From contig OZ246888.1 in NCBI GenBank assembly GCA_965231775.1, positions 785,757 to 849,756 on the forward strand: a stretch of 64,000 nucleotides of DNA, in the 5' to 3' direction. Numbering within the stretch: the first letter of the stretch is position 1; every line of letters starts with the position of its first letter. The position numbers and the translations under genes were made by a program. Positions 1 through 64,000 of the stretch are shown piece by piece. The DNA comes from Candidatus Binatia bacterium (GTDB lineage: Bacteria; Desulfobacterota; Binatia; Bin18). The notes under the pieces are model-generated. The model had not been told where the DNA came from. It did not search any database and saw nothing but the letters and a program-made list of their open reading frames with translations.

Positions 1-1
1 C

Positions 2-214
2 GGCGTACCTGGCGCATGGACCGCTTTCGTCATTGCGCTGATTACGCTGTTCTTTCTATTTCTCAACCCGGACTACCGGGTCGGCGTCTGGGGCTGTGCA
101 GTATGGTATGCGGCGGCGGTATTCTATTTTGCCGTCTACGGTCGCAAAACGCTCGTCTACTCACCCGAAGAGGACTTCGCCGTTACTCAACGGGCCGCGC
201 ATGGCCTGGATTAG
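2..214 (+). CDS. 3' end of an APC-family amino acid/ethanolamine permease (runs in from window edge)
   Basis: Frame 2 reads GVPGAWTAFVIALITLFFLFLNPDYRVGVWGCAVWYAAAVFYFAVYGRKTLVYSPEEDFAVTQRAAHGLD* (TAG 212-214): two hydrophobic helices then the YFAxYGR...SPEE(E/D)FA tail seen in ethanolamine/amino acid permeases. Not in the ORF track because it has no start. Confidence 0.6.
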   Translation, partial: GVPGAWTAFVIALITLFFLFLNPDYRVGVWGCAVWYAAAVFYFAVYGRKTLVYSPEEDFAVTQRAAHGLD

Positions 215-246
215 GACAGGAAGGACCTTACGAATCAACCTCCACC

Positions 247-446
247 GTCAAGCCGGGTCGCGTATTTGTCGTCGCCAATCATCAGCAACGCTTGTCGTCG
301 CACTGCTCTGTGAATGCCGAGCCCGCGCTCCAGGTATTTATCCCCACCTTCGCCGAGATCCCGAACAACCTTGAAACCGAGCAGTTTGTAAAATTCAAGC
401 GACCGTTCAAAATTACTCACATTGATATTGACGTGGAAGATACCTT
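247..446 (-). pseudogene. Isolated internal fragment of the VOC gene at 7172-7621 (direct repeat copy A)
   Basis: 247-446 matches 7415-7614 with 3 substitutions in ~200 bp; lacks the gene's start and its 3' ~80 codons. Confidence 0.9.
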
Positions 447-569
447 AAGAGACAGGAACGGCAAGCAGATCCCCACCAGCGAAAGCTTTCCTGGTGCTGG
501 AGCGTCTACCCCCTTGATTGTTCATCGCTTGACTGGTCCTAGTTTCTCAACCCGTTGGTTCTTGCCCGG

Positions 570-728
570 ATGCCCCCGCTGGTCCTAGATGCGGGAGCGG
601 ACCTCTCTTTTGTCCGCGACTGGCTCGGACATGCCAACATCCAGAACACCCTTGTGTACGCGCAGATCACGAATACCAACCGGGACCAGCAGGCCCGAAA
701 GGTTTTTATGAGTCCCCGCGTAGCATGA
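570..728 (+). pseudogene. C-terminal remnant of a tyrosine recombinase/integrase
   Basis: 585-728 translates LDAGADLSFVRDWLGHANIQNTLVYAQITNTNRDQQARKVFMSPRVA*: box II LGH...T..Y with the catalytic Tyr; box I and the HxxR region are absent. Confidence 0.8.
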
Positions 729-1054
729 GGCTACCGCTCCTGCTTGCCTCTTGAGCCGCATGAGAAATTTGGCGGCTCATTACACGGACCCTCCTGTTGG
801 GCCAAAAAAAGATGCGGCGGCAACCAATCCAAGCACACGCCACTGCCGACGGGTCAGTGCCGGTGGGCGGCCCAAAAGCCAGGTAAATTAGAGCCACCGG
901 GGGCGATAGGTTCGATCATCGTCAACGGATGGAATCGATTCGTGTGGAGCTCTGTCAGGCGTATCAGCCAAAGAAGGAAGCTTTGTTTTGCAATTTTGAT
1001 GAAATTGATCAGTCCAGCCTGTGGTATGAAACACCTGAAAATGCTAGCCGTACG

Positions 1055-1071
1055 AGACAAGACGCTTGTCT
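1055..1071. promoter_or_regulatory. Inverted repeat, candidate repressor operator upstream of the Rieske gene
   Basis: AGACAAG-acg-CTTGTCT, 23 bp before the ATG at 1095 and just upstream of the AGGAGG RBS. Confidence 0.4.
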
Positions 1072-1094
1072 TATGAATACAGGAGGGTACGCGT

Positions 1095-2330
1095 ATGGCA
1101 ACAGCCACGATGAACGAGCCGATGACAAACGGCTCAGCACAAACCTGGCACGAGAAGTACAATTTGGAAACCAGCCCAATTCCAATCGAACCATACATTT
1201 CTGAAGAGTATTTCGAGCTCGAAAAAGAGCACGTCTTTCAAAAAGTCTGGCTGAATGTCGGCCGGGTTGAACAGATCCCCAACCCAGGCGATTACTTTGT
1301 CAAAGATCTACCCATATGCCAGACCTCTATTGTGGTGGTTCGTGGTAAACAGGGCCAGGTGCATGCTTTTCACAATATGTGTGCCCATCGGGGTAACAAG
1401 GTCGTCTGGGACAAAGGCGGTTCCTGCCAGAACTTCACCTGCAAATTCCACGGTTGGAGTTATGGGCTCGACGGCAACCTCAAATTCGTCCCAGACGAAG
1501 AGAGCTTTTTTGATCTCAAGAAAGATCAGTTGGGACTGACCCCGGTAGCGGTCGATTCCTGGGAAGGGTTCATTTTTGTGAATGTTGATCCCCATCCAAC
1601 CGAAACCCTCCAGGAATACTTGGGTGAGTTTGCAGAACGCATAAGCGGCTATCCTTTTGCGGAAACGTCTGGCCAGTGTTTTTCGTGGCACACGGAAATC
1701 AAATGCAATTGGAAGCTGCTTAAGGACGCCTTTCAGGAGGCCTACCATGTTGCCTCTCTACATGCCGGTAGTACAGCCGATGTCTTCACCAGCCGTCAAA
1801 ATCCGTTTGGGCACGCGCTCGACTTCCGGCTCTTCACACGTCATTGCCAGTTATCATCCTTTGGCAACCCCGAACATACGCCGACTCCAGTGGAGGCTCT
1901 GGCCCATCAAGCTGGCTCCATCATCGTTCCGAATGAGTTTACGCAAGACGCTTTACCCCCAGGCGTGAATCCTACCCGTGACCCGCGCTGGGCGGTTGAT
2001 GTGAATATCTTTTTCCCGAACTTCTTTGTCGACGTGGGCCACGACACCTATTTCACGTTCAATTTCTGGCCGTTGGCTGTTGACCGCTCCATCTGGGAAG
2101 CGGGCATCTATTTTCCGAAAGCGAAAAGCGCTTCCCAACGCTTTAGTCAGGAATACAGTAAGGTTCTCGTCCGCGACGTTCTCACCGAAGATGCCTCCAC
2201 GTTGGAACAGACCCAGGAAATGCTTGCCTCAGGTGCGAAGAAGGAATTCACCATCCAAGATCAAGAACTCCTCGTGCGCTTTAGTAATAAAGTATTGGAC
2301 GACTATATTGGCAAAGTGCCGGCGCATTAG
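1095..2330 (+). CDS. Rieske non-heme iron aromatic ring-hydroxylating oxygenase alpha subunit
   Basis: CAHRG...CKFHGW Rieske ligands, EAYHVASLH mononuclear-iron motif and distal EDA; RBS AGGAGG. Confidence 0.93.
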   Translation: MATATMNEPMTNGSAQTWHEKYNLETSPIPIEPYISEEYFELEKEHVFQKVWLNVGRVEQIPNPGDYFVKDLPICQTSIVVVRGKQGQVHAFHNMCAHRGNKVVWDKGGSCQNFTCKFHGWSYGLDGNLKFVPDEESFFDLKKDQLGLTPVAVDSWEGFIFVNVDPHPTETLQEYLGEFAERISGYPFAETSGQCFSWHTEIKCNWKLLKDAFQEAYHVASLHAGSTADVFTSRQNPFGHALDFRLFTRHCQLSSFGNPEHTPTPVEALAHQAGSIIVPNEFTQDALPPGVNPTRDPRWAVDVNIFFPNFFVDVGHDTYFTFNFWPLAVDRSIWEAGIYFPKAKSASQRFSQEYSKVLVRDVLTEDASTLEQTQEMLASGAKKEFTIQDQELLVRFSNKVLDDYIGKVPAH

Positions 2331-2365
2331 CGCCAGTGGCGCTTCTTCTTTTCTTGTGAATAGAG

Positions 2366-2394
2366 AGGGGCGGCCTTTGGATCGTCCCTTTTTT
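2366..2394 (+). terminator. Rho-independent terminator after the Rieske gene
   Basis: AGGGGCGG-loop-TCGTCCCT followed by a T6 tract. Confidence 0.55.
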
Positions 2395-2581
2395 ATGTGT
2401 GCTGCTGAAAGAAAGCGACTGCCGCTTGATTAAACGCGTCTGGTGCTTCGAGATTCACCGCATGTTTGTATCGGAAAGCGGGTAGCCCGAATGAAAAGAA
2501 AGATCGCCAGGTGAAGCAGCTCGCTGATAATATTTTTGCGGACCTCTTATCTGCCCCATCTGGACAAACCCCAAATAATGG

Positions 2582-3775
2582 TCATAGCAAGAAAAAGGCG
2601 TACGACGGTTCAATCCCTAGCAACATGCGGCCGCCAGCCTCAAATTGTTGCGGAGAGGTCGCGACATGCTGGGTGAGCGCGTGGATATCACGCAAGGACC
2701 GCTGCAAGGGGCTGCTGAGATAATTTGCCGTGCCGCCGGCAGCCGTGTAGGCGAGGTCTGTCGCCCGGGCTGCGCTGCGCGTGGCATTCGCGGCGGCTAG
2801 CACCAAGCGCCCCCGTTCCTCCAGCGATGCCTCTCTTTTGGTGGTAGCCACTTCCCACGCGTGGTCTATAGAAGCGTAGAGCCAGGCGCGCGCTGATTCA
2901 ACGAGTGCTACGGCATCGGCAAGCTGGAAGTGGAACCCCGGACGGTCGCGCAACGTTTGTTTTTGCCCGGCGGGCTTCTTGGATTCAGCCAGTGTCACAA
3001 CGGCATCAATCGCTCCCTGAGCGATGCCCAAGGCGACCGCAGCCATCGGAAAGGCAAAGGCGCTAATCCACGGGTAGTAGCGGTACAGCGGGCCTTGGAA
3101 ATGTTTGCTCTGCGGTGGCTGTGACCCCACCAGAAAAGAGTAGGCTTCCGGGACAAAGACTTTATCAAGCGAGTACGTATTGCTGCCGGTCCCACAGAAC
3201 CCGCTGACCTGCCAACTATCCTCGTGAATGGTCACGTCCGTACGCGGTACGTAGAACCAACGCAATTCGGGAACCTCGCCAGCCAGCCGCCTCTCGCCAT
3301 TTTCGAACACGTGACAGGCCGCGGCCAACCAGTCGCAATGGTGACAGCCGCTCGCGTAGGGCCAGCGGCCGCTGATGATATAGCCTCCGTCTTGGACAAC
3401 AGCCTTACCTGGGGGATAGATCGTGCCGCCCGTGATGACCTGCGGGGCGGTGAAAATCTTCTCCGCCGCTTCATCACAGAGATACTTGCCAAAAGAGCCT
3501 CCAACCCCCAACAAACATACACACCAGCCCGTGGACCCATCGATGCGGGCCACTTCCTCGGAGACGCGATATAAGGTCTGCGGGGGCACCTCCAACCCCC
3601 CCAACGAGCGCGGGATAAACATACGAAACACCCCGGCTTCCGCCAGTGCGGCAACAACCGTTTCGGACAATCGGCCGTTCCGTTCCGCCTCGTCCGCATG
3701 CTCCCGAATCAGGGGTTCGAGCGCGCCTATAGAGCGAAGGAGTGTGTCGAGCTGCTGAGCATCCATTTCTGCCAT
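2582..3775 (-). CDS. Acyl-CoA dehydrogenase-fold flavin-dependent monooxygenase (HsaA/IacA-like hydroxylase)
   Basis: MAEMDAQQL start with GAAGGGA RBS; GRWPYASGCHHCDW, W..SGFCGTGS and LQRSLRDIH motifs of class D two-component monooxygenases. Start moved from the ORF-track 4012. Confidence 0.85.
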   Translation of the reverse strand: MAEMDAQQLDTLLRSIGALEPLIREHADEAERNGRLSETVVAALAEAGVFRMFIPRSLGGLEVPPQTLYRVSEEVARIDGSTGWCVCLLGVGGSFGKYLCDEAAEKIFTAPQVITGGTIYPPGKAVVQDGGYIISGRWPYASGCHHCDWLAAACHVFENGERRLAGEVPELRWFYVPRTDVTIHEDSWQVSGFCGTGSNTYSLDKVFVPEAYSFLVGSQPPQSKHFQGPLYRYYPWISAFAFPMAAVALGIAQGAIDAVVTLAESKKPAGQKQTLRDRPGFHFQLADAVALVESARAWLYASIDHAWEVATTKREASLEERGRLVLAAANATRSAARATDLAYTAAGGTANYLSSPLQRSLRDIHALTQHVATSPQQFEAGGRMLLGIEPSYAFFLL

Positions 3776-3996
3776 ATCGTCTTTCCCTTCGGTTGGAATG
3801 TTGCGCAACCGTGGATGCGTAACTCTGCTTTTCCCGTCGTGGATATCAGTCAGATCAAACCCCACAGCTTGGACAGCGCATACAAATTCAGTACCCCTCC
3901 GTCTGTCTGGGTGCAAGCCGCGCGGCGAGTTGACAATGCCATCGTAATTGCTACACGGAGAAGCCAAGGAACGAATCACACAGGAGGACACAGACG

Positions 3997-5121
3997 GTGG
4001 CAGATTACCCATTGATCTCAGCAGATTCTCATTTTGTTGAGCCGCCCAATATGTGGGCCGAGCGCCTCGATCAACGCTTCCGCGACCGTGCTCCGCGTGC
4101 CGTACGACTCGACGGGAAGCCGGGCGAGTATTTTGTGTGCGAGGACCTGGCGCCAGCCCCGGTCGCCGCTTTTTTCAGCGCTGGTGTTCCAGCCGCCGAG
4201 ATACCGGAATTTATGAAGCGTGGCTTTGATGAAGCGCCGAAAGCCGTCCACGACCCAGCTGAACGAATCAAAGACCAAGACCGCGACAATGTGGCGGCCG
4301 AAGTCATTTACACCTTGATGGGCATGCCGCTGTTCGGGCTCGAGGATGCTGAGTTCCGCGCGGCGTGTTTCCGCGCCTTCAATGACTGGGCCACAGACTA
4401 TTGCCAATACAATCTCAAGCGCTTGATCCCGCTCGGTCTGGTTACGCTTGAAGATATCCCAGCTGCAGTCGCCGAGCTTGAGCGAATCAAGCAGCGGGGC
4501 ATGGCCGGGGCGATGATCTGGGGAGAAGCGCCGGCCGATCGGCCGTATTCACATCCGGACTACGATCCGTTCTGGGCTGCCGCCCAGGATCTCGATATGG
4601 CCCTGTCCCTCCATATTTTGACGGGCGCCAAAGGCACGTCTGGCCACGCCAGCAAGGTGCTCAATCCGAATATGCAGGGCGTCGAGTTCATGACCGGCCT
4701 CATCTCGATGGTGCATCCGATCGAGCGCTCGTTGACCGCCTTCGTCATTGGTGGCGTATTTGAGCGATTTCCCCGCCTCAAGATCGTCTCAGCGGAAAAC
4801 GATGTTGGTTGGCTGCCGTTCTTTCTGTACCGCATCGACAAATATGCCGCCAGCGGCTTAGCCAATATCAAACTGCCGCTCAAGCCCAGCGAGTATATCA
4901 AGCGGCAAGTGTACGCAACGTTCATTAACGACCCGGTGTTTATGAACCTGCTCGACTGGTACCCGGCGGACAACATCATGTGGTCGTCCGACTATCCGCA
5001 TGGCCAGGCGACGTTCCCCCGCTCGCAGGACTATGTCGCGCAGCACTTGAGCAAAGTGTCCGAAACCGATCGGCGCAAAATCGTGCATGATACGGCCGCC
5101 ACGTTCTACGGCCTCAGCTAG
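3997..5121 (+). CDS. Amidohydrolase_2 family protein
   Basis: ISADSH metal motif, LSLH, AEND, WSSDYPH; GTG start with GGAGGA RBS. Confidence 0.92.
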   Translation: MADYPLISADSHFVEPPNMWAERLDQRFRDRAPRAVRLDGKPGEYFVCEDLAPAPVAAFFSAGVPAAEIPEFMKRGFDEAPKAVHDPAERIKDQDRDNVAAEVIYTLMGMPLFGLEDAEFRAACFRAFNDWATDYCQYNLKRLIPLGLVTLEDIPAAVAELERIKQRGMAGAMIWGEAPADRPYSHPDYDPFWAAAQDLDMALSLHILTGAKGTSGHASKVLNPNMQGVEFMTGLISMVHPIERSLTAFVIGGVFERFPRLKIVSAENDVGWLPFFLYRIDKYAASGLANIKLPLKPSEYIKRQVYATFINDPVFMNLLDWYPADNIMWSSDYPHGQATFPRSQDYVAQHLSKVSETDRRKIVHDTAATFYGLS

Positions 5122-5564
5122 GGGTGGGCGCTTCCCTCCGGGGAAGCCTATGAGGCGTGTGAAACGTCCAGGGCTGGCCGCTGCAGAGCCAGCTCCTTGA
5201 GTTGTGGAGCATCAAGCTTGGAGCGGCTGCCCGTTTGGTCCTCATGCGCAGTCGCCCCCCCAAGGCTCAAGCCGCTCTGGAAGGACTTCGACGTAATTAC
5301 GGCCAGAACGCCCTTCACAGGAATCCATCAGGAAGTTCAGATCGGACCAGCGATCAACCTCTCCGAACACGGTTTATGTCGGGTCATTAGTCGGGGGCGT
5401 GTGAGTGCGCAGTTTAAACCCGGGGGGGCAGGAAGCTCCGACCTATTTCGCCGCCTTGTCCTGGATCCCCCGAACGATTGTAGTAAGAGGCTCGAAGTTC
5501 CATGTGGTCGGTGTTCTTCCTCTCGTCAGCTGCGGCTATATCACCTTAGCCAACAGCAAAATAC

Positions 5565-5720
5565 GGTAGTGGTTGAACTGCACATGAAGACGTAGAGTTG
5601 GGGTCATGATTCAAGAAGTGATTACCCACGGGTGTCCCCACTGTGACAGTGTGGAGATTGTGAAGAACGGTCATAATCCCCAGGGAAGCAACCATATCGG
5701 TGTAAAGCGTGTGGGCGCAG
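5565..5720 (+). mobile_element. IS1-family remnant (left IR-like end plus frameshifted InsA zinc-ribbon)
   Basis: GGTAGTGGTTGAAC at 5565 resembles IS1 ends; ATG 5606 gives MIQEVITHGCPHCDSVEIVKNGHNPQG, and after a 1-bp frameshift KQPYRCKACGR (CxxC...NG...G.Q.Y.CxxC). Confidence 0.75.
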
Positions 5721-5806
5721 GGTGAAAGGGGGCGCCCGTAGGGCTGTTCACTGCTCTTTACATGACAGAGAGACGCGCCCCCTTGTTTGTCTCACATCTC
5801 TGTTTC

Positions 5807-6982
5807 TCACCCGACCCCCAGCGGCAGAGTTTTGAGTCCGCGGAACCAGGGAAAGTCGACCCGGGTAAACGGCTCATCCGTGCGCGCCACATGTGGGAAT
5901 TGCTTGAGTACGATCTCCAAGACGAGTTTGGTCTCTAAACGGGCTAACAACGCCCCTAGACAAAAATGGATGCCAAACCCAAAACCGAGGTGGCCCTCGG
6001 TGTTGCGATGGATGTCAAACCGGTCCGGGTTGGGAAAGTGTTGTTCGTCCCGATTGGCCGAGGCAATCAGATAGAAGATCTTGGCTCCCGCGGGCAGAGA
6101 GGTTCCAGCGATGTCCACCGCTTGCGTCGTTTGGCGAGGCATCATCTGGACGGCGGTGTCATAACGTAAGGTTTCCTCGACGACGTTGGGGATCAGGGCC
6201 GGATTCGCCCGCACTTGAGCCATCTGCTCGGGATGCTCAAGCAGGGCCAGCATCATATTACCGATGAGATTGGTAGTCGTCTCTGCCCCGCCAAGGAGGA
6301 TGAGGAGGGCCAAGCTCAGCACTTCTTCCCTGGTCAGCCGCTGCTCCTCCTCTTCGGCCCGCACCAAATCACTGAGCAAATTATCCCGTGGGCGTACGCG
6401 GCAGGTCTCAATCGCGGCTTGGAGATAGGCCACAAATTCCGCCTGGCTGCGGCGAACCTCCACTTCATCCTCCGGGCTCAAAGCAAAGGGATTCATCGCT
6501 TTGAGAAAGTTGTTCGCCCAGCGTTTAAAGTCCGCGTATCGTTCTGGTGTCACCCCCAAGAGTTCGGCAACGGCGATAATCGGCAGGGGCACGGCCACAC
6601 CACTCACCAGATCAAATGTTCCCTGCCCGGCTATCGGGTCAAGGAGTTGCCGGATAATCTCTCGCAAACGGGTCTCCAAACTGGCAATGCGCCGTGGGGT
6701 AAAGGCGCGGTTGGCCAATTTCCGCAGCCGCGTGTGGTCGGGTGGATCGCTCCCACTCAAGGGGGGGGCTGCGGGCGGAAACGGATTTAAGTCTCCCATC
6801 GACCCTAAGAGGTTCACAGACGAGAACACGCGCGGATTGCGCAAGACGGACAACACATCATCGTAACGACTGATCATCCATCCGAAATCTGGGACCTGAT
6901 AGACCGGCGCATGTTCGCGCAGATACGCATAGTAGGGATACGGATTGTCTCTGACTTCCGGTAAGAACGGATTGTATTCCAT
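5807..6982 (-). CDS. Cytochrome P450
   Basis: GGAETT I-helix, EETLR (ExxR), FGFGIHFCLG heme-Cys loop; start MEYNPF with GAGGAG RBS. Confidence 0.96.
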   Translation of the reverse strand: MEYNPFLPEVRDNPYPYYAYLREHAPVYQVPDFGWMISRYDDVLSVLRNPRVFSSVNLLGSMGDLNPFPPAAPPLSGSDPPDHTRLRKLANRAFTPRRIASLETRLREIIRQLLDPIAGQGTFDLVSGVAVPLPIIAVAELLGVTPERYADFKRWANNFLKAMNPFALSPEDEVEVRRSQAEFVAYLQAAIETCRVRPRDNLLSDLVRAEEEEQRLTREEVLSLALLILLGGAETTTNLIGNMMLALLEHPEQMAQVRANPALIPNVVEETLRYDTAVQMMPRQTTQAVDIAGTSLPAGAKIFYLIASANRDEQHFPNPDRFDIHRNTEGHLGFGFGIHFCLGALLARLETKLVLEIVLKQFPHVARTDEPFTRVDFPWFRGLKTLPLGVG

Positions 6983-7171
6983 AACTCTCCTCTTTTTTCC
7001 GTTACGTTGGGAAACGGTTCCGACACAAGAAAGAGCAAGAGTGTATTCGGGCGCAACACCAGGCGCACGGGGGCGGTATATGGCCATAAAGTCCGCCTGG
7101 ACCACGGCGGTGAAGTCACCTTCGTGCCGCCCACTCTACTGCCCTAGCCTCCCGCTCTTGCTCTCTTCTTT

Positions 7172-7621
7172 CTACTTAAACTGAATCAACTCGATCACGG
7201 TGCCATCAGGATCGTAGAAGCAGACGAACGATAAAGTTGTCCCGTCGGGATTTTGCATCCGCTGCGGCTCAGAGATGAACTTCACCTCAGCGGCTTTGAG
7301 CTTGTCGTATCTCTCCTGCAAGTCGTCGGTCCACAATGCCATCCGGTTAATACCCGCATGATAGAGGTGCGGATACGGCTTGCCCTCGGTGGGCGGATCC
7401 TTCCATTCGATCAGGTCAAGCCGGGTCGCGTATTTGTCGTCGCCAATCATCAGCAACGCTTGTCGTCGCACTGCTCTGTGAATGCCGAGCCCGCGCTCCA
7501 GGTATTTATCCCCACCTTCGCCGAGATCCCGGACAACCCTGAAACCGAGCAGTTTGTAAAATTCAAGCGATCGTTCAAAATTACTCACATTGATATTGAC
7601 GTGGAAGATACCTTTGACCAT
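7172..7621 (-). CDS. VOC/glyoxalase family protein
   Basis: MVKGIFHVNINVSNFERSLEFY...DPDGTVIELI; RBS AAGGAG. Confidence 0.9.
   Translation of the reverse strand: MVKGIFHVNINVSNFERSLEFYKLLGFRVVRDLGEGGDKYLERGLGIHRAVRRQALLMIGDDKYATRLDLIEWKDPPTEGKPYPHLYHAGINRMALWTDDLQERYDKLKAAEVKFISEPQRMQNPDGTTLSFVCFYDPDGTVIELIQFK
7415..7614. repeat. Direct repeat copy B (within intact VOC gene), partner of 247-446
   Basis: ~200 bp, 3 mismatches to copy A. Confidence 0.92.
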
Positions 7622-7743
7622 GGGGTGTCTCCTTGCTTCTACACGGGCCAGCGGGCAAAAAGGATGCACCGGAATACACCCTTGTGAAGAAAAGAAAAAT
7701 GCACGTGCCGGGGCAGCTCAGGAAGTGCCCCGATCGTATAATT

Positions 7744-8208
7744 TTAGGCGCTGGCGGCTTGCGCTTCGGCGTTGTTCTGGGTGAACGTGACTTCTCCGAC
7801 CTCAGAGCCACTCAACACAACTAGCAGGTGGCCTTCTTCGTCGCCGATATTACGAAAGCCTTCGTTCGTCCAGGCGGGGAAGGAAATGGTATCCCACGGG
7901 CCAAGGTTGACCTCATGCTCTCCATTTTCACCCCAGAAAAAAGTCCACTGGCCAGACAGGACAACAAACACCTCCGGCTTTGGATGGCTGTGGAGCGGCG
8001 ACCCTTTGCCTGGGCTGACCTTATTAATTCCCATGTAGAAGCCATGGTCGCCTGCGATTGGCGGCACGGTTTTGCCCGCTTTTCCGATGAGGGAGTAACC
8101 TTGGGTGCCGTCCGGCTTATAGTTTTCCATGAAGCCAGCGTAATCGATCGGCTTCAGGTTCTGAAAACGCGCGAACGTGGTGGTCATTTCTTCCGTTGCC
8201 GTAGCCAT
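7744..8208 (-). CDS. Cupin domain protein
   Basis: PLHSHPKPEVFVVLSG cupin motif 1; GGAGG RBS. Confidence 0.85.
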   Translation of the reverse strand: MATATEEMTTTFARFQNLKPIDYAGFMENYKPDGTQGYSLIGKAGKTVPPIAGDHGFYMGINKVSPGKGSPLHSHPKPEVFVVLSGQWTFFWGENGEHEVNLGPWDTISFPAWTNEGFRNIGDEEGHLLVVLSGSEVGEVTFTQNNAEAQAASA

Positions 8209-8267
8209 ATGATCCCTCCTTATAGACAGTGGTTGCCAGTGTTGCGTCGTGCGATCCGTCGTTGTGG

Positions 8268-9404
8268 CTAGTTCAGCTTATAGAACTCCATCGCCCCCCC
8301 AGCCAGCACAGTGCGCCGCTGAGACTCGGGCAGCTTTTCAGCGATCTGCTCCGGAGCGCCGGGAAAGAAGCCATCTGGATGCGGATAGTCGGTCGCCCAC
8401 AGGATTTTATTCGGACCGACATAGTCCACCAGATGGGTCAGATTGCCCTCAACCGGTTCGTAGGAAATCCAGCACTGGCGCTTGAAGTACTCGCTCGGTG
8501 GCATGGTGAGTGAGGAATCGTTGAACAGCGCTTTGTCTTCATAGTGGCGATCCATGCGGTCGAGCCACGGCGCCATCCAGCCGCCGCCTGACTCCAGAAA
8601 ACCAACCCGGACTTTGGGGAAACGTTCACACACCCCATCCCAGATGATCGACAGGGCGGCCAGCATCATCTCCATGGTATGCGACACCATGTGCTTGGCG
8701 CCAAAACTCGTAAAACGATCGACGCCAACCGCCGGCATGCCGCCCGTCCCCTCGTGGATGCCGACCGAAAAATCGAGCTCCTGGGCTTCGGCCCAGAAGA
8801 CGTCGTAATCCCGGTGGCCTAACATTTTATCGTTGTACGGGTTGGGGCGTAGGAAACCGGCCCGCATGCCCAGTTCGTTGCGGGCATAGCGCATCTCTTC
8901 AACGGCCAGCTCAATCGACTGCATCGGCAGCATGGCGACCCCAAACATCCGGTCCGGATACGGGCTGCAATAATCGGCCAACCAGCGGTTGTAGGAACGG
9001 CTGGCGGCAGCGGCCAGCTCGGGATCTTGAATCGCCCCGGCAAACAGCCCAAGGCTCGGATACAGAAAAGCGGCATCAATGCCATCCAGGTCCATGTCAG
9101 GAATCCGAGCGTGCGGATCAAAGCCGCCCTTGCGCCCCTGGGTATATTCCAGGTTGACCGATACTTTCTCGGCATGGTGCCATTTACCGTCGATTTTTTT
9201 GCGCACCCCAATCGCCCCAATCAGTCCGAGTCCTGCCGGCGGGCCGAGCAGTTTGCCTTCCACCTGGAAGCGATCTTTGCCGTCGGTATCGATAATGAGC
9301 TCTGGCGCCTGATCGCGATACTGCGGGTCGATATACTCCCGCCAAAAGTTGCGCGGTTCTAAGACATGGCCGTCGGAATCAATCACATTATACGTGCGTC
9401 CCAT
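8268..9404 (-). CDS. Amidohydrolase_2 family protein
   Basis: IDSDGH, GIHEG, FLESGG, WATDYPH motifs. Confidence 0.92.
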   Translation of the reverse strand: MGRTYNVIDSDGHVLEPRNFWREYIDPQYRDQAPELIIDTDGKDRFQVEGKLLGPPAGLGLIGAIGVRKKIDGKWHHAEKVSVNLEYTQGRKGGFDPHARIPDMDLDGIDAAFLYPSLGLFAGAIQDPELAAAASRSYNRWLADYCSPYPDRMFGVAMLPMQSIELAVEEMRYARNELGMRAGFLRPNPYNDKMLGHRDYDVFWAEAQELDFSVGIHEGTGGMPAVGVDRFTSFGAKHMVSHTMEMMLAALSIIWDGVCERFPKVRVGFLESGGGWMAPWLDRMDRHYEDKALFNDSSLTMPPSEYFKRQCWISYEPVEGNLTHLVDYVGPNKILWATDYPHPDGFFPGAPEQIAEKLPESQRRTVLAGGAMEFYKLN

Positions 9405-9547
9405 GACGTCCCTCCTTATGGCGTGGGTATAGCAGATTATTGCGGCGTATCAATCAGAAAAATAGGACAAGACGATGTTGCCAGAGTGACTGAATCGCCG
9501 GATAGACAGTCAGAAATGAGCAATTTTGTCACCCTGGGTGACAGGCT

Positions 9548-11293
9548 TTATCTTCCCTCTCCGGACAGGAAGGGTTTCTGCGGCCTTCCCGCCCGGCCTT
9601 CCCCGTGCCGTAGCAGCTCGCCCGAGTATCTCTCGGTCTGAGCGTCGTCCTGGATCGTCACCTCACCGTTTACGAGCACGTACCGGTAACCCCGCGCGCG
9701 CTGGATGCGCCGCCACTCGTTCCCCGGCAAGTCGTGGACGATCTCCGGCGGCAGGCACTCGAGCTGCTCGTAGTCGTAGACGACGATGTCGGCCGGCGCC
9801 CCTTCGACGAGCGTACCCCGCCCCCGGAAGCCTGCGACTTGCGCGGGCAATGCGCTTAACCGCCAGTGCGCATCCTCGAGCGTCGTCATCTCATGCTCAC
9901 GCACGATCTTCACCAACGTCTCGGTAGGATAGCGCCCGGCGGTCAAGAACTTGGTATGTGCGCCGCCATCGGAGACCCCGAAGAGCACGTACGGATCGTT
10001 GACGATCTCCTGCAAGTGCTCGAGCGATACGTTCGGGGGGGCCGCAAAGAACTCCGTTTCGAGCCCTTCTTCCACCGCCATATGGAGCATCACATCGACT
10101 GGGTGCTTACCCATCTCCTCGCCGGCGTGGCTGAGCGTGTAGTCCTTCCACCGACGGTTCCCGTCCGTTTTCGGCTCGGCAATCACGATCCCTGGCAAGG
10201 GACCGGTCACAACTCGTGGCAGCTTCTCCTTGAGCTGCTCGCGACGCTCCGGATCGCCGAGCTTGTGAAGGCGTTCCTCGAACGTTCCCGTGGTTGCCTC
10301 ACACCACGCATCCACGTCATCGAACAGGTTCCAATCCTTGAACGAGAAGCTATATCCTGCATCGGTGGTCAAGCCTTGGCCGACCACGCGAATACCGCGC
10401 TGGTAGCAGCTCTTGAGCCAATTCAGCGTGTTGCGGTGCATGTCCGGACGGTGGTCGATTGCTTGCACGACGTTCATGAGCACCGGGCGCCCGGAGAGCT
10501 CGGCAAGCTCCTCGAAGAACAACCGATCTCGGCTGTTGTCGCCCGAGATCAGCAGCATCTGAATGAAACCTTCGTTCCGCTTGCCAAGCACGCGGGCCAA
10601 CGCGCGGCACGTGTCATCGTGCATCACGTCGGTCACCATAGGCGTACCATCGAAATCCCGCTGCACCGCGGCGGGTCCGGTCGGCAACATGCGCTGCGCG
10701 GACCAGCCGCACGCGCCCGCATCGAGAGCCTCCTCAAGCGCCCGGCAGAGCCCGGCCTCCTCGGCAGCGCTGGGCGCCTTGCCCGCCTTTGCGGCATCGA
10801 ACCCGAGCACGGAGATCAACAACGGGCTGAGCGGCATATAAGGCAGGATGTTGATCGCCTTGTTGGCACGTTCCACGCTGTCGAGAAACTCGGGAAACGT
10901 CTCCCAGTCCCACGGCATGCCCGCCTTCATGGAATCCAAGGGGATGGCCTCCACGCGGGTCATCGATAGCATGGCGCGCTCGCGCATCTCCGGCGTAACG
11001 GGCGCGAAGCCAAAACCGCAGTTGCCGATCACGGCCGAGGTGATGCCATGCCATCCTGAGAGGGTGCAATAGGGATCCCAGAAGAGCTGGGCATCGTAGT
11101 GCGTGTGGAGATCGATAAACCCGGGCGCGACGTGCATGCCTTCGGCGTCGAGCACCTCTTGCGCATCGCTTGCATTCAGCTTACCGATCTCCGCGATATG
11201 CCCGTCGCGGACGCCTACGTCGGCCTTGTACCGGGGGGCCCGCGTCCCATCGAACACGATTCCGTCTTTGATGATCCGGTCGAACTGTGGCAT
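9548..11293 (-). CDS. N-acyl-D-amino-acid deacylase-like amidohydrolase
   Basis: PGFIDLHTHYD, GNCG, SDGGAH motifs; MPQFDRII start with AGGAGG RBS. Confidence 0.88.
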   Translation of the reverse strand: MPQFDRIIKDGIVFDGTRAPRYKADVGVRDGHIAEIGKLNASDAQEVLDAEGMHVAPGFIDLHTHYDAQLFWDPYCTLSGWHGITSAVIGNCGFGFAPVTPEMRERAMLSMTRVEAIPLDSMKAGMPWDWETFPEFLDSVERANKAINILPYMPLSPLLISVLGFDAAKAGKAPSAAEEAGLCRALEEALDAGACGWSAQRMLPTGPAAVQRDFDGTPMVTDVMHDDTCRALARVLGKRNEGFIQMLLISGDNSRDRLFFEELAELSGRPVLMNVVQAIDHRPDMHRNTLNWLKSCYQRGIRVVGQGLTTDAGYSFSFKDWNLFDDVDAWCEATTGTFEERLHKLGDPERREQLKEKLPRVVTGPLPGIVIAEPKTDGNRRWKDYTLSHAGEEMGKHPVDVMLHMAVEEGLETEFFAAPPNVSLEHLQEIVNDPYVLFGVSDGGAHTKFLTAGRYPTETLVKIVREHEMTTLEDAHWRLSALPAQVAGFRGRGTLVEGAPADIVVYDYEQLECLPPEIVHDLPGNEWRRIQRARGYRYVLVNGEVTIQDDAQTERYSGELLRHGEGRAGRPQKPFLSGEGR

Positions 11294-11360
11294 GGGGCCC
11301 TCCTGTTTCAAACGCGGGTTAGAGCGTGCTCATCGAGCAGCGGTCAGATCGATTCGGTGC

Positions 11361-12566
11361 TCAGGCCCCGACACTCAGGTCGGTTGGGATCGAAGTCAGA
11401 CGCTGACCGGTGTCGGGCAGGCTCGCCTCGTGCAATGGCGCCGGGTCGGCTTGCAGCACCGGCAGCACCTTCTCGGCGAACAGACGCACACTCGCCTCGG
11501 CTTTCTCGTAGGGCATACCGGAGTACTGCGGCACCAGGATGATCTCCTTGCAGCTGGTGGTCTCCTGGAGCAGGCGCATCTTGCGGATGATCTCCTCCGG
11601 AGTGCCGATGGGCTGGGTGTCGGCGCCGGAGTTGCCGGAGGCGCCCTGCAGGGGGGTAACAGCCTTTCCAGAGGCTGCGGCTGCCTTGGCGATCTCCAGG
11701 TACGCCTCGTAGCCCTTGACACCTTCGAAGTTGCTGGGGTCGCCAAGGCCGTAGTGCTGCGCGACCTCGACGCTGTACTGGTCGAAGTAGGCCTCGCCTA
11801 CGGCGATGTCCGCCGGGTCCTCGCTGCAGTACAGCCACAAGAGCACCGTCGCTTGGTTCGGCTCGTGGCCACCCTGCTGGAGCAAGGTGTTGTAAGTGCG
11901 TACCTTGCCGGCCATCTCGGCAAGTCCGCCGCCCGTCACGAAGAGCTGTCCGAGGCCGGCGCGGGCGGCCACCTCCATCGACGCCTCGGTGGTGAAGGCG
12001 CAGGCCATCCGAGCGAGCAGCGCCTCGGCGTCACGGGGCTGGGGCCGGATCGAGGCCTCGGGGATTTGGTAGTACTTCCCGTCGAAGGAGAAGCGCTCCT
12101 GGCTCAGCCCGAGCCGGATCACCTCCAACACCTCGTCGAAGCGGCCACGCGCCTCGTTGCGATCGATACCCAGTTCGGCGTACTCCGTCGGGGCGACTCC
12201 GCGGCCAACGCCCCAGGTATACTCCCGGCCCTCCAGCATGATGTCGAGCATCGCCGCCTTGGCCGCAAGCGTCACCGGGTGCCACCACGGCAGCACGCTG
12301 ACGCACGAGCCCAGCGCCACCCGCTCGGTCTCGCCGGCCCAGAAGGCCATCGACTGCATTACGTCGGGCCACATGGAGTACGGCGTGCCGAAGTGCTCTC
12401 CCACCCAGATCGAGTCGAAGCCCAACGGTTCAGCAAGTCGCCCCAGCGCGATCGTCTCCCCCATCACGTCTGCGTCCGACGGGCTGGGAGCGCGCGACCA
12501 ATCCGCCGCGTTCACCCGCTCCCAATCCGCCGATTGAAACGAACTAGTTACTATTCCGACTTTCAT
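11361..12566 (-). CDS. LLM-class (luciferase-like) flavin-dependent oxidoreductase
   Basis: LAEPLGFDSIWVGEHF, GVGRG, EARGRFDE motifs. Confidence 0.9.
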   Translation of the reverse strand: MKVGIVTSSFQSADWERVNAADWSRAPSPSDADVMGETIALGRLAEPLGFDSIWVGEHFGTPYSMWPDVMQSMAFWAGETERVALGSCVSVLPWWHPVTLAAKAAMLDIMLEGREYTWGVGRGVAPTEYAELGIDRNEARGRFDEVLEVIRLGLSQERFSFDGKYYQIPEASIRPQPRDAEALLARMACAFTTEASMEVAARAGLGQLFVTGGGLAEMAGKVRTYNTLLQQGGHEPNQATVLLWLYCSEDPADIAVGEAYFDQYSVEVAQHYGLGDPSNFEGVKGYEAYLEIAKAAAASGKAVTPLQGASGNSGADTQPIGTPEEIIRKMRLLQETTSCKEIILVPQYSGMPYEKAEASVRLFAEKVLPVLQADPAPLHEASLPDTGQRLTSIPTDLSVGA

Positions 12567-12627
12567 AACACTCCTTAGGGCAGTTGCACTGCTATTGAAC
12601 TAAAAACCTTTAACTATGACTCACAGT

Positions 12628-12655
12628 AATATATCTATACTATAAGTATTGTCAA
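12628..12655 (-). promoter_or_regulatory. Sigma70-type promoter for the LLM/deacylase genes
   Basis: Minus strand TTGACA-16 bp-TATATT in an AT-rich patch; the spacer holds a TATA-G-TATA inverted repeat (possible operator). Confidence 0.6.
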
Positions 12656-12968
12656 TAGCCTTCGGAGGTTGGTTCTTGCTTACCTGTTTCAAGCTGCCGG
12701 ACGAGTTGTGCGCGAAGAAGCGGTTAGATGTCCTGTCGGGTGCGGTAGTCGACCGTGGTGTGGATGAACCGGTAGCCGACCGATGATCGATTCCTTGAGG
12801 GCGCTTGGCCGCGGCCGCTGCGTTCGGGGTTGTCACGTAGCGTGCGATATGGGCCCTCCGGTGACGAGGGGTGAATTGTGGAGGACCCGCAGCCTCACTC
12901 GGCGGGCTCACCTCTCCAGTGGACCACCCGCCCCACCGCCCCAGGGATAACGTCCTGGGTCGTCACAT

Positions 12969-13577
12969 CTAGTCGTGAGCGCGCAGGATGTCGCGGAACA
13001 CGTCAGCAACTGTCTCCATGACGGCGACCCGGTCGGGTTCGGTCCCGAGCATGAACAGCTTCGACATGTAGGAGTCGATCAATGAGATCAGCATGAGAGC
13101 GCGGCGGCGGGTCTCGGTCGGGGAGAAGCGAGCTTGCCACAGTGCAGCGTTGCGTGTGAAGGCGACAACATAGCGGTCCGCGTACTCCTTGTATCCGTAT
13201 TCTAATGCTTCGGTGCTGCCTTTCCTCGCGGCCTGATGGAGCGGCCTGTCCTGTTCCCAACGTGTGAGCACCGAGTCGGTCAGCCAACCGAGGATGCTCC
13301 CTCGGTCCCAGTTGGCGAGGTCGCCAAACTCTCCATACATCTCCTCCCCCCTATCCCAGAGCGATCGGGTGATCTCCTCTACAATCGCTTCTTTCGTGTC
13401 GAAATAGGAGTACACCGTCGCTCTACTGGCGCCCGCGGCCTTGGCGAGGTCGTCGATCGAGGTGGCGTTGAACCCCTTCGCCCCGATCAGGTCGGCAGCA
13501 ACTGCCAGCAGGTGGTTGTGTGTCTGCTCCCGCTGCCGCTCACGCAGCGACACGGGCTTACCGGGTCTGTCATCCAT
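12969..13577 (-). CDS. TetR/AcrR family transcriptional regulator (probably leaderless)
   Basis: GFNATSIDDLAKAAGASRATVYSYFDTKEA HTH; no SD, TAGACT hexamer 6 nt before the ATG. Confidence 0.93.
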   Translation of the reverse strand: MDDRPGKPVSLRERQREQTHNHLLAVAADLIGAKGFNATSIDDLAKAAGASRATVYSYFDTKEAIVEEITRSLWDRGEEMYGEFGDLANWDRGSILGWLTDSVLTRWEQDRPLHQAARKGSTEALEYGYKEYADRYVVAFTRNAALWQARFSPTETRRRALMLISLIDSYMSKLFMLGTEPDRVAVMETVADVFRDILRAHD

Positions 13578-13642
13578 ACATCTAGTCTACTGTCTGTCAT
13601 CCATCTAGTCTACTGTCCGTCATCCATACATCTAGTCTACTG
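13567..13642. repeat. Three imperfect tandem repeats (27/23/26 bp) spanning the TetR start
   Basis: ctgtcatccatacatctagtctactgt / ctgtcatccatctagtctactgt / ccgtcatccatacatctagtctactg. Confidence 0.92.
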
Positions 13643-13806
13643 ATTGGATGATGGTGCCCGAGGCGCGCGATGCCGGCCCAACCACATGAATTTGATTCTT
13701 TAAGACCAATAAGAATATCGTAAGACTGTTGACTGGACTCTCAGTCCAAACTAAGATCGGCGAGTCACGCTGGAGCGTGAAAGCAATGAGAGGTGCTGAC
13801 AGTGTG

Positions 13807-14030
13807 ATGTCGATATACGAGCAATTGAAAGACAAGATGGACTTCGGGCTGGATCTCAATCTCGAGGAGATCCAGCCCGAAGTACAAGGAGGAGCGCTAC
13901 TCGTATGCGCCCGAAATCAAGGAGCATGCCCAGCGCATCGGCAGGCACTTCGATCTTTACAAGGACAGGCTGTTCCATACCTGGATCACTGAAATGCGGT
14001 GGAACGAGGAAGCATCACACTGGGTGGTGG
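13807..14030 (+). pseudogene. Baeyer-Villiger monooxygenase (FAD/NADPH) remnant with frameshift and internal deletion
   Basis: MSIYEQLKDKMDFGLDLNLEEIQ, then shifted KYKEERYSYAPEIKEHAQRIGRHFDLYKDRLFHTWITEMRWNEEASHWVV, resembling the BVMO segment Y..APEILEH..RIG.HFDLY..ALF. Confidence 0.7.
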
Positions 14031-14101
14031 CGGCGGGCCCCTCGGCAAGCCAAATTCATCCATGCTGATCAGCGTCCATCCGCGCAACTTTAGGAGTTCA
14101 A

Positions 14102-15013
14102 ATGCCGCTCACACCCGAATCTGCCGCTCTACTCGAGGCTACCAAGGAGGCCATGCCGCTCCCGTTGAGCGGCCTGCCGGTCCAGACCCTGCGCGAGCTG
14201 ATGAAGAGGACCGCCATCCCGTCGACCACCGAAATCTTCGAGTGGGTCGACGTGCAGGCTCCGACTCGAGCCGACTCGGTGACCGTACGGGTGTACCGTC
14301 CCAGCGAGGCGATCGACCTGCCGGTGCTGATGTACCTGCACGGTAGCGGCTTCGCAATTGGTGACCTCGACATGCACGACGAGTACCTGCGTAACCTTGC
14401 CAACGCGGCCGGCGTCGTGGTCGCCTCGGTCGACTACCGGCTCGCTCCTGAGCATCCGTACCCTGCTGGGCTCAACGACTGCATCGACGTCTGGAGCTGG
14501 CTCCAGACCGGTCCTGCCGAAATGCCCGGCGACGTGAGCCGGCTCGGCGTCGGCGGCGATAGCGCCGGCGGCGCACTGTCGTTCGCCTTGGCGCTGCGTG
14601 CCCGCGACGAAGGGAACCGGGTGCCTAAGGTCGTGTTGACCGCGTACGGCACCACCGAGATGCGCATCTCCAATCCTGAACTGGGCACGGAGGGCCTCCT
14701 GATCAACGAGGATTGTGACTGGTTCTGGGACATGTACACGTCCGATCCGGCTCAGCGCGCCGAGCCGTACTGCAACGTTGCCCAGGCAACCGACTTGTCG
14801 GGTCTCGGGGCTAATCTGGTGATCACCGCCGAGTACGACCCGACCCGGGACGCTACCGAAGAGTACGCACGGCGCCTCGATGCGGCCGGCAACACGGTCG
14901 AGCTGACGCGCTACGACGGCGTGTTGCACGGATTCTTCACGATGCTCGCAGGGCTGCCCGAAGCCCGCCGAGCGCTTGACCAAACCGTGGCTTTTCTGAA
15001 GGAGCACCTGTGA
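14102..15013 (+). CDS. Hormone-sensitive-lipase family alpha/beta hydrolase (esterase)
   Basis: HGSGF oxyanion (HGGG variant), VDYRLAPEHPYPA, GDSAGG nucleophile, EYDP and HGF triad residues. Confidence 0.93.
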   Translation: MPLTPESAALLEATKEAMPLPLSGLPVQTLRELMKRTAIPSTTEIFEWVDVQAPTRADSVTVRVYRPSEAIDLPVLMYLHGSGFAIGDLDMHDEYLRNLANAAGVVVASVDYRLAPEHPYPAGLNDCIDVWSWLQTGPAEMPGDVSRLGVGGDSAGGALSFALALRARDEGNRVPKVVLTAYGTTEMRISNPELGTEGLLINEDCDWFWDMYTSDPAQRAEPYCNVAQATDLSGLGANLVITAEYDPTRDATEEYARRLDAAGNTVELTRYDGVLHGFFTMLAGLPEARRALDQTVAFLKEHL

Positions 15014-15189
15014 CCTGAACACCGGCGGGTAGTCGATACCCATGGGCGCAGCCAAGCTTGGCATGATGGTGCTAACGCCGGCAACCCCATGGTGCATTTT
15101 CCGGTACGTGAGGTATAAATGACGCTATCAAGCACACAAGCGATGCGCGTTGGGCGTGTTGCAATCTGGTGCCTAGGAGGGGAGATACC

Positions 15190-15480
15190 ATGGCTTGCCA
15201 AGTCTTATTAGAAGCCCGTGTAAAAGATGGTTGCTTAGACGAAATTAAGAAGAAGTTTGTCGAAATTTTACCTGATACTCGTAGTTTCGATGGGTGTATC
15301 TACATTTACGTCACGCAAGATCTCGACGATCCCGCGAAGATAATATTTGTTGAGTTGTGGGAAAGTAGAAGCCACTACGAGAAATATTTGGAGTGGCGCA
15401 CGCAGCGGGGCGATATGGATAAGATGGCTGAAATGATGGAGAACCCGTCATGGTCCTTCCTCGAAAACATGGGCGTCTAA
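15190..15480 (+). CDS. Antibiotic biosynthesis monooxygenase (ABM) domain protein
   Basis: TRSFDGC...QDLDDP...VELWESRSHYEKYLEWR; GGAG RBS; visibly lower GC than neighbours. Confidence 0.8.
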   Translation: MACQVLLEARVKDGCLDEIKKKFVEILPDTRSFDGCIYIYVTQDLDDPAKIIFVELWESRSHYEKYLEWRTQRGDMDKMAEMMENPSWSFLENMGV

Positions 15481-15628
15481 TACAAATTTCTTATTCGTTA
15501 TCTCTGCGCCAACCGAGTACTCGAAGCCGCCGGTGGAGATCGACGAGTGATCACTAGCCGTTCGACAACAGGCTTAGCGGGTGCGCACGCGTTCCTGCTT
15601 GCTTCTCCCGATGAGAAAGGACGAGGAC

Positions 15629-16609
15629 ATGAACAAACGAGCCCGAACGCTTACACCCGAGGAGATCGAGACCTACCGCCGTGACGGTGTGGTCTGCCTT
15701 CGCGGTGCCCTCAGCCATGAGTGGGTGGCAGTGGTAAGGGAGGCCGTCGAGGACGCAGAGCGCCGCTACCGCCAATCACCGAGCGATAGGGCCACCATCG
15801 CCGAGTTGTTGGACGAAGACAGTGAGTGGCTCCCCTTAGAACGATCTCCAGGCGAGGGCCAGCCCGAGCCGACACTGGAACACTCGCACCTTCACGCCCT
15901 TAATCAGCTCGGCGAGGTACTCGAAGAGCAGGGCGCCGAGGTGCTCCGCGAAGGCAAATCCGGCAACGCCGACGGACAGTTCATCCTCGTCAACAACGCC
16001 ATACTCGACTACCCGGCCGTCCAGCGTCTCGCGCGCGAGAGCCCCCTCGCCGAGCTGGCCGCCCAGCTGTTCGGCTCGGACAAGGTGAACTTCTTGTTCG
16101 ACCAGATCTTCATCAAACAACCGGGCGCCAGCACCCGGACCGCATTCCACCAGGACTGGGGCTACTTCCACGTCGACGGTGAGCAGGTGGCATCGTTTTG
16201 GACCGCGGCCGAACCCGTCGCGAAGGAGACCGGTGGCATGGGATACGTCCGCGGGTCACACTTATGGGACCTGCACGCCCCCAACGTGTTCGTCGGTCAG
16301 GCCGTCTTGAGCGACCACGGGCTTCCCTCGTTGCCGGACATCGAGGGCAACGAGGACAACTACGACATCGTCTACTTCGACGTCGAACCCGGCGACGTGA
16401 TCGTCCACAACTATCGCCTCGTCCACGGCGCCCGCGGCAACACGTCGCTCGATCGCCCGCGGCGGGCCGTCTCCCTGCGTTTCGCGGGAGACGACGCCAC
16501 CTCGCTGCTCCGTCCGAGCGCACCGCCGGAGTTCCCCACCGACCCGACTCTCCAGGACGGAGACCCCCTCGATAGCAAGACCTACCCGGTCGTGTGGCGA
16601 CGATCGTGA
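15629..16609 (+). CDS. Phytanoyl-CoA dioxygenase (PhyH)-family Fe(II)/2OG dioxygenase
   Basis: EIETYRRDGVVCLRG, TAFHQD (HxD), VHGARGN...RR distal His/Arg. Start moved to MNKRART (GAGG RBS). Confidence 0.88.
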   Translation: MNKRARTLTPEEIETYRRDGVVCLRGALSHEWVAVVREAVEDAERRYRQSPSDRATIAELLDEDSEWLPLERSPGEGQPEPTLEHSHLHALNQLGEVLEEQGAEVLREGKSGNADGQFILVNNAILDYPAVQRLARESPLAELAAQLFGSDKVNFLFDQIFIKQPGASTRTAFHQDWGYFHVDGEQVASFWTAAEPVAKETGGMGYVRGSHLWDLHAPNVFVGQAVLSDHGLPSLPDIEGNEDNYDIVYFDVEPGDVIVHNYRLVHGARGNTSLDRPRRAVSLRFAGDDATSLLRPSAPPEFPTDPTLQDGDPLDSKTYPVVWRRS

Positions 16610-16622
16610 AGCCACCAACGCA

Positions 16623-16844
16623 TTGACGGGTGCCTTTCTCACCTTCCCCGCCTATGGATTTCAAACGTTAGCCGTGGGAATGACCTGGGCAATGACAGAA
16701 AACTGGGATATCTCGCTGGCATTTGAGCGGGCCTTTCCTATCTCTGTGAAAACGTGTACCAGCAACATCGATGCTTTCCATGGCAGCTCTCAAGAAGACC
16801 ATAACCAGTATTCTACTCAGCTCCAACTCGGCTGGTATTTTTAG
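16623..16844 (+). pseudogene. C-terminal remnant of an outer-membrane beta-barrel (FadL/OmpP1-like)
   Basis: Alternating beta-strand pattern (LAVGMTWAMTENWDISLAFERAF) ending QLQLGWYF* with terminal Phe; no upstream body. Confidence 0.45.
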
Positions 16845-16864
16845 CACTCTGAGGTTGGAGTGCC

Positions 16865-17944
16865 CTATGGTGACGAATCAACCTCCACCATCCAGCCGTG
16901 TCGGTCGGGCTTCAGGCCGCGCTGGATGGCGGACAACTCGTCAAACAGGCGTTGGGACAGCGGGCCGACCTGGCCGTCATTGACGACAATACGCTCGTCT
17001 TTGTACGACAGCTCGCTGACCGGCGAGATGACGGCCGCGGTTCCGGCCCCAAACACCTCGCGCAACAGTCCCTCCCGCGCCGCAGTCAGGACTTCGCTGA
17101 TGGTAATGGGTCGCTCTGCCACCTGCATCCCAAAGTCCTGGGCGAGTTGGAGCACGGAGGCCCGGGTCACGCCTGCAAGAATAGTCCCGGTGACCGGTGG
17201 GGTGACGAGTTCATCCCCGAGCACAAAGGCGATATTCATGGAGCCGACTTCTTCGATGTATTGCTGTTCGACGCCGTCGAGCCATAATACTTGGGCAAAA
17301 CCGTCCTTATGGGCTTCTTCGCCGGCGAACAAACTGCCGGCATAATTCCCCGCCGTTTTCGCAGCTCCGGTTCCACCCCGCACGGCCCGCACATAGCGGT
17401 CTTCCACCCGTATCCGCAGCGGCTTGAAGCCTTCGGCATAATAGGCGGCGACCGGCGAGAGAATAATAAAGAACCGGTAGGTGTGAGACGGTCGCACCCG
17501 CAGGTCGGGGTCGCACGCAAAAGCAACCGGCCGGATATACAGGGAGGTGCCGGGCGCACGCGGCACCCAGTCCTGATCCAGTTTGACCAACTGCTTGAGC
17601 GCCGAGAGAAAGAGGTCCGGGTCAATCGGCGGGATGCACAGCCGGACGGCAGAGCGATTAAAGCGGGCGATATTGCGCTCCGGACGAAAGAGTAGAATGG
17701 TGTCGTCCGGCGAACGATATGCCTTGAGGCCTTCAAAGATGGCCTGGGCATAATGCAGGCCGACGGTGGCCGGTTCCAGCGACAGGGGCCCGTACGGGAC
17801 GATACGCGGGTTGGACCAACCCGTATCGGCCACGCCGTCCAGGAGAAACATATGATCGCTAAAGACCTGGCCAAACCCGAGCGCGTCGTCGTGCGGTTTG
17901 GGCTTGGGCCGAGTGCTATGGGTGACAGGGATACGCATATTCAT
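16865..17944 (-). CDS. ilvE: Branched-chain amino acid aminotransferase
   Basis: LHYAQAIFEGLKAY, AKTAGNYA (PLP Lys), EEVGSMN, ILAGVTR, FGAGTAAVISPV. Confidence 0.95.
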   Translation of the reverse strand: MNMRIPVTHSTRPKPKPHDDALGFGQVFSDHMFLLDGVADTGWSNPRIVPYGPLSLEPATVGLHYAQAIFEGLKAYRSPDDTILLFRPERNIARFNRSAVRLCIPPIDPDLFLSALKQLVKLDQDWVPRAPGTSLYIRPVAFACDPDLRVRPSHTYRFFIILSPVAAYYAEGFKPLRIRVEDRYVRAVRGGTGAAKTAGNYAGSLFAGEEAHKDGFAQVLWLDGVEQQYIEEVGSMNIAFVLGDELVTPPVTGTILAGVTRASVLQLAQDFGMQVAERPITISEVLTAAREGLLREVFGAGTAAVISPVSELSYKDERIVVNDGQVGPLSQRLFDELSAIQRGLKPDRHGWMVEVDSSP

Positions 17945-18074
17945 GGTAACTCTCTGCGGAAGGTCGGAGTGTAACAGAGATGAGAGGGCTATCGAAGCAG
18001 GCTCGCGCATTGACTTCGGCTTGCTCGACAGGCTAGGGTCGGTGCCTGTTTGATGCCGCTACCAAGGAGGACGC

Positions 18075-18629
18075 ATGGCTCGTATTCCCTATCCCAATGT
18101 TGAAGACTTACCCGAAAAGGTCCGCGTCGCGGCGGAGAAGCTCCCCCCGCTCAATATCATGAAGATGTTCCTGAACGCGCCGACGAACGCCCTGCCGCTG
18201 TTGTCTTTTGGCCAGTCCATTTTGACGAAACAGGAGCTGGACGCTCATCTGCGTGAGCTGGCCATCCTGCGGGTGGCACATCTGACCGGGGCCAACTATG
18301 AGTGGACCCAGCATGTGCCCATCGCCAAGGAGACGGGGGTTACGGACGCTCAGGTAGAAGCCCTTCCGCACGGCGCTGACGGGGCCGGCGCAGACGCTTT
18401 CAACGAAGTGGAAAAGCGGGTGCTCCGTTTTACCGATGAGGTCACGCAGAATGTCAAAGCGTCGGCTGAGACCTTTGCGGCCTTGGAGAAGGATTTGGGA
18501 CCGCGGCAGATGGTCGAACTGGCCCTGGCCATTGGTTTCTATGGCATGGTGGCGCGGGTGATGGAATCGTTCGAGGTTGAACTGGAACCCACGGCCGGGA
18601 CGTATTCGATCGCTCAGCTCCGGCGCTGA
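18075..18629 (+). CDS. Carboxymuconolactone decarboxylase (CMD/AhpD-like) family protein
   Basis: LRELAILRVAHLTGANYEWTQH motif; AAGGAGG RBS. Confidence 0.88.
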   Translation: MARIPYPNVEDLPEKVRVAAEKLPPLNIMKMFLNAPTNALPLLSFGQSILTKQELDAHLRELAILRVAHLTGANYEWTQHVPIAKETGVTDAQVEALPHGADGAGADAFNEVEKRVLRFTDEVTQNVKASAETFAALEKDLGPRQMVELALAIGFYGMVARVMESFEVELEPTAGTYSIAQLRR

Positions 18630-18631
18630 GC

Positions 18632-19000
18632 TCAGTCGGTCGCGTAAATCCGGGGGACTTTCCAGCGCTCGAAGAAACCAGGCTTGGGCTTCTCGTCTGC
18701 CTTGAGGTCCGCGACATGGGCATCGATGTCCCGGTACAGCCGGGCAACATCAATCCCGTGTGAGCTGGGACGAAAGTCCTCAAGCCGCATGAGGGCCTGG
18801 GTCAACAGGTTGATCGCGCCCTGGGAGCCGCCCCGGTTGAAACGCATGTGGAGGCCGGTGGCCAGGCGAATCAGGGCTTCGTAAAATGTTTTGTCCGCCG
18901 TGTCGGCTTCATGCCAAGCCTCTTCGAGCACCTGGTGACTGTCAAAGTATTCCCGACGGTTAAAAAGCCGAACGGCCTGCTTGAGCTTTGGCTGCATCAC
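18632..19000 (-). CDS. DUF309 domain protein
   Basis: AVRLFNRREYFDSHQVLEEAW matches the DUF309 LFN..EYF..HEVLE..W pattern. Confidence 0.8.
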   Translation of the reverse strand: MMQPKLKQAVRLFNRREYFDSHQVLEEAWHEADTADKTFYEALIRLATGLHMRFNRGGSQGAINLLTQALMRLEDFRPSSHGIDVARLYRDIDAHVADLKADEKPKPGFFERWKVPRIYATD

Positions 19001-19041
19001 GATTATGACAAGAGAGAAAGTCTGAAAGCGAGGATTATCCT

Positions 19042-20493
19042 ATGCCGCTACGCACGGTTGAGCAATACAAAGACAGCCTGAAGGACGACCGGCTGGTCTA
19101 TTTTCGAGGCCAACGCATCCCCGACGTGACCGCGCATCCGCTGGTTCAAACCGCCATCGATCACGAAGCGACCGACTATCGTCTCATGCACGACCCGCAC
19201 TACCGGGAGCTGGCTGTTGTCCAGAACCCCGAAACCGGCGAAGAGATGAGCCGCTATTTTCTGCCGCCGCAGAGCGCCGAACACCTGCTCAAACGGAGCG
19301 AGTTGATTGAAACCGCCTGCCGGGAAGGCGGAACGCTGGTCGTGCTGGCCAAAGTGGTCGGCAGCGATGCGCTGTTTGGCCTGCTGCGCACCTCTCAGAA
19401 AATAGATGCCGCCTGCGGAACCTCCTATCACCAACGGGTCAAAGCCTTTTATGACTACTGCTGCACGGAAGATATCAGCTTTGCTCTGGCCCAAACCGAT
19501 ACCAAGGGCGACCGCGCCCTGCGCCCCTCGGAACAGGAAGACCCGGATTCGTACCTGCGCATCGTCGAAGAGCGGCCCGACGGCATTGTGGTGCGTGGAG
19601 CCAAGGTCCACACCTCAAATACCACCCACGCCAATGAGATGATCGTCCTGCCCACACGGGCCATGGGCGAAGAGGACAAGGACTACGCGGTCGCCTTTGC
19701 CATCCCGCTGGATACGCCGGGGCTCAAGCTGCTGATGAGCGGCTACGGTTCGTACACCCAGCGCAACAGCTTCGATCATCCGGTCAGCTCGGGCGTAAAA
19801 ATGACCGAAACGCTGACCATTTTTGACGATGTGTTCGTGCCCAACGAGCGAATTTTCCTCCAGGGCGAGTGGCAGTTTGCCGGTCCCTTGGCGCTGTCGT
19901 TTGTGGAGTATCATCGCCTGACCGCGATTTCGTACAAACTGCCCTTTCTGGACCTCCTGGCCGGTGCCGGGCGCTTAATGGCCGAGTACAACGGCATTGA
20001 AAGAGCCGCCCATGTCAAAGAAAAACTCTTCTGGCTGGCCAGTTATGCCGAGACCACCCGTTCGCTGACCCATATGGCCTGTCTGAAGGCGCGCGCGACC
20101 GACTTCGACATGGTCATCCCCGACCCCCCGACCGTGAATATCGCCAAGCATCATTTTGCGGCCGATTTCCACCAGGCCCTGTCCCACGTCCAGGACCTGG
20201 CTGGCGGTATTCTGGTCACCGCGCCGGCGGTCGAAGACCTGCGGAGCGAAGAGACCGGACCGTTGATCGAGAAATACATGAAGGGCAAGACGGGCACCTC
20301 GGGAAAGGAACGACTCCAGGTGATTAACCTGATTCAGGACATCACTACCTCGGACTTTGGGGGCTATAACGCGGTGCTGGCCCTGCACGCCGAGGGCTCC
20401 ATGGAGGCCGAAAAGATGCAGCTCTATCGTGAGTATGACTGGCAGCGGGTACGGGACTACGCCAGCAAAATGGCCCGGATAGGCAAGGAATAA
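19042..20493 (+). CDS. 4-hydroxyphenylacetate 3-hydroxylase / 4-hydroxybutyryl-CoA dehydratase family flavoprotein
   Basis: AQTDTKGDR...DPDSYLRIVEERPDGIVVRGAK, YAVAFAIP.D.PGL, IFDDVFVPNERIF. Confidence 0.88.
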   Translation: MPLRTVEQYKDSLKDDRLVYFRGQRIPDVTAHPLVQTAIDHEATDYRLMHDPHYRELAVVQNPETGEEMSRYFLPPQSAEHLLKRSELIETACREGGTLVVLAKVVGSDALFGLLRTSQKIDAACGTSYHQRVKAFYDYCCTEDISFALAQTDTKGDRALRPSEQEDPDSYLRIVEERPDGIVVRGAKVHTSNTTHANEMIVLPTRAMGEEDKDYAVAFAIPLDTPGLKLLMSGYGSYTQRNSFDHPVSSGVKMTETLTIFDDVFVPNERIFLQGEWQFAGPLALSFVEYHRLTAISYKLPFLDLLAGAGRLMAEYNGIERAAHVKEKLFWLASYAETTRSLTHMACLKARATDFDMVIPDPPTVNIAKHHFAADFHQALSHVQDLAGGILVTAPAVEDLRSEETGPLIEKYMKGKTGTSGKERLQVINLIQDITTSDFGGYNAVLALHAEGSMEAEKMQLYREYDWQRVRDYASKMARIGKE

Positions 20494-20603
20494 GGTCTGT
20501 CTCTTCCCGATATCGAGTTGGGACCATAGTGGTGACTGGTGAGCCGCCCCTTTTTGTTTGGCAATCAGTTGGAACAGGGCCGTATTACAAAGGAGGGCCG
20601 CCC

Positions 20604-21401
20604 ATGTCATACGAAACGCTGCTCTACGAAAAGCAGGACAGTATAGCGACCGTTACGATTAATCGTCCCGAGAAGCGCAACGCCTGGACCACCCAAATGT
20701 CGGAAGAGATCATCGACGTCTTCGGCATGATGGAAGACGACCCGGAGGTCCTGGTCACCATTCTGACCGGCAGCGGGGACAAGGCGTTTTCCGCCGGTGC
20801 GGATTTGGGTAACGCCAAGACTCATAAGGTCTCAACCGTTGGCGCCCACCTGGCCTCCGTCTCGCCCAAAGGCTTCCCCGTCTTCAATGCGGTTGCTGAC
20901 TATCCCAAACCCGTCGTGGCCGCGATTAACGGCTTTGCCGTCGGGATAGGCTGTCTGATCACGCTGTGCTGCGATATTCTGCTTGCCTCGGACAATGCCG
21001 AACTCGGCGTGCCCCAGGTCCCGCTCGGTATCCTGCCAGCTTATGGCGGAGCGGTTCGACTCGCACGCTATGTCGGACGCGGGAAAGCCATGGAAATGGT
21101 GCTGCTTGGAGAACGTATTAGCGCAGAGGAAGCCTACCGGGTCGGGTTGGTCAATAAAGTGGTGTCGCTCCCGGAGCTCAGGCCCTTGGCGCAAGACTAT
21201 GCCCGGCGGCTTGCCGCCCAGCCGCCGCTTGCAGTGCGGATGGCCAAAGAGTCGCTGAATAAAGGACTTGATATCGCCTCGCTCAAAGAGGCGGCGCAGA
21301 CCGACATCTATCGATTCATGCTGCTCGGTCAGACTGAAGATAGTCACGAGGCCCATCAAGCTTGGCGGGAGCGACGAAAACCCGTATTCAAAGGACAATA
21401 G
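20604..21401 (+). CDS. Enoyl-CoA hydratase/isomerase (crotonase family)
   Basis: INRPEKRNA, AFSAGADL, VAAINGFAVGIG; start MSYETL with AGGAGG RBS. Confidence 0.92.
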   Translation: MSYETLLYEKQDSIATVTINRPEKRNAWTTQMSEEIIDVFGMMEDDPEVLVTILTGSGDKAFSAGADLGNAKTHKVSTVGAHLASVSPKGFPVFNAVADYPKPVVAAINGFAVGIGCLITLCCDILLASDNAELGVPQVPLGILPAYGGAVRLARYVGRGKAMEMVLLGERISAEEAYRVGLVNKVVSLPELRPLAQDYARRLAAQPPLAVRMAKESLNKGLDIASLKEAAQTDIYRFMLLGQTEDSHEAHQAWRERRKPVFKGQ

Positions 21402-21405
21402 ATAC
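21356..21405. repeat. Direct repeat copy A: 3' end of crotonase gene
   Basis: tcaagcttggcgggagcgacgaaaacccgtattcaaaggacaatagatac recurs diverged at 22142. Confidence 0.85.
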
Positions 21406-21476
21406 ACAGCACACGACCGAATACGGAGCCCTGATGATGACCCGGCATGACTTGGGCAGACTCACAGGTCGGCGCC

Positions 21477-21776
21477 CTACAGAGGCGTAGCTTGCCGGTC
21501 TGCGGTCGGCAAGCCGCGGATCGTCTTGCCTGCCTGTCGTTCGGCGACCGCCAGGTCAAACTGAGTCTGAAGGTTCAGCCAGAATTGTGGCTCGACGCCG
21601 AACCAGTGCCCGAACCGCAAGGCCGTGTCGCCGGTCACGGCCCGCTTACCGGCAATAATCTGGCCGACGCGGTTTGGCGGCACCTTGATCTGACGCGCGA
21701 ACGCCGTGGGTGTTACGCCCATTTCCGCAAGCTCGTCTTTGAGGATTTCGCCGGGATGAACGGCCCGCTTCAGCAT
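21477..21776 (-). CDS. higA: HigA-family antitoxin (HTH)
   Basis: HPGEILKDEL...RAVTGDTALRFGHWFGVEPQFWLNLQTQFDL. Confidence 0.92.
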   Translation of the reverse strand: MLKRAVHPGEILKDELAEMGVTPTAFARQIKVPPNRVGQIIAGKRAVTGDTALRFGHWFGVEPQFWLNLQTQFDLAVAERQAGKTIRGLPTADRQATPL

Positions 21777-21789
21777 GTGGTCCTCCTCG

Positions 21790-22080
21790 TTATCCCTGAT
21801 GGTAATCAACGATCTCGACCTCGCTTGGTCCCGGATGTCCATCCGGCCAAGCGAAGCAGAGCCGCCATTGTCGATTAATCCGAATAGCATACTGTCCTTT
21901 CCTTGCACCTCTAAGGGCCTCCAGCCGGTTGCTCGGTAAGGCCCTCAAGGTTGCCAACGACGGTGCCGCATTCAAGATCGAAAACCGTTTCGCGGCTTGC
22001 ATTTCAAAGCTTTGAAATGCCCTGACGAATGCTCCAGCCGCAAACCGCCGGGTTTTTTCGTCCCTGTAGTTCAGTATCAT
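21790..22080 (-). CDS. higB: HigB-family toxin (RelE-like plasmid maintenance killer)
   Basis: PSNRLEALRG.RKGQYAIRINRQWRLCF...EIVDYH; toxin-first order. Confidence 0.92.
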   Translation of the reverse strand: MILNYRDEKTRRFAAGAFVRAFQSFEMQAAKRFSILNAAPSLATLRALPSNRLEALRGARKGQYAIRINRQWRLCFAWPDGHPGPSEVEIVDYHQG

Positions 22081-22095
22081 TTGAGTATGGGCAGC

Positions 22096-22124
22096 AGACT
22101 ATGACGATAGACGTCAAGCGTCAA
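22096..22124 (-). promoter_or_regulatory. Sigma70 promoter of higBA
   Basis: TTGACG-17 bp-TAGTCT, ending 15 nt before the higB ATG. Confidence 0.65.
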
Positions 22125-22141
22125 TCTACTAACGCCGCCGG

Positions 22142-22191
22142 TCAAGCTTGGCGGGAGTGGCGAAAACCCGTATTTAGAAGATAAGAGATAG
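22142..22191. repeat. Direct repeat copy B: displaced, diverged 3' end of the crotonase gene
   Basis: tcaagcttggcgggagtggcgaaaacccgtatttagaagataagagatag encodes QAWREWRKPVFRR* versus QAWRERRKPVFKGQ*. Confidence 0.85.
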
Positions 22192-22218
22192 TAAAGAATA
22201 CGACCAAAGGAGGGGAAT

Positions 22219-23811
22219 ATGAATCGGTACGGAGAAAACACACAGCCACAGGCCGCAGCCGGCTGGCAGTTGGCGCGTCTCTCGTCGCCCAGCGCGTTGT
22301 TCGGGGCGAATGGGATGCGCATGGGTTCGGACGGGCAACTCTACGTGGTCCAGGCATTTGGCAGTCAGGTGAGCGCGGTCGATACGGGCAGCGGCGCGTG
22401 CGAAACGATCTCGCCGGTTGGTGGGCCGATCGTTGCGCCGGATGATATCGCCTTTGACTCGCACGATGTCATGTATGTGACTGAGGTGATGAGCGCGCGG
22501 GTCAGCGCCCGCACGCCCAGCGGTGAGGTCCGGGTCATTGCGGATAATGTACCGGCGGCAAACGGGATTACTGCCTACCAGGACCGTTTGTTCATGGATG
22601 AGTGCCGCCCCGGCGGCCGCCTGTTTGAACTGTATCCGGACGGTCGAGAGCCACGGGTGATAGCCGAGAACCTGCCGCTGCCGAATGCGCTCTCGGTTGG
22701 GCCCGACGGCAAGCTGTATTTCCCGCAAATCGCGGCGGGTGAGATCTGGCGATGCCCGCTCGAAGGGGGAGCACCTGAGCGTTTTATGGATGGCTTTGCC
22801 GTTCCGACTGCGGTCAAGTTTGACCGGAACGGCCTGCTGACAACAACCCAGGCCGCCAGCGGGGAAGTGACGAAGATCGATATCCAAAGCGGAGAAAAGA
22901 CCGTTGTCGCCAACGTCCGACCAGGGATCGACAATCTGGCCTTTGCGGATGACAACCGGCTCTTTATTTCGCACTTTGTAGACGGTGGGGTTGCCGAAAT
23001 TCTGGCGGATGGAACCGAGCGCGTTTTGGTGCCCGCCGGCTTGCTCGGTCCGTTCGGCATCACTGTGACCGGTGACGGCACTGTCTATGCGGCCGATGGC
23101 ATGAGTATGACATCCGTCAGCCGGGACGGGCAGGTCAGCCGTCCGACGATGTTTACCCAAGAGGGCTATCCCGGCTTTATCCGCGGTATTGCCGCCGGCC
23201 CGAATAACAGCGTGTATGTCACGACCTCAGCCGGCGAAGTTGTCCTGTATAATTTCAGCACGCGTGAGGCGCAGACGCTGGTCAACGAACTCAACGAACT
23301 GTATAGCCTGGCGCCGACTCAGGACGGTGCGGTCGTGGTCGCAGAGGGCGGCGAAGGACGTCTGCTCAAGGTGACCTCGGACGGCAACGTCACCGTCCTG
23401 GCCCGTGGTCTTGGCCGGCCGACCGGCGTGGCCGTGGCCGACGACGGCTCGTGCTATGTCAGCGAGCCCGACAAGGGCCGGGTGTCGCAGGTGAATGGTG
23501 GCAGCTCGGTCGTGGTCGAGGGCTTGTCGTCACCCCAGGGGCTCGGCCTGCTTGGCGATCAACTCCTGATTGTTGACACAGGCAGCAAAGAACTCATCGC
23601 CGTGTCGCTCGGAACAAAGCAGCAACAGACGATTGCTGTTGGCCTGCCGGTCGGTGCTCAGCCTGGCGTGACACCGCAAGTGCTGATGGGGATAGCCGGT
23701 CTGATTCAGGGGCCGCTCACGCCATTCTCCGGCCTAGCCGTGGGCGGAGACGGGACGGTCTATATTGCTGCCGATGGCGAGGGCAGCGTGCTGATGCTCA
23801 AGCGGGCCTAG
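22219..23811 (+). CDS. SMP-30/gluconolactonase-like tandem beta-propeller protein
   Basis: Repeated (P/A)NG/PTGVAV..DG..YV blades over 530 aa; AGGAGG RBS. Confidence 0.8.
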   Translation: MNRYGENTQPQAAAGWQLARLSSPSALFGANGMRMGSDGQLYVVQAFGSQVSAVDTGSGACETISPVGGPIVAPDDIAFDSHDVMYVTEVMSARVSARTPSGEVRVIADNVPAANGITAYQDRLFMDECRPGGRLFELYPDGREPRVIAENLPLPNALSVGPDGKLYFPQIAAGEIWRCPLEGGAPERFMDGFAVPTAVKFDRNGLLTTTQAASGEVTKIDIQSGEKTVVANVRPGIDNLAFADDNRLFISHFVDGGVAEILADGTERVLVPAGLLGPFGITVTGDGTVYAADGMSMTSVSRDGQVSRPTMFTQEGYPGFIRGIAAGPNNSVYVTTSAGEVVLYNFSTREAQTLVNELNELYSLAPTQDGAVVVAEGGEGRLLKVTSDGNVTVLARGLGRPTGVAVADDGSCYVSEPDKGRVSQVNGGSSVVVEGLSSPQGLGLLGDQLLIVDTGSKELIAVSLGTKQQQTIAVGLPVGAQPGVTPQVLMGIAGLIQGPLTPFSGLAVGGDGTVYIAADGEGSVLMLKRA

Positions 23812-23819
23812 ACATGGAT

Positions 23820-23843
23820 GAGGGACGGTTGAGGCCGTCCCTC
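23820..23843. terminator. Hairpin between convergent genes
   Basis: GAGGGACGG-ttgagg-CCGTCCCTC perfect 9-bp stem; no strong U tract. Confidence 0.5.
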
Positions 23844-23863
23844 CGTCAGGTCGCAGACGGCGC

Positions 23864-24844
23864 TTACGGAACTTCCAGAATAATTTTGCCGAAATTCTTA
23901 TTGTCTTCCATGTATTGATGTGCCTCGGCTGCTCGCTCCAAGGGAAAGCGGCAATCAATAATGGGCTTGATCCTGCCTGCGCTTAAAAGCGGTAGCCAGT
24001 TCGCCTGAAAGCGGCGGGTGATGTCAATCTTATCCGCCAGGGTCCGAGTGCGCAGCACGGAGCCAAACACCTGGAGGCGTTTTCTCAGGATCAGCGCCAG
24101 ATTCGTCTCCACTTTGACTCCGCCCATCACACCGACAAGGACCAGCCTGCCGCCAAGCGTGAGACTCTTGAGGTTCCGGTCCCAATACGCCGCGCCAATA
24201 AAATCTTCTATGACCTCCACGCCTTTTCCATTGGTGGTGTGTTGAATCCACTCGGCGAAGTCCTGCTCTTTGTAGTTGCAGCCGGCAGTCGCGCCGAGGT
24301 CCACACAGCGTTGGATTTTTTCGGCTGAACCGGCGGTGACCAGCACGGTGGCACCGGTCTCGCGGGCCATCTGAATACCGGCCGTCCCCACTCCGCTCGC
24401 CCCGGCGTGGATCAGGATGGTTTCGCCCCGCTTCAGACCGGCCAGGGTAAAGATTGTTTCCTGAGCGGTGAAATACACCTCCGGGACGGCCGCGGCTTGG
24501 GCGAAGCTCCAACCCTCGGGAATCGGCACGGCCATGCGGGCATCAATGACCGCTTTTTCCGCATAGCCGCCCCCGCCGACCAAACCGAAGACCCGCTGGC
24601 CGACGGCAAGCGTGGTCACTGCCGAGCCCACGGCTTCCACTTCGCCGGCGAGTTCGAGTCCGAGGATCTCGGACTCGCCCGGCGGGGGTGGATATTGACC
24701 CTGGCGCTGGAGCGTATCCGCCCGGTTCAGGGCGGTTGCCCGCACCCGCACGAGAACCTGTTCAGGACCTGGTAGCGGATCAGGGACGCTGCCTAGCTTG
24801 AGCACGTCCGGGCCGCCCGGTGCGTCAATGGTAATGGCTTGCAT
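23864..24844 (-). CDS. NAD(P)H:quinone oxidoreductase (PIG3/zeta-crystallin MDR family)
   Basis: ATALNRAD..QR.G.YPPPPG.SEILGLE, IHAGASGVG, GKIIL. Confidence 0.94.
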   Translation of the reverse strand: MQAITIDAPGGPDVLKLGSVPDPLPGPEQVLVRVRATALNRADTLQRQGQYPPPPGESEILGLELAGEVEAVGSAVTTLAVGQRVFGLVGGGGYAEKAVIDARMAVPIPEGWSFAQAAAVPEVYFTAQETIFTLAGLKRGETILIHAGASGVGTAGIQMARETGATVLVTAGSAEKIQRCVDLGATAGCNYKEQDFAEWIQHTTNGKGVEVIEDFIGAAYWDRNLKSLTLGGRLVLVGVMGGVKVETNLALILRKRLQVFGSVLRTRTLADKIDITRRFQANWLPLLSAGRIKPIIDCRFPLERAAEAHQYMEDNKNFGKIILEVP

Positions 24845-24884
24845 AGTGTCTCTGCCTTGTTTTGTCCCCCTCCCCAGAGGGGAA

Positions 24885-24917
24885 CCCTCACCCTAGCCCT
24901 CTCCCAGCGGGAGAGGG
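24885..24917. repeat. REP-like palindromic element
   Basis: CCCTCACCCTAGCCCTCTCCC-agc-GGGAGAGGG, a widespread proteobacterial intergenic repeat type. Confidence 0.65.
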
Positions 24918-24941
24918 GACGTATTTCGAATCGCCGTTTAG

Positions 24942-25733
24942 TTATTTGCCGGTGAAGCGGGCCTTGCGTTTCTCGACAAAGGCCGTAATCCCCTCCGCGA
25001 AATCAGGCGTTCCCATCGACAGGGTGATCGAGCGGGCTTCGCTGTGCAGTTGTTCGTGTAAGGAGTTGCCGAGGCTCTGATTGAGCAGCAGTTTGGTCCG
25101 TCCAAACGCGGCGGTCGGACCCTGGGCCAATTCTTCGGCCAGTTTTCTCGCCTCGGCCATGACCTGGTCGGGCTCGACCACCGCGGTCAGCAGCCCCAGG
25201 TTCAGCGCCTCCTCGGCCGGAACGGGTTTGTTACGCAAAAACATTTCGGTCGCCTTGGCCAAGCCCACGTGGCGCGGCAGGAAAAAGGTTGAGCTGGAGT
25301 CCGGGCTTGCACCGATGCCCAGAAAGGCGGTGACAAGATTGACCTGAGGCGAGGCAATGCGGAAATCGCAGGCGAGGGCCAAACCAAACCCGCCACCTGC
25401 GGCCACGCCGTTGAGCGCGGCAATGACGGGTTTGGGAATTTCGCGGATCATGGCAATGGCCGCGTGCAGGACGGGCATCATTTTCTCCAGGCTCGGAATA
25501 ATATTCTGCTGTGCCAGCGCTCCGACAAAGAACTTGATATCGCCCCCGCCACTAAACGCCTTGCCATTCCCGGTGAGAATCACCGCCCGCACCTCGTCGT
25601 CATCCCAGCATTCCATCAGGGCTGTGCGCAGGCCGGCTGAGAGTTCATTATTCATCACGTTAAACTGGGCCGGACGGTTGAGGGTAATGGTTGCAATACT
25701 GCCTTCACGACTCCAATAGACGGCTTCTTCCAT
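24942..25733 (-). CDS. Enoyl-CoA hydratase/isomerase (PaaG-like)
   Basis: LNRP..FN, AFSGGGD, AALNGVAAGGG, ASPDSSSTFFLPR (Asp as in PaaG); start MEEAVY with AGGAG RBS. Confidence 0.88.
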   Translation of the reverse strand: MEEAVYWSREGSIATITLNRPAQFNVMNNELSAGLRTALMECWDDDEVRAVILTGNGKAFSGGGDIKFFVGALAQQNIIPSLEKMMPVLHAAIAMIREIPKPVIAALNGVAAGGGFGLALACDFRIASPQVNLVTAFLGIGASPDSSSTFFLPRHVGLAKATEMFLRNKPVPAEEALNLGLLTAVVEPDQVMAEARKLAEELAQGPTAAFGRTKLLLNQSLGNSLHEQLHSEARSITLSMGTPDFAEGITAFVEKRKARFTGK

Positions 25734-25874
25734 CGCGTTCTCCTCTTTCTTATTTCCTGCTCTCTTGTTTCTGCCTCGCTTGACGGATTGCCAGGGGTAC
25801 ACGAATATGCTGACTTCGTGTGCGGGTATTTTCATATCAGACCCACTCGCCACAACAAAAGGGAGGGTACACTC

Positions 25875-26324
25875 ATGGCCATTGCACAAATAACCCCACC
25901 GGAAGCGCATCAGACGCTGAGCCAGGATGTTTCAGTCGTCTATCTGGACGTGCGCACCGAGGCGGAATTCCAGGCCGGCCACCCCGAGCGCGCCGTCAAT
26001 ATTCCCGTGATCTTTTTTGATCAAGCCGCCGGTCGGCCGGTCCCGAACCCACACTTCTTAAGCGTTGTTGAAGCGACCATACCCAAGGAGGCCACCGTCG
26101 TCGTCGGCTGTCAGGCCGGCGGTCGTTCGCAGCGCGCCGCCGAGATCATGGCACAGGCCGGGTATACGCAGGTCTCGAATATGCTGGGCGGATTTGGCGG
26201 GGGACAAGACCAGCAGGGCCAGGCCATCGCCGGTTGGCAGGAAGCCGGCCTGCCGGTGATGGCCGACACTGGCGACGGGGTGAGTTATGCGTCTTTGGCC
26301 CAGAAGGCGGGAGTGGGGGGATAG
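25875..26324 (+). CDS. Single-domain rhodanese
   Basis: YLDVRTEAEF.AGHP..AVNIP, active loop CQAGGRS; GGAGG RBS. Confidence 0.9.
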   Translation: MAIAQITPPEAHQTLSQDVSVVYLDVRTEAEFQAGHPERAVNIPVIFFDQAAGRPVPNPHFLSVVEATIPKEATVVVGCQAGGRSQRAAEIMAQAGYTQVSNMLGGFGGGQDQQGQAIAGWQEAGLPVMADTGDGVSYASLAQKAGVGG

Positions 26325-26330
26325 TCTCCG

Positions 26331-26361
26331 CAAAGCCAGCCGCCGCGGCGGGCTGGCTTTG
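26331..26361 (+). terminator. Hairpin terminator after rhodanese
   Basis: CAAAGCCAGCC-9 nt-GGCTGGCTTTG perfect 11-bp stem. Confidence 0.55.
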
Positions 26362-26410
26362 ATTGACCGGTAGGGGCGAGTATGCTTGAAACCAGGGTAG
26401 GAATATAAGC

Positions 26411-26671
26411 ATGGCGACCCTCGCGTTCGACACTCATGCCTTTGTGAAAGAACTGACTCAAGCCGGGATGCCGGAAGCGCAGGCCGAGGTGTTGGCGCGC
26501 TCGCAGGCGACATTGATCGATGAAAAACTGGCCACCAAGCAGGACCTGAAGGAACTCGAAGCTCGTCTTCGCCACGATATGAAAGAGCTGGAATTACGGC
26601 TGACGATCCGCCTCGGCTCAATGATGGTCGTCGCCGTCGGAGTAGTCGCCGCGTTGGTGAAACTGCTGTGA
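26411..26671 (+). CDS. DUF1640/CCDC90-like small coiled-coil membrane-anchored protein
   Basis: FDTHAFVKEL..AG..EAQAE...LATKQDL...LTIRLG followed by a C-terminal TM helix. Confidence 0.82.
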   Translation: MATLAFDTHAFVKELTQAGMPEAQAEVLARSQATLIDEKLATKQDLKELEARLRHDMKELELRLTIRLGSMMVVAVGVVAALVKLL

Positions 26672-26722
26672 GGTCAGGATTATGAATGGCTGTGTTCTTG
26701 ACGGCGGACTGTAAGCTCTGTC

Positions 26723-27730
26723 CTACGACGCCAAACACTCCTGAATCGCCGCATCAATAAAATCGTTATCCTCCGCATTCATACCGATACCCGCCAAATG
26801 CCCCCAAATCGATGGGATCGGTCGATACACGGCGTTCGACATGCAGTCTGTCTCTGCCCGGCTGTCTTCGGGTGGAAAATAGAGATCGGTCTGACCCGGC
26901 ATAATCATGGCCTTGGCGGAGACTGTGGCCAGCGCTTTCCGCCAGTCTCCGTCAAATCCCGGCGAGTCTCCGACATTATGGTCCTGCCACGTCTTTGCCT
27001 GGGCTAGCAGATTATTCGCGTCGCACTGGAGAAAAAAGTTCTCCCAAAAATAGACCAGGAAATCTTCGACGCTCGGATGGCCGAGCTGCTTGTACAGCTC
27101 TTCCCGATACCAGGCCTGCGACAGACCCCAGCCGGCATACACCCGGGCCATGGCGCGCACGCCCATGGCCGGCGGTTGGGCGTAATGGCCGTGGTTCCAG
27201 GCCGCGTCCGCGCGGAGGGCCGAGGTAAAGCCTTCGATAAAAACATGGGTATGCGGCGTGGTCCGCGCCGCCCCGCACCATGGCGCAATGCGTTCGACCA
27301 TATCCGGATGACTGACCGCCCACTGAAAGCACTGCTGGGCGCCCATCGAGTAGCCGGAGACCAGGGCGAGCGACTCAATGCCCAGGCTCTGAACCAGGGC
27401 GTGCTGCGCCCGTACATTGTCGCGAATCGTCGTTGCCGGAAAATGCGGGCCATTCATGGGAATGCGCGTTGTGCTGGGAGAAGAAGACAGCCCGTTGGTG
27501 AACATATTGACGCCGATCACACAATACTTTGTTGGGTCGAAACACTTGCCTTCCCGGATCAAAAACTCATAGCCGGTGTGATCGCCGGAATACCACGAGC
27601 ACAGCAGGATGGCGTTGTCCTTGCGGCTGTTGAGTTCGCCATAGACCTGATAGGCGAGCTGGGCCTTGCGTAACACCAGGCCACATTCGAGCGGAAAATC
27701 CCCTAACGAAAAAAGCTTATGCTCTGACAT
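26723..27730 (-). CDS. Homoserine O-acetyltransferase-like alpha/beta hydrolase
   Basis: LAYQVYGELN..KDNAIL, GYSMGAQQ nucleophile, TDLYFPP, WGH; AAGGAGG RBS. Confidence 0.82.
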   Translation of the reverse strand: MSEHKLFSLGDFPLECGLVLRKAQLAYQVYGELNSRKDNAILLCSWYSGDHTGYEFLIREGKCFDPTKYCVIGVNMFTNGLSSSPSTTRIPMNGPHFPATTIRDNVRAQHALVQSLGIESLALVSGYSMGAQQCFQWAVSHPDMVERIAPWCGAARTTPHTHVFIEGFTSALRADAAWNHGHYAQPPAMGVRAMARVYAGWGLSQAWYREELYKQLGHPSVEDFLVYFWENFFLQCDANNLLAQAKTWQDHNVGDSPGFDGDWRKALATVSAKAMIMPGQTDLYFPPEDSRAETDCMSNAVYRPIPSIWGHLAGIGMNAEDNDFIDAAIQECLAS

Positions 27731-27863
27731 ATGGGTCCTCCTTAGATTGGTGCGTCCATCGTTACCTATGATGCCGCGCGTTGCAGTCGATCAATCCATG
27801 CTTCAATCACCTGAAGTCGGAAGTCAAGGCTGAGCTCAAAGTGGAGTTTCACTGGGTTTTGGC

Positions 27864-28232
27864 CTAATCAACCGACTCCGTTCCCTCTGCTATCCGTCTC
27901 AAGGAGAGCAACAGTGCAGGAATATCATTCTGAATGATGTCCCAGATGATATCGTTATCTATCCCCAGATATCCATGCGCAATACGGTTGCGTGTACTCA
28001 CTATCGTTCGCCAGGGGATTTCCGGGTAGGTTTCGCGGACCGCGTCCGGGATATGGGTAGCCGCCTCGCCAATCAGTTCCAGATTCCGCAAAGTAGCATC
28101 GTATGTGAGAGTGTCACTGACAAAAGTGTCTTGATCCATGCCGTCGGTAAAGGATTGGACTTTCTCGGCAAATTCAATCATGTCATTCACGTAGAAACGC
28201 CATTCTCGCTGCTCTCGCTCGGCATCAGACAT
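27864..28232 (-). CDS. HepT-like HEPN (DUF86) RNase toxin, type VII TA
   Basis: RNRIAHGY (RX4HXY) motif; ATGTCTGA overlap with the upstream MNT stop. Confidence 0.9.
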   Translation of the reverse strand: MSDAEREQREWRFYVNDMIEFAEKVQSFTDGMDQDTFVSDTLTYDATLRNLELIGEAATHIPDAVRETYPEIPWRTIVSTRNRIAHGYLGIDNDIIWDIIQNDIPALLLSLRRIAEGTESVD

Positions 28233-35976: not shown

Positions 35977-36954
35977 ATGGCGAAAGAGCAGATATCGCGT
36001 CGGACCTTTCTCAAGAATACCAGCGCAGTGGTGACCGCAGCCGCATTAGCCGGCAATCTTACTCAGCCTCGACCCGCCGCGGCACAATCTACCGGTCAGC
36101 TCCAGTTCGGAGTGCAAACCCCGCCGCAGCATGTGCCCTACAGTCAAGTGCAAGACGTATGGCTGGAAGCCGACGAACTTGGCTATGATAGCGCTTTTGG
36201 TTTTGATCACTTTCTGCCGATCCTTTCCGATCCAACCGGCCCGTGTCTGGAAGGCTGGACCTTGCTCGCGGCGCTTGCCGCTCAGACGAAGCGGTTGAAA
36301 ACCGGCCTGCTCGTCACTGGCAACACGTATCGTAATCCGGCATTGCTCGCCAAAATGGCGGCAACGGTCGATCACGTGAGTGGCGGACGCCTGATTCTGG
36401 GGATGGGCGCGGGCTGGTTTAAGCTGGAACACGACGCGTTTGGCATCCCGTTTTACACGCCGGGCGGGCGGGCACGACGGCTGGTCGAATCTGTCGAACT
36501 CATCAAGATGCTCTTCACTCAGGAAAAGACAACCTATGCGGGTAAATACTATCAGGTCAAAGATGCCCCGTTTGAGCCCAAGCCGCTCCAGAAACCCTAT
36601 CCACCGATTTTGATTGGTGGGATGGGACCCAAGGTCGTCCAGCCGCTGGTCGCTCGGCATGCCGACATCTGGCATTTCTTTGTGCGCCAAGGAGGAGCCG
36701 AAGCTGCCAAAAAGGTCGCTGTGAAATTTGACGCCATCTGCAAAGAGGTCGGACGCGACCCCGCCGAGATACAGAAGTCTACATCGCTCAGTCCTGAGCA
36801 GCTCAAACAGTCGCCCGATACTGTCAGAGCTGCGGTCCAGGCGTATGCGGATGCTGGCGTGCAGTATTTTATTGTGTCGATGTATCCCGACTACGATATG
36901 GTGTCCTTCCGTCGCTTTGCCAAAGAAGTCATGCCGGCATTCCGTCAGGCGTAG
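35977..36954 (+). CDS. LLM-class oxidoreductase (Rv1855c-like) with twin-arginine signal peptide
   Basis: MAKEQISRRTFLK + hydrophobic stretch + AAA; then FDHFLP, EGWTLLAALA, VTGNTYRNPALLAKMAATVDHVSGGRL; GGAGGA RBS. Confidence 0.88.
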   Translation: MAKEQISRRTFLKNTSAVVTAAALAGNLTQPRPAAAQSTGQLQFGVQTPPQHVPYSQVQDVWLEADELGYDSAFGFDHFLPILSDPTGPCLEGWTLLAALAAQTKRLKTGLLVTGNTYRNPALLAKMAATVDHVSGGRLILGMGAGWFKLEHDAFGIPFYTPGGRARRLVESVELIKMLFTQEKTTYAGKYYQVKDAPFEPKPLQKPYPPILIGGMGPKVVQPLVARHADIWHFFVRQGGAEAAKKVAVKFDAICKEVGRDPAEIQKSTSLSPEQLKQSPDTVRAAVQAYADAGVQYFIVSMYPDYDMVSFRRFAKEVMPAFRQA

Positions 36955-36960
36955 GAGCGC

Positions 36961-38139
36961 ATGCAAACGAAAATACCCGCGGTTTTCATGCGCGGCGGTA
37001 CCAGCCGGGCGGTCTGCTTCCGGGAAGAGGTGTTGGCTGCCTATCCGCCGCCCGCGCGTGACCGTATCATCCTGGCTGCCCTGGGCAGCCCCGATGTTTA
37101 CGGTCGTCAAATAGACGGCCTCGGCGGTGGGATTTCTTCGCTCAGCAAAGTCGTGATTGTGGGCCGCAGTACGCAGGCGGACAGCGACGTCACCTTCACC
37201 TTTGGTCAGGTTGACGTGCGGACGCCGCACATCGACTGGAGCGGCACCTGCGGCAATATGGCGGCGGCGGTCGGCCCGTTTGCCATTGATGAGGGTATTA
37301 TTCCCGCGGTAGAGCCGGTGACCACAGTGCGGGTGGTTGTGACGAATACGGGTAAACGCTATATCGCCCGTGTCCCGGTCTGCGCCGGTCAGGCCGCGGT
37401 TGAAGGCGAGTACAGTATTGACGGGGTACCCGCTCCGGGGGCGAGCATCAGCCTGGAATACCCGGACCCGGGTGGCTCGCTCGGCGGAGGGTTGTTGCCC
37501 ACCGGTCTGCCCCGCCAGCGGTGTGATCTCGCGGACTCACGTATTGTGACGATCTCGGTTGTGGACGCCGCGATTCCGACGGTGTTCGTTCGTGCCCTTG
37601 AGCTGGGCGCTGATGCCACGCAACTCGCGCCCGCGCTCGACGCAGCGCATGCCTTACAGCAGAGGCTGGAAGAGATACGCTGCAAAGCGGCTATTCTGCT
37701 TGGCCTCACCCCGAGCCTTGAGCAGGCTCACGAGAAGTTTCAACACACGCCCAAAGTCGTGCTGGTCGCCCCACCGGCAGCGTATCCCGCAAGTAGTGGC
37801 AAGAAGGTGGACGCGGAAAGCATCGACCTGCTGGCCCGCGCGATTTCTATGCGCAACACCCACCGGACCTTTCCGGGGACGGTCGCGATGTGTACCGCCC
37901 TGGCCGCTCAGGTTGAAGGCACTGTCGTGCATGAAGTCGTCCGGCGGACGGCCACGCACGACATCCGAATCGGGCATCCCGCCGGGGTCATGGCGGTCGG
38001 AGCGAGGGTCTCACGCCGGGGCGGGGAGTGGTACGCCGAGCGGGTGACAACGAAGCGGACGGCGCGGCGTATTATGGAGGGGGCGATCTTGGTGCCACAA
38101 AAATATCTGGACGGCACAGCCTGGTTTGAGGGAAAGTAG
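36961..38139 (+). CDS. PrpF-family isomerase (2-methylaconitate isomerase / oxalomesaconate tautomerase-like)
   Basis: FMRGGTSR, LGSPD..GRQIDGLGGG.SS.SKV, GTCGN, IGHPAG, RTARRIMEG. Confidence 0.9.
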   Translation: MQTKIPAVFMRGGTSRAVCFREEVLAAYPPPARDRIILAALGSPDVYGRQIDGLGGGISSLSKVVIVGRSTQADSDVTFTFGQVDVRTPHIDWSGTCGNMAAAVGPFAIDEGIIPAVEPVTTVRVVVTNTGKRYIARVPVCAGQAAVEGEYSIDGVPAPGASISLEYPDPGGSLGGGLLPTGLPRQRCDLADSRIVTISVVDAAIPTVFVRALELGADATQLAPALDAAHALQQRLEEIRCKAAILLGLTPSLEQAHEKFQHTPKVVLVAPPAAYPASSGKKVDAESIDLLARAISMRNTHRTFPGTVAMCTALAAQVEGTVVHEVVRRTATHDIRIGHPAGVMAVGARVSRRGGEWYAERVTTKRTARRIMEGAILVPQKYLDGTAWFEGK

Positions 38140-38149
38140 AGGATGAAGT

Positions 38150-38175
38150 GTAGGGGCGGCGTCCAACGCTGCCCC
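38150..38175. repeat. GTAG-type REP-like palindrome
   Basis: GTAG-GGGCGGCG-tccaa-CGCTGCCCC between convergent genes. Confidence 0.5.
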
Positions 38176-38201
38176 CAGTCGGCTTTGCCGAGACCAGCCG
38201 G

Positions 38202-38663
38202 TCAACCCGAGCAGTCCTGCATTAACTCCAGGGTCGTGCCGTCCGGATCGCGAAAATAGACGGCCTTGACCTTCCCGTAGCCTTCCCCCTCCAGATCGAA
38301 CATCTGTGGCCGCGAATAGAACTCAACGCCCTTGGCGCTCAGGTCCTGGTAGGTCTTTTCAATATCCTTGACCCAAAACGCGACCTCTGTGATGCCGGGG
38401 TTGGCCAGTCCTGGATACGGGTTGCCCGTGTCGCCGGGCTCAATGAAGTGCAAGAGTTCGATTGGCGGACCCTTGGGGTCATCTTCGTAACGCAGGTAGA
38501 CGGCGCGCAGTTTTGTATCCGGCACCTGGGTGACCGTGCTGGCCTCTTCCCCCTCAATGGTCACATCGCCAATGACCCTGAGCCCCAGCGTGTCCCGATA
38601 AAACTCGACGGCCCGGTCCATATCCCGAACGGTGATACCAACATGTGCAACAGCTCCGAGCAT
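38202..38663 (-). CDS. VOC family protein
   Basis: AHVGITVRDMDRAVEFY...YFRDPDGTTLELMQ. Confidence 0.9.
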   Translation of the reverse strand: MLGAVAHVGITVRDMDRAVEFYRDTLGLRVIGDVTIEGEEASTVTQVPDTKLRAVYLRYEDDPKGPPIELLHFIEPGDTGNPYPGLANPGITEVAFWVKDIEKTYQDLSAKGVEFYSRPQMFDLEGEGYGKVKAVYFRDPDGTTLELMQDCSG

Positions 38664-38806
38664 ATTCGTTCCCTCCTTATCCTATTCCCCGGTGAAGGGG
38701 GTGGCGCACAGCGCCGAGATGGATTTCTTTGGTCCTAGCACAGTCCTCTTGCACAAGGGGAGAGGCGGGCGACGATTCCTCTGTCGGGCCTCCCAGGGAG
38801 GGGGTA

Positions 38807-39283
38807 TCATCCATACCCCGTCGTGACTTCCACCTGGATATTATCCGGGTCGCGCATATACACCGAGCCTTTCTGGCGCGAACCGTGCAGAGAGTAGGGC
38901 AGGTCCCTTTCATCCAGGTTGGCTAGTAATGCCTGGAACTGCTCGGACGTGGCCTTGAGCGCAACATGGTGCATGCTGCCCACGCCCCGGACGGTGGGCT
39001 GGGTGTCTTTCTGCGGAAAATCAAAGAACGCGAGCTGGTTGCCGCCACCCATATCCAGAAAGATATGGGTGGACGTTGGCTCGTCACGATTGGTGACGAT
39101 CTTGGTCAGCCGCATGCCGACGACCTGGGTATAGAACTGAATCGTCTTTTCGAGGTCCAGGCTAATCAAGGCCAGATGGTCGACTCCGCCGGTATACTGC
39201 GGCGGCGCTGCTGGTCTGTCATCTGCGAGATATTTTTGCCTGAGTGCTTCTCGATGCGTTTGATAGACGTTGAGGTCTGTCAT
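38807..39283 (-). CDS. VOC family protein
   Basis: GVDHLAL..DLEKTIQFY, MHHVAL, YMRDPDNIQVE. Confidence 0.88.
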   Translation of the reverse strand: MTDLNVYQTHREALRQKYLADDRPAAPPQYTGGVDHLALISLDLEKTIQFYTQVVGMRLTKIVTNRDEPTSTHIFLDMGGGNQLAFFDFPQKDTQPTVRGVGSMHHVALKATSEQFQALLANLDERDLPYSLHGSRQKGSVYMRDPDNIQVEVTTGYG

Positions 39284-39322
39284 GATTCCCCCTATGTCGC
39301 CCTTCTTTAATGCATAACTCCC

Positions 39323-40864
39323 TTACAGCCGTTCCCAATCCACGCTGTGCTCAAAGGCGTAGGCAACGCGCAAGAGCGTGCTCTCCTGCCAACGCCGGCC
39401 AACGAGTTGCAGGCCGACCGGTAAGCCGTCGCGCAGGCCGCAGGGCAGATTCAGCGCGGGGTGGCCGGATAAATTAAAAGGGCTGGTATTCTGGCCAGCC
39501 GCGGCGCTGCGTCGGACCAAATCCTTGAGGGTCAGTCCCGTTTCGAGCCTTGGAGCACGCATGGGCGTGGTCGGCAGGGCCAGAATATCGACTTCCTGGA
39601 GGGCGTGTTCGATCTGCTGGGTGAAGCTGAGGCGGAGATTCTGGGCCAGGGCGTAATAGCGGTTATTATACTCGCGACGGAGATAATTCCCGACCGGCAG
39701 AATGAGTTTCAGAAACGGCGGCAGATCGTTGGCCCGGGCGCGGCGGGCGCGACCAAAGGTTTCGACCCAGCTGACATTGCTCGCGCCGCCATGACCGTAG
39801 CCTTCCCCGTCAGACTCGATTATGGCTGGGATCGAATGGCTGGCAATGCCCGTCCAAATGGCCCAGGCGTTTTTGAACATCGGCAGAGAAATCTCAGTGC
39901 AAACGGTACCCAGGCTGCCGATCTGAGCTACCCCTTTTTGAAAGGCATCAACCACCTCCGGCTCGACGGCACGACCCTCCAATCCTTCTTTGACCATCCC
40001 GATACGGAGACCCTGGATGTCGGTCGTCAGGGCTTCGGTATACGGCTCGGTCTGAATGGGGCCGCGCACCCACTGGGGGTCACGCGGGTCGTCGCCGGCA
40101 ATCACCTCCAGCGTTTGCGCCACCTCCTGGGCGGTTCGCGCCATGGGGCAAATGAAATCCAGGGTATGGTCCATATAGGTCAAGCCAAAGGAGGGCACCA
40201 GGCCATGCGTCGCCTTGATGCTGGTGATGCCACACCAGGCCGCCGGAATGCGGCCGCTGCCGCCTTCATCCACCCCCAGGGCGATATCGACATCACCGTT
40301 GGCAACCGCGGCGCCACTGCCACCGGACGAGCCGCCGGGTGAATGGTCGGGGTTGCGGGGGTTGCGGGCATAGCCGAACTCGCTGGTTTCCGCCGAAGGG
40401 GAGAGGGCGAAACTGTCCATATTGAGCTTGCCGACGATTTCGGCGCCCGCGTCCAACAGCCGCTCGACCACGATTGCGTCACAATCCGGCACATAGCCTG
40501 CCGCCAGCCGGGAGCCATTCGTCAGCGGAATACCGGCCACGGCGATATTGTCTTTCAGACCGACTTTCTTGCCGGCAAGCGGGCCGTCGGGCGCGCCGCT
40601 GACCCGGCACTTGCGGATAAAGATATTATACGGATCTTCTTCCGGCGTGGGCCGATAGCCGGGGTCGCGATCGGTATATCGAATCGGCCAGCGTGGCTGC
40701 GGCAGGTCGTCCAGACGATCCAGGGTGCTGAGCAGGCCCTCGCTGAGTTCCTCCAGGTCGAGGGCTTCCTGGGGGGTGAGGCGGAGAAAGGACAGTTCGG
40801 CTAAATCGGACAATTCTTCTGCGGTCGGTCGTCTGATCTTCCCGGTTGAGCGGAGGCGTCGCAT
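39323..40864 (-). CDS. Amidase signature family enzyme
   Basis: LKDN (Lys), PGGSSGGSG, DEGGSGRIPAAWCG. Confidence 0.92.
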   Translation of the reverse strand: MRRLRSTGKIRRPTAEELSDLAELSFLRLTPQEALDLEELSEGLLSTLDRLDDLPQPRWPIRYTDRDPGYRPTPEEDPYNIFIRKCRVSGAPDGPLAGKKVGLKDNIAVAGIPLTNGSRLAAGYVPDCDAIVVERLLDAGAEIVGKLNMDSFALSPSAETSEFGYARNPRNPDHSPGGSSGGSGAAVANGDVDIALGVDEGGSGRIPAAWCGITSIKATHGLVPSFGLTYMDHTLDFICPMARTAQEVAQTLEVIAGDDPRDPQWVRGPIQTEPYTEALTTDIQGLRIGMVKEGLEGRAVEPEVVDAFQKGVAQIGSLGTVCTEISLPMFKNAWAIWTGIASHSIPAIIESDGEGYGHGGASNVSWVETFGRARRARANDLPPFLKLILPVGNYLRREYNNRYYALAQNLRLSFTQQIEHALQEVDILALPTTPMRAPRLETGLTLKDLVRRSAAAGQNTSPFNLSGHPALNLPCGLRDGLPVGLQLVGRRWQESTLLRVAYAFEHSVDWERL

Positions 40865-40882
40865 ACGGCTGCTCCCTACTGC

Positions 40883-42622
40883 CTACTTTACGGCGAGTGC
40901 GCGGCGGCGCAGGGTTTCGTCGGTGTCGATGGTCAGGCTGTCCGGCTGGATCACGACGCCGTAGTCACGCTCGGCGCTGTCCAGGCTGATAAACTCATCC
41001 AGGACATCGTTGAGGACTTTTTGCGGGTCGCGGGCCAGGGGATTGCCCCAGCCGCCACCGCCGCCCTTGAAGGTGGCGATAATCGAGCCCGGTGGCGAGG
41101 GGCGATTGGCGGCTGACTCCAGGACTTCTTCCTCATGCTCCGTGCCCCAGTTCAAGACATAACGGCTGCTTGCCCCGTTCTTTCCGCCGGCAAAGCCGGG
41201 CGAGGAGTGGCGCACGCCTGTCAGCGCCACGTTGATCATGGACGTGTCCCGGACGCTTTCCCGCTTCATCGCAAAACCGGGCACCCCGCGCCACTGGCCT
41301 GGGGCGGCCGTATCCCCAACGTATTCATACTGATGGTAGAAAAAGGGGAACTGAATCTCGCTCATCTCAACCGTGGAGTAAATCAGGCCGCACATGGGAG
41401 CCGGCCAGCCGCCCCAGCCATCCTGGCCCTGGGTCCCGCCAGCCGCCACGAGCGTATTCCCGTACTCGATGGTCACAAACATTTCGCCGTACCGCGAGTC
41501 ATGCCCATAGGTAGTGCACAGACAGTAGTTCAATGATACCGAGCCGACTTTGTTGGGAATGGCCTGCTCTAATGCCTGCATGGTGGCCGTGCCGACATCT
41601 CCGCCAATCACGACCGTGCTGAACATACACGGAGCCGGCGGGAGCGGGTTCACGACGCTGCCCTCCGGGGCGGTGATGGTCACGGCTCGAAACACGCCGG
41701 AGTTGATCGGGATGTCATCGGGTAGCACCGAACATAGGGCGGTATAGACCCACGAGGCCGTATTGCCAAACGGACTGTTCACAAAGCCGGGCGTTTCCGG
41801 GCTTGAGCCGCTCAGGTCAACGCTCAGATCAGAGCCCTGGATGGTGACGGTTGTTTTCACCTCGACATCGTAGTTGCCCAGACTGTCGTGGTCCAAAGTC
41901 GCGCTGCCCCGGTATTCTCCGTCCGGCCACTTGGCGACCTCGGCCCGAAAGCGTTTTTCCGCATAGTCGAGCGTGTATTCGATACTCTCATTGACGACAT
42001 CCCCACCATACTTGGCGAACAATGCCTGGACGCGCTGCTCAGCCAGATTGCACGCCCCGAACATGGCGGCCAGATCGCCCCGCAACACATTGGGAATGCG
42101 GGAGTTGGCCAGGATCCAGTCGAGTACATCCTGGCGCGGGACGCCCTTCTCGAAGAGTTTGATGGGTGGAATACGCAGGGCTTCCTGCCAGATATCCTTG
42201 GCTTCGGGGTTATAGCCGCCCGCCACCGGCCCGCCAAAATCGGCCATGTGAGCGCGGACCGAGGGAAACAGCACCGGCTTGCCGTCAAAGAAGACAGGTT
42301 TCATCACGGTCCAGTCGGCATGATGCGTCCCGCCGTAATACGGGTCGTTCAGCATGACGATATCGCCCTCGTGCAGGTCGTCCTGAAACGACTCCATCAG
42401 GGCTTCGACCGATAGGATGGAGGCAAAGATATGGACGGGAATGGCCGTGGCCCGGGCGACCAGGCGCACATCGCTGCCATCATAGAAGAACACCCCGGTC
42501 GAGTAGTCGTGCACCTCGTTGAACAGCGGGTGTACGGCCGTCCGCTCAACCGTTTTGCTCATTTCTTCAGAGATGGCCTCTAAAGAATCTTTGATCACCA
42601 GGGCGGTAATACGGTCGATCAT
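40883..42622 (-). CDS. Hydantoinase B/oxoprolinase subunit (full length)
   Basis: NEVHDYST, NDPYYGGTHHAD, RAHMADFGG, GGGGWGNP. Confidence 0.92.
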   Translation of the reverse strand: MIDRITALVIKDSLEAISEEMSKTVERTAVHPLFNEVHDYSTGVFFYDGSDVRLVARATAIPVHIFASILSVEALMESFQDDLHEGDIVMLNDPYYGGTHHADWTVMKPVFFDGKPVLFPSVRAHMADFGGPVAGGYNPEAKDIWQEALRIPPIKLFEKGVPRQDVLDWILANSRIPNVLRGDLAAMFGACNLAEQRVQALFAKYGGDVVNESIEYTLDYAEKRFRAEVAKWPDGEYRGSATLDHDSLGNYDVEVKTTVTIQGSDLSVDLSGSSPETPGFVNSPFGNTASWVYTALCSVLPDDIPINSGVFRAVTITAPEGSVVNPLPPAPCMFSTVVIGGDVGTATMQALEQAIPNKVGSVSLNYCLCTTYGHDSRYGEMFVTIEYGNTLVAAGGTQGQDGWGGWPAPMCGLIYSTVEMSEIQFPFFYHQYEYVGDTAAPGQWRGVPGFAMKRESVRDTSMINVALTGVRHSSPGFAGGKNGASSRYVLNWGTEHEEEVLESAANRPSPPGSIIATFKGGGGGWGNPLARDPQKVLNDVLDEFISLDSAERDYGVVIQPDSLTIDTDETLRRRALAVK

Positions 42623-43815
42623 GCCGGAGCTCCTTTGTGGGGGTTAGGGGTTGGGGGTTGGGGGAGAGGGAAGGGACAGCCGGGACGGCCACATCCGCTG
42701 ACGGTAAAAGGCAGGGGCGGGGCGGTGACCGGCGCGACCAACTGCTTTGCGGGCGGCAGGGTCTGGTGCGTCTGGCCGAGGGCGTCCGTAACGGCCTGAA
42801 CGACGGCCTGGCTCGGTTGGTAGGGCGACCAGCCCACCGACATCGGCAGCTTGGCGTGTAAAAAAGTATCGTCAGGCAGGGATATGTGGAGGTGCTGGAA
42901 TATGCTCTCATTGGCAGGCAGAGAGGGCCAGAGAGCGAGAAAAGGAATCACTGCTGCGGCCTGAGCGGTGGCCGTAGTGGTGTTCACAAAGCCTTTGGCC
43001 GCAGGAGAACTGCCGGAGAAATCGAGTTCGACGGACTGGCCTGAAACGGTCAGACAAACTGTGACCTGCAAATCCGCTTCTTCCAGACAGCAGTGTATGG
43101 GCGCACTCTCCCCCCGCCACTCGCCGTGCGGCAGCGCGGACAGGGCGGCCTGAGTCTGGGCGGCGGTGTCGGCGATGATACGATCAAGAGCTTGGATGTA
43201 GACCGCCGGCGTCTGACGGGCGGCCAAGGCGGTAACGGCCGTATTGGCCAGCTCCAGAATATCGACCATATTCTGCACGTCTTTTTCGACCAGATGCGGC
43301 AGCCGGCTGTTGAGGGTCAGCATGGTGAGCGCGTCGCGTTGCAGGGCGCCCTTGCGGTAGAGCTTGACCGGCGTGACCCGAACGCCCTCCGCCCAGATTT
43401 CGAGGGCAAACGGATAATACCCGCCCAGGGCCATACCGCCCAGGTCGGGCAGAGGCGCCTGAACAACGGCCCAGCCGATGAGTTGCTCAGCCACAAAGAG
43501 GGGGCGTAGCAGCGTCAGATCCTGAATATGCGTCCCGCCCGAGAACGGGTCGTTGGTGAGGATGATGTCTCCCTCAGCGATGTTGTTGGAAAAGGCGTCA
43601 CAGACCGTCCGAGCCACCACCCGGACCATGCCCAGGCGCGCCGCTGGGTCTATCCCAACCACGCGGCCGTCGGTGGTGGCGAGGGCGACGCTGACGTGCC
43701 GCCGGTCGATTAAGGCCAGAGAGGCCAGGCGGCGCAGGAGGGTCGGGCGTGCCCGTCCGAGGGTCGTCCCTACGGTTGTGCGCACTTCTTTGGCTGGGTC
43801 GAGGGAGGATGCCAT
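42619..43815 (-). CDS. Truncated, degenerate hydantoinase B-like subunit
   Basis: TNDPFSGGTHIQD and DLGGMALGGY retained; second metal His replaced (QAPLPD); C-terminal domain missing; ATGA-coupled to the full B gene. Confidence 0.78.
   Translation of the reverse strand: MASSLDPAKEVRTTVGTTLGRARPTLLRRLASLALIDRRHVSVALATTDGRVVGIDPAARLGMVRVVARTVCDAFSNNIAEGDIILTNDPFSGGTHIQDLTLLRPLFVAEQLIGWAVVQAPLPDLGGMALGGYYPFALEIWAEGVRVTPVKLYRKGALQRDALTMLTLNSRLPHLVEKDVQNMVDILELANTAVTALAARQTPAVYIQALDRIIADTAAQTQAALSALPHGEWRGESAPIHCCLEEADLQVTVCLTVSGQSVELDFSGSSPAAKGFVNTTTATAQAAAVIPFLALWPSLPANESIFQHLHISLPDDTFLHAKLPMSVGWSPYQPSQAVVQAVTDALGQTHQTLPPAKQLVAPVTAPPLPFTVSGCGRPGCPFPLPQPPTPNPHKGAPA
42639..42675 (+). repeat. G-run heptamer repeat (potential G-quadruplex) inside the short hydantoinase B gene end
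   Basis: GGGGG-TTA-GGGG-TT-GGGGG-TT-GGGGG-AGA-GGG-AA-GGG. Confidence 0.7.
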
Positions 43816-43816
43816 A

Positions 43817-45892
43817 TCACTCGCCCTCAATCACATAGGTGAGATGCTCGTCGAGGGTCGCGCGTTGACCGGCAAAAAGGACGATAGAGGTGCGGGCCTC
43901 TTCGATGATGGCCGGACCGACCACACAATGCCCCGGAACGAGTTGCTCTCCGTTGTAAATATCCGTCTCAACATAGTCTTGGGTCGAGGCCGAATAGACC
44001 GGCCGGCTGCCCTGCAATGCAACCTGCGCTTCCTGACTGCCCCGGCGGGCCGTTTGCAAGCTCGGTTTTGCTCTTTGTCCGACCAGGTCGAGGTGGATAT
44101 TGAGAATCTCGACCTCGTCCTCGGGCTTCTGAAAGGTGTACAACTGTTCATGTAGATCGTGAAAGCCCTGGATCGTCGTCGCTATATCTGTGGTACTGAG
44201 CTGCTCTGTCTGCATGGTAACCGGAACCGTCACTTCGTGTGTCTGGCCGATATAACGCATCTCAAGCGAGAATTGGGCAAAAGTCTGCCCTAGGTGGCGC
44301 TGCTGACCCCCGAACAAGCCCAGGGCTTCCGCGCTCATATGCCGGAACTGGGCGTTCATGGCCTCCAGGTCCAGCTCGCTCCCACGCGCATAGAAACTGC
44401 GCACCCGACTCACCCGCAGGTCGGACAAGAGGTCGCCCAGGGCGCACAGGACGGGAGCCGTGCCTTTGGGAATCAGAATGGTCCGGATGCCAAGGTCCTC
44501 GACCAGGGCACCGGCATGAATGGCGCCGGCGCCGCCGAACGCGGTCAGCGCGAAGTCACGCGGGTCGTAGCCTTTGGCCAGGGAAACCCGCCGAACGCTA
44601 TTACTCATACCGTTATTGACAATGCGAAAAATACCGCTGGCCGCTTCCAGCAGGCTCATCTCCAGTGGCTGAGCGACCCTGGTCTCGATTGCCCGTCGGG
44701 CCGCCTCGGCGTCCAACCGCATTTCGCCACCCAGGAAAGACTCGGGGCTGATATAGCCCAGCACCACGTCCGCATCCGTGACCGTGGCCTCCTGACCGCC
44801 AAAGCCGTAACACGCCGGGCCCGGATGGGCGCCCGCGCTCTGCGGGCCAACGCGCAGCGCGCCGCCCTCGTCGACCCAGGCGATACTGCCGCCACCGGCG
44901 CCAATGGTGTGAATATCAATAAACGGCACCGCAATCCGGTAGCGACTCATCCATTGATCGGTGCCGGTCTTGGGCCGACCGTCCTGCACTAGGCAGACAT
45001 CGAAGCTCGTGCCTCCCATATCAACGGTGATGACATCCTTGAAGCCGGACGCCTGGCCCAGATACGCGCCGGCCACCACACCGCTGGCCGGACCGGACAG
45101 CAGGGCCTGGACGCCGTGCGCCCTGGCCTGTTCCAGGCCGACGATGCCGCCGTTGCCCTGCATGATGAAGATGTCGCCCTGAAATCCGCGCTGACGAAAT
45201 TCCGTGTCCAGTCGCTCTAGATACTTCTGTAAACGAGGGGTGACATAGGCATCGACCAGGGTTGTGCTCAGGCGCTCGAATTCGCGGACCTGGGGCAGAA
45301 CCTCCGACGACAGTGAGATATGGACCTCGGGCAGGAATTCACGAATAATCTCACGCGTGCGGAGTTCGTGGGCCGGATTCAAGAACGCAAACAGATAACA
45401 CACCGCTATGGCCTCGACCGGCATCTCCGCCAGGCGCTGTACGGCCGCGCGGACCTCGGCCTCCGCCAGGGGTTTGACGACCTGACCGGCGTAATCAATC
45501 CGCTCGGTCACGCCGAGACGCCGCCGGCGCGGGACGATCTGATACGGGGCCGGGAGGTGAATATCAAAAGCCGCCTCTTTATAGTTGCGGCGGATCTCTA
45601 TGGTATCGCGGAAGCCGGCGGTGGTGATCAGCCCGGTAGTGGCGCCGGTGTATTCCAACATGGTGTTGGTGGCGACCGTTGTACCGTGGACAACAACCGC
45701 GATCCGGCTGAGAAAATCCTGCTCGGCCAGTCCGTATTTGAGGGCCAGTTTGCCGATGCCGCTGAGCACGCCCAGGGCCTGATTCTCTCCGGTCGTCAGG
45801 ACTTTCTCGGTTTGCGTCTGTCCGGCCTCGTCCGCACACACCAAGTCGGTGAAGGTCCCGCCGACGTCGACGCCTAAACTATAGGTGGTCAT
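43817..45892 (-). CDS. Hydantoinase A/oxoprolinase ATP-binding subunit
   Basis: LGVDVGGTFTD, HGTTVATN, LSGPASG, DMGGTS.D, IGAGGGSIA, GPQSAGA.PGPACYG. Confidence 0.94.
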   Translation of the reverse strand: MTTYSLGVDVGGTFTDLVCADEAGQTQTEKVLTTGENQALGVLSGIGKLALKYGLAEQDFLSRIAVVVHGTTVATNTMLEYTGATTGLITTAGFRDTIEIRRNYKEAAFDIHLPAPYQIVPRRRRLGVTERIDYAGQVVKPLAEAEVRAAVQRLAEMPVEAIAVCYLFAFLNPAHELRTREIIREFLPEVHISLSSEVLPQVREFERLSTTLVDAYVTPRLQKYLERLDTEFRQRGFQGDIFIMQGNGGIVGLEQARAHGVQALLSGPASGVVAGAYLGQASGFKDVITVDMGGTSFDVCLVQDGRPKTGTDQWMSRYRIAVPFIDIHTIGAGGGSIAWVDEGGALRVGPQSAGAHPGPACYGFGGQEATVTDADVVLGYISPESFLGGEMRLDAEAARRAIETRVAQPLEMSLLEAASGIFRIVNNGMSNSVRRVSLAKGYDPRDFALTAFGGAGAIHAGALVEDLGIRTILIPKGTAPVLCALGDLLSDLRVSRVRSFYARGSELDLEAMNAQFRHMSAEALGLFGGQQRHLGQTFAQFSLEMRYIGQTHEVTVPVTMQTEQLSTTDIATTIQGFHDLHEQLYTFQKPEDEVEILNIHLDLVGQRAKPSLQTARRGSQEAQVALQGSRPVYSASTQDYVETDIYNGEQLVPGHCVVGPAIIEEARTSIVLFAGQRATLDEHLTYVIEGE

Positions 45893-45994
45893 GAGCTGTT
45901 CTGCATGCTGCCTGCCGGGGGCGTTCCATTTCCTCTGCGAGGGGTGGTGAAAACGCGGGGTGGGTTGGCCCCACCCCAAGCTTCGGCCCGGTGA

Positions 45995-46465
45995 CTACTG
46001 CCCGAGAAACTGCTGGTTGACCCAGCCTTGCTCAAACGGGGTCCAGCACTCCGGAGCGAGAATCAGGTTGCGTATTTTCCACTCGCCGTCCACCCTGACG
46101 TATTCTTCTTCGTATTTGGCCACACCCCAGACCGCCTGTTCGCCGCCTTCGAGCATGGTGCAGGGCTCCAGCAGATACCAATAGCCGGTGGCCTGATCCC
46201 CGTTGACCTCAATACGCGGATTCATCACGTAGTGGATGGCAAATGACAGGACCTGGGGAATAGTACCAAAAAATTCCCGTATGGCTGCTTTGCCCTCATA
46301 GTGGCCGAAATTGCCGCCGTCCCAGACGGCATCTTCCGTGAAGCAGCCGACAAACTTGTCTTCATCACGCTCGTCCGCCCCGGCACAGTAGCGGGCCTTG
46401 AGCTTTTTGATGGCCTCGACGTCTTCGAGCGTCTGGACACGTTGAGCGATGTCTTCGAGATTCAT
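45995..46465 (-). CDS. SnoaL/NTF2-like protein (BaiE/LinA-like)
   Basis: RVQTLEDVEAIKKLKARYC..AD, FTEDAVWD, HYVMNP.IEVNGD.A.G.W; AGGAGG RBS. Confidence 0.87.
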   Translation of the reverse strand: MNLEDIAQRVQTLEDVEAIKKLKARYCAGADERDEDKFVGCFTEDAVWDGGNFGHYEGKAAIREFFGTIPQVLSFAIHYVMNPRIEVNGDQATGYWYLLEPCTMLEGGEQAVWGVAKYEEEYVRVDGEWKIRNLILAPECWTPFEQGWVNQQFLGQ

Positions 46466-46484
46466 AGCTCCCTCCTTACCTGGT

Positions 46485-47618
46485 TTAGAGCCCAAAAAAC
46501 TGGACCGCGTTTTCTCCCAATATTTTGTTGACCGATGCCTCCGGCAGGCTGTGCAGGGCGCTGCGCGCCTTGGCAACCGGGTCGGTAAAGCCTTCGGCAT
46601 GCGGATAGTCCGAACCAATAAAAAACTTGTGGTCGCCCAGCAACTCAACCATATAGGGCAGCAGGCGCTCATCCGGGTCGGCCGCAATCCAGATGTTCCG
46701 CTCAAAATACTCGCTGGCCGGACGCTCCATCTGGCACGAGTGGCCCATATAGCTGTAGCGATAATCGAGGCGGTCGAGCCACTCGACGACCCAGCCGCTG
46801 GCGGATTCAATGGTGGCGACGCGCAGCTTGGGAAAGCGCTCGAACACCCCGTCGTAGACCATGGTGGTGAGGGCCATACGAGGGTCCTGAATGCCGTTCA
46901 TGCTCAGGAACATGAAGCCCGGTCGGCGGTCTGCATACCAGTCGTGGCCCAGGTAGTTACGATGCACCACCAGATGGAGACCCACCGCCATGTCGTGATA
47001 CTGGGCAGCGTCCCAGACCGGGTCAAAATCCGGACTGCCGAAACTCTTGCCGTCAACCGGCAGGGCCCCGACAAAGATCGTTCGCATGCCCGCATCGGCC
47101 AGGCGTTCGATCTCGCGCACGGCCTGCGTGGGGTGGCGCAGAGAAATATGTCCGACCGGATATAGACGGCGGTGGTGATTGGCGCACACCTCCAACGTCC
47201 AGGTGTTATAGGCGCGACAATGGGCGGCGGCCAAATCCGGGTCGGTCACCTGGCCTTCCCACATCAGCCCCAGGGTCGGATAGATAAACTGGCACTCAAA
47301 ACCCTCGTTATCCAGATAGGCGATTCGCTGGTCCATGTCTTCGAGGGTATTATTAAACGCGCTGGAAAAGTCAAAAGAACCCAGCCCGGAGCCGGCCTCC
47401 TTCTGACCGTAGCCCACGCCGACGCCAAGCATGTCTTCCATGCTGAACTCACCCACCCCACGAATCCGTTTTGATTCGTTGACGAGCATGGCATGCGTGC
47501 CGGTCTGCGGGTCCTGGGTAAAGCGCAGGCAGCGGGCGCGAAACTCCGGTTCAATATAGCGCTCCCATAAATCGAGCGGCTCCATGAAATGGCTGTCCGC
47601 GTCAATAATCCGGCTCAT
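46485..47618 (-). CDS. Amidohydrolase_2 family protein
   Basis: IIDADSH, GLH, IESASGW, IGSDYPH; start MSRII with GGAGG RBS. Confidence 0.92.
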   Translation of the reverse strand: MSRIIDADSHFMEPLDLWERYIEPEFRARCLRFTQDPQTGTHAMLVNESKRIRGVGEFSMEDMLGVGVGYGQKEAGSGLGSFDFSSAFNNTLEDMDQRIAYLDNEGFECQFIYPTLGLMWEGQVTDPDLAAAHCRAYNTWTLEVCANHHRRLYPVGHISLRHPTQAVREIERLADAGMRTIFVGALPVDGKSFGSPDFDPVWDAAQYHDMAVGLHLVVHRNYLGHDWYADRRPGFMFLSMNGIQDPRMALTTMVYDGVFERFPKLRVATIESASGWVVEWLDRLDYRYSYMGHSCQMERPASEYFERNIWIAADPDERLLPYMVELLGDHKFFIGSDYPHAEGFTDPVAKARSALHSLPEASVNKILGENAVQFFGL

Positions 47619-47681
47619 ACGCCTCCTTCCCTCCTCTTCTCGTAGCGAAAGACGGACGACTTGAAAAGCCTGGACGCCAAC

Positions 47682-47710
47682 AAAAAGGGGCACGGCCTGC
47701 CGTGCCCCTC
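47682..47710 (-). terminator. Rho-independent terminator
   Basis: Minus strand GAGGGGCACGGC-ag-GCCGTGCCCC-TTTTT just after the 47735 stop. Confidence 0.75.
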
Positions 47711-47734
47711 CGGAAGCGTACTGCTTGCTTGCGA

Positions 47735-49009
47735 CTAGGCGGCTTTCTGGAGTCTGGCGCGGCTCGGGCTCAGCTCGTTCCGATAAAACGCCCCATCCTT
47801 CATGATGGCGTGCAGGTTCTTTTTGTCCTGCAGGATGGTGATGTCTCTGGCCGGATTGCCTTTGACGATGAGCAGGTCGGCGATCTTGCCCGGCTCGATG
47901 GTCCCCAGCTCATCGCCCATGCCGAGCAACTCTGCGCCATTCTTGGTGGCCCAGCGCAGGACTTCATTGGCCGGGATGCCGGCGCCTTTGACATAGGCTT
48001 CCAGCTCGTGCGTATATTCGCCGTGGGGCATGGAGGCGATACCGAAATCGTCACCGATAACCAGTTTCACCCCGGCTTTATTGGCCTTGGGCAGGACCTC
48101 ATACGAGTGCTCCAGATTCCGCTCCATGCTGTCGACACCGCCCCAGTCACTCGAACCCGTGCGGCGTTTTTCCTCGACGACTTTCCAGGGGAAGTACAAG
48201 CTCGGCACCACAAAAGTCTCTTGTTCGAGCATGCCCTCAATGCACTCGTCATCCATCCGGTCGCCGTGGTCGATCACGTCCATACCGGCTTTGAGGGCGG
48301 CCAGGATGCCTTTCTTGGAAATAATATGGCCCCGAATTTTCCGCCCGCGTTCATGGGCAGCGGTGGTCGCCGCATCAATTTCGTCCTGGCTCATGGTCAT
48401 GGTGTCCTCATCCCACATCAGGCCATGTCCGCCGGTCGGGTAGAGTTTGATGATGTCCACCCCCATCTTGATTTCTTCCCGCACGGCTTTGCGAAAATCG
48501 TCCGGTCCGTCGCACACGCGGGCTAAGCCGTCCATGCCCATCTTCCAGAAGTTGGGATGACAATCGACCGAATCTCCCGTGGTCACCACGTCCCGGCCGC
48601 AGGCCAGAAACCGCGGGCCCGGAATCATGCCCGTGTTAATGGCCTTTTTCAGCGTGACATCGATATTGTGCATCGAGCCCGCGCCCGCCGCACCCGTGTA
48701 GCCACAGCTCAGCAGCAGCTCGGCGTTCTTGGCCGCGATGAGCGTCAGATAGGTCGGCGGATATTTCATGTCAATATCGTTCATGTCGCCGACATTGGCG
48801 TAGGCGACATGATAGTGGCACTGGACCATGCCCGGCATGAGGGATTTCCCACTCAGATCATACACCACATCCTTGGCTGTGGGGTTGGGCACGTCCCCAT
48901 TTTTCCCAACCGCCTTGATGCGTTGTCCCTGCACCACCACGGTGGAGTTGGGTTGGGGCTTATGCTCCCCGTCAATCAGATTCACACCACGAAAAAATAT
49001 ACGTCCCAT
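47735..49009 (-). CDS. Metal-dependent amidohydrolase (Xaa-Pro dipeptidase/prolidase-like subgroup)
   Basis: SLMPGMVQCHYH, IKLYPTGG, IRGH, IDHG, IGDD, GTIEPGKIADL. Confidence 0.9.
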   Translation of the reverse strand: MGRIFFRGVNLIDGEHKPQPNSTVVVQGQRIKAVGKNGDVPNPTAKDVVYDLSGKSLMPGMVQCHYHVAYANVGDMNDIDMKYPPTYLTLIAAKNAELLLSCGYTGAAGAGSMHNIDVTLKKAINTGMIPGPRFLACGRDVVTTGDSVDCHPNFWKMGMDGLARVCDGPDDFRKAVREEIKMGVDIIKLYPTGGHGLMWDEDTMTMSQDEIDAATTAAHERGRKIRGHIISKKGILAALKAGMDVIDHGDRMDDECIEGMLEQETFVVPSLYFPWKVVEEKRRTGSSDWGGVDSMERNLEHSYEVLPKANKAGVKLVIGDDFGIASMPHGEYTHELEAYVKGAGIPANEVLRWATKNGAELLGMGDELGTIEPGKIADLLIVKGNPARDITILQDKKNLHAIMKDGAFYRNELSPSRARLQKAA

Positions 49010-49108
49010 AGCGACCCTCCTGTGTATAGAGTGTTCTCAAACCTGGTGTTAAGCAGTATTGCTCTGTATCTAGCGTATTTCTGGCCGGAGACCAAACGGA
49101 TTTTTGTC

Positions 49109-50194
49109 CTAGAGATCTTTGACCTCAGGGATGACGCTCTGCGCAAAACGGGTCATGGCTGCCTTGACCTGCTCATGCGGCACCATGCCACCCGGATTAA
49201 ACCAACAGATCAGCTCGTTCATATTGAGCTCTTTATGCAATTGGCGGATGCGGTCCACACAGGCGTCGGCGGGGCCGAAAATAGCCATGCTGTCAGCGAC
49301 TTGCTCAAAGGTAATACTCTCCAGGTTTTTGCGGATCTCCGCGGTATAGCGGTAGGACTCCATGTCTTCTTGTTTGGTCGTGCCGCTGGTCATCATGCCC
49401 AAGACGCTGCCGAAGTAATGTCGGATGCTCGGCTCTACCGTCTGGCGGACCTGCTCCAGGCCTGCGCCCGGATGCATGAAAAACATGGTGGAGACATCCT
49501 GGGGCGGGTACCTGGGGTGGGTGGCCTGTCCGGTATGGGGGGCGTGTTCGTCCCAGGCGTGGCGATAGGTCGCGACCTGCTCAAACATCTTGGGCAGAGG
49601 ATTGGTGACCGATGCCACAAATATCGAATGGCCGGTTTTGCCCGCAAACACTGCGGTTTCCGGGCTGTTGGCGGCGATCCTGATGGGCGGGTGGGGCTGC
49701 TGCAATGGTTTGGGTACGACGCTGGTTTCGGGAATCTTGTAATAGCTGCCGTCATAGGAAAACGACTCATGCGTCCAGGCCTGTTTGATGATCTCCAGGC
49801 TTTCTTCAAAGCGTTCGCGGCTCTTGTCCCGAGAGCGGTCAAAGCCGGCAAAATGAAGCGGGATCGTCCCGCGTCCGACGCCGAACTCCAGGCGGCCATT
49901 ACTCAGCAGATCGACCGTCGCGCCCTCTTCGGCGTTGCGGACCGGGTGCCAGAGCGGCAGCAGGTTGACGGCAATGCCCAGGCGGATGCGCTGGGTTCGT
50001 TGGGCAATCGCCGTGGCCACAATCAGCGGTGACGACATAATCGAGAAGTGCTTATAGAAGTGCAGTTCCGCCAGCCAGGCACAATCGAAGCCGAGTTGCT
50101 CGGCGTGCACGACCTGCTCAATCGTCTCTTGATAGCGCGTTGCCTGGGTCTGGGTATCGGCGCACGGTAGCTGGTAGAAAAGACCAAATCTCAC
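49109..50194 (-). CDS. LLM-class flavin-dependent oxidoreductase
   Basis: GTG start VRFGLF with GAGGAGG RBS; AEQLGFDCAWLAELHF, DLLSNGRLEFGVGRG, PKPLQQPHPP. Confidence 0.9.
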   Translation of the reverse strand: MRFGLFYQLPCADTQTQATRYQETIEQVVHAEQLGFDCAWLAELHFYKHFSIMSSPLIVATAIAQRTQRIRLGIAVNLLPLWHPVRNAEEGATVDLLSNGRLEFGVGRGTIPLHFAGFDRSRDKSRERFEESLEIIKQAWTHESFSYDGSYYKIPETSVVPKPLQQPHPPIRIAANSPETAVFAGKTGHSIFVASVTNPLPKMFEQVATYRHAWDEHAPHTGQATHPRYPPQDVSTMFFMHPGAGLEQVRQTVEPSIRHYFGSVLGMMTSGTTKQEDMESYRYTAEIRKNLESITFEQVADSMAIFGPADACVDRIRQLHKELNMNELICWFNPGGMVPHEQVKAAMTRFAQSVIPEVKDL

Positions 50195-50400
50195 GTATTC
50201 CCTCCTCTGCTCCACACCCGCGCGTGCAGAGTCTGTTGTTTGTGTTGAACACGCCCGGAGTAGGTCTGTCAAGAACAAGGACACGCTCAGCGCAGGGCGA
50301 GAGAGCACGAAGACATGCCGTCCGGAGCCGCCCTTGTTGCCGCCGCTTGGCCTGCGGTATAGTCCTCTGACCACATATTTTACAGCGCAGGAGGGATGCC

Positions 50401-50778
50401 ATGGCGAATCAGAGCGACCTGGAAAAGGGAATCGAAATCCGAAAAAAACTGAGCGGCGACCGCTTCGGGACTTCGGCCAGCGCGCTGGCCGAACTCGCCC
50501 CGGACCTGGAGGAAATGTTGAACGAGGTCGTCTTCGGCCGGGTCTGGACCAGACCGGGGCTGGAGCTCAAAATGCGCAGCGTGGCCGTGATTGCGGCCCT
50601 GACGGCCATGCAGCGGCTGCCCCAACTCAAGAGCCATATCGCGAATGGCCTGAACGCCGGTCTGACCAAGCAGGAAATTATCGAGATTCTGATCCAGATG
50701 GCCTTTTATGCCGGCGCGCCAACCGCAGTCAACGCGTTTCAGGTCGCCAAAGAAGTCTTTGAAGCCGAGGGCGTGTAA
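50401..50778 (+). CDS. Carboxymuconolactone decarboxylase family protein
   Basis: FGRVWTRPGL..KMRS, HIANGLNAGLT..EI.E, YAGAP.A.NA. Confidence 0.9.
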   Translation: MANQSDLEKGIEIRKKLSGDRFGTSASALAELAPDLEEMLNEVVFGRVWTRPGLELKMRSVAVIAALTAMQRLPQLKSHIANGLNAGLTKQEIIEILIQMAFYAGAPTAVNAFQVAKEVFEAEGV

Positions 50779-50794
50779 GGAGCAACGTCCCTGT

Positions 50795-52144
50795 ATGGTC
50801 TGGCCCTGGAGCCGCTGGCGCCGGCAGCGCTCCGCTCACCAACCCGTTCCGCCCCCGGACCTCGGTCAGTGGCGGCTGAATACGGACCGGTTTCTGCGGC
50901 TCCTGCGCGCCCTGGTCGCCGTTGGGGAGCGCTTGCAGAATTCTCCGTCTCAGGCGCAGCCGCCTCCGCAGGAAGACCTTGCCGGAGATATCGTTCTTAA
51001 CGAACTATCCGCCTATACCGCCCGCGGCCGCTTGCAGGTAGAACGGGTGAGTTATACTAAAGGCCGCGGGAATCTGATCCTGAGCTACCCGGGCCGCTGT
51101 GTTGGACGCACGAGCCAGACCGTTGCTTTCGTGGGCGCCCATCTTGATGTGGTGCCGGCCGACCCAAAAGACTGGCAGCGCCCGCCCTTTGCGTTGCAGG
51201 TCGAGGGAGACCGTTTGTACGGGCGGGGGGTCACCGACTGCCTGGGCCATGTGGCCGTTCTGACCGACCTTTTTGCCCAGCTCGCCGAATCTGAGGTGGA
51301 GCTCGACCATAATATTGTCGGGGTCATTATCGCCGACGAAGAACTCTCCAACACGCACGGCGTCGGGATTGGTCGGCTGGTCAAGGACGGCCGGCTCGAT
51401 CACCTCAAGAACGGGCCGCTGTATTGGATCGATAGTGCCGACTTCGGACCAACCACGGCAACCGCCGGGATGGCCCTATGGCGGCTGGCGATTGAGGGCA
51501 AGGGCAGCCATTCGGGATTTCCACAAAACGGGATCAATGCCGCCGAACTGGCTACGGAAGTGACCCGCGCCCTCCAGCAGTGGTTTTACGCCCACTATCC
51601 CGCCCATCCAAAAGAACACGAGTACGGTTTTCGCGCACCGTCGTCGCTCAAACCGACGCGGGTACAGGTCGAGAACGATACCCTGACGAAAATTCCGTCC
51701 ACGGCCCGTATTGAAGGCGATATTCGTCTGACGCCCTGGTATGACCCTGACGAGGTGAAAAAAGGGCTGACGGCCTTTCTGGAAACGCTGGATGTCAGCC
51801 AACTGCCGGTCTTTGGTCCGGGCGGCTATGCCTGCAACGGGCAGGTCGGGACAGCCCGGTTCGAGATGCTGGGAACGCCGTCCGGCGGAATGGCCTGCGA
51901 CCGAACCTCCGCCGGCTATACGGCCCTAGCCCAAGCGGTTGCGGCTGCACGGCCCGACGCTCAACCCTTCGCCCTGACGGGCAGTCTGCCCTATGTCCGC
52001 TTCCTGCAGGAGCACGGTTTTGACGTGCAGATTACCGGTTTCGGCAGAAATGAAGCCTACCATGCGCCGAACGAATTTGCCGAACTGTCCCATATGCAGG
52101 ACGGCTTTCGCATCCTATGTCACCTGTTGCGACACTTCGGCTAG
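50795..52144 (+). CDS. M20 deacylase of the plant/Dictyostelium acetylornithine deacetylase type
   Basis: RGNLILSYPG, HLDVVPA, GRGVTDCLGHVA, GPLYWIDSAD, GDIRLTPWYD, GFDVQITG.G, YHAPNE. Confidence 0.85.
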   Translation: MVWPWSRWRRQRSAHQPVPPPDLGQWRLNTDRFLRLLRALVAVGERLQNSPSQAQPPPQEDLAGDIVLNELSAYTARGRLQVERVSYTKGRGNLILSYPGRCVGRTSQTVAFVGAHLDVVPADPKDWQRPPFALQVEGDRLYGRGVTDCLGHVAVLTDLFAQLAESEVELDHNIVGVIIADEELSNTHGVGIGRLVKDGRLDHLKNGPLYWIDSADFGPTTATAGMALWRLAIEGKGSHSGFPQNGINAAELATEVTRALQQWFYAHYPAHPKEHEYGFRAPSSLKPTRVQVENDTLTKIPSTARIEGDIRLTPWYDPDEVKKGLTAFLETLDVSQLPVFGPGGYACNGQVGTARFEMLGTPSGGMACDRTSAGYTALAQAVAAARPDAQPFALTGSLPYVRFLQEHGFDVQITGFGRNEAYHAPNEFAELSHMQDGFRILCHLLRHFG

Positions 52145-52153
52145 AAGGGCACG

Positions 52154-52441
52154 CTAGCGATGGCGGAACGTGATCCGGCCGCGTTCGAGATCGTACGGGG
52201 AGAGCTGAACCGTGACGCTGTCACCCTGAATGATTTTAATAAAGAACTTGCGCATCTTGCCGGCAACATGGGCAAGGATGGGGTGGCCGTTCTCAAGCTC
52301 AACCCGGAAGAAGGCGTTGGGTAAGACTTCGGTGACGGTCCCGTTCATTTCAATCACATCTTTTTCAGCCTTGGGCTCGGTATTCCGCTCCTTCCGCTTC
52401 CGCCTGCCGCCACCGCCGCCTCTTCGACGTGGTCCAGCCAT
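52154..52441 (-). CDS. infA: Translation initiation factor IF-1 with basic N-terminal extension
   Basis: [35 protein letters not shown]...I.I..GD.V.V.LSPYDL.RGRI.FR; GAGGAGG RBS before [17 protein letters not shown]. Confidence 0.94.
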
Positions 52442-52462
52442 AAAACCTCCTCTGTACACAAT

Positions 52463-52503
52463 AAAAAGAAACCCCGGCTGACGCGTGCACGGCCTCCGGG
52501 GTT
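52463..52503 (-). terminator. Terminator-like hairpin in the infA leader
   Basis: Minus strand AACCCCGG-18 nt-CCGGGGTT-TCTTTTT, ending ~12 nt before the RBS. Confidence 0.55.
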
Positions 52504-52606
52504 GCGTTGTTCACAATCGACCCAGACAAGAAAATCCCAGTAACAAAGGCGAAAGCTAGCAGATCACTTCAGTGAAAACAACCAGAATATCCCTCGTGTT
52601 GACGGG

Positions 52607-53791
52607 TCAGGCGCTCTTACCCGCCGCCGGCTGGAGCGCAGGAGTTGGTTCCACTGCTTGGGGAGCGTCGTTGGGGAGAAACCAGACTAATATCCAGGGT
52701 AGGAGGGGCAAGAGGGCGATAAACTGCATAATGGTTGCAAGTCCCCACATATCGGCCGCGGCTCCGAGGACGGCGACACCCAGACCGCCGACGCCGATAC
52801 CGAGGCCCGTCATGAGACCGGCGGTGATACCGAGCCGACCCCGCATGAGACCTTGAGCGATGACCAGGGTGACAGAGAACATCGGCGCCAGACACATACC
52901 GGCCAACCCCAAGATCACGATGCTGGTCGTTCCGTTTGTCTGCAGAAAGAGAGAAATCAGGGGGCACAGCAGACCTGTACAATAGACCAGAAAGCGTTTG
53001 TGGCCGATATGGTCGGACAGCGGCCCACCCAGCAGTGTGCCGACTGCCCCGGCGATCAGGAATAAGGACAGCACTGAGCCGACCTTGAGGGTACTCCCGC
53101 CCTGGTCGGCCAGATAGAGCGGAACATAGGTTGACATCCCCGCGTGGACGCACGCCCCGAGGGTGACGATACTCAACACTAGGGCCAGGGCAGAGCGCGG
53201 AATGGCCGCCGTGGCCGGAGCCGCGTCGGTGAGCGCCGGCCTGGTTTGTGACAGCCAGGGCAGGGCGCGCATAAAGAGCACGCCAACCAGTATCCCCGGT
53301 ATCCAGAACAGTAAGAGGCCGCCTTGACCGAAAGTGGCCAGACAAAAGGCGACTGCCAGCGGGCCCAGACCCAAACCGAGATTGCCGCCCACGGAAAAGA
53401 GTGAGACCCCGGTTGCCTTTTTCTCTCCGGTAGACAGGTAGGCGGTCTTATAGGCTTCAGGGTGATAGCTGGCAATGCCGATCCCGCTGATGAAGACGAC
53501 CACCAGCAGGGCAGGGTAGCTCGTCACCAGCCCCACGCTGGCCATCCCGCAGGTCGCCGCTACGACTCCGAACGGCAGCAGCCAGGCCTGGGCGCTGCGG
53601 TCGGACAGATAGCCGAAGAGCGGTTGAATAACGGAAGAGGTCACATTCGCGACTAGGACCAAGACGCCCGTCATCGTATAGGACAAACCAAAGCTTGTTT
53701 TGAGAAAGGGCAGCAGGGCGGGCAGGGCGCCGGTATTGAGGTCAACCATCAGGTGCCCTAGTCCCAATAAAGCGAGTGCTTTCTTATTCAT
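52607..53791 (-). CDS. MFS transporter (Fsr-like)
   Basis: GHLMVD, SSVIQPLFGYLSDR, YHPEA, SLFSVGGNLG, GGPLSDHIG. Confidence 0.88.
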   Translation of the reverse strand: MNKKALALLGLGHLMVDLNTGALPALLPFLKTSFGLSYTMTGVLVLVANVTSSVIQPLFGYLSDRSAQAWLLPFGVVAATCGMASVGLVTSYPALLVVVFISGIGIASYHPEAYKTAYLSTGEKKATGVSLFSVGGNLGLGLGPLAVAFCLATFGQGGLLLFWIPGILVGVLFMRALPWLSQTRPALTDAAPATAAIPRSALALVLSIVTLGACVHAGMSTYVPLYLADQGGSTLKVGSVLSLFLIAGAVGTLLGGPLSDHIGHKRFLVYCTGLLCPLISLFLQTNGTTSIVILGLAGMCLAPMFSVTLVIAQGLMRGRLGITAGLMTGLGIGVGGLGVAVLGAAADMWGLATIMQFIALLPLLPWILVWFLPNDAPQAVEPTPALQPAAGKSA

Positions 53792-53800
53792 GCCGGCCCC

Positions 53801-55096
53801 TCATGTCACGCTCGTGCTGCTGCTGCCAGGGTCTGACGCTGCAATCCGAATCGGCTCCGGTACGACCAGAAAGAAGAAAATCATAAATGACACTGCGGCC
53901 AGACCCGCGGCCACCAGAAAGGGCAGCGCCCAGTTGCCGGTGGCCGCAACCAGAAAGCCGGCGGTCATTGGCCCAAAAATTCCAGCAAAGTTTCCCGAGC
54001 CGTTCATCACCCCGGATATCGCGCCGACCAACTGCGGGTTCATTTCCAGCGGTATCGCCCAATAGCCTCCACCGGCAATATTCATCAGAAACAGATAGGC
54101 CGTAAAACAGGCCACCGAAGCGCCGCCCGAGGGAACCAGCACCGCCGCCACTAAAAAAGGAACCCCCAGCGCAATACACAGCGAGGGGGCTTGCGCTCGG
54201 GCAAAACGCACACTGAAGCCGCGCTGTAACAGCAGGTCCGAAAGCGCCCCGCCGCCGACCAGCCCGGCGAAACTGGCGAAGGTTGGAATCATACCCACCC
54301 AGCCCATCTGTTGCAGGCTGAAGCCGCGGACTTTGACCATATAGGTCGGCAACCACAACACGATCATCCACAGGCCATAGACCAACAGCAAATACGACAG
54401 AGATAGCAGCAGGACTTGGCGCTCTTTGGCGACCGCCCAGGGAGAAAACTTTTGCGCCTGACGTGGGGCGAGATTGGACTCGATATAGTGCAGTTCTTCC
54501 CGGCTGATTTTGGGATGCTCTGCCGGCGTGTGGGTCGCAAAAGCCATCCAGGCAATCAGCCACACCCCACCGAGCAGGGCGTTGCAATAAAAAACCATGG
54601 GCCAGGCAAACAGGGTCAACAGCCACGTCGTCAGCGGGTAGGCTATGGCCTGCCCGAGATAGGCGCCGGAGATGCTGAGGGTTTGCGCCCGGCTGTATTC
54701 CTGACGGGGAATCCAGCGCGCGTTCAGGGCGGCATAGGCCGGGAAGGTGATGGATTCAAACATGCCCACCCCAAAGCGGATGGCCAACATCAGGCCAAAC
54801 GCGACCTGTCCCACGGGGGTGAGGGCCGTAAAAACGGAAAAGCCAATACAGACCAGAATGAGCAGTCTATGCGTATTCCAGCGATCGGCCAGGACACCGC
54901 CCGGAAATTGGAGCAGGGCATAGCCGACCAGAAAGGCCGAGAAGACCACCCCGAAGCGGCCCTCGTCCCAACCCAGAGACTCCATCATGACCGGCGCGGC
55001 CACCGCGATATTGACCCGATCAAGATAGTTGATCATGCTGCCGGTGGTCAGCAAACCGACCAGCCGGTAGCGGACGGGAAAGGCCGTGCCAGCCAT
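53801..55096 (-). CDS. MFS transporter (anion:cation symporter family)
   Basis: INYLDRVNIAVA, GYALLQFPGGVLADR, P.EHPKIS.EEL.YI. Confidence 0.9.
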   Translation of the reverse strand: MAGTAFPVRYRLVGLLTTGSMINYLDRVNIAVAAPVMMESLGWDEGRFGVVFSAFLVGYALLQFPGGVLADRWNTHRLLILVCIGFSVFTALTPVGQVAFGLMLAIRFGVGMFESITFPAYAALNARWIPRQEYSRAQTLSISGAYLGQAIAYPLTTWLLTLFAWPMVFYCNALLGGVWLIAWMAFATHTPAEHPKISREELHYIESNLAPRQAQKFSPWAVAKERQVLLLSLSYLLLVYGLWMIVLWLPTYMVKVRGFSLQQMGWVGMIPTFASFAGLVGGGALSDLLLQRGFSVRFARAQAPSLCIALGVPFLVAAVLVPSGGASVACFTAYLFLMNIAGGGYWAIPLEMNPQLVGAISGVMNGSGNFAGIFGPMTAGFLVAATGNWALPFLVAAGLAAVSFMIFFFLVVPEPIRIAASDPGSSSTSVT

Positions 55097-55116
55097 GAAT
55101 AGTCTCTACACTCCTC

Positions 55117-63921: not shown

Positions 63922-64000
63922 TACCGGACGCTGTGTGAAAAGGTACAAATCGCAGAGGCGGCCGGGGTGCATTCGGCCTGGGTGCCGGAAGCCTGGGGGC
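63874..64000 (+). CDS. 5' part of an LLM-class oxidoreductase (runs off window)
   Basis: MAYKISIGIDWQGKLDYRTLCEKVQIAEAAGVHSAWVPEAWG, matching the AE..G..S.W..E..G LLM motif. Confidence 0.8.
   Translation, partial: MAYKISIGIDWQGKLDYRTLCEKVQIAEAAGVHSAWVPEAWG

What the first reader, a model, noticed from the sequence alone, without database searches (positions are those of the whole stretch)
35977..36954. Twin-arginine signal peptide on a luciferase-like (probably F420-dependent) oxidoreductase
Seen: ISRRTFLK consensus, hydrophobic TSAVVTAAALAG and an AAA cleavage site precede an intact Rv1855c-like LLM domain; the gene is between a cytoplasmic LLM and prpF. Established: Tat exports folded cofactor-loaded proteins; LLM enzymes are almost all cytoplasmic because they need reduced flavin/F420 (the mycobacterial fHMAD is a known exception). 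Inference: periplasmic deazaflavin/flavin redox chemistry in a diderm.
Basis: partly seen in the sequence, partly recalled or inferred. Interest (0 to 1): 0.55.

Follow-up and report, generated by a model that had tools for sequence, protein, structure and literature searches.

The report
Tat-exported F420-type luciferase-like oxidoreductase
A soil bacterium with an outer membrane (class Binatia) encodes an enzyme of a family that normally works inside the cell with the rare cofactor F420, but it carries a textbook, conserved signal for export in the folded state, so F420 chemistry outside the cytoplasm, known so far only from tuberculosis bacteria, may be widespread in soil bacteria.

Summary
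The gene at 35977-36954 (+) has a GGAGGA ribosome-binding site and encodes a 325-aa precursor. Residues 1-36 form a canonical twin-arginine (Tat) signal: SRRTFLK, a mildly hydrophobic core, Arg32 in the c-region, and AAA before Gln37. NCBI's curated Tat model scores above its cut-off.

The mature part is a complete TIM-barrel LLM of family TIGR03560 (Rv1855c type), also above cut-off. The signal marks a whole clade. All 115 full-length sequences among the 120 closest homologues (60-95% identity; Binatia, Methylomirabilota) keep the RR. The clade is monophyletic within otherwise cytoplasmic relatives.

The genome has cofC/D/E/G/H, tatA/B/C and BamA. F420 dependence of the subfamily is supported in two ways. 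All 10 tested genomes not labelled Binatia that carry a homologue have cofE. In a Blastocatellia genome a 48%-identical homologue lies inside the F420 biosynthesis cluster. The fold alone cannot separate F420 from FMN.

It is not an orthologue of mycobacterial FGD2/fHMAD, the only published Tat-exported F420 protein. It is an independent variant that lacks a lipobox and sits in a diderm. Substrate and redox partner are unknown.

The same genome also has a second Tat-LLM, a Sec-signal LLM and a Sec-signal Ddn-family deazaflavin oxidoreductase. This hints at a periplasmic F420 system. First readers of this scan flagged similar genes in other genomes.

The parts
35965..35970 (+). Shine-Dalgarno sequence GGAGGA, 6 nt before the ATG
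   Evidence: Read directly from the sequence.
35977..36084 (+). Predicted cleavable Tat signal peptide, residues 1-36
   Evidence: TIGR01409 matches residues 6-36 at 28.5 bits against a cut-off of 16.7. The region has low pLDDT and lies outside the barrel in the AF2 model. It is conserved in 115 of 120 homologues.
35995..36015 (+). Twin-arginine consensus S-R-R-T-F-L-K (residues 7-13)
   Evidence: R8, R9 and F11 are invariant in alignment A1. SRRxFLK is present in 57 of 89 parsed homologues.
36019..36054 (+). h-region TSAVVTAAALAG (residues 15-26), only mildly hydrophobic
   Evidence: The best 12-residue Kyte-Doolittle mean is 1.70. The clade mean is 1.69, and the Sec-type paralogue scores 2.85.
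36055..36084 (+). c-region NLTQPRPAAA with basic R32 (a Sec-avoidance feature) and an A-x-A signal peptidase I site before Q37
   Evidence: A basic residue occurs in the c-region of 89 of 89 parsed homologues, and AxA in 74 of 89.
36085..36954 (+). Mature 289-aa (beta/alpha)8 luciferase-like oxidoreductase of family TIGR03560, plus stop codon
   Evidence: TIGR03560 scores 242.8 bits against a cut-off of 231.4 over residues 44-269. PF00296 has E = 2e-49. The AF2 model has pLDDT 82.7 and pTM 0.83. Its nearest folds are LLMs.
35046..35933 (+). Upstream signal-less LLM (LLM1, family TIGR03619), 43 nt before the Tat-LLM; likely same operon
   Evidence: TIGR03619 scores 262.9 bits against a cut-off of 166.9. 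It is adjacent to the Tat-LLM in 18 related genomes, but each gene also occurs without the other.
36961..38139 (+). Downstream PrpF-family isomerase-like gene, 6 nt after the Tat-LLM stop; no signal peptide
   Evidence: PF04303 has E = 1e-111. It scores below the prpF and GalD equivalog cut-offs. The LLM1 / Tat-LLM / PrpF trio recurs in homologues down to 63% identity.

Best explanation
The gene encodes a precursor that folds in the cytoplasm and binds coenzyme F420 non-covalently there. Its SRRTFLK signal is recognised by TatBC, and the folded protein is moved across the inner membrane. Signal peptidase I then cuts after Ala36 and releases a soluble 289-residue TIM-barrel oxidoreductase into the periplasm. 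There it carries out hydride transfer between F420/F420H2 and a small-molecule substrate that is still unknown.

It belongs to a distinct, monophyletic clade of TIGR03560 LLMs that always carry a Tat signal and occur in soil diderms (Binatia, Methylomirabilota). The clade arose independently of mycobacterial FGD2/fHMAD.

Shown here: the ORF, RBS and signal anatomy; conservation of the signal; family membership; and the presence of the F420 pathway, Tat machinery and outer-membrane machinery.

Inferred: export itself, F420 as the cargo, the cleavage site, the direction of the reaction, and the substrate.
For: Signal:
- The curated Tat model scores above cut-off.
- RR and F are invariant, and RR is kept in 115 of 120 homologues.
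- The c-region basic residue occurs in 89 of 89 homologues, AxA in 74 of 89, and h-region hydrophobicity is low, which is typical of Tat and not of Sec.
- The motif is very rare in the genome.

Machinery:
- tatC at 232.8 bits, with an adjacent tatA/B and a second tatA.
- BamA at 616.6 bits.

Family and cofactor:
- TIGR03560 scores above cut-off. The four best-scoring families are all F420-type (141-243 bits), while the best FMN-type family reaches 102 bits.
- cofG-cofH-cofD-cofE form a cluster and cofC is present elsewhere.
- cofE is found in 191 of 201 Binatia genomes, including all 33 that carry the orthologue.
- cofE is found in only 10 of 251 genomes of the wider phylum sample, and close homologues occur only in cofE-positive genomes there.
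- All 10 tested genomes not labelled Binatia that carry a homologue have cofE.
- In a Blastocatellia genome a 48%-identical TIGR03560 homologue lies between an Fno-like gene (npdG model, below cut-off)-cofD-cofC-cofE and cofG.
- The catalytic-core residues (D77, H78, R119, D132, R138, G142, G144, E151, E171 and others) are kept in the exported and cytoplasmic groups alike.

Precedent: Rv0132c/FGD2 is exported by Tat with F420 bound (PMC3478262) and binds F420 with nanomolar affinity (PMC13434993).
Against: - There is no experimental evidence for export or cofactor in this protein or in any member of TIGR03560.
- The predicted fold is as close to FMN-dependent MsuD/SsuD/SfnG as to F420-dependent FGD/Adf/Mer, at 20-24% identity. 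Structure therefore does not settle the cofactor.
- Pfam's Tat model is below threshold.
- F420 biosynthesis is nearly universal in Binatia, so the profile within the class carries no information.
- No periplasmic system for recycling F420H2 is known.
- Relatives of the same family with Sec-type signals exist. Pre-loading with cofactor is therefore not obligatory for export of this fold.
- Two genomes of the same genus lack the gene, so it is dispensable.
Confidence: 0.7

Rival explanations
1. Cofactor ferry in a periplasmic F420 redox system. The Tat-LLM still acts as an enzyme, but it also carries F420 into the periplasm. The outer membrane retains the large anionic cofactor there. The cofactor then serves F420 enzymes exported by Sec, which cannot be pre-loaded. 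For example, a substrate would reduce F420 on the LLM, and F420H2 would be re-oxidised by an exported Ddn-family oxidoreductase, possibly onto quinone.
For: - The same genome encodes a Sec-signal TIGR03560 LLM at 268.3 bits, above cut-off, and a Sec-signal TIGR00026 deazaflavin-dependent (Ddn-family) oxidoreductase at 55.4 bits against a cut-off of 46.35. It also encodes a Sec-signal PNPOx-like protein.
- Orthologues of the exported Ddn-like protein that also carry signal peptides occur in 2 of 4 genomes not labelled Binatia that have the Tat-LLM, including a Methylomirabilota genome.
- Within the class, the Tat-LLM and the Ddn-like protein co-occur in 26 genomes; 7 have only the Tat-LLM and 16 only the Ddn-like protein.
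- A similar role was proposed for FGD2 in the mycobacterial envelope (PMC13434993).
Against: - The co-occurrence is largely phylogenetic. Within family f4 the observed overlap is 3 genomes against 2.8 expected.
- 16 genomes have the Ddn-like protein without this Tat-LLM.
- The genes are not linked, and their neighbourhoods are uninformative.
- Split-barrel proteins can also bind FMN, FAD or haem.
- Release of tightly bound F420 is unproven.
Confidence: 0.22
2. An exported LLM that uses FMN or no cofactor. The Tat route would then reflect fast folding or FMN loading, not F420.
For: The nearest solved structures by sequence and by fold include FMN enzymes: 3rao, MsuD, SsuD and SfnG. Sec-signal relatives suggest the fold can be exported without a cofactor. 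No TIGR03560 member has been characterised biochemically; the literature search for Rv1855c found no functional study.
Against: - FMN-family models score far below their cut-offs and well below the F420-type models.
- Every genome tested that has a homologue also has cofE, which is rare elsewhere.
- A homologue is embedded in an F420 biosynthesis cluster.
- FMN-dependent LLM monooxygenases need a separate NAD(P)H:flavin reductase, and the periplasm has no NAD(P)H (established knowledge of two-component flavin monooxygenases).
Confidence: 0.1
3. Hitchhiker carrier. The Tat-LLM forms a heterodimer with the adjacent signal-less LLM1, as LuxA does with LuxB, and carries it through Tat.
For: LLM1 lies 43 nt upstream. 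It is adjacent to the Tat-LLM in 18 related genomes and in homologues down to 63% identity. LLMs are commonly dimers, and Tat hitchhiking is well established.
Against: - LLM1 orthologues occur without the Tat-LLM in at least 6 genomes, including G277, a complete genome of the same genus.
- The Tat-LLM occurs without LLM1 in 12 Binatia genomes and in Methylomirabilota.
- In 3 genomes the two genes are on different contigs.
- LLM1 belongs to a different LLM subfamily.
Confidence: 0.06
4. The protein is not exported. The twin-arginine N-terminus would be a non-functional look-alike, or an uncleaved anchor that leaves the enzyme on the cytoplasmic side.
For: There are no localisation data. Pfam's Tat model is below threshold.
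Against: All three regions of a Tat signal and the AxA site are conserved across sequences 55-95% identical, while the rest of the signal sequence drifts. The curated TIGR01409 model scores above cut-off. Some clade members carry a lipobox in place of AxA, which only makes sense for exported proteins.
Confidence: 0.04

Closest known systems
Mycobacterium tuberculosis Rv0132c (FGD2 / fHMAD; NCBIfam TIGR04465 'ArgArg_F420')
   Same: Both are luciferase-like TIM-barrel proteins with an N-terminal twin-arginine signal of about 36-40 residues placed directly before the barrel, in organisms that make F420. For Rv0132c, Tat export with bound F420 and nanomolar F420 affinity have been shown experimentally (PMC3478262, PMC13434993).
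   Different: It is not an orthologue. TIGR04465 scores 77.7 bits against a cut-off of 470, and the match to PDB 9fp4 has an E-value of only 3e-16. It belongs to a different LLM subfamily (TIGR03560). It has no lipobox Cys and instead has AxA, so it should be soluble in the periplasm and not lipid-anchored. The host is a diderm (Binatia), not a mycolate actinobacterium. The literature describes FGD2 as restricted to pathogenic mycobacteria.
Cytoplasmic TIGR03560 (Rv1855c-family) F420-dependent LLM oxidoreductases
   Same: The protein scores above the family cut-off and shares the conserved core residues. It also shares the co-occurrence with F420 biosynthesis. A cytoplasmic paralogue with 51% identity is present in the same genome.
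   Different: It has a 36-residue Tat signal. The Tat-bearing sequences form their own clade (SH-aLRT 98) and collapse into essentially one cluster at 50% identity (572 bits), followed by a gap to 322 bits. Positions A166 and P223 are shared with the Sec-signal group but are rare in cytoplasmic members. No family member has a known substrate.
Classical cofactor-loaded Tat substrates of Gram-negative bacteria (for example molybdoenzymes, [NiFe] hydrogenase small subunits, NADP-containing GFOR)
   Same: The signal architecture and logic are the same: the cofactor is inserted in the cytoplasm and the folded protein is then exported.
   Different: The presumed cargo cofactor is the deazaflavin F420. 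The 2026 Tat review lists F420 only once, for Rv0132c (PMC13673990).

Membership tests
NCBIfam TIGR03560 (Rv1855c-family F420-dependent LLM oxidoreductase) | HMM score above the curated cut-off over the full model | tested here: met
   242.8 bits against a cut-off of 231.4; model positions 2-226 of 227 match residues 44-269.
NCBIfam TIGR03560 (Rv1855c-family F420-dependent LLM oxidoreductase) | Species range confined to genomes that make F420 (the family was defined by phylogenetic profile) | tested here: met
   The own genome has cofC/D/E/G/H. All 10 tested genomes not labelled Binatia that carry a homologue have cofE. In the phylum sample cofE is found in 10 of 251 genomes, and close homologues are found only in those. 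A homologue lies inside an F420 gene cluster.
NCBIfam TIGR03560 (Rv1855c-family F420-dependent LLM oxidoreductase) | Binds and uses F420 | not testable with these tools
   Fold search cannot separate F420-type from FMN-type LLMs. Binding or activity assays are needed.
Tat (twin-arginine) export substrates | S/T-R-R-x-F-L-K consensus in the n-region | tested here: met
   S7-R8-R9-T10-F11-L12-K13. TIGR01409 scores 28.5 bits against a cut-off of 16.7. PF10518 is below threshold.
Tat (twin-arginine) export substrates | Weakly hydrophobic h-region, a basic residue in the c-region, and a signal-peptidase site | tested here: met
   Kyte-Doolittle mean of 1.70 against 2.85 for the Sec-type paralogue; R32; A34-A35-A36. 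The same features hold across the clade.
Tat (twin-arginine) export substrates | TatA/B/C machinery encoded in the genome | tested here: met
   tatC at 232.8 bits, two TatA/B-family genes, one of them next to tatC.
Tat (twin-arginine) export substrates | Export depends on Tat and on the RR pair | not testable with these tools
   This needs an RR-to-KK mutant or a tat mutant, followed by cell fractionation.
FGD2 / fHMAD (NCBIfam TIGR04465, ArgArg_F420) | HMM score above the equivalog cut-off | tested here: not met
   77.7 bits against a cut-off of 470.
FGD2 / fHMAD (NCBIfam TIGR04465, ArgArg_F420) | Lipobox cysteine after the Tat signal (a lipoprotein) | tested here: not met
   There is no Cys in residues 1-43. 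A few other clade members do have a lipobox (P0118, L016).
FMN-dependent LLM monooxygenases (SsuD, SfnG, RutA, NtaA families) | HMM score above the family cut-off | tested here: not met
   SfnG 101.9 bits against 383, SsuD 90 against 518, RutA 58.8 against 498, NtaA 44 against 280.

The most novel reading that the evidence does not exclude
Soil diderms such as Binatia and Methylomirabilota may run an F420-based redox system in the periplasm. Tat-exported LLMs would carry F420 across the inner membrane and the outer membrane would keep it in. Sec-exported F420-family enzymes (a TIGR03560 LLM and a Ddn-type deazaflavin oxidoreductase) would share that pool. The system could link oxidation of periplasmic substrates to quinone or xenobiotic reduction outside the cytoplasm.
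Probability: 0.2. Interest if true: 0.78.

Novelty: new variant of a known kind. Interest (0 to 1): 0.52.

Why it matters
F420 is treated as a cytoplasmic cofactor. The only documented case outside the cytoplasm is Rv0132c of M. tuberculosis. The current Tat review cites that case alone for F420, and a 2026 structural paper describes FGD2 as restricted to pathogenic mycobacteria (PMC3478262, PMC13673990, PMC13434993).

This gene shows that a different LLM subfamily acquired a Tat signal independently. It kept the signal across a large clade of uncultured soil bacteria that have an outer membrane. If export with F420 is confirmed, deazaflavin chemistry outside the cytoplasm becomes a general feature of soil bacteria and not a mycobacterial oddity.

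It would also raise a concrete question that can be tested: how is F420H2 recycled in a compartment without NAD(P)H? The Sec-signal F420-family proteins in the same genome are ready candidates for partners.

It further adds to the picture of Binatia as organisms rich in F420 and LLMs. The genome has about 165 LLM ORFs, and cofE is found in 191 of 201 genomes of the class. I found no paper in the searched library that links Binatia with F420.

Tried and rejected
1. Telling F420 from FMN by structure. The AF2 model is good, but Foldseek and phmmer place FMN-type and F420-type LLMs at equal distance. This led nowhere.

2. Phylogenetic profile inside the class Binatia. cofE is nearly universal, at 191 of 201 genomes, so the test carries no information. 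Wider samples and individual genomes were used instead.

3. Hitchhiker pairing with LLM1. Rejected as an obligate arrangement, because each gene occurs without the other.

4. Function from gene neighbours. The LLM1 / Tat-LLM / PrpF trio is confined to one family-level lineage. Elsewhere the gene stands alone or lies next to unrelated genes such as DAO, DoxX or DinB-like genes. The neighbourhoods of the second Tat-LLM, the Sec-LLM and the Sec-FDOR are uninformative.

5. Co-occurrence of the Tat-LLM with the exported Ddn-like protein. The raw association is strong but is explained by shared ancestry. There is no association within family f4. The result is inconclusive.

6. Promoter and terminator scan of 33000-38700. 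There is no convincing signal between the genes.

7. Alternative start codons. The ATG at 35953 has no RBS and is not used by homologues. Starts downstream of RR have no RBS and would remove conserved residues.

8. Literature. No paper on periplasmic or Tat-exported F420 enzymes outside mycobacteria was found in the searched library. This is not proof that none exists.
Full report
**What is in the sequence**

The ORF list gives a 333-codon frame at 35953-36954 (+). GGAGGA lies at 35965-35970, 6 nt upstream, and homologues begin at the same place with M-A/P-K-E-Q.

The product is 325 aa long. Residues 1-36 read MAKEQISRRTFLKNTSAVVTAAALAGNLTQPRPAAA, followed by QSTGQLQFGVQ. This gives a positively charged n-region carrying the full S-R-R-x-F-L-K consensus (residues 7-13). 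The h-region is short and only mildly hydrophobic (15-26). The c-region contains a basic residue (R32) and an A-x-A site (34-36).

The LLM barrel begins at residue 43/44 by three measures: the Pfam and NCBIfam envelopes and the AF2 model (strand 43-47). The upstream gene at 35046-35933 is a signal-less LLM of family TIGR03619. The downstream gene at 36961-38139 belongs to the PrpF family but scores below the prpF and GalD equivalog cut-offs. The gaps are 43 nt and 6 nt, and no promoter or terminator signal stands out between the genes, so co-transcription is likely.

**Is the Tat signal real?**

NCBI's curated model TIGR01409 matches residues 6-36 end to end, at 28.5 bits against a cut-off of 16.7 (E = 1e-6). 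The short Pfam model PF10518 is sub-threshold at 13.6 against 22.7.

In the whole genome, [ST]RRxFL[KRQN] occurs 8 times in 2.6 million residues of six-frame ORFs. Only three of these sit at an N-terminus and are followed by an uncharged core, and two of the three are LLMs.

The strongest evidence is conservation.
- Of the 120 best database hits (60-95% identity, nearly all covering 98-100% of the query), 115 keep RR and the other five are N-terminally truncated.
- In an alignment of 30 diverse members, R8, R9 and F11 are invariant while the rest of the signal drifts.
- Among 89 signals that could be parsed, 57 read SRRxFLK, all 89 have a basic residue in the c-region, and 74 have AxA.
- The mean h-region hydropathy is 1.69; this protein scores 1.70. 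A Sec-type paralogue in the same genome scores 2.85.
- Two members (P0118, L016) carry a lipobox in place of AxA. That only makes sense for exported proteins.

**Organism and machinery**

The closest genomes, at 95% protein identity, are complete chromosomes labelled uncultured Candidatus Binatia.

The 5.19-Mb genome that holds the window encodes:
- tatC and an adjacent tatA/B gene, plus a second tatA;
- BamA above cut-off, so the cell has an outer membrane;
- a cofG-cofH-cofD-cofE cluster, plus cofC elsewhere.

**Which cofactor?**

The protein passes the curated cut-off of TIGR03560, the Rv1855c family (242.8 against 231.4). Its four best family matches are all F420-type LLM families. FMN-type families score at most 102 bits and fall far below their own cut-offs.

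Sequence and fold comparison with solved structures does not help. FMN enzymes (3rao, MsuD, SsuD, SfnG) and F420 enzymes (FGD, Adf, Mer, FGD2) are all about 20-24% identical and equally close in fold.

I therefore tested the family's link to F420 myself.
- Inside Binatia the test carries no information, because cofE is found in 191 of 201 sampled genomes. This tally includes two unpublished genomes, G330 and G426, which matter only for that count.
- In a 251-genome sample of the wider phylum, cofE occurs in only 10 genomes: 8 Binatia and 2 others. Close homologues of the LLM were found only in cofE-positive genomes.
- Ten genomes not labelled Binatia that carry a homologue all have cofE above cut-off. 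Their record labels are Methylomirabilota, Margulisiibacteriota, Myxococcales, a gammaproteobacterial MAG, Saprospiraceae, Pseudomonadales, Krumholzibacteriaceae and Blastocatellia, plus two bins labelled Enterobacteriaceae whose labels are probably wrong.
- In the Blastocatellia genome, a cytoplasmic homologue (48% identical; TIGR03560 at 286.5 bits) sits inside the F420 biosynthesis cluster. On one side lie an Fno-like gene (npdG model, 123 bits, below its cut-off of 150), cofD, cofC and cofE; on the other lies cofG.

Together these results make F420 much the more likely cofactor. It still has not been measured.

**Place in the family**

This genome holds about 165 ORFs that match an LLM profile. 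Only three of them carry an export signal, and all three are TIGR03560 members above cut-off:
- this gene;
- a second Tat form, MRDISRRKFLQ..., at C1:1221658-1222734;
- a Sec-type form, MRTSLCWLVAVSLVLLSVPTQA/EE, at C1:1666383-1667405.

At 50% clustering the Tat clade is essentially one cluster (572 bits), followed by a drop to 322 bits. A maximum-likelihood tree of 60 sequences, with the signal columns removed, gives three results. The main Tat clade is monophyletic (SH-aLRT 98). The second Tat lineage is separate (100) and nested among cytoplasmic proteins. The Sec-signal proteins form one or two further groups. Export signals were therefore gained or swapped several times. The backbone of the tree is weak. 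Two positions, A166 and P223, are shared by the Tat clade and the Sec group but are rare in cytoplasmic members, so a single exported ancestor cannot be excluded. The catalytic-core residues are the same in all groups.

**Distribution and neighbours**

In 201 sampled Binatia genomes, a full-length orthologue (at least 55% identity, aligned from residues 1-7) occurs in 33. Twenty of those are among the 24 sampled genomes of the window's own family. Two genomes of the same genus lack the gene.

The LLM1 / Tat-LLM / PrpF trio recurs in homologues down to 63% identity. LLM1 is adjacent to the Tat-LLM in 18 genomes. However, LLM1 occurs without the Tat-LLM in at least 6 genomes, and the Tat-LLM occurs without LLM1 in 12 Binatia genomes and in Methylomirabilota. 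A LuxAB-like hitchhiker pair is therefore unlikely to be the general mechanism. Other contexts vary: the gene stands alone, lies next to a DAO-type oxidase, or lies next to DoxX. The substrate cannot be read from the neighbours.

**Mechanism proposed**

By analogy with Rv0132c, the precursor folds and binds F420 in the cytoplasm. It is exported by TatABC, cleaved after A36, and then acts as a soluble periplasmic F420-dependent oxidoreductase. For Rv0132c, Tat-dependent export with bound F420 and nanomolar affinity have been shown experimentally (PMC3478262, PMC13434993). I put this reading at about 0.7. The weakest links are the identity of the cofactor, the substrate, and how F420/F420H2 would be recycled in a compartment without NAD(P)H.

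**A lead on recycling**

An earlier scan note about export signals on deazaflavin-family proteins in another genome prompted me to scan this genome for split-barrel F420 families. Two have Sec-type signals:
- a Ddn-family protein (TIGR00026 at 55.4 bits against a cut-off of 46.35; PF04075 at 54 bits) at C1:5186027-5186512;
- a PNPOx-like protein at C1:878155-878529.

Orthologues of the first, also with signal peptides, occur in a Methylomirabilota genome and in one other genome that carry the Tat-LLM. Within Binatia the two proteins co-occur in 26 genomes, while 7 have only the Tat-LLM, 16 only the Ddn-like protein, and 152 neither. This follows phylogeny, and it vanishes within family f4. A periplasmic F420 pool fed by Tat-exported LLMs and shared with Sec-exported enzymes is therefore possible but unproven. 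I put it at about 0.2.

**Comparison with what is known**

The protein works like FGD2/fHMAD but is not a member of that family. TIGR04465 scores 77.7 bits against a cut-off of 470, there is no lipobox, the LLM subfamily is different, and the host is a diderm. The 2026 Tat review lists F420 as a Tat cargo only for Rv0132c. A 2026 structural paper describes FGD2 as restricted to pathogenic mycobacteria. Searches for Tat-exported or periplasmic F420 enzymes elsewhere, and for Binatia or Binatota together with F420, found nothing relevant in the library. First readers of this scan flagged Tat-signal LLMs in other genomes, so the feature recurs in the scan's data.

**Verdict**

It is a new, independently evolved variant of a known kind, the Tat-exported F420-type LLM. 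It is of moderate interest in itself and of higher interest if it marks a periplasmic F420 system.

Noticed in passing
own genome G000:C1:1666383-1667405 (-), outside the window (locus L096:5384-6403): A TIGR03560 LLM (268.3 bits, above cut-off) with a classical Sec-type signal (MRTSLCWLVAVSLVLLSVPTQA/EE). Similar Sec-signal relatives occur in Myxococcota MAGs (L021, L026) and in the cluster representatives P0156, P0159 and P0162. A Sec-exported enzyme cannot be pre-loaded with cofactor, so its cofactor supply is unexplained.
   Followed up: partly
own genome G000:C1:1221658-1222734 (+), outside the window (locus L095:5659-6738): A second Tat-signal LLM (MRDISRRKFLQEAG...; TIGR03560 at 259.2 bits) that the tree places in a separate lineage nested among cytoplasmic LLMs. 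It lies between a methyltransferase gene and a gene of unknown function, with a cupin gene further downstream.
   Followed up: partly
own genome G000:C1:5186027-5186512 (-) (locus L097:5028-5513) and G000:C1:878155-878529 (-): Two split-barrel flavin/deazaflavin-family proteins with Sec-type signal peptides. The first is a Ddn-family deazaflavin-dependent oxidoreductase (TIGR00026 at 55.4 bits against a cut-off of 46.35; PF04075). Orthologues with signals occur in a Methylomirabilota genome (L100) and in one other genome (L099).
   Followed up: partly
whole genome G000: About 165 ORFs match an LLM profile at E below 1e-5, which is a very large expansion of the luciferase-like family. cofE is present in 191 of 201 sampled Binatia genomes. 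No paper linking Binatia or Binatota with F420 use was found in the searched library.
   Followed up: partly
L018:848-8059 (Blastocatellia MAG, contig CAVSKO010000003.1): The F420 genes cofE, cofC, cofD and an Fno-like gene (npdG model, below cut-off) lie on one strand. A TIGR03560 LLM and cofG lie on the other, diverging from them. So a cytoplasmic relative of the finding sits inside the F420 biosynthesis cluster. A PvdN/SufS-like aminotransferase gene flanks the cluster.
   Followed up: yes
P0118 and L016:6001-6969 (clade members from other genomes): Some members of the Tat clade have a lipobox (LASC, LTGC) in place of the AxA site. These would be Tat-exported lipoproteins, like mycobacterial FGD2.
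   Followed up: no
L013, L014 (genome contigs records labelled 'uncultured Enterobacteriaceae bacterium', binchicken bins): These records carry the Tat-LLM at 61-64% identity and also cofE, in genomes of 6.4-7.1 Mb. The taxonomic label is almost certainly wrong for such content.
   Followed up: no
neighbourhood of homologue P0103 (no DNA held): In one 62%-identical homologue, a DoxX/DoxD-family membrane protein gene ends 12 nt before the Tat-LLM start. It is a possible membrane or quinone-linked partner, but it was seen only once.
   Followed up: no
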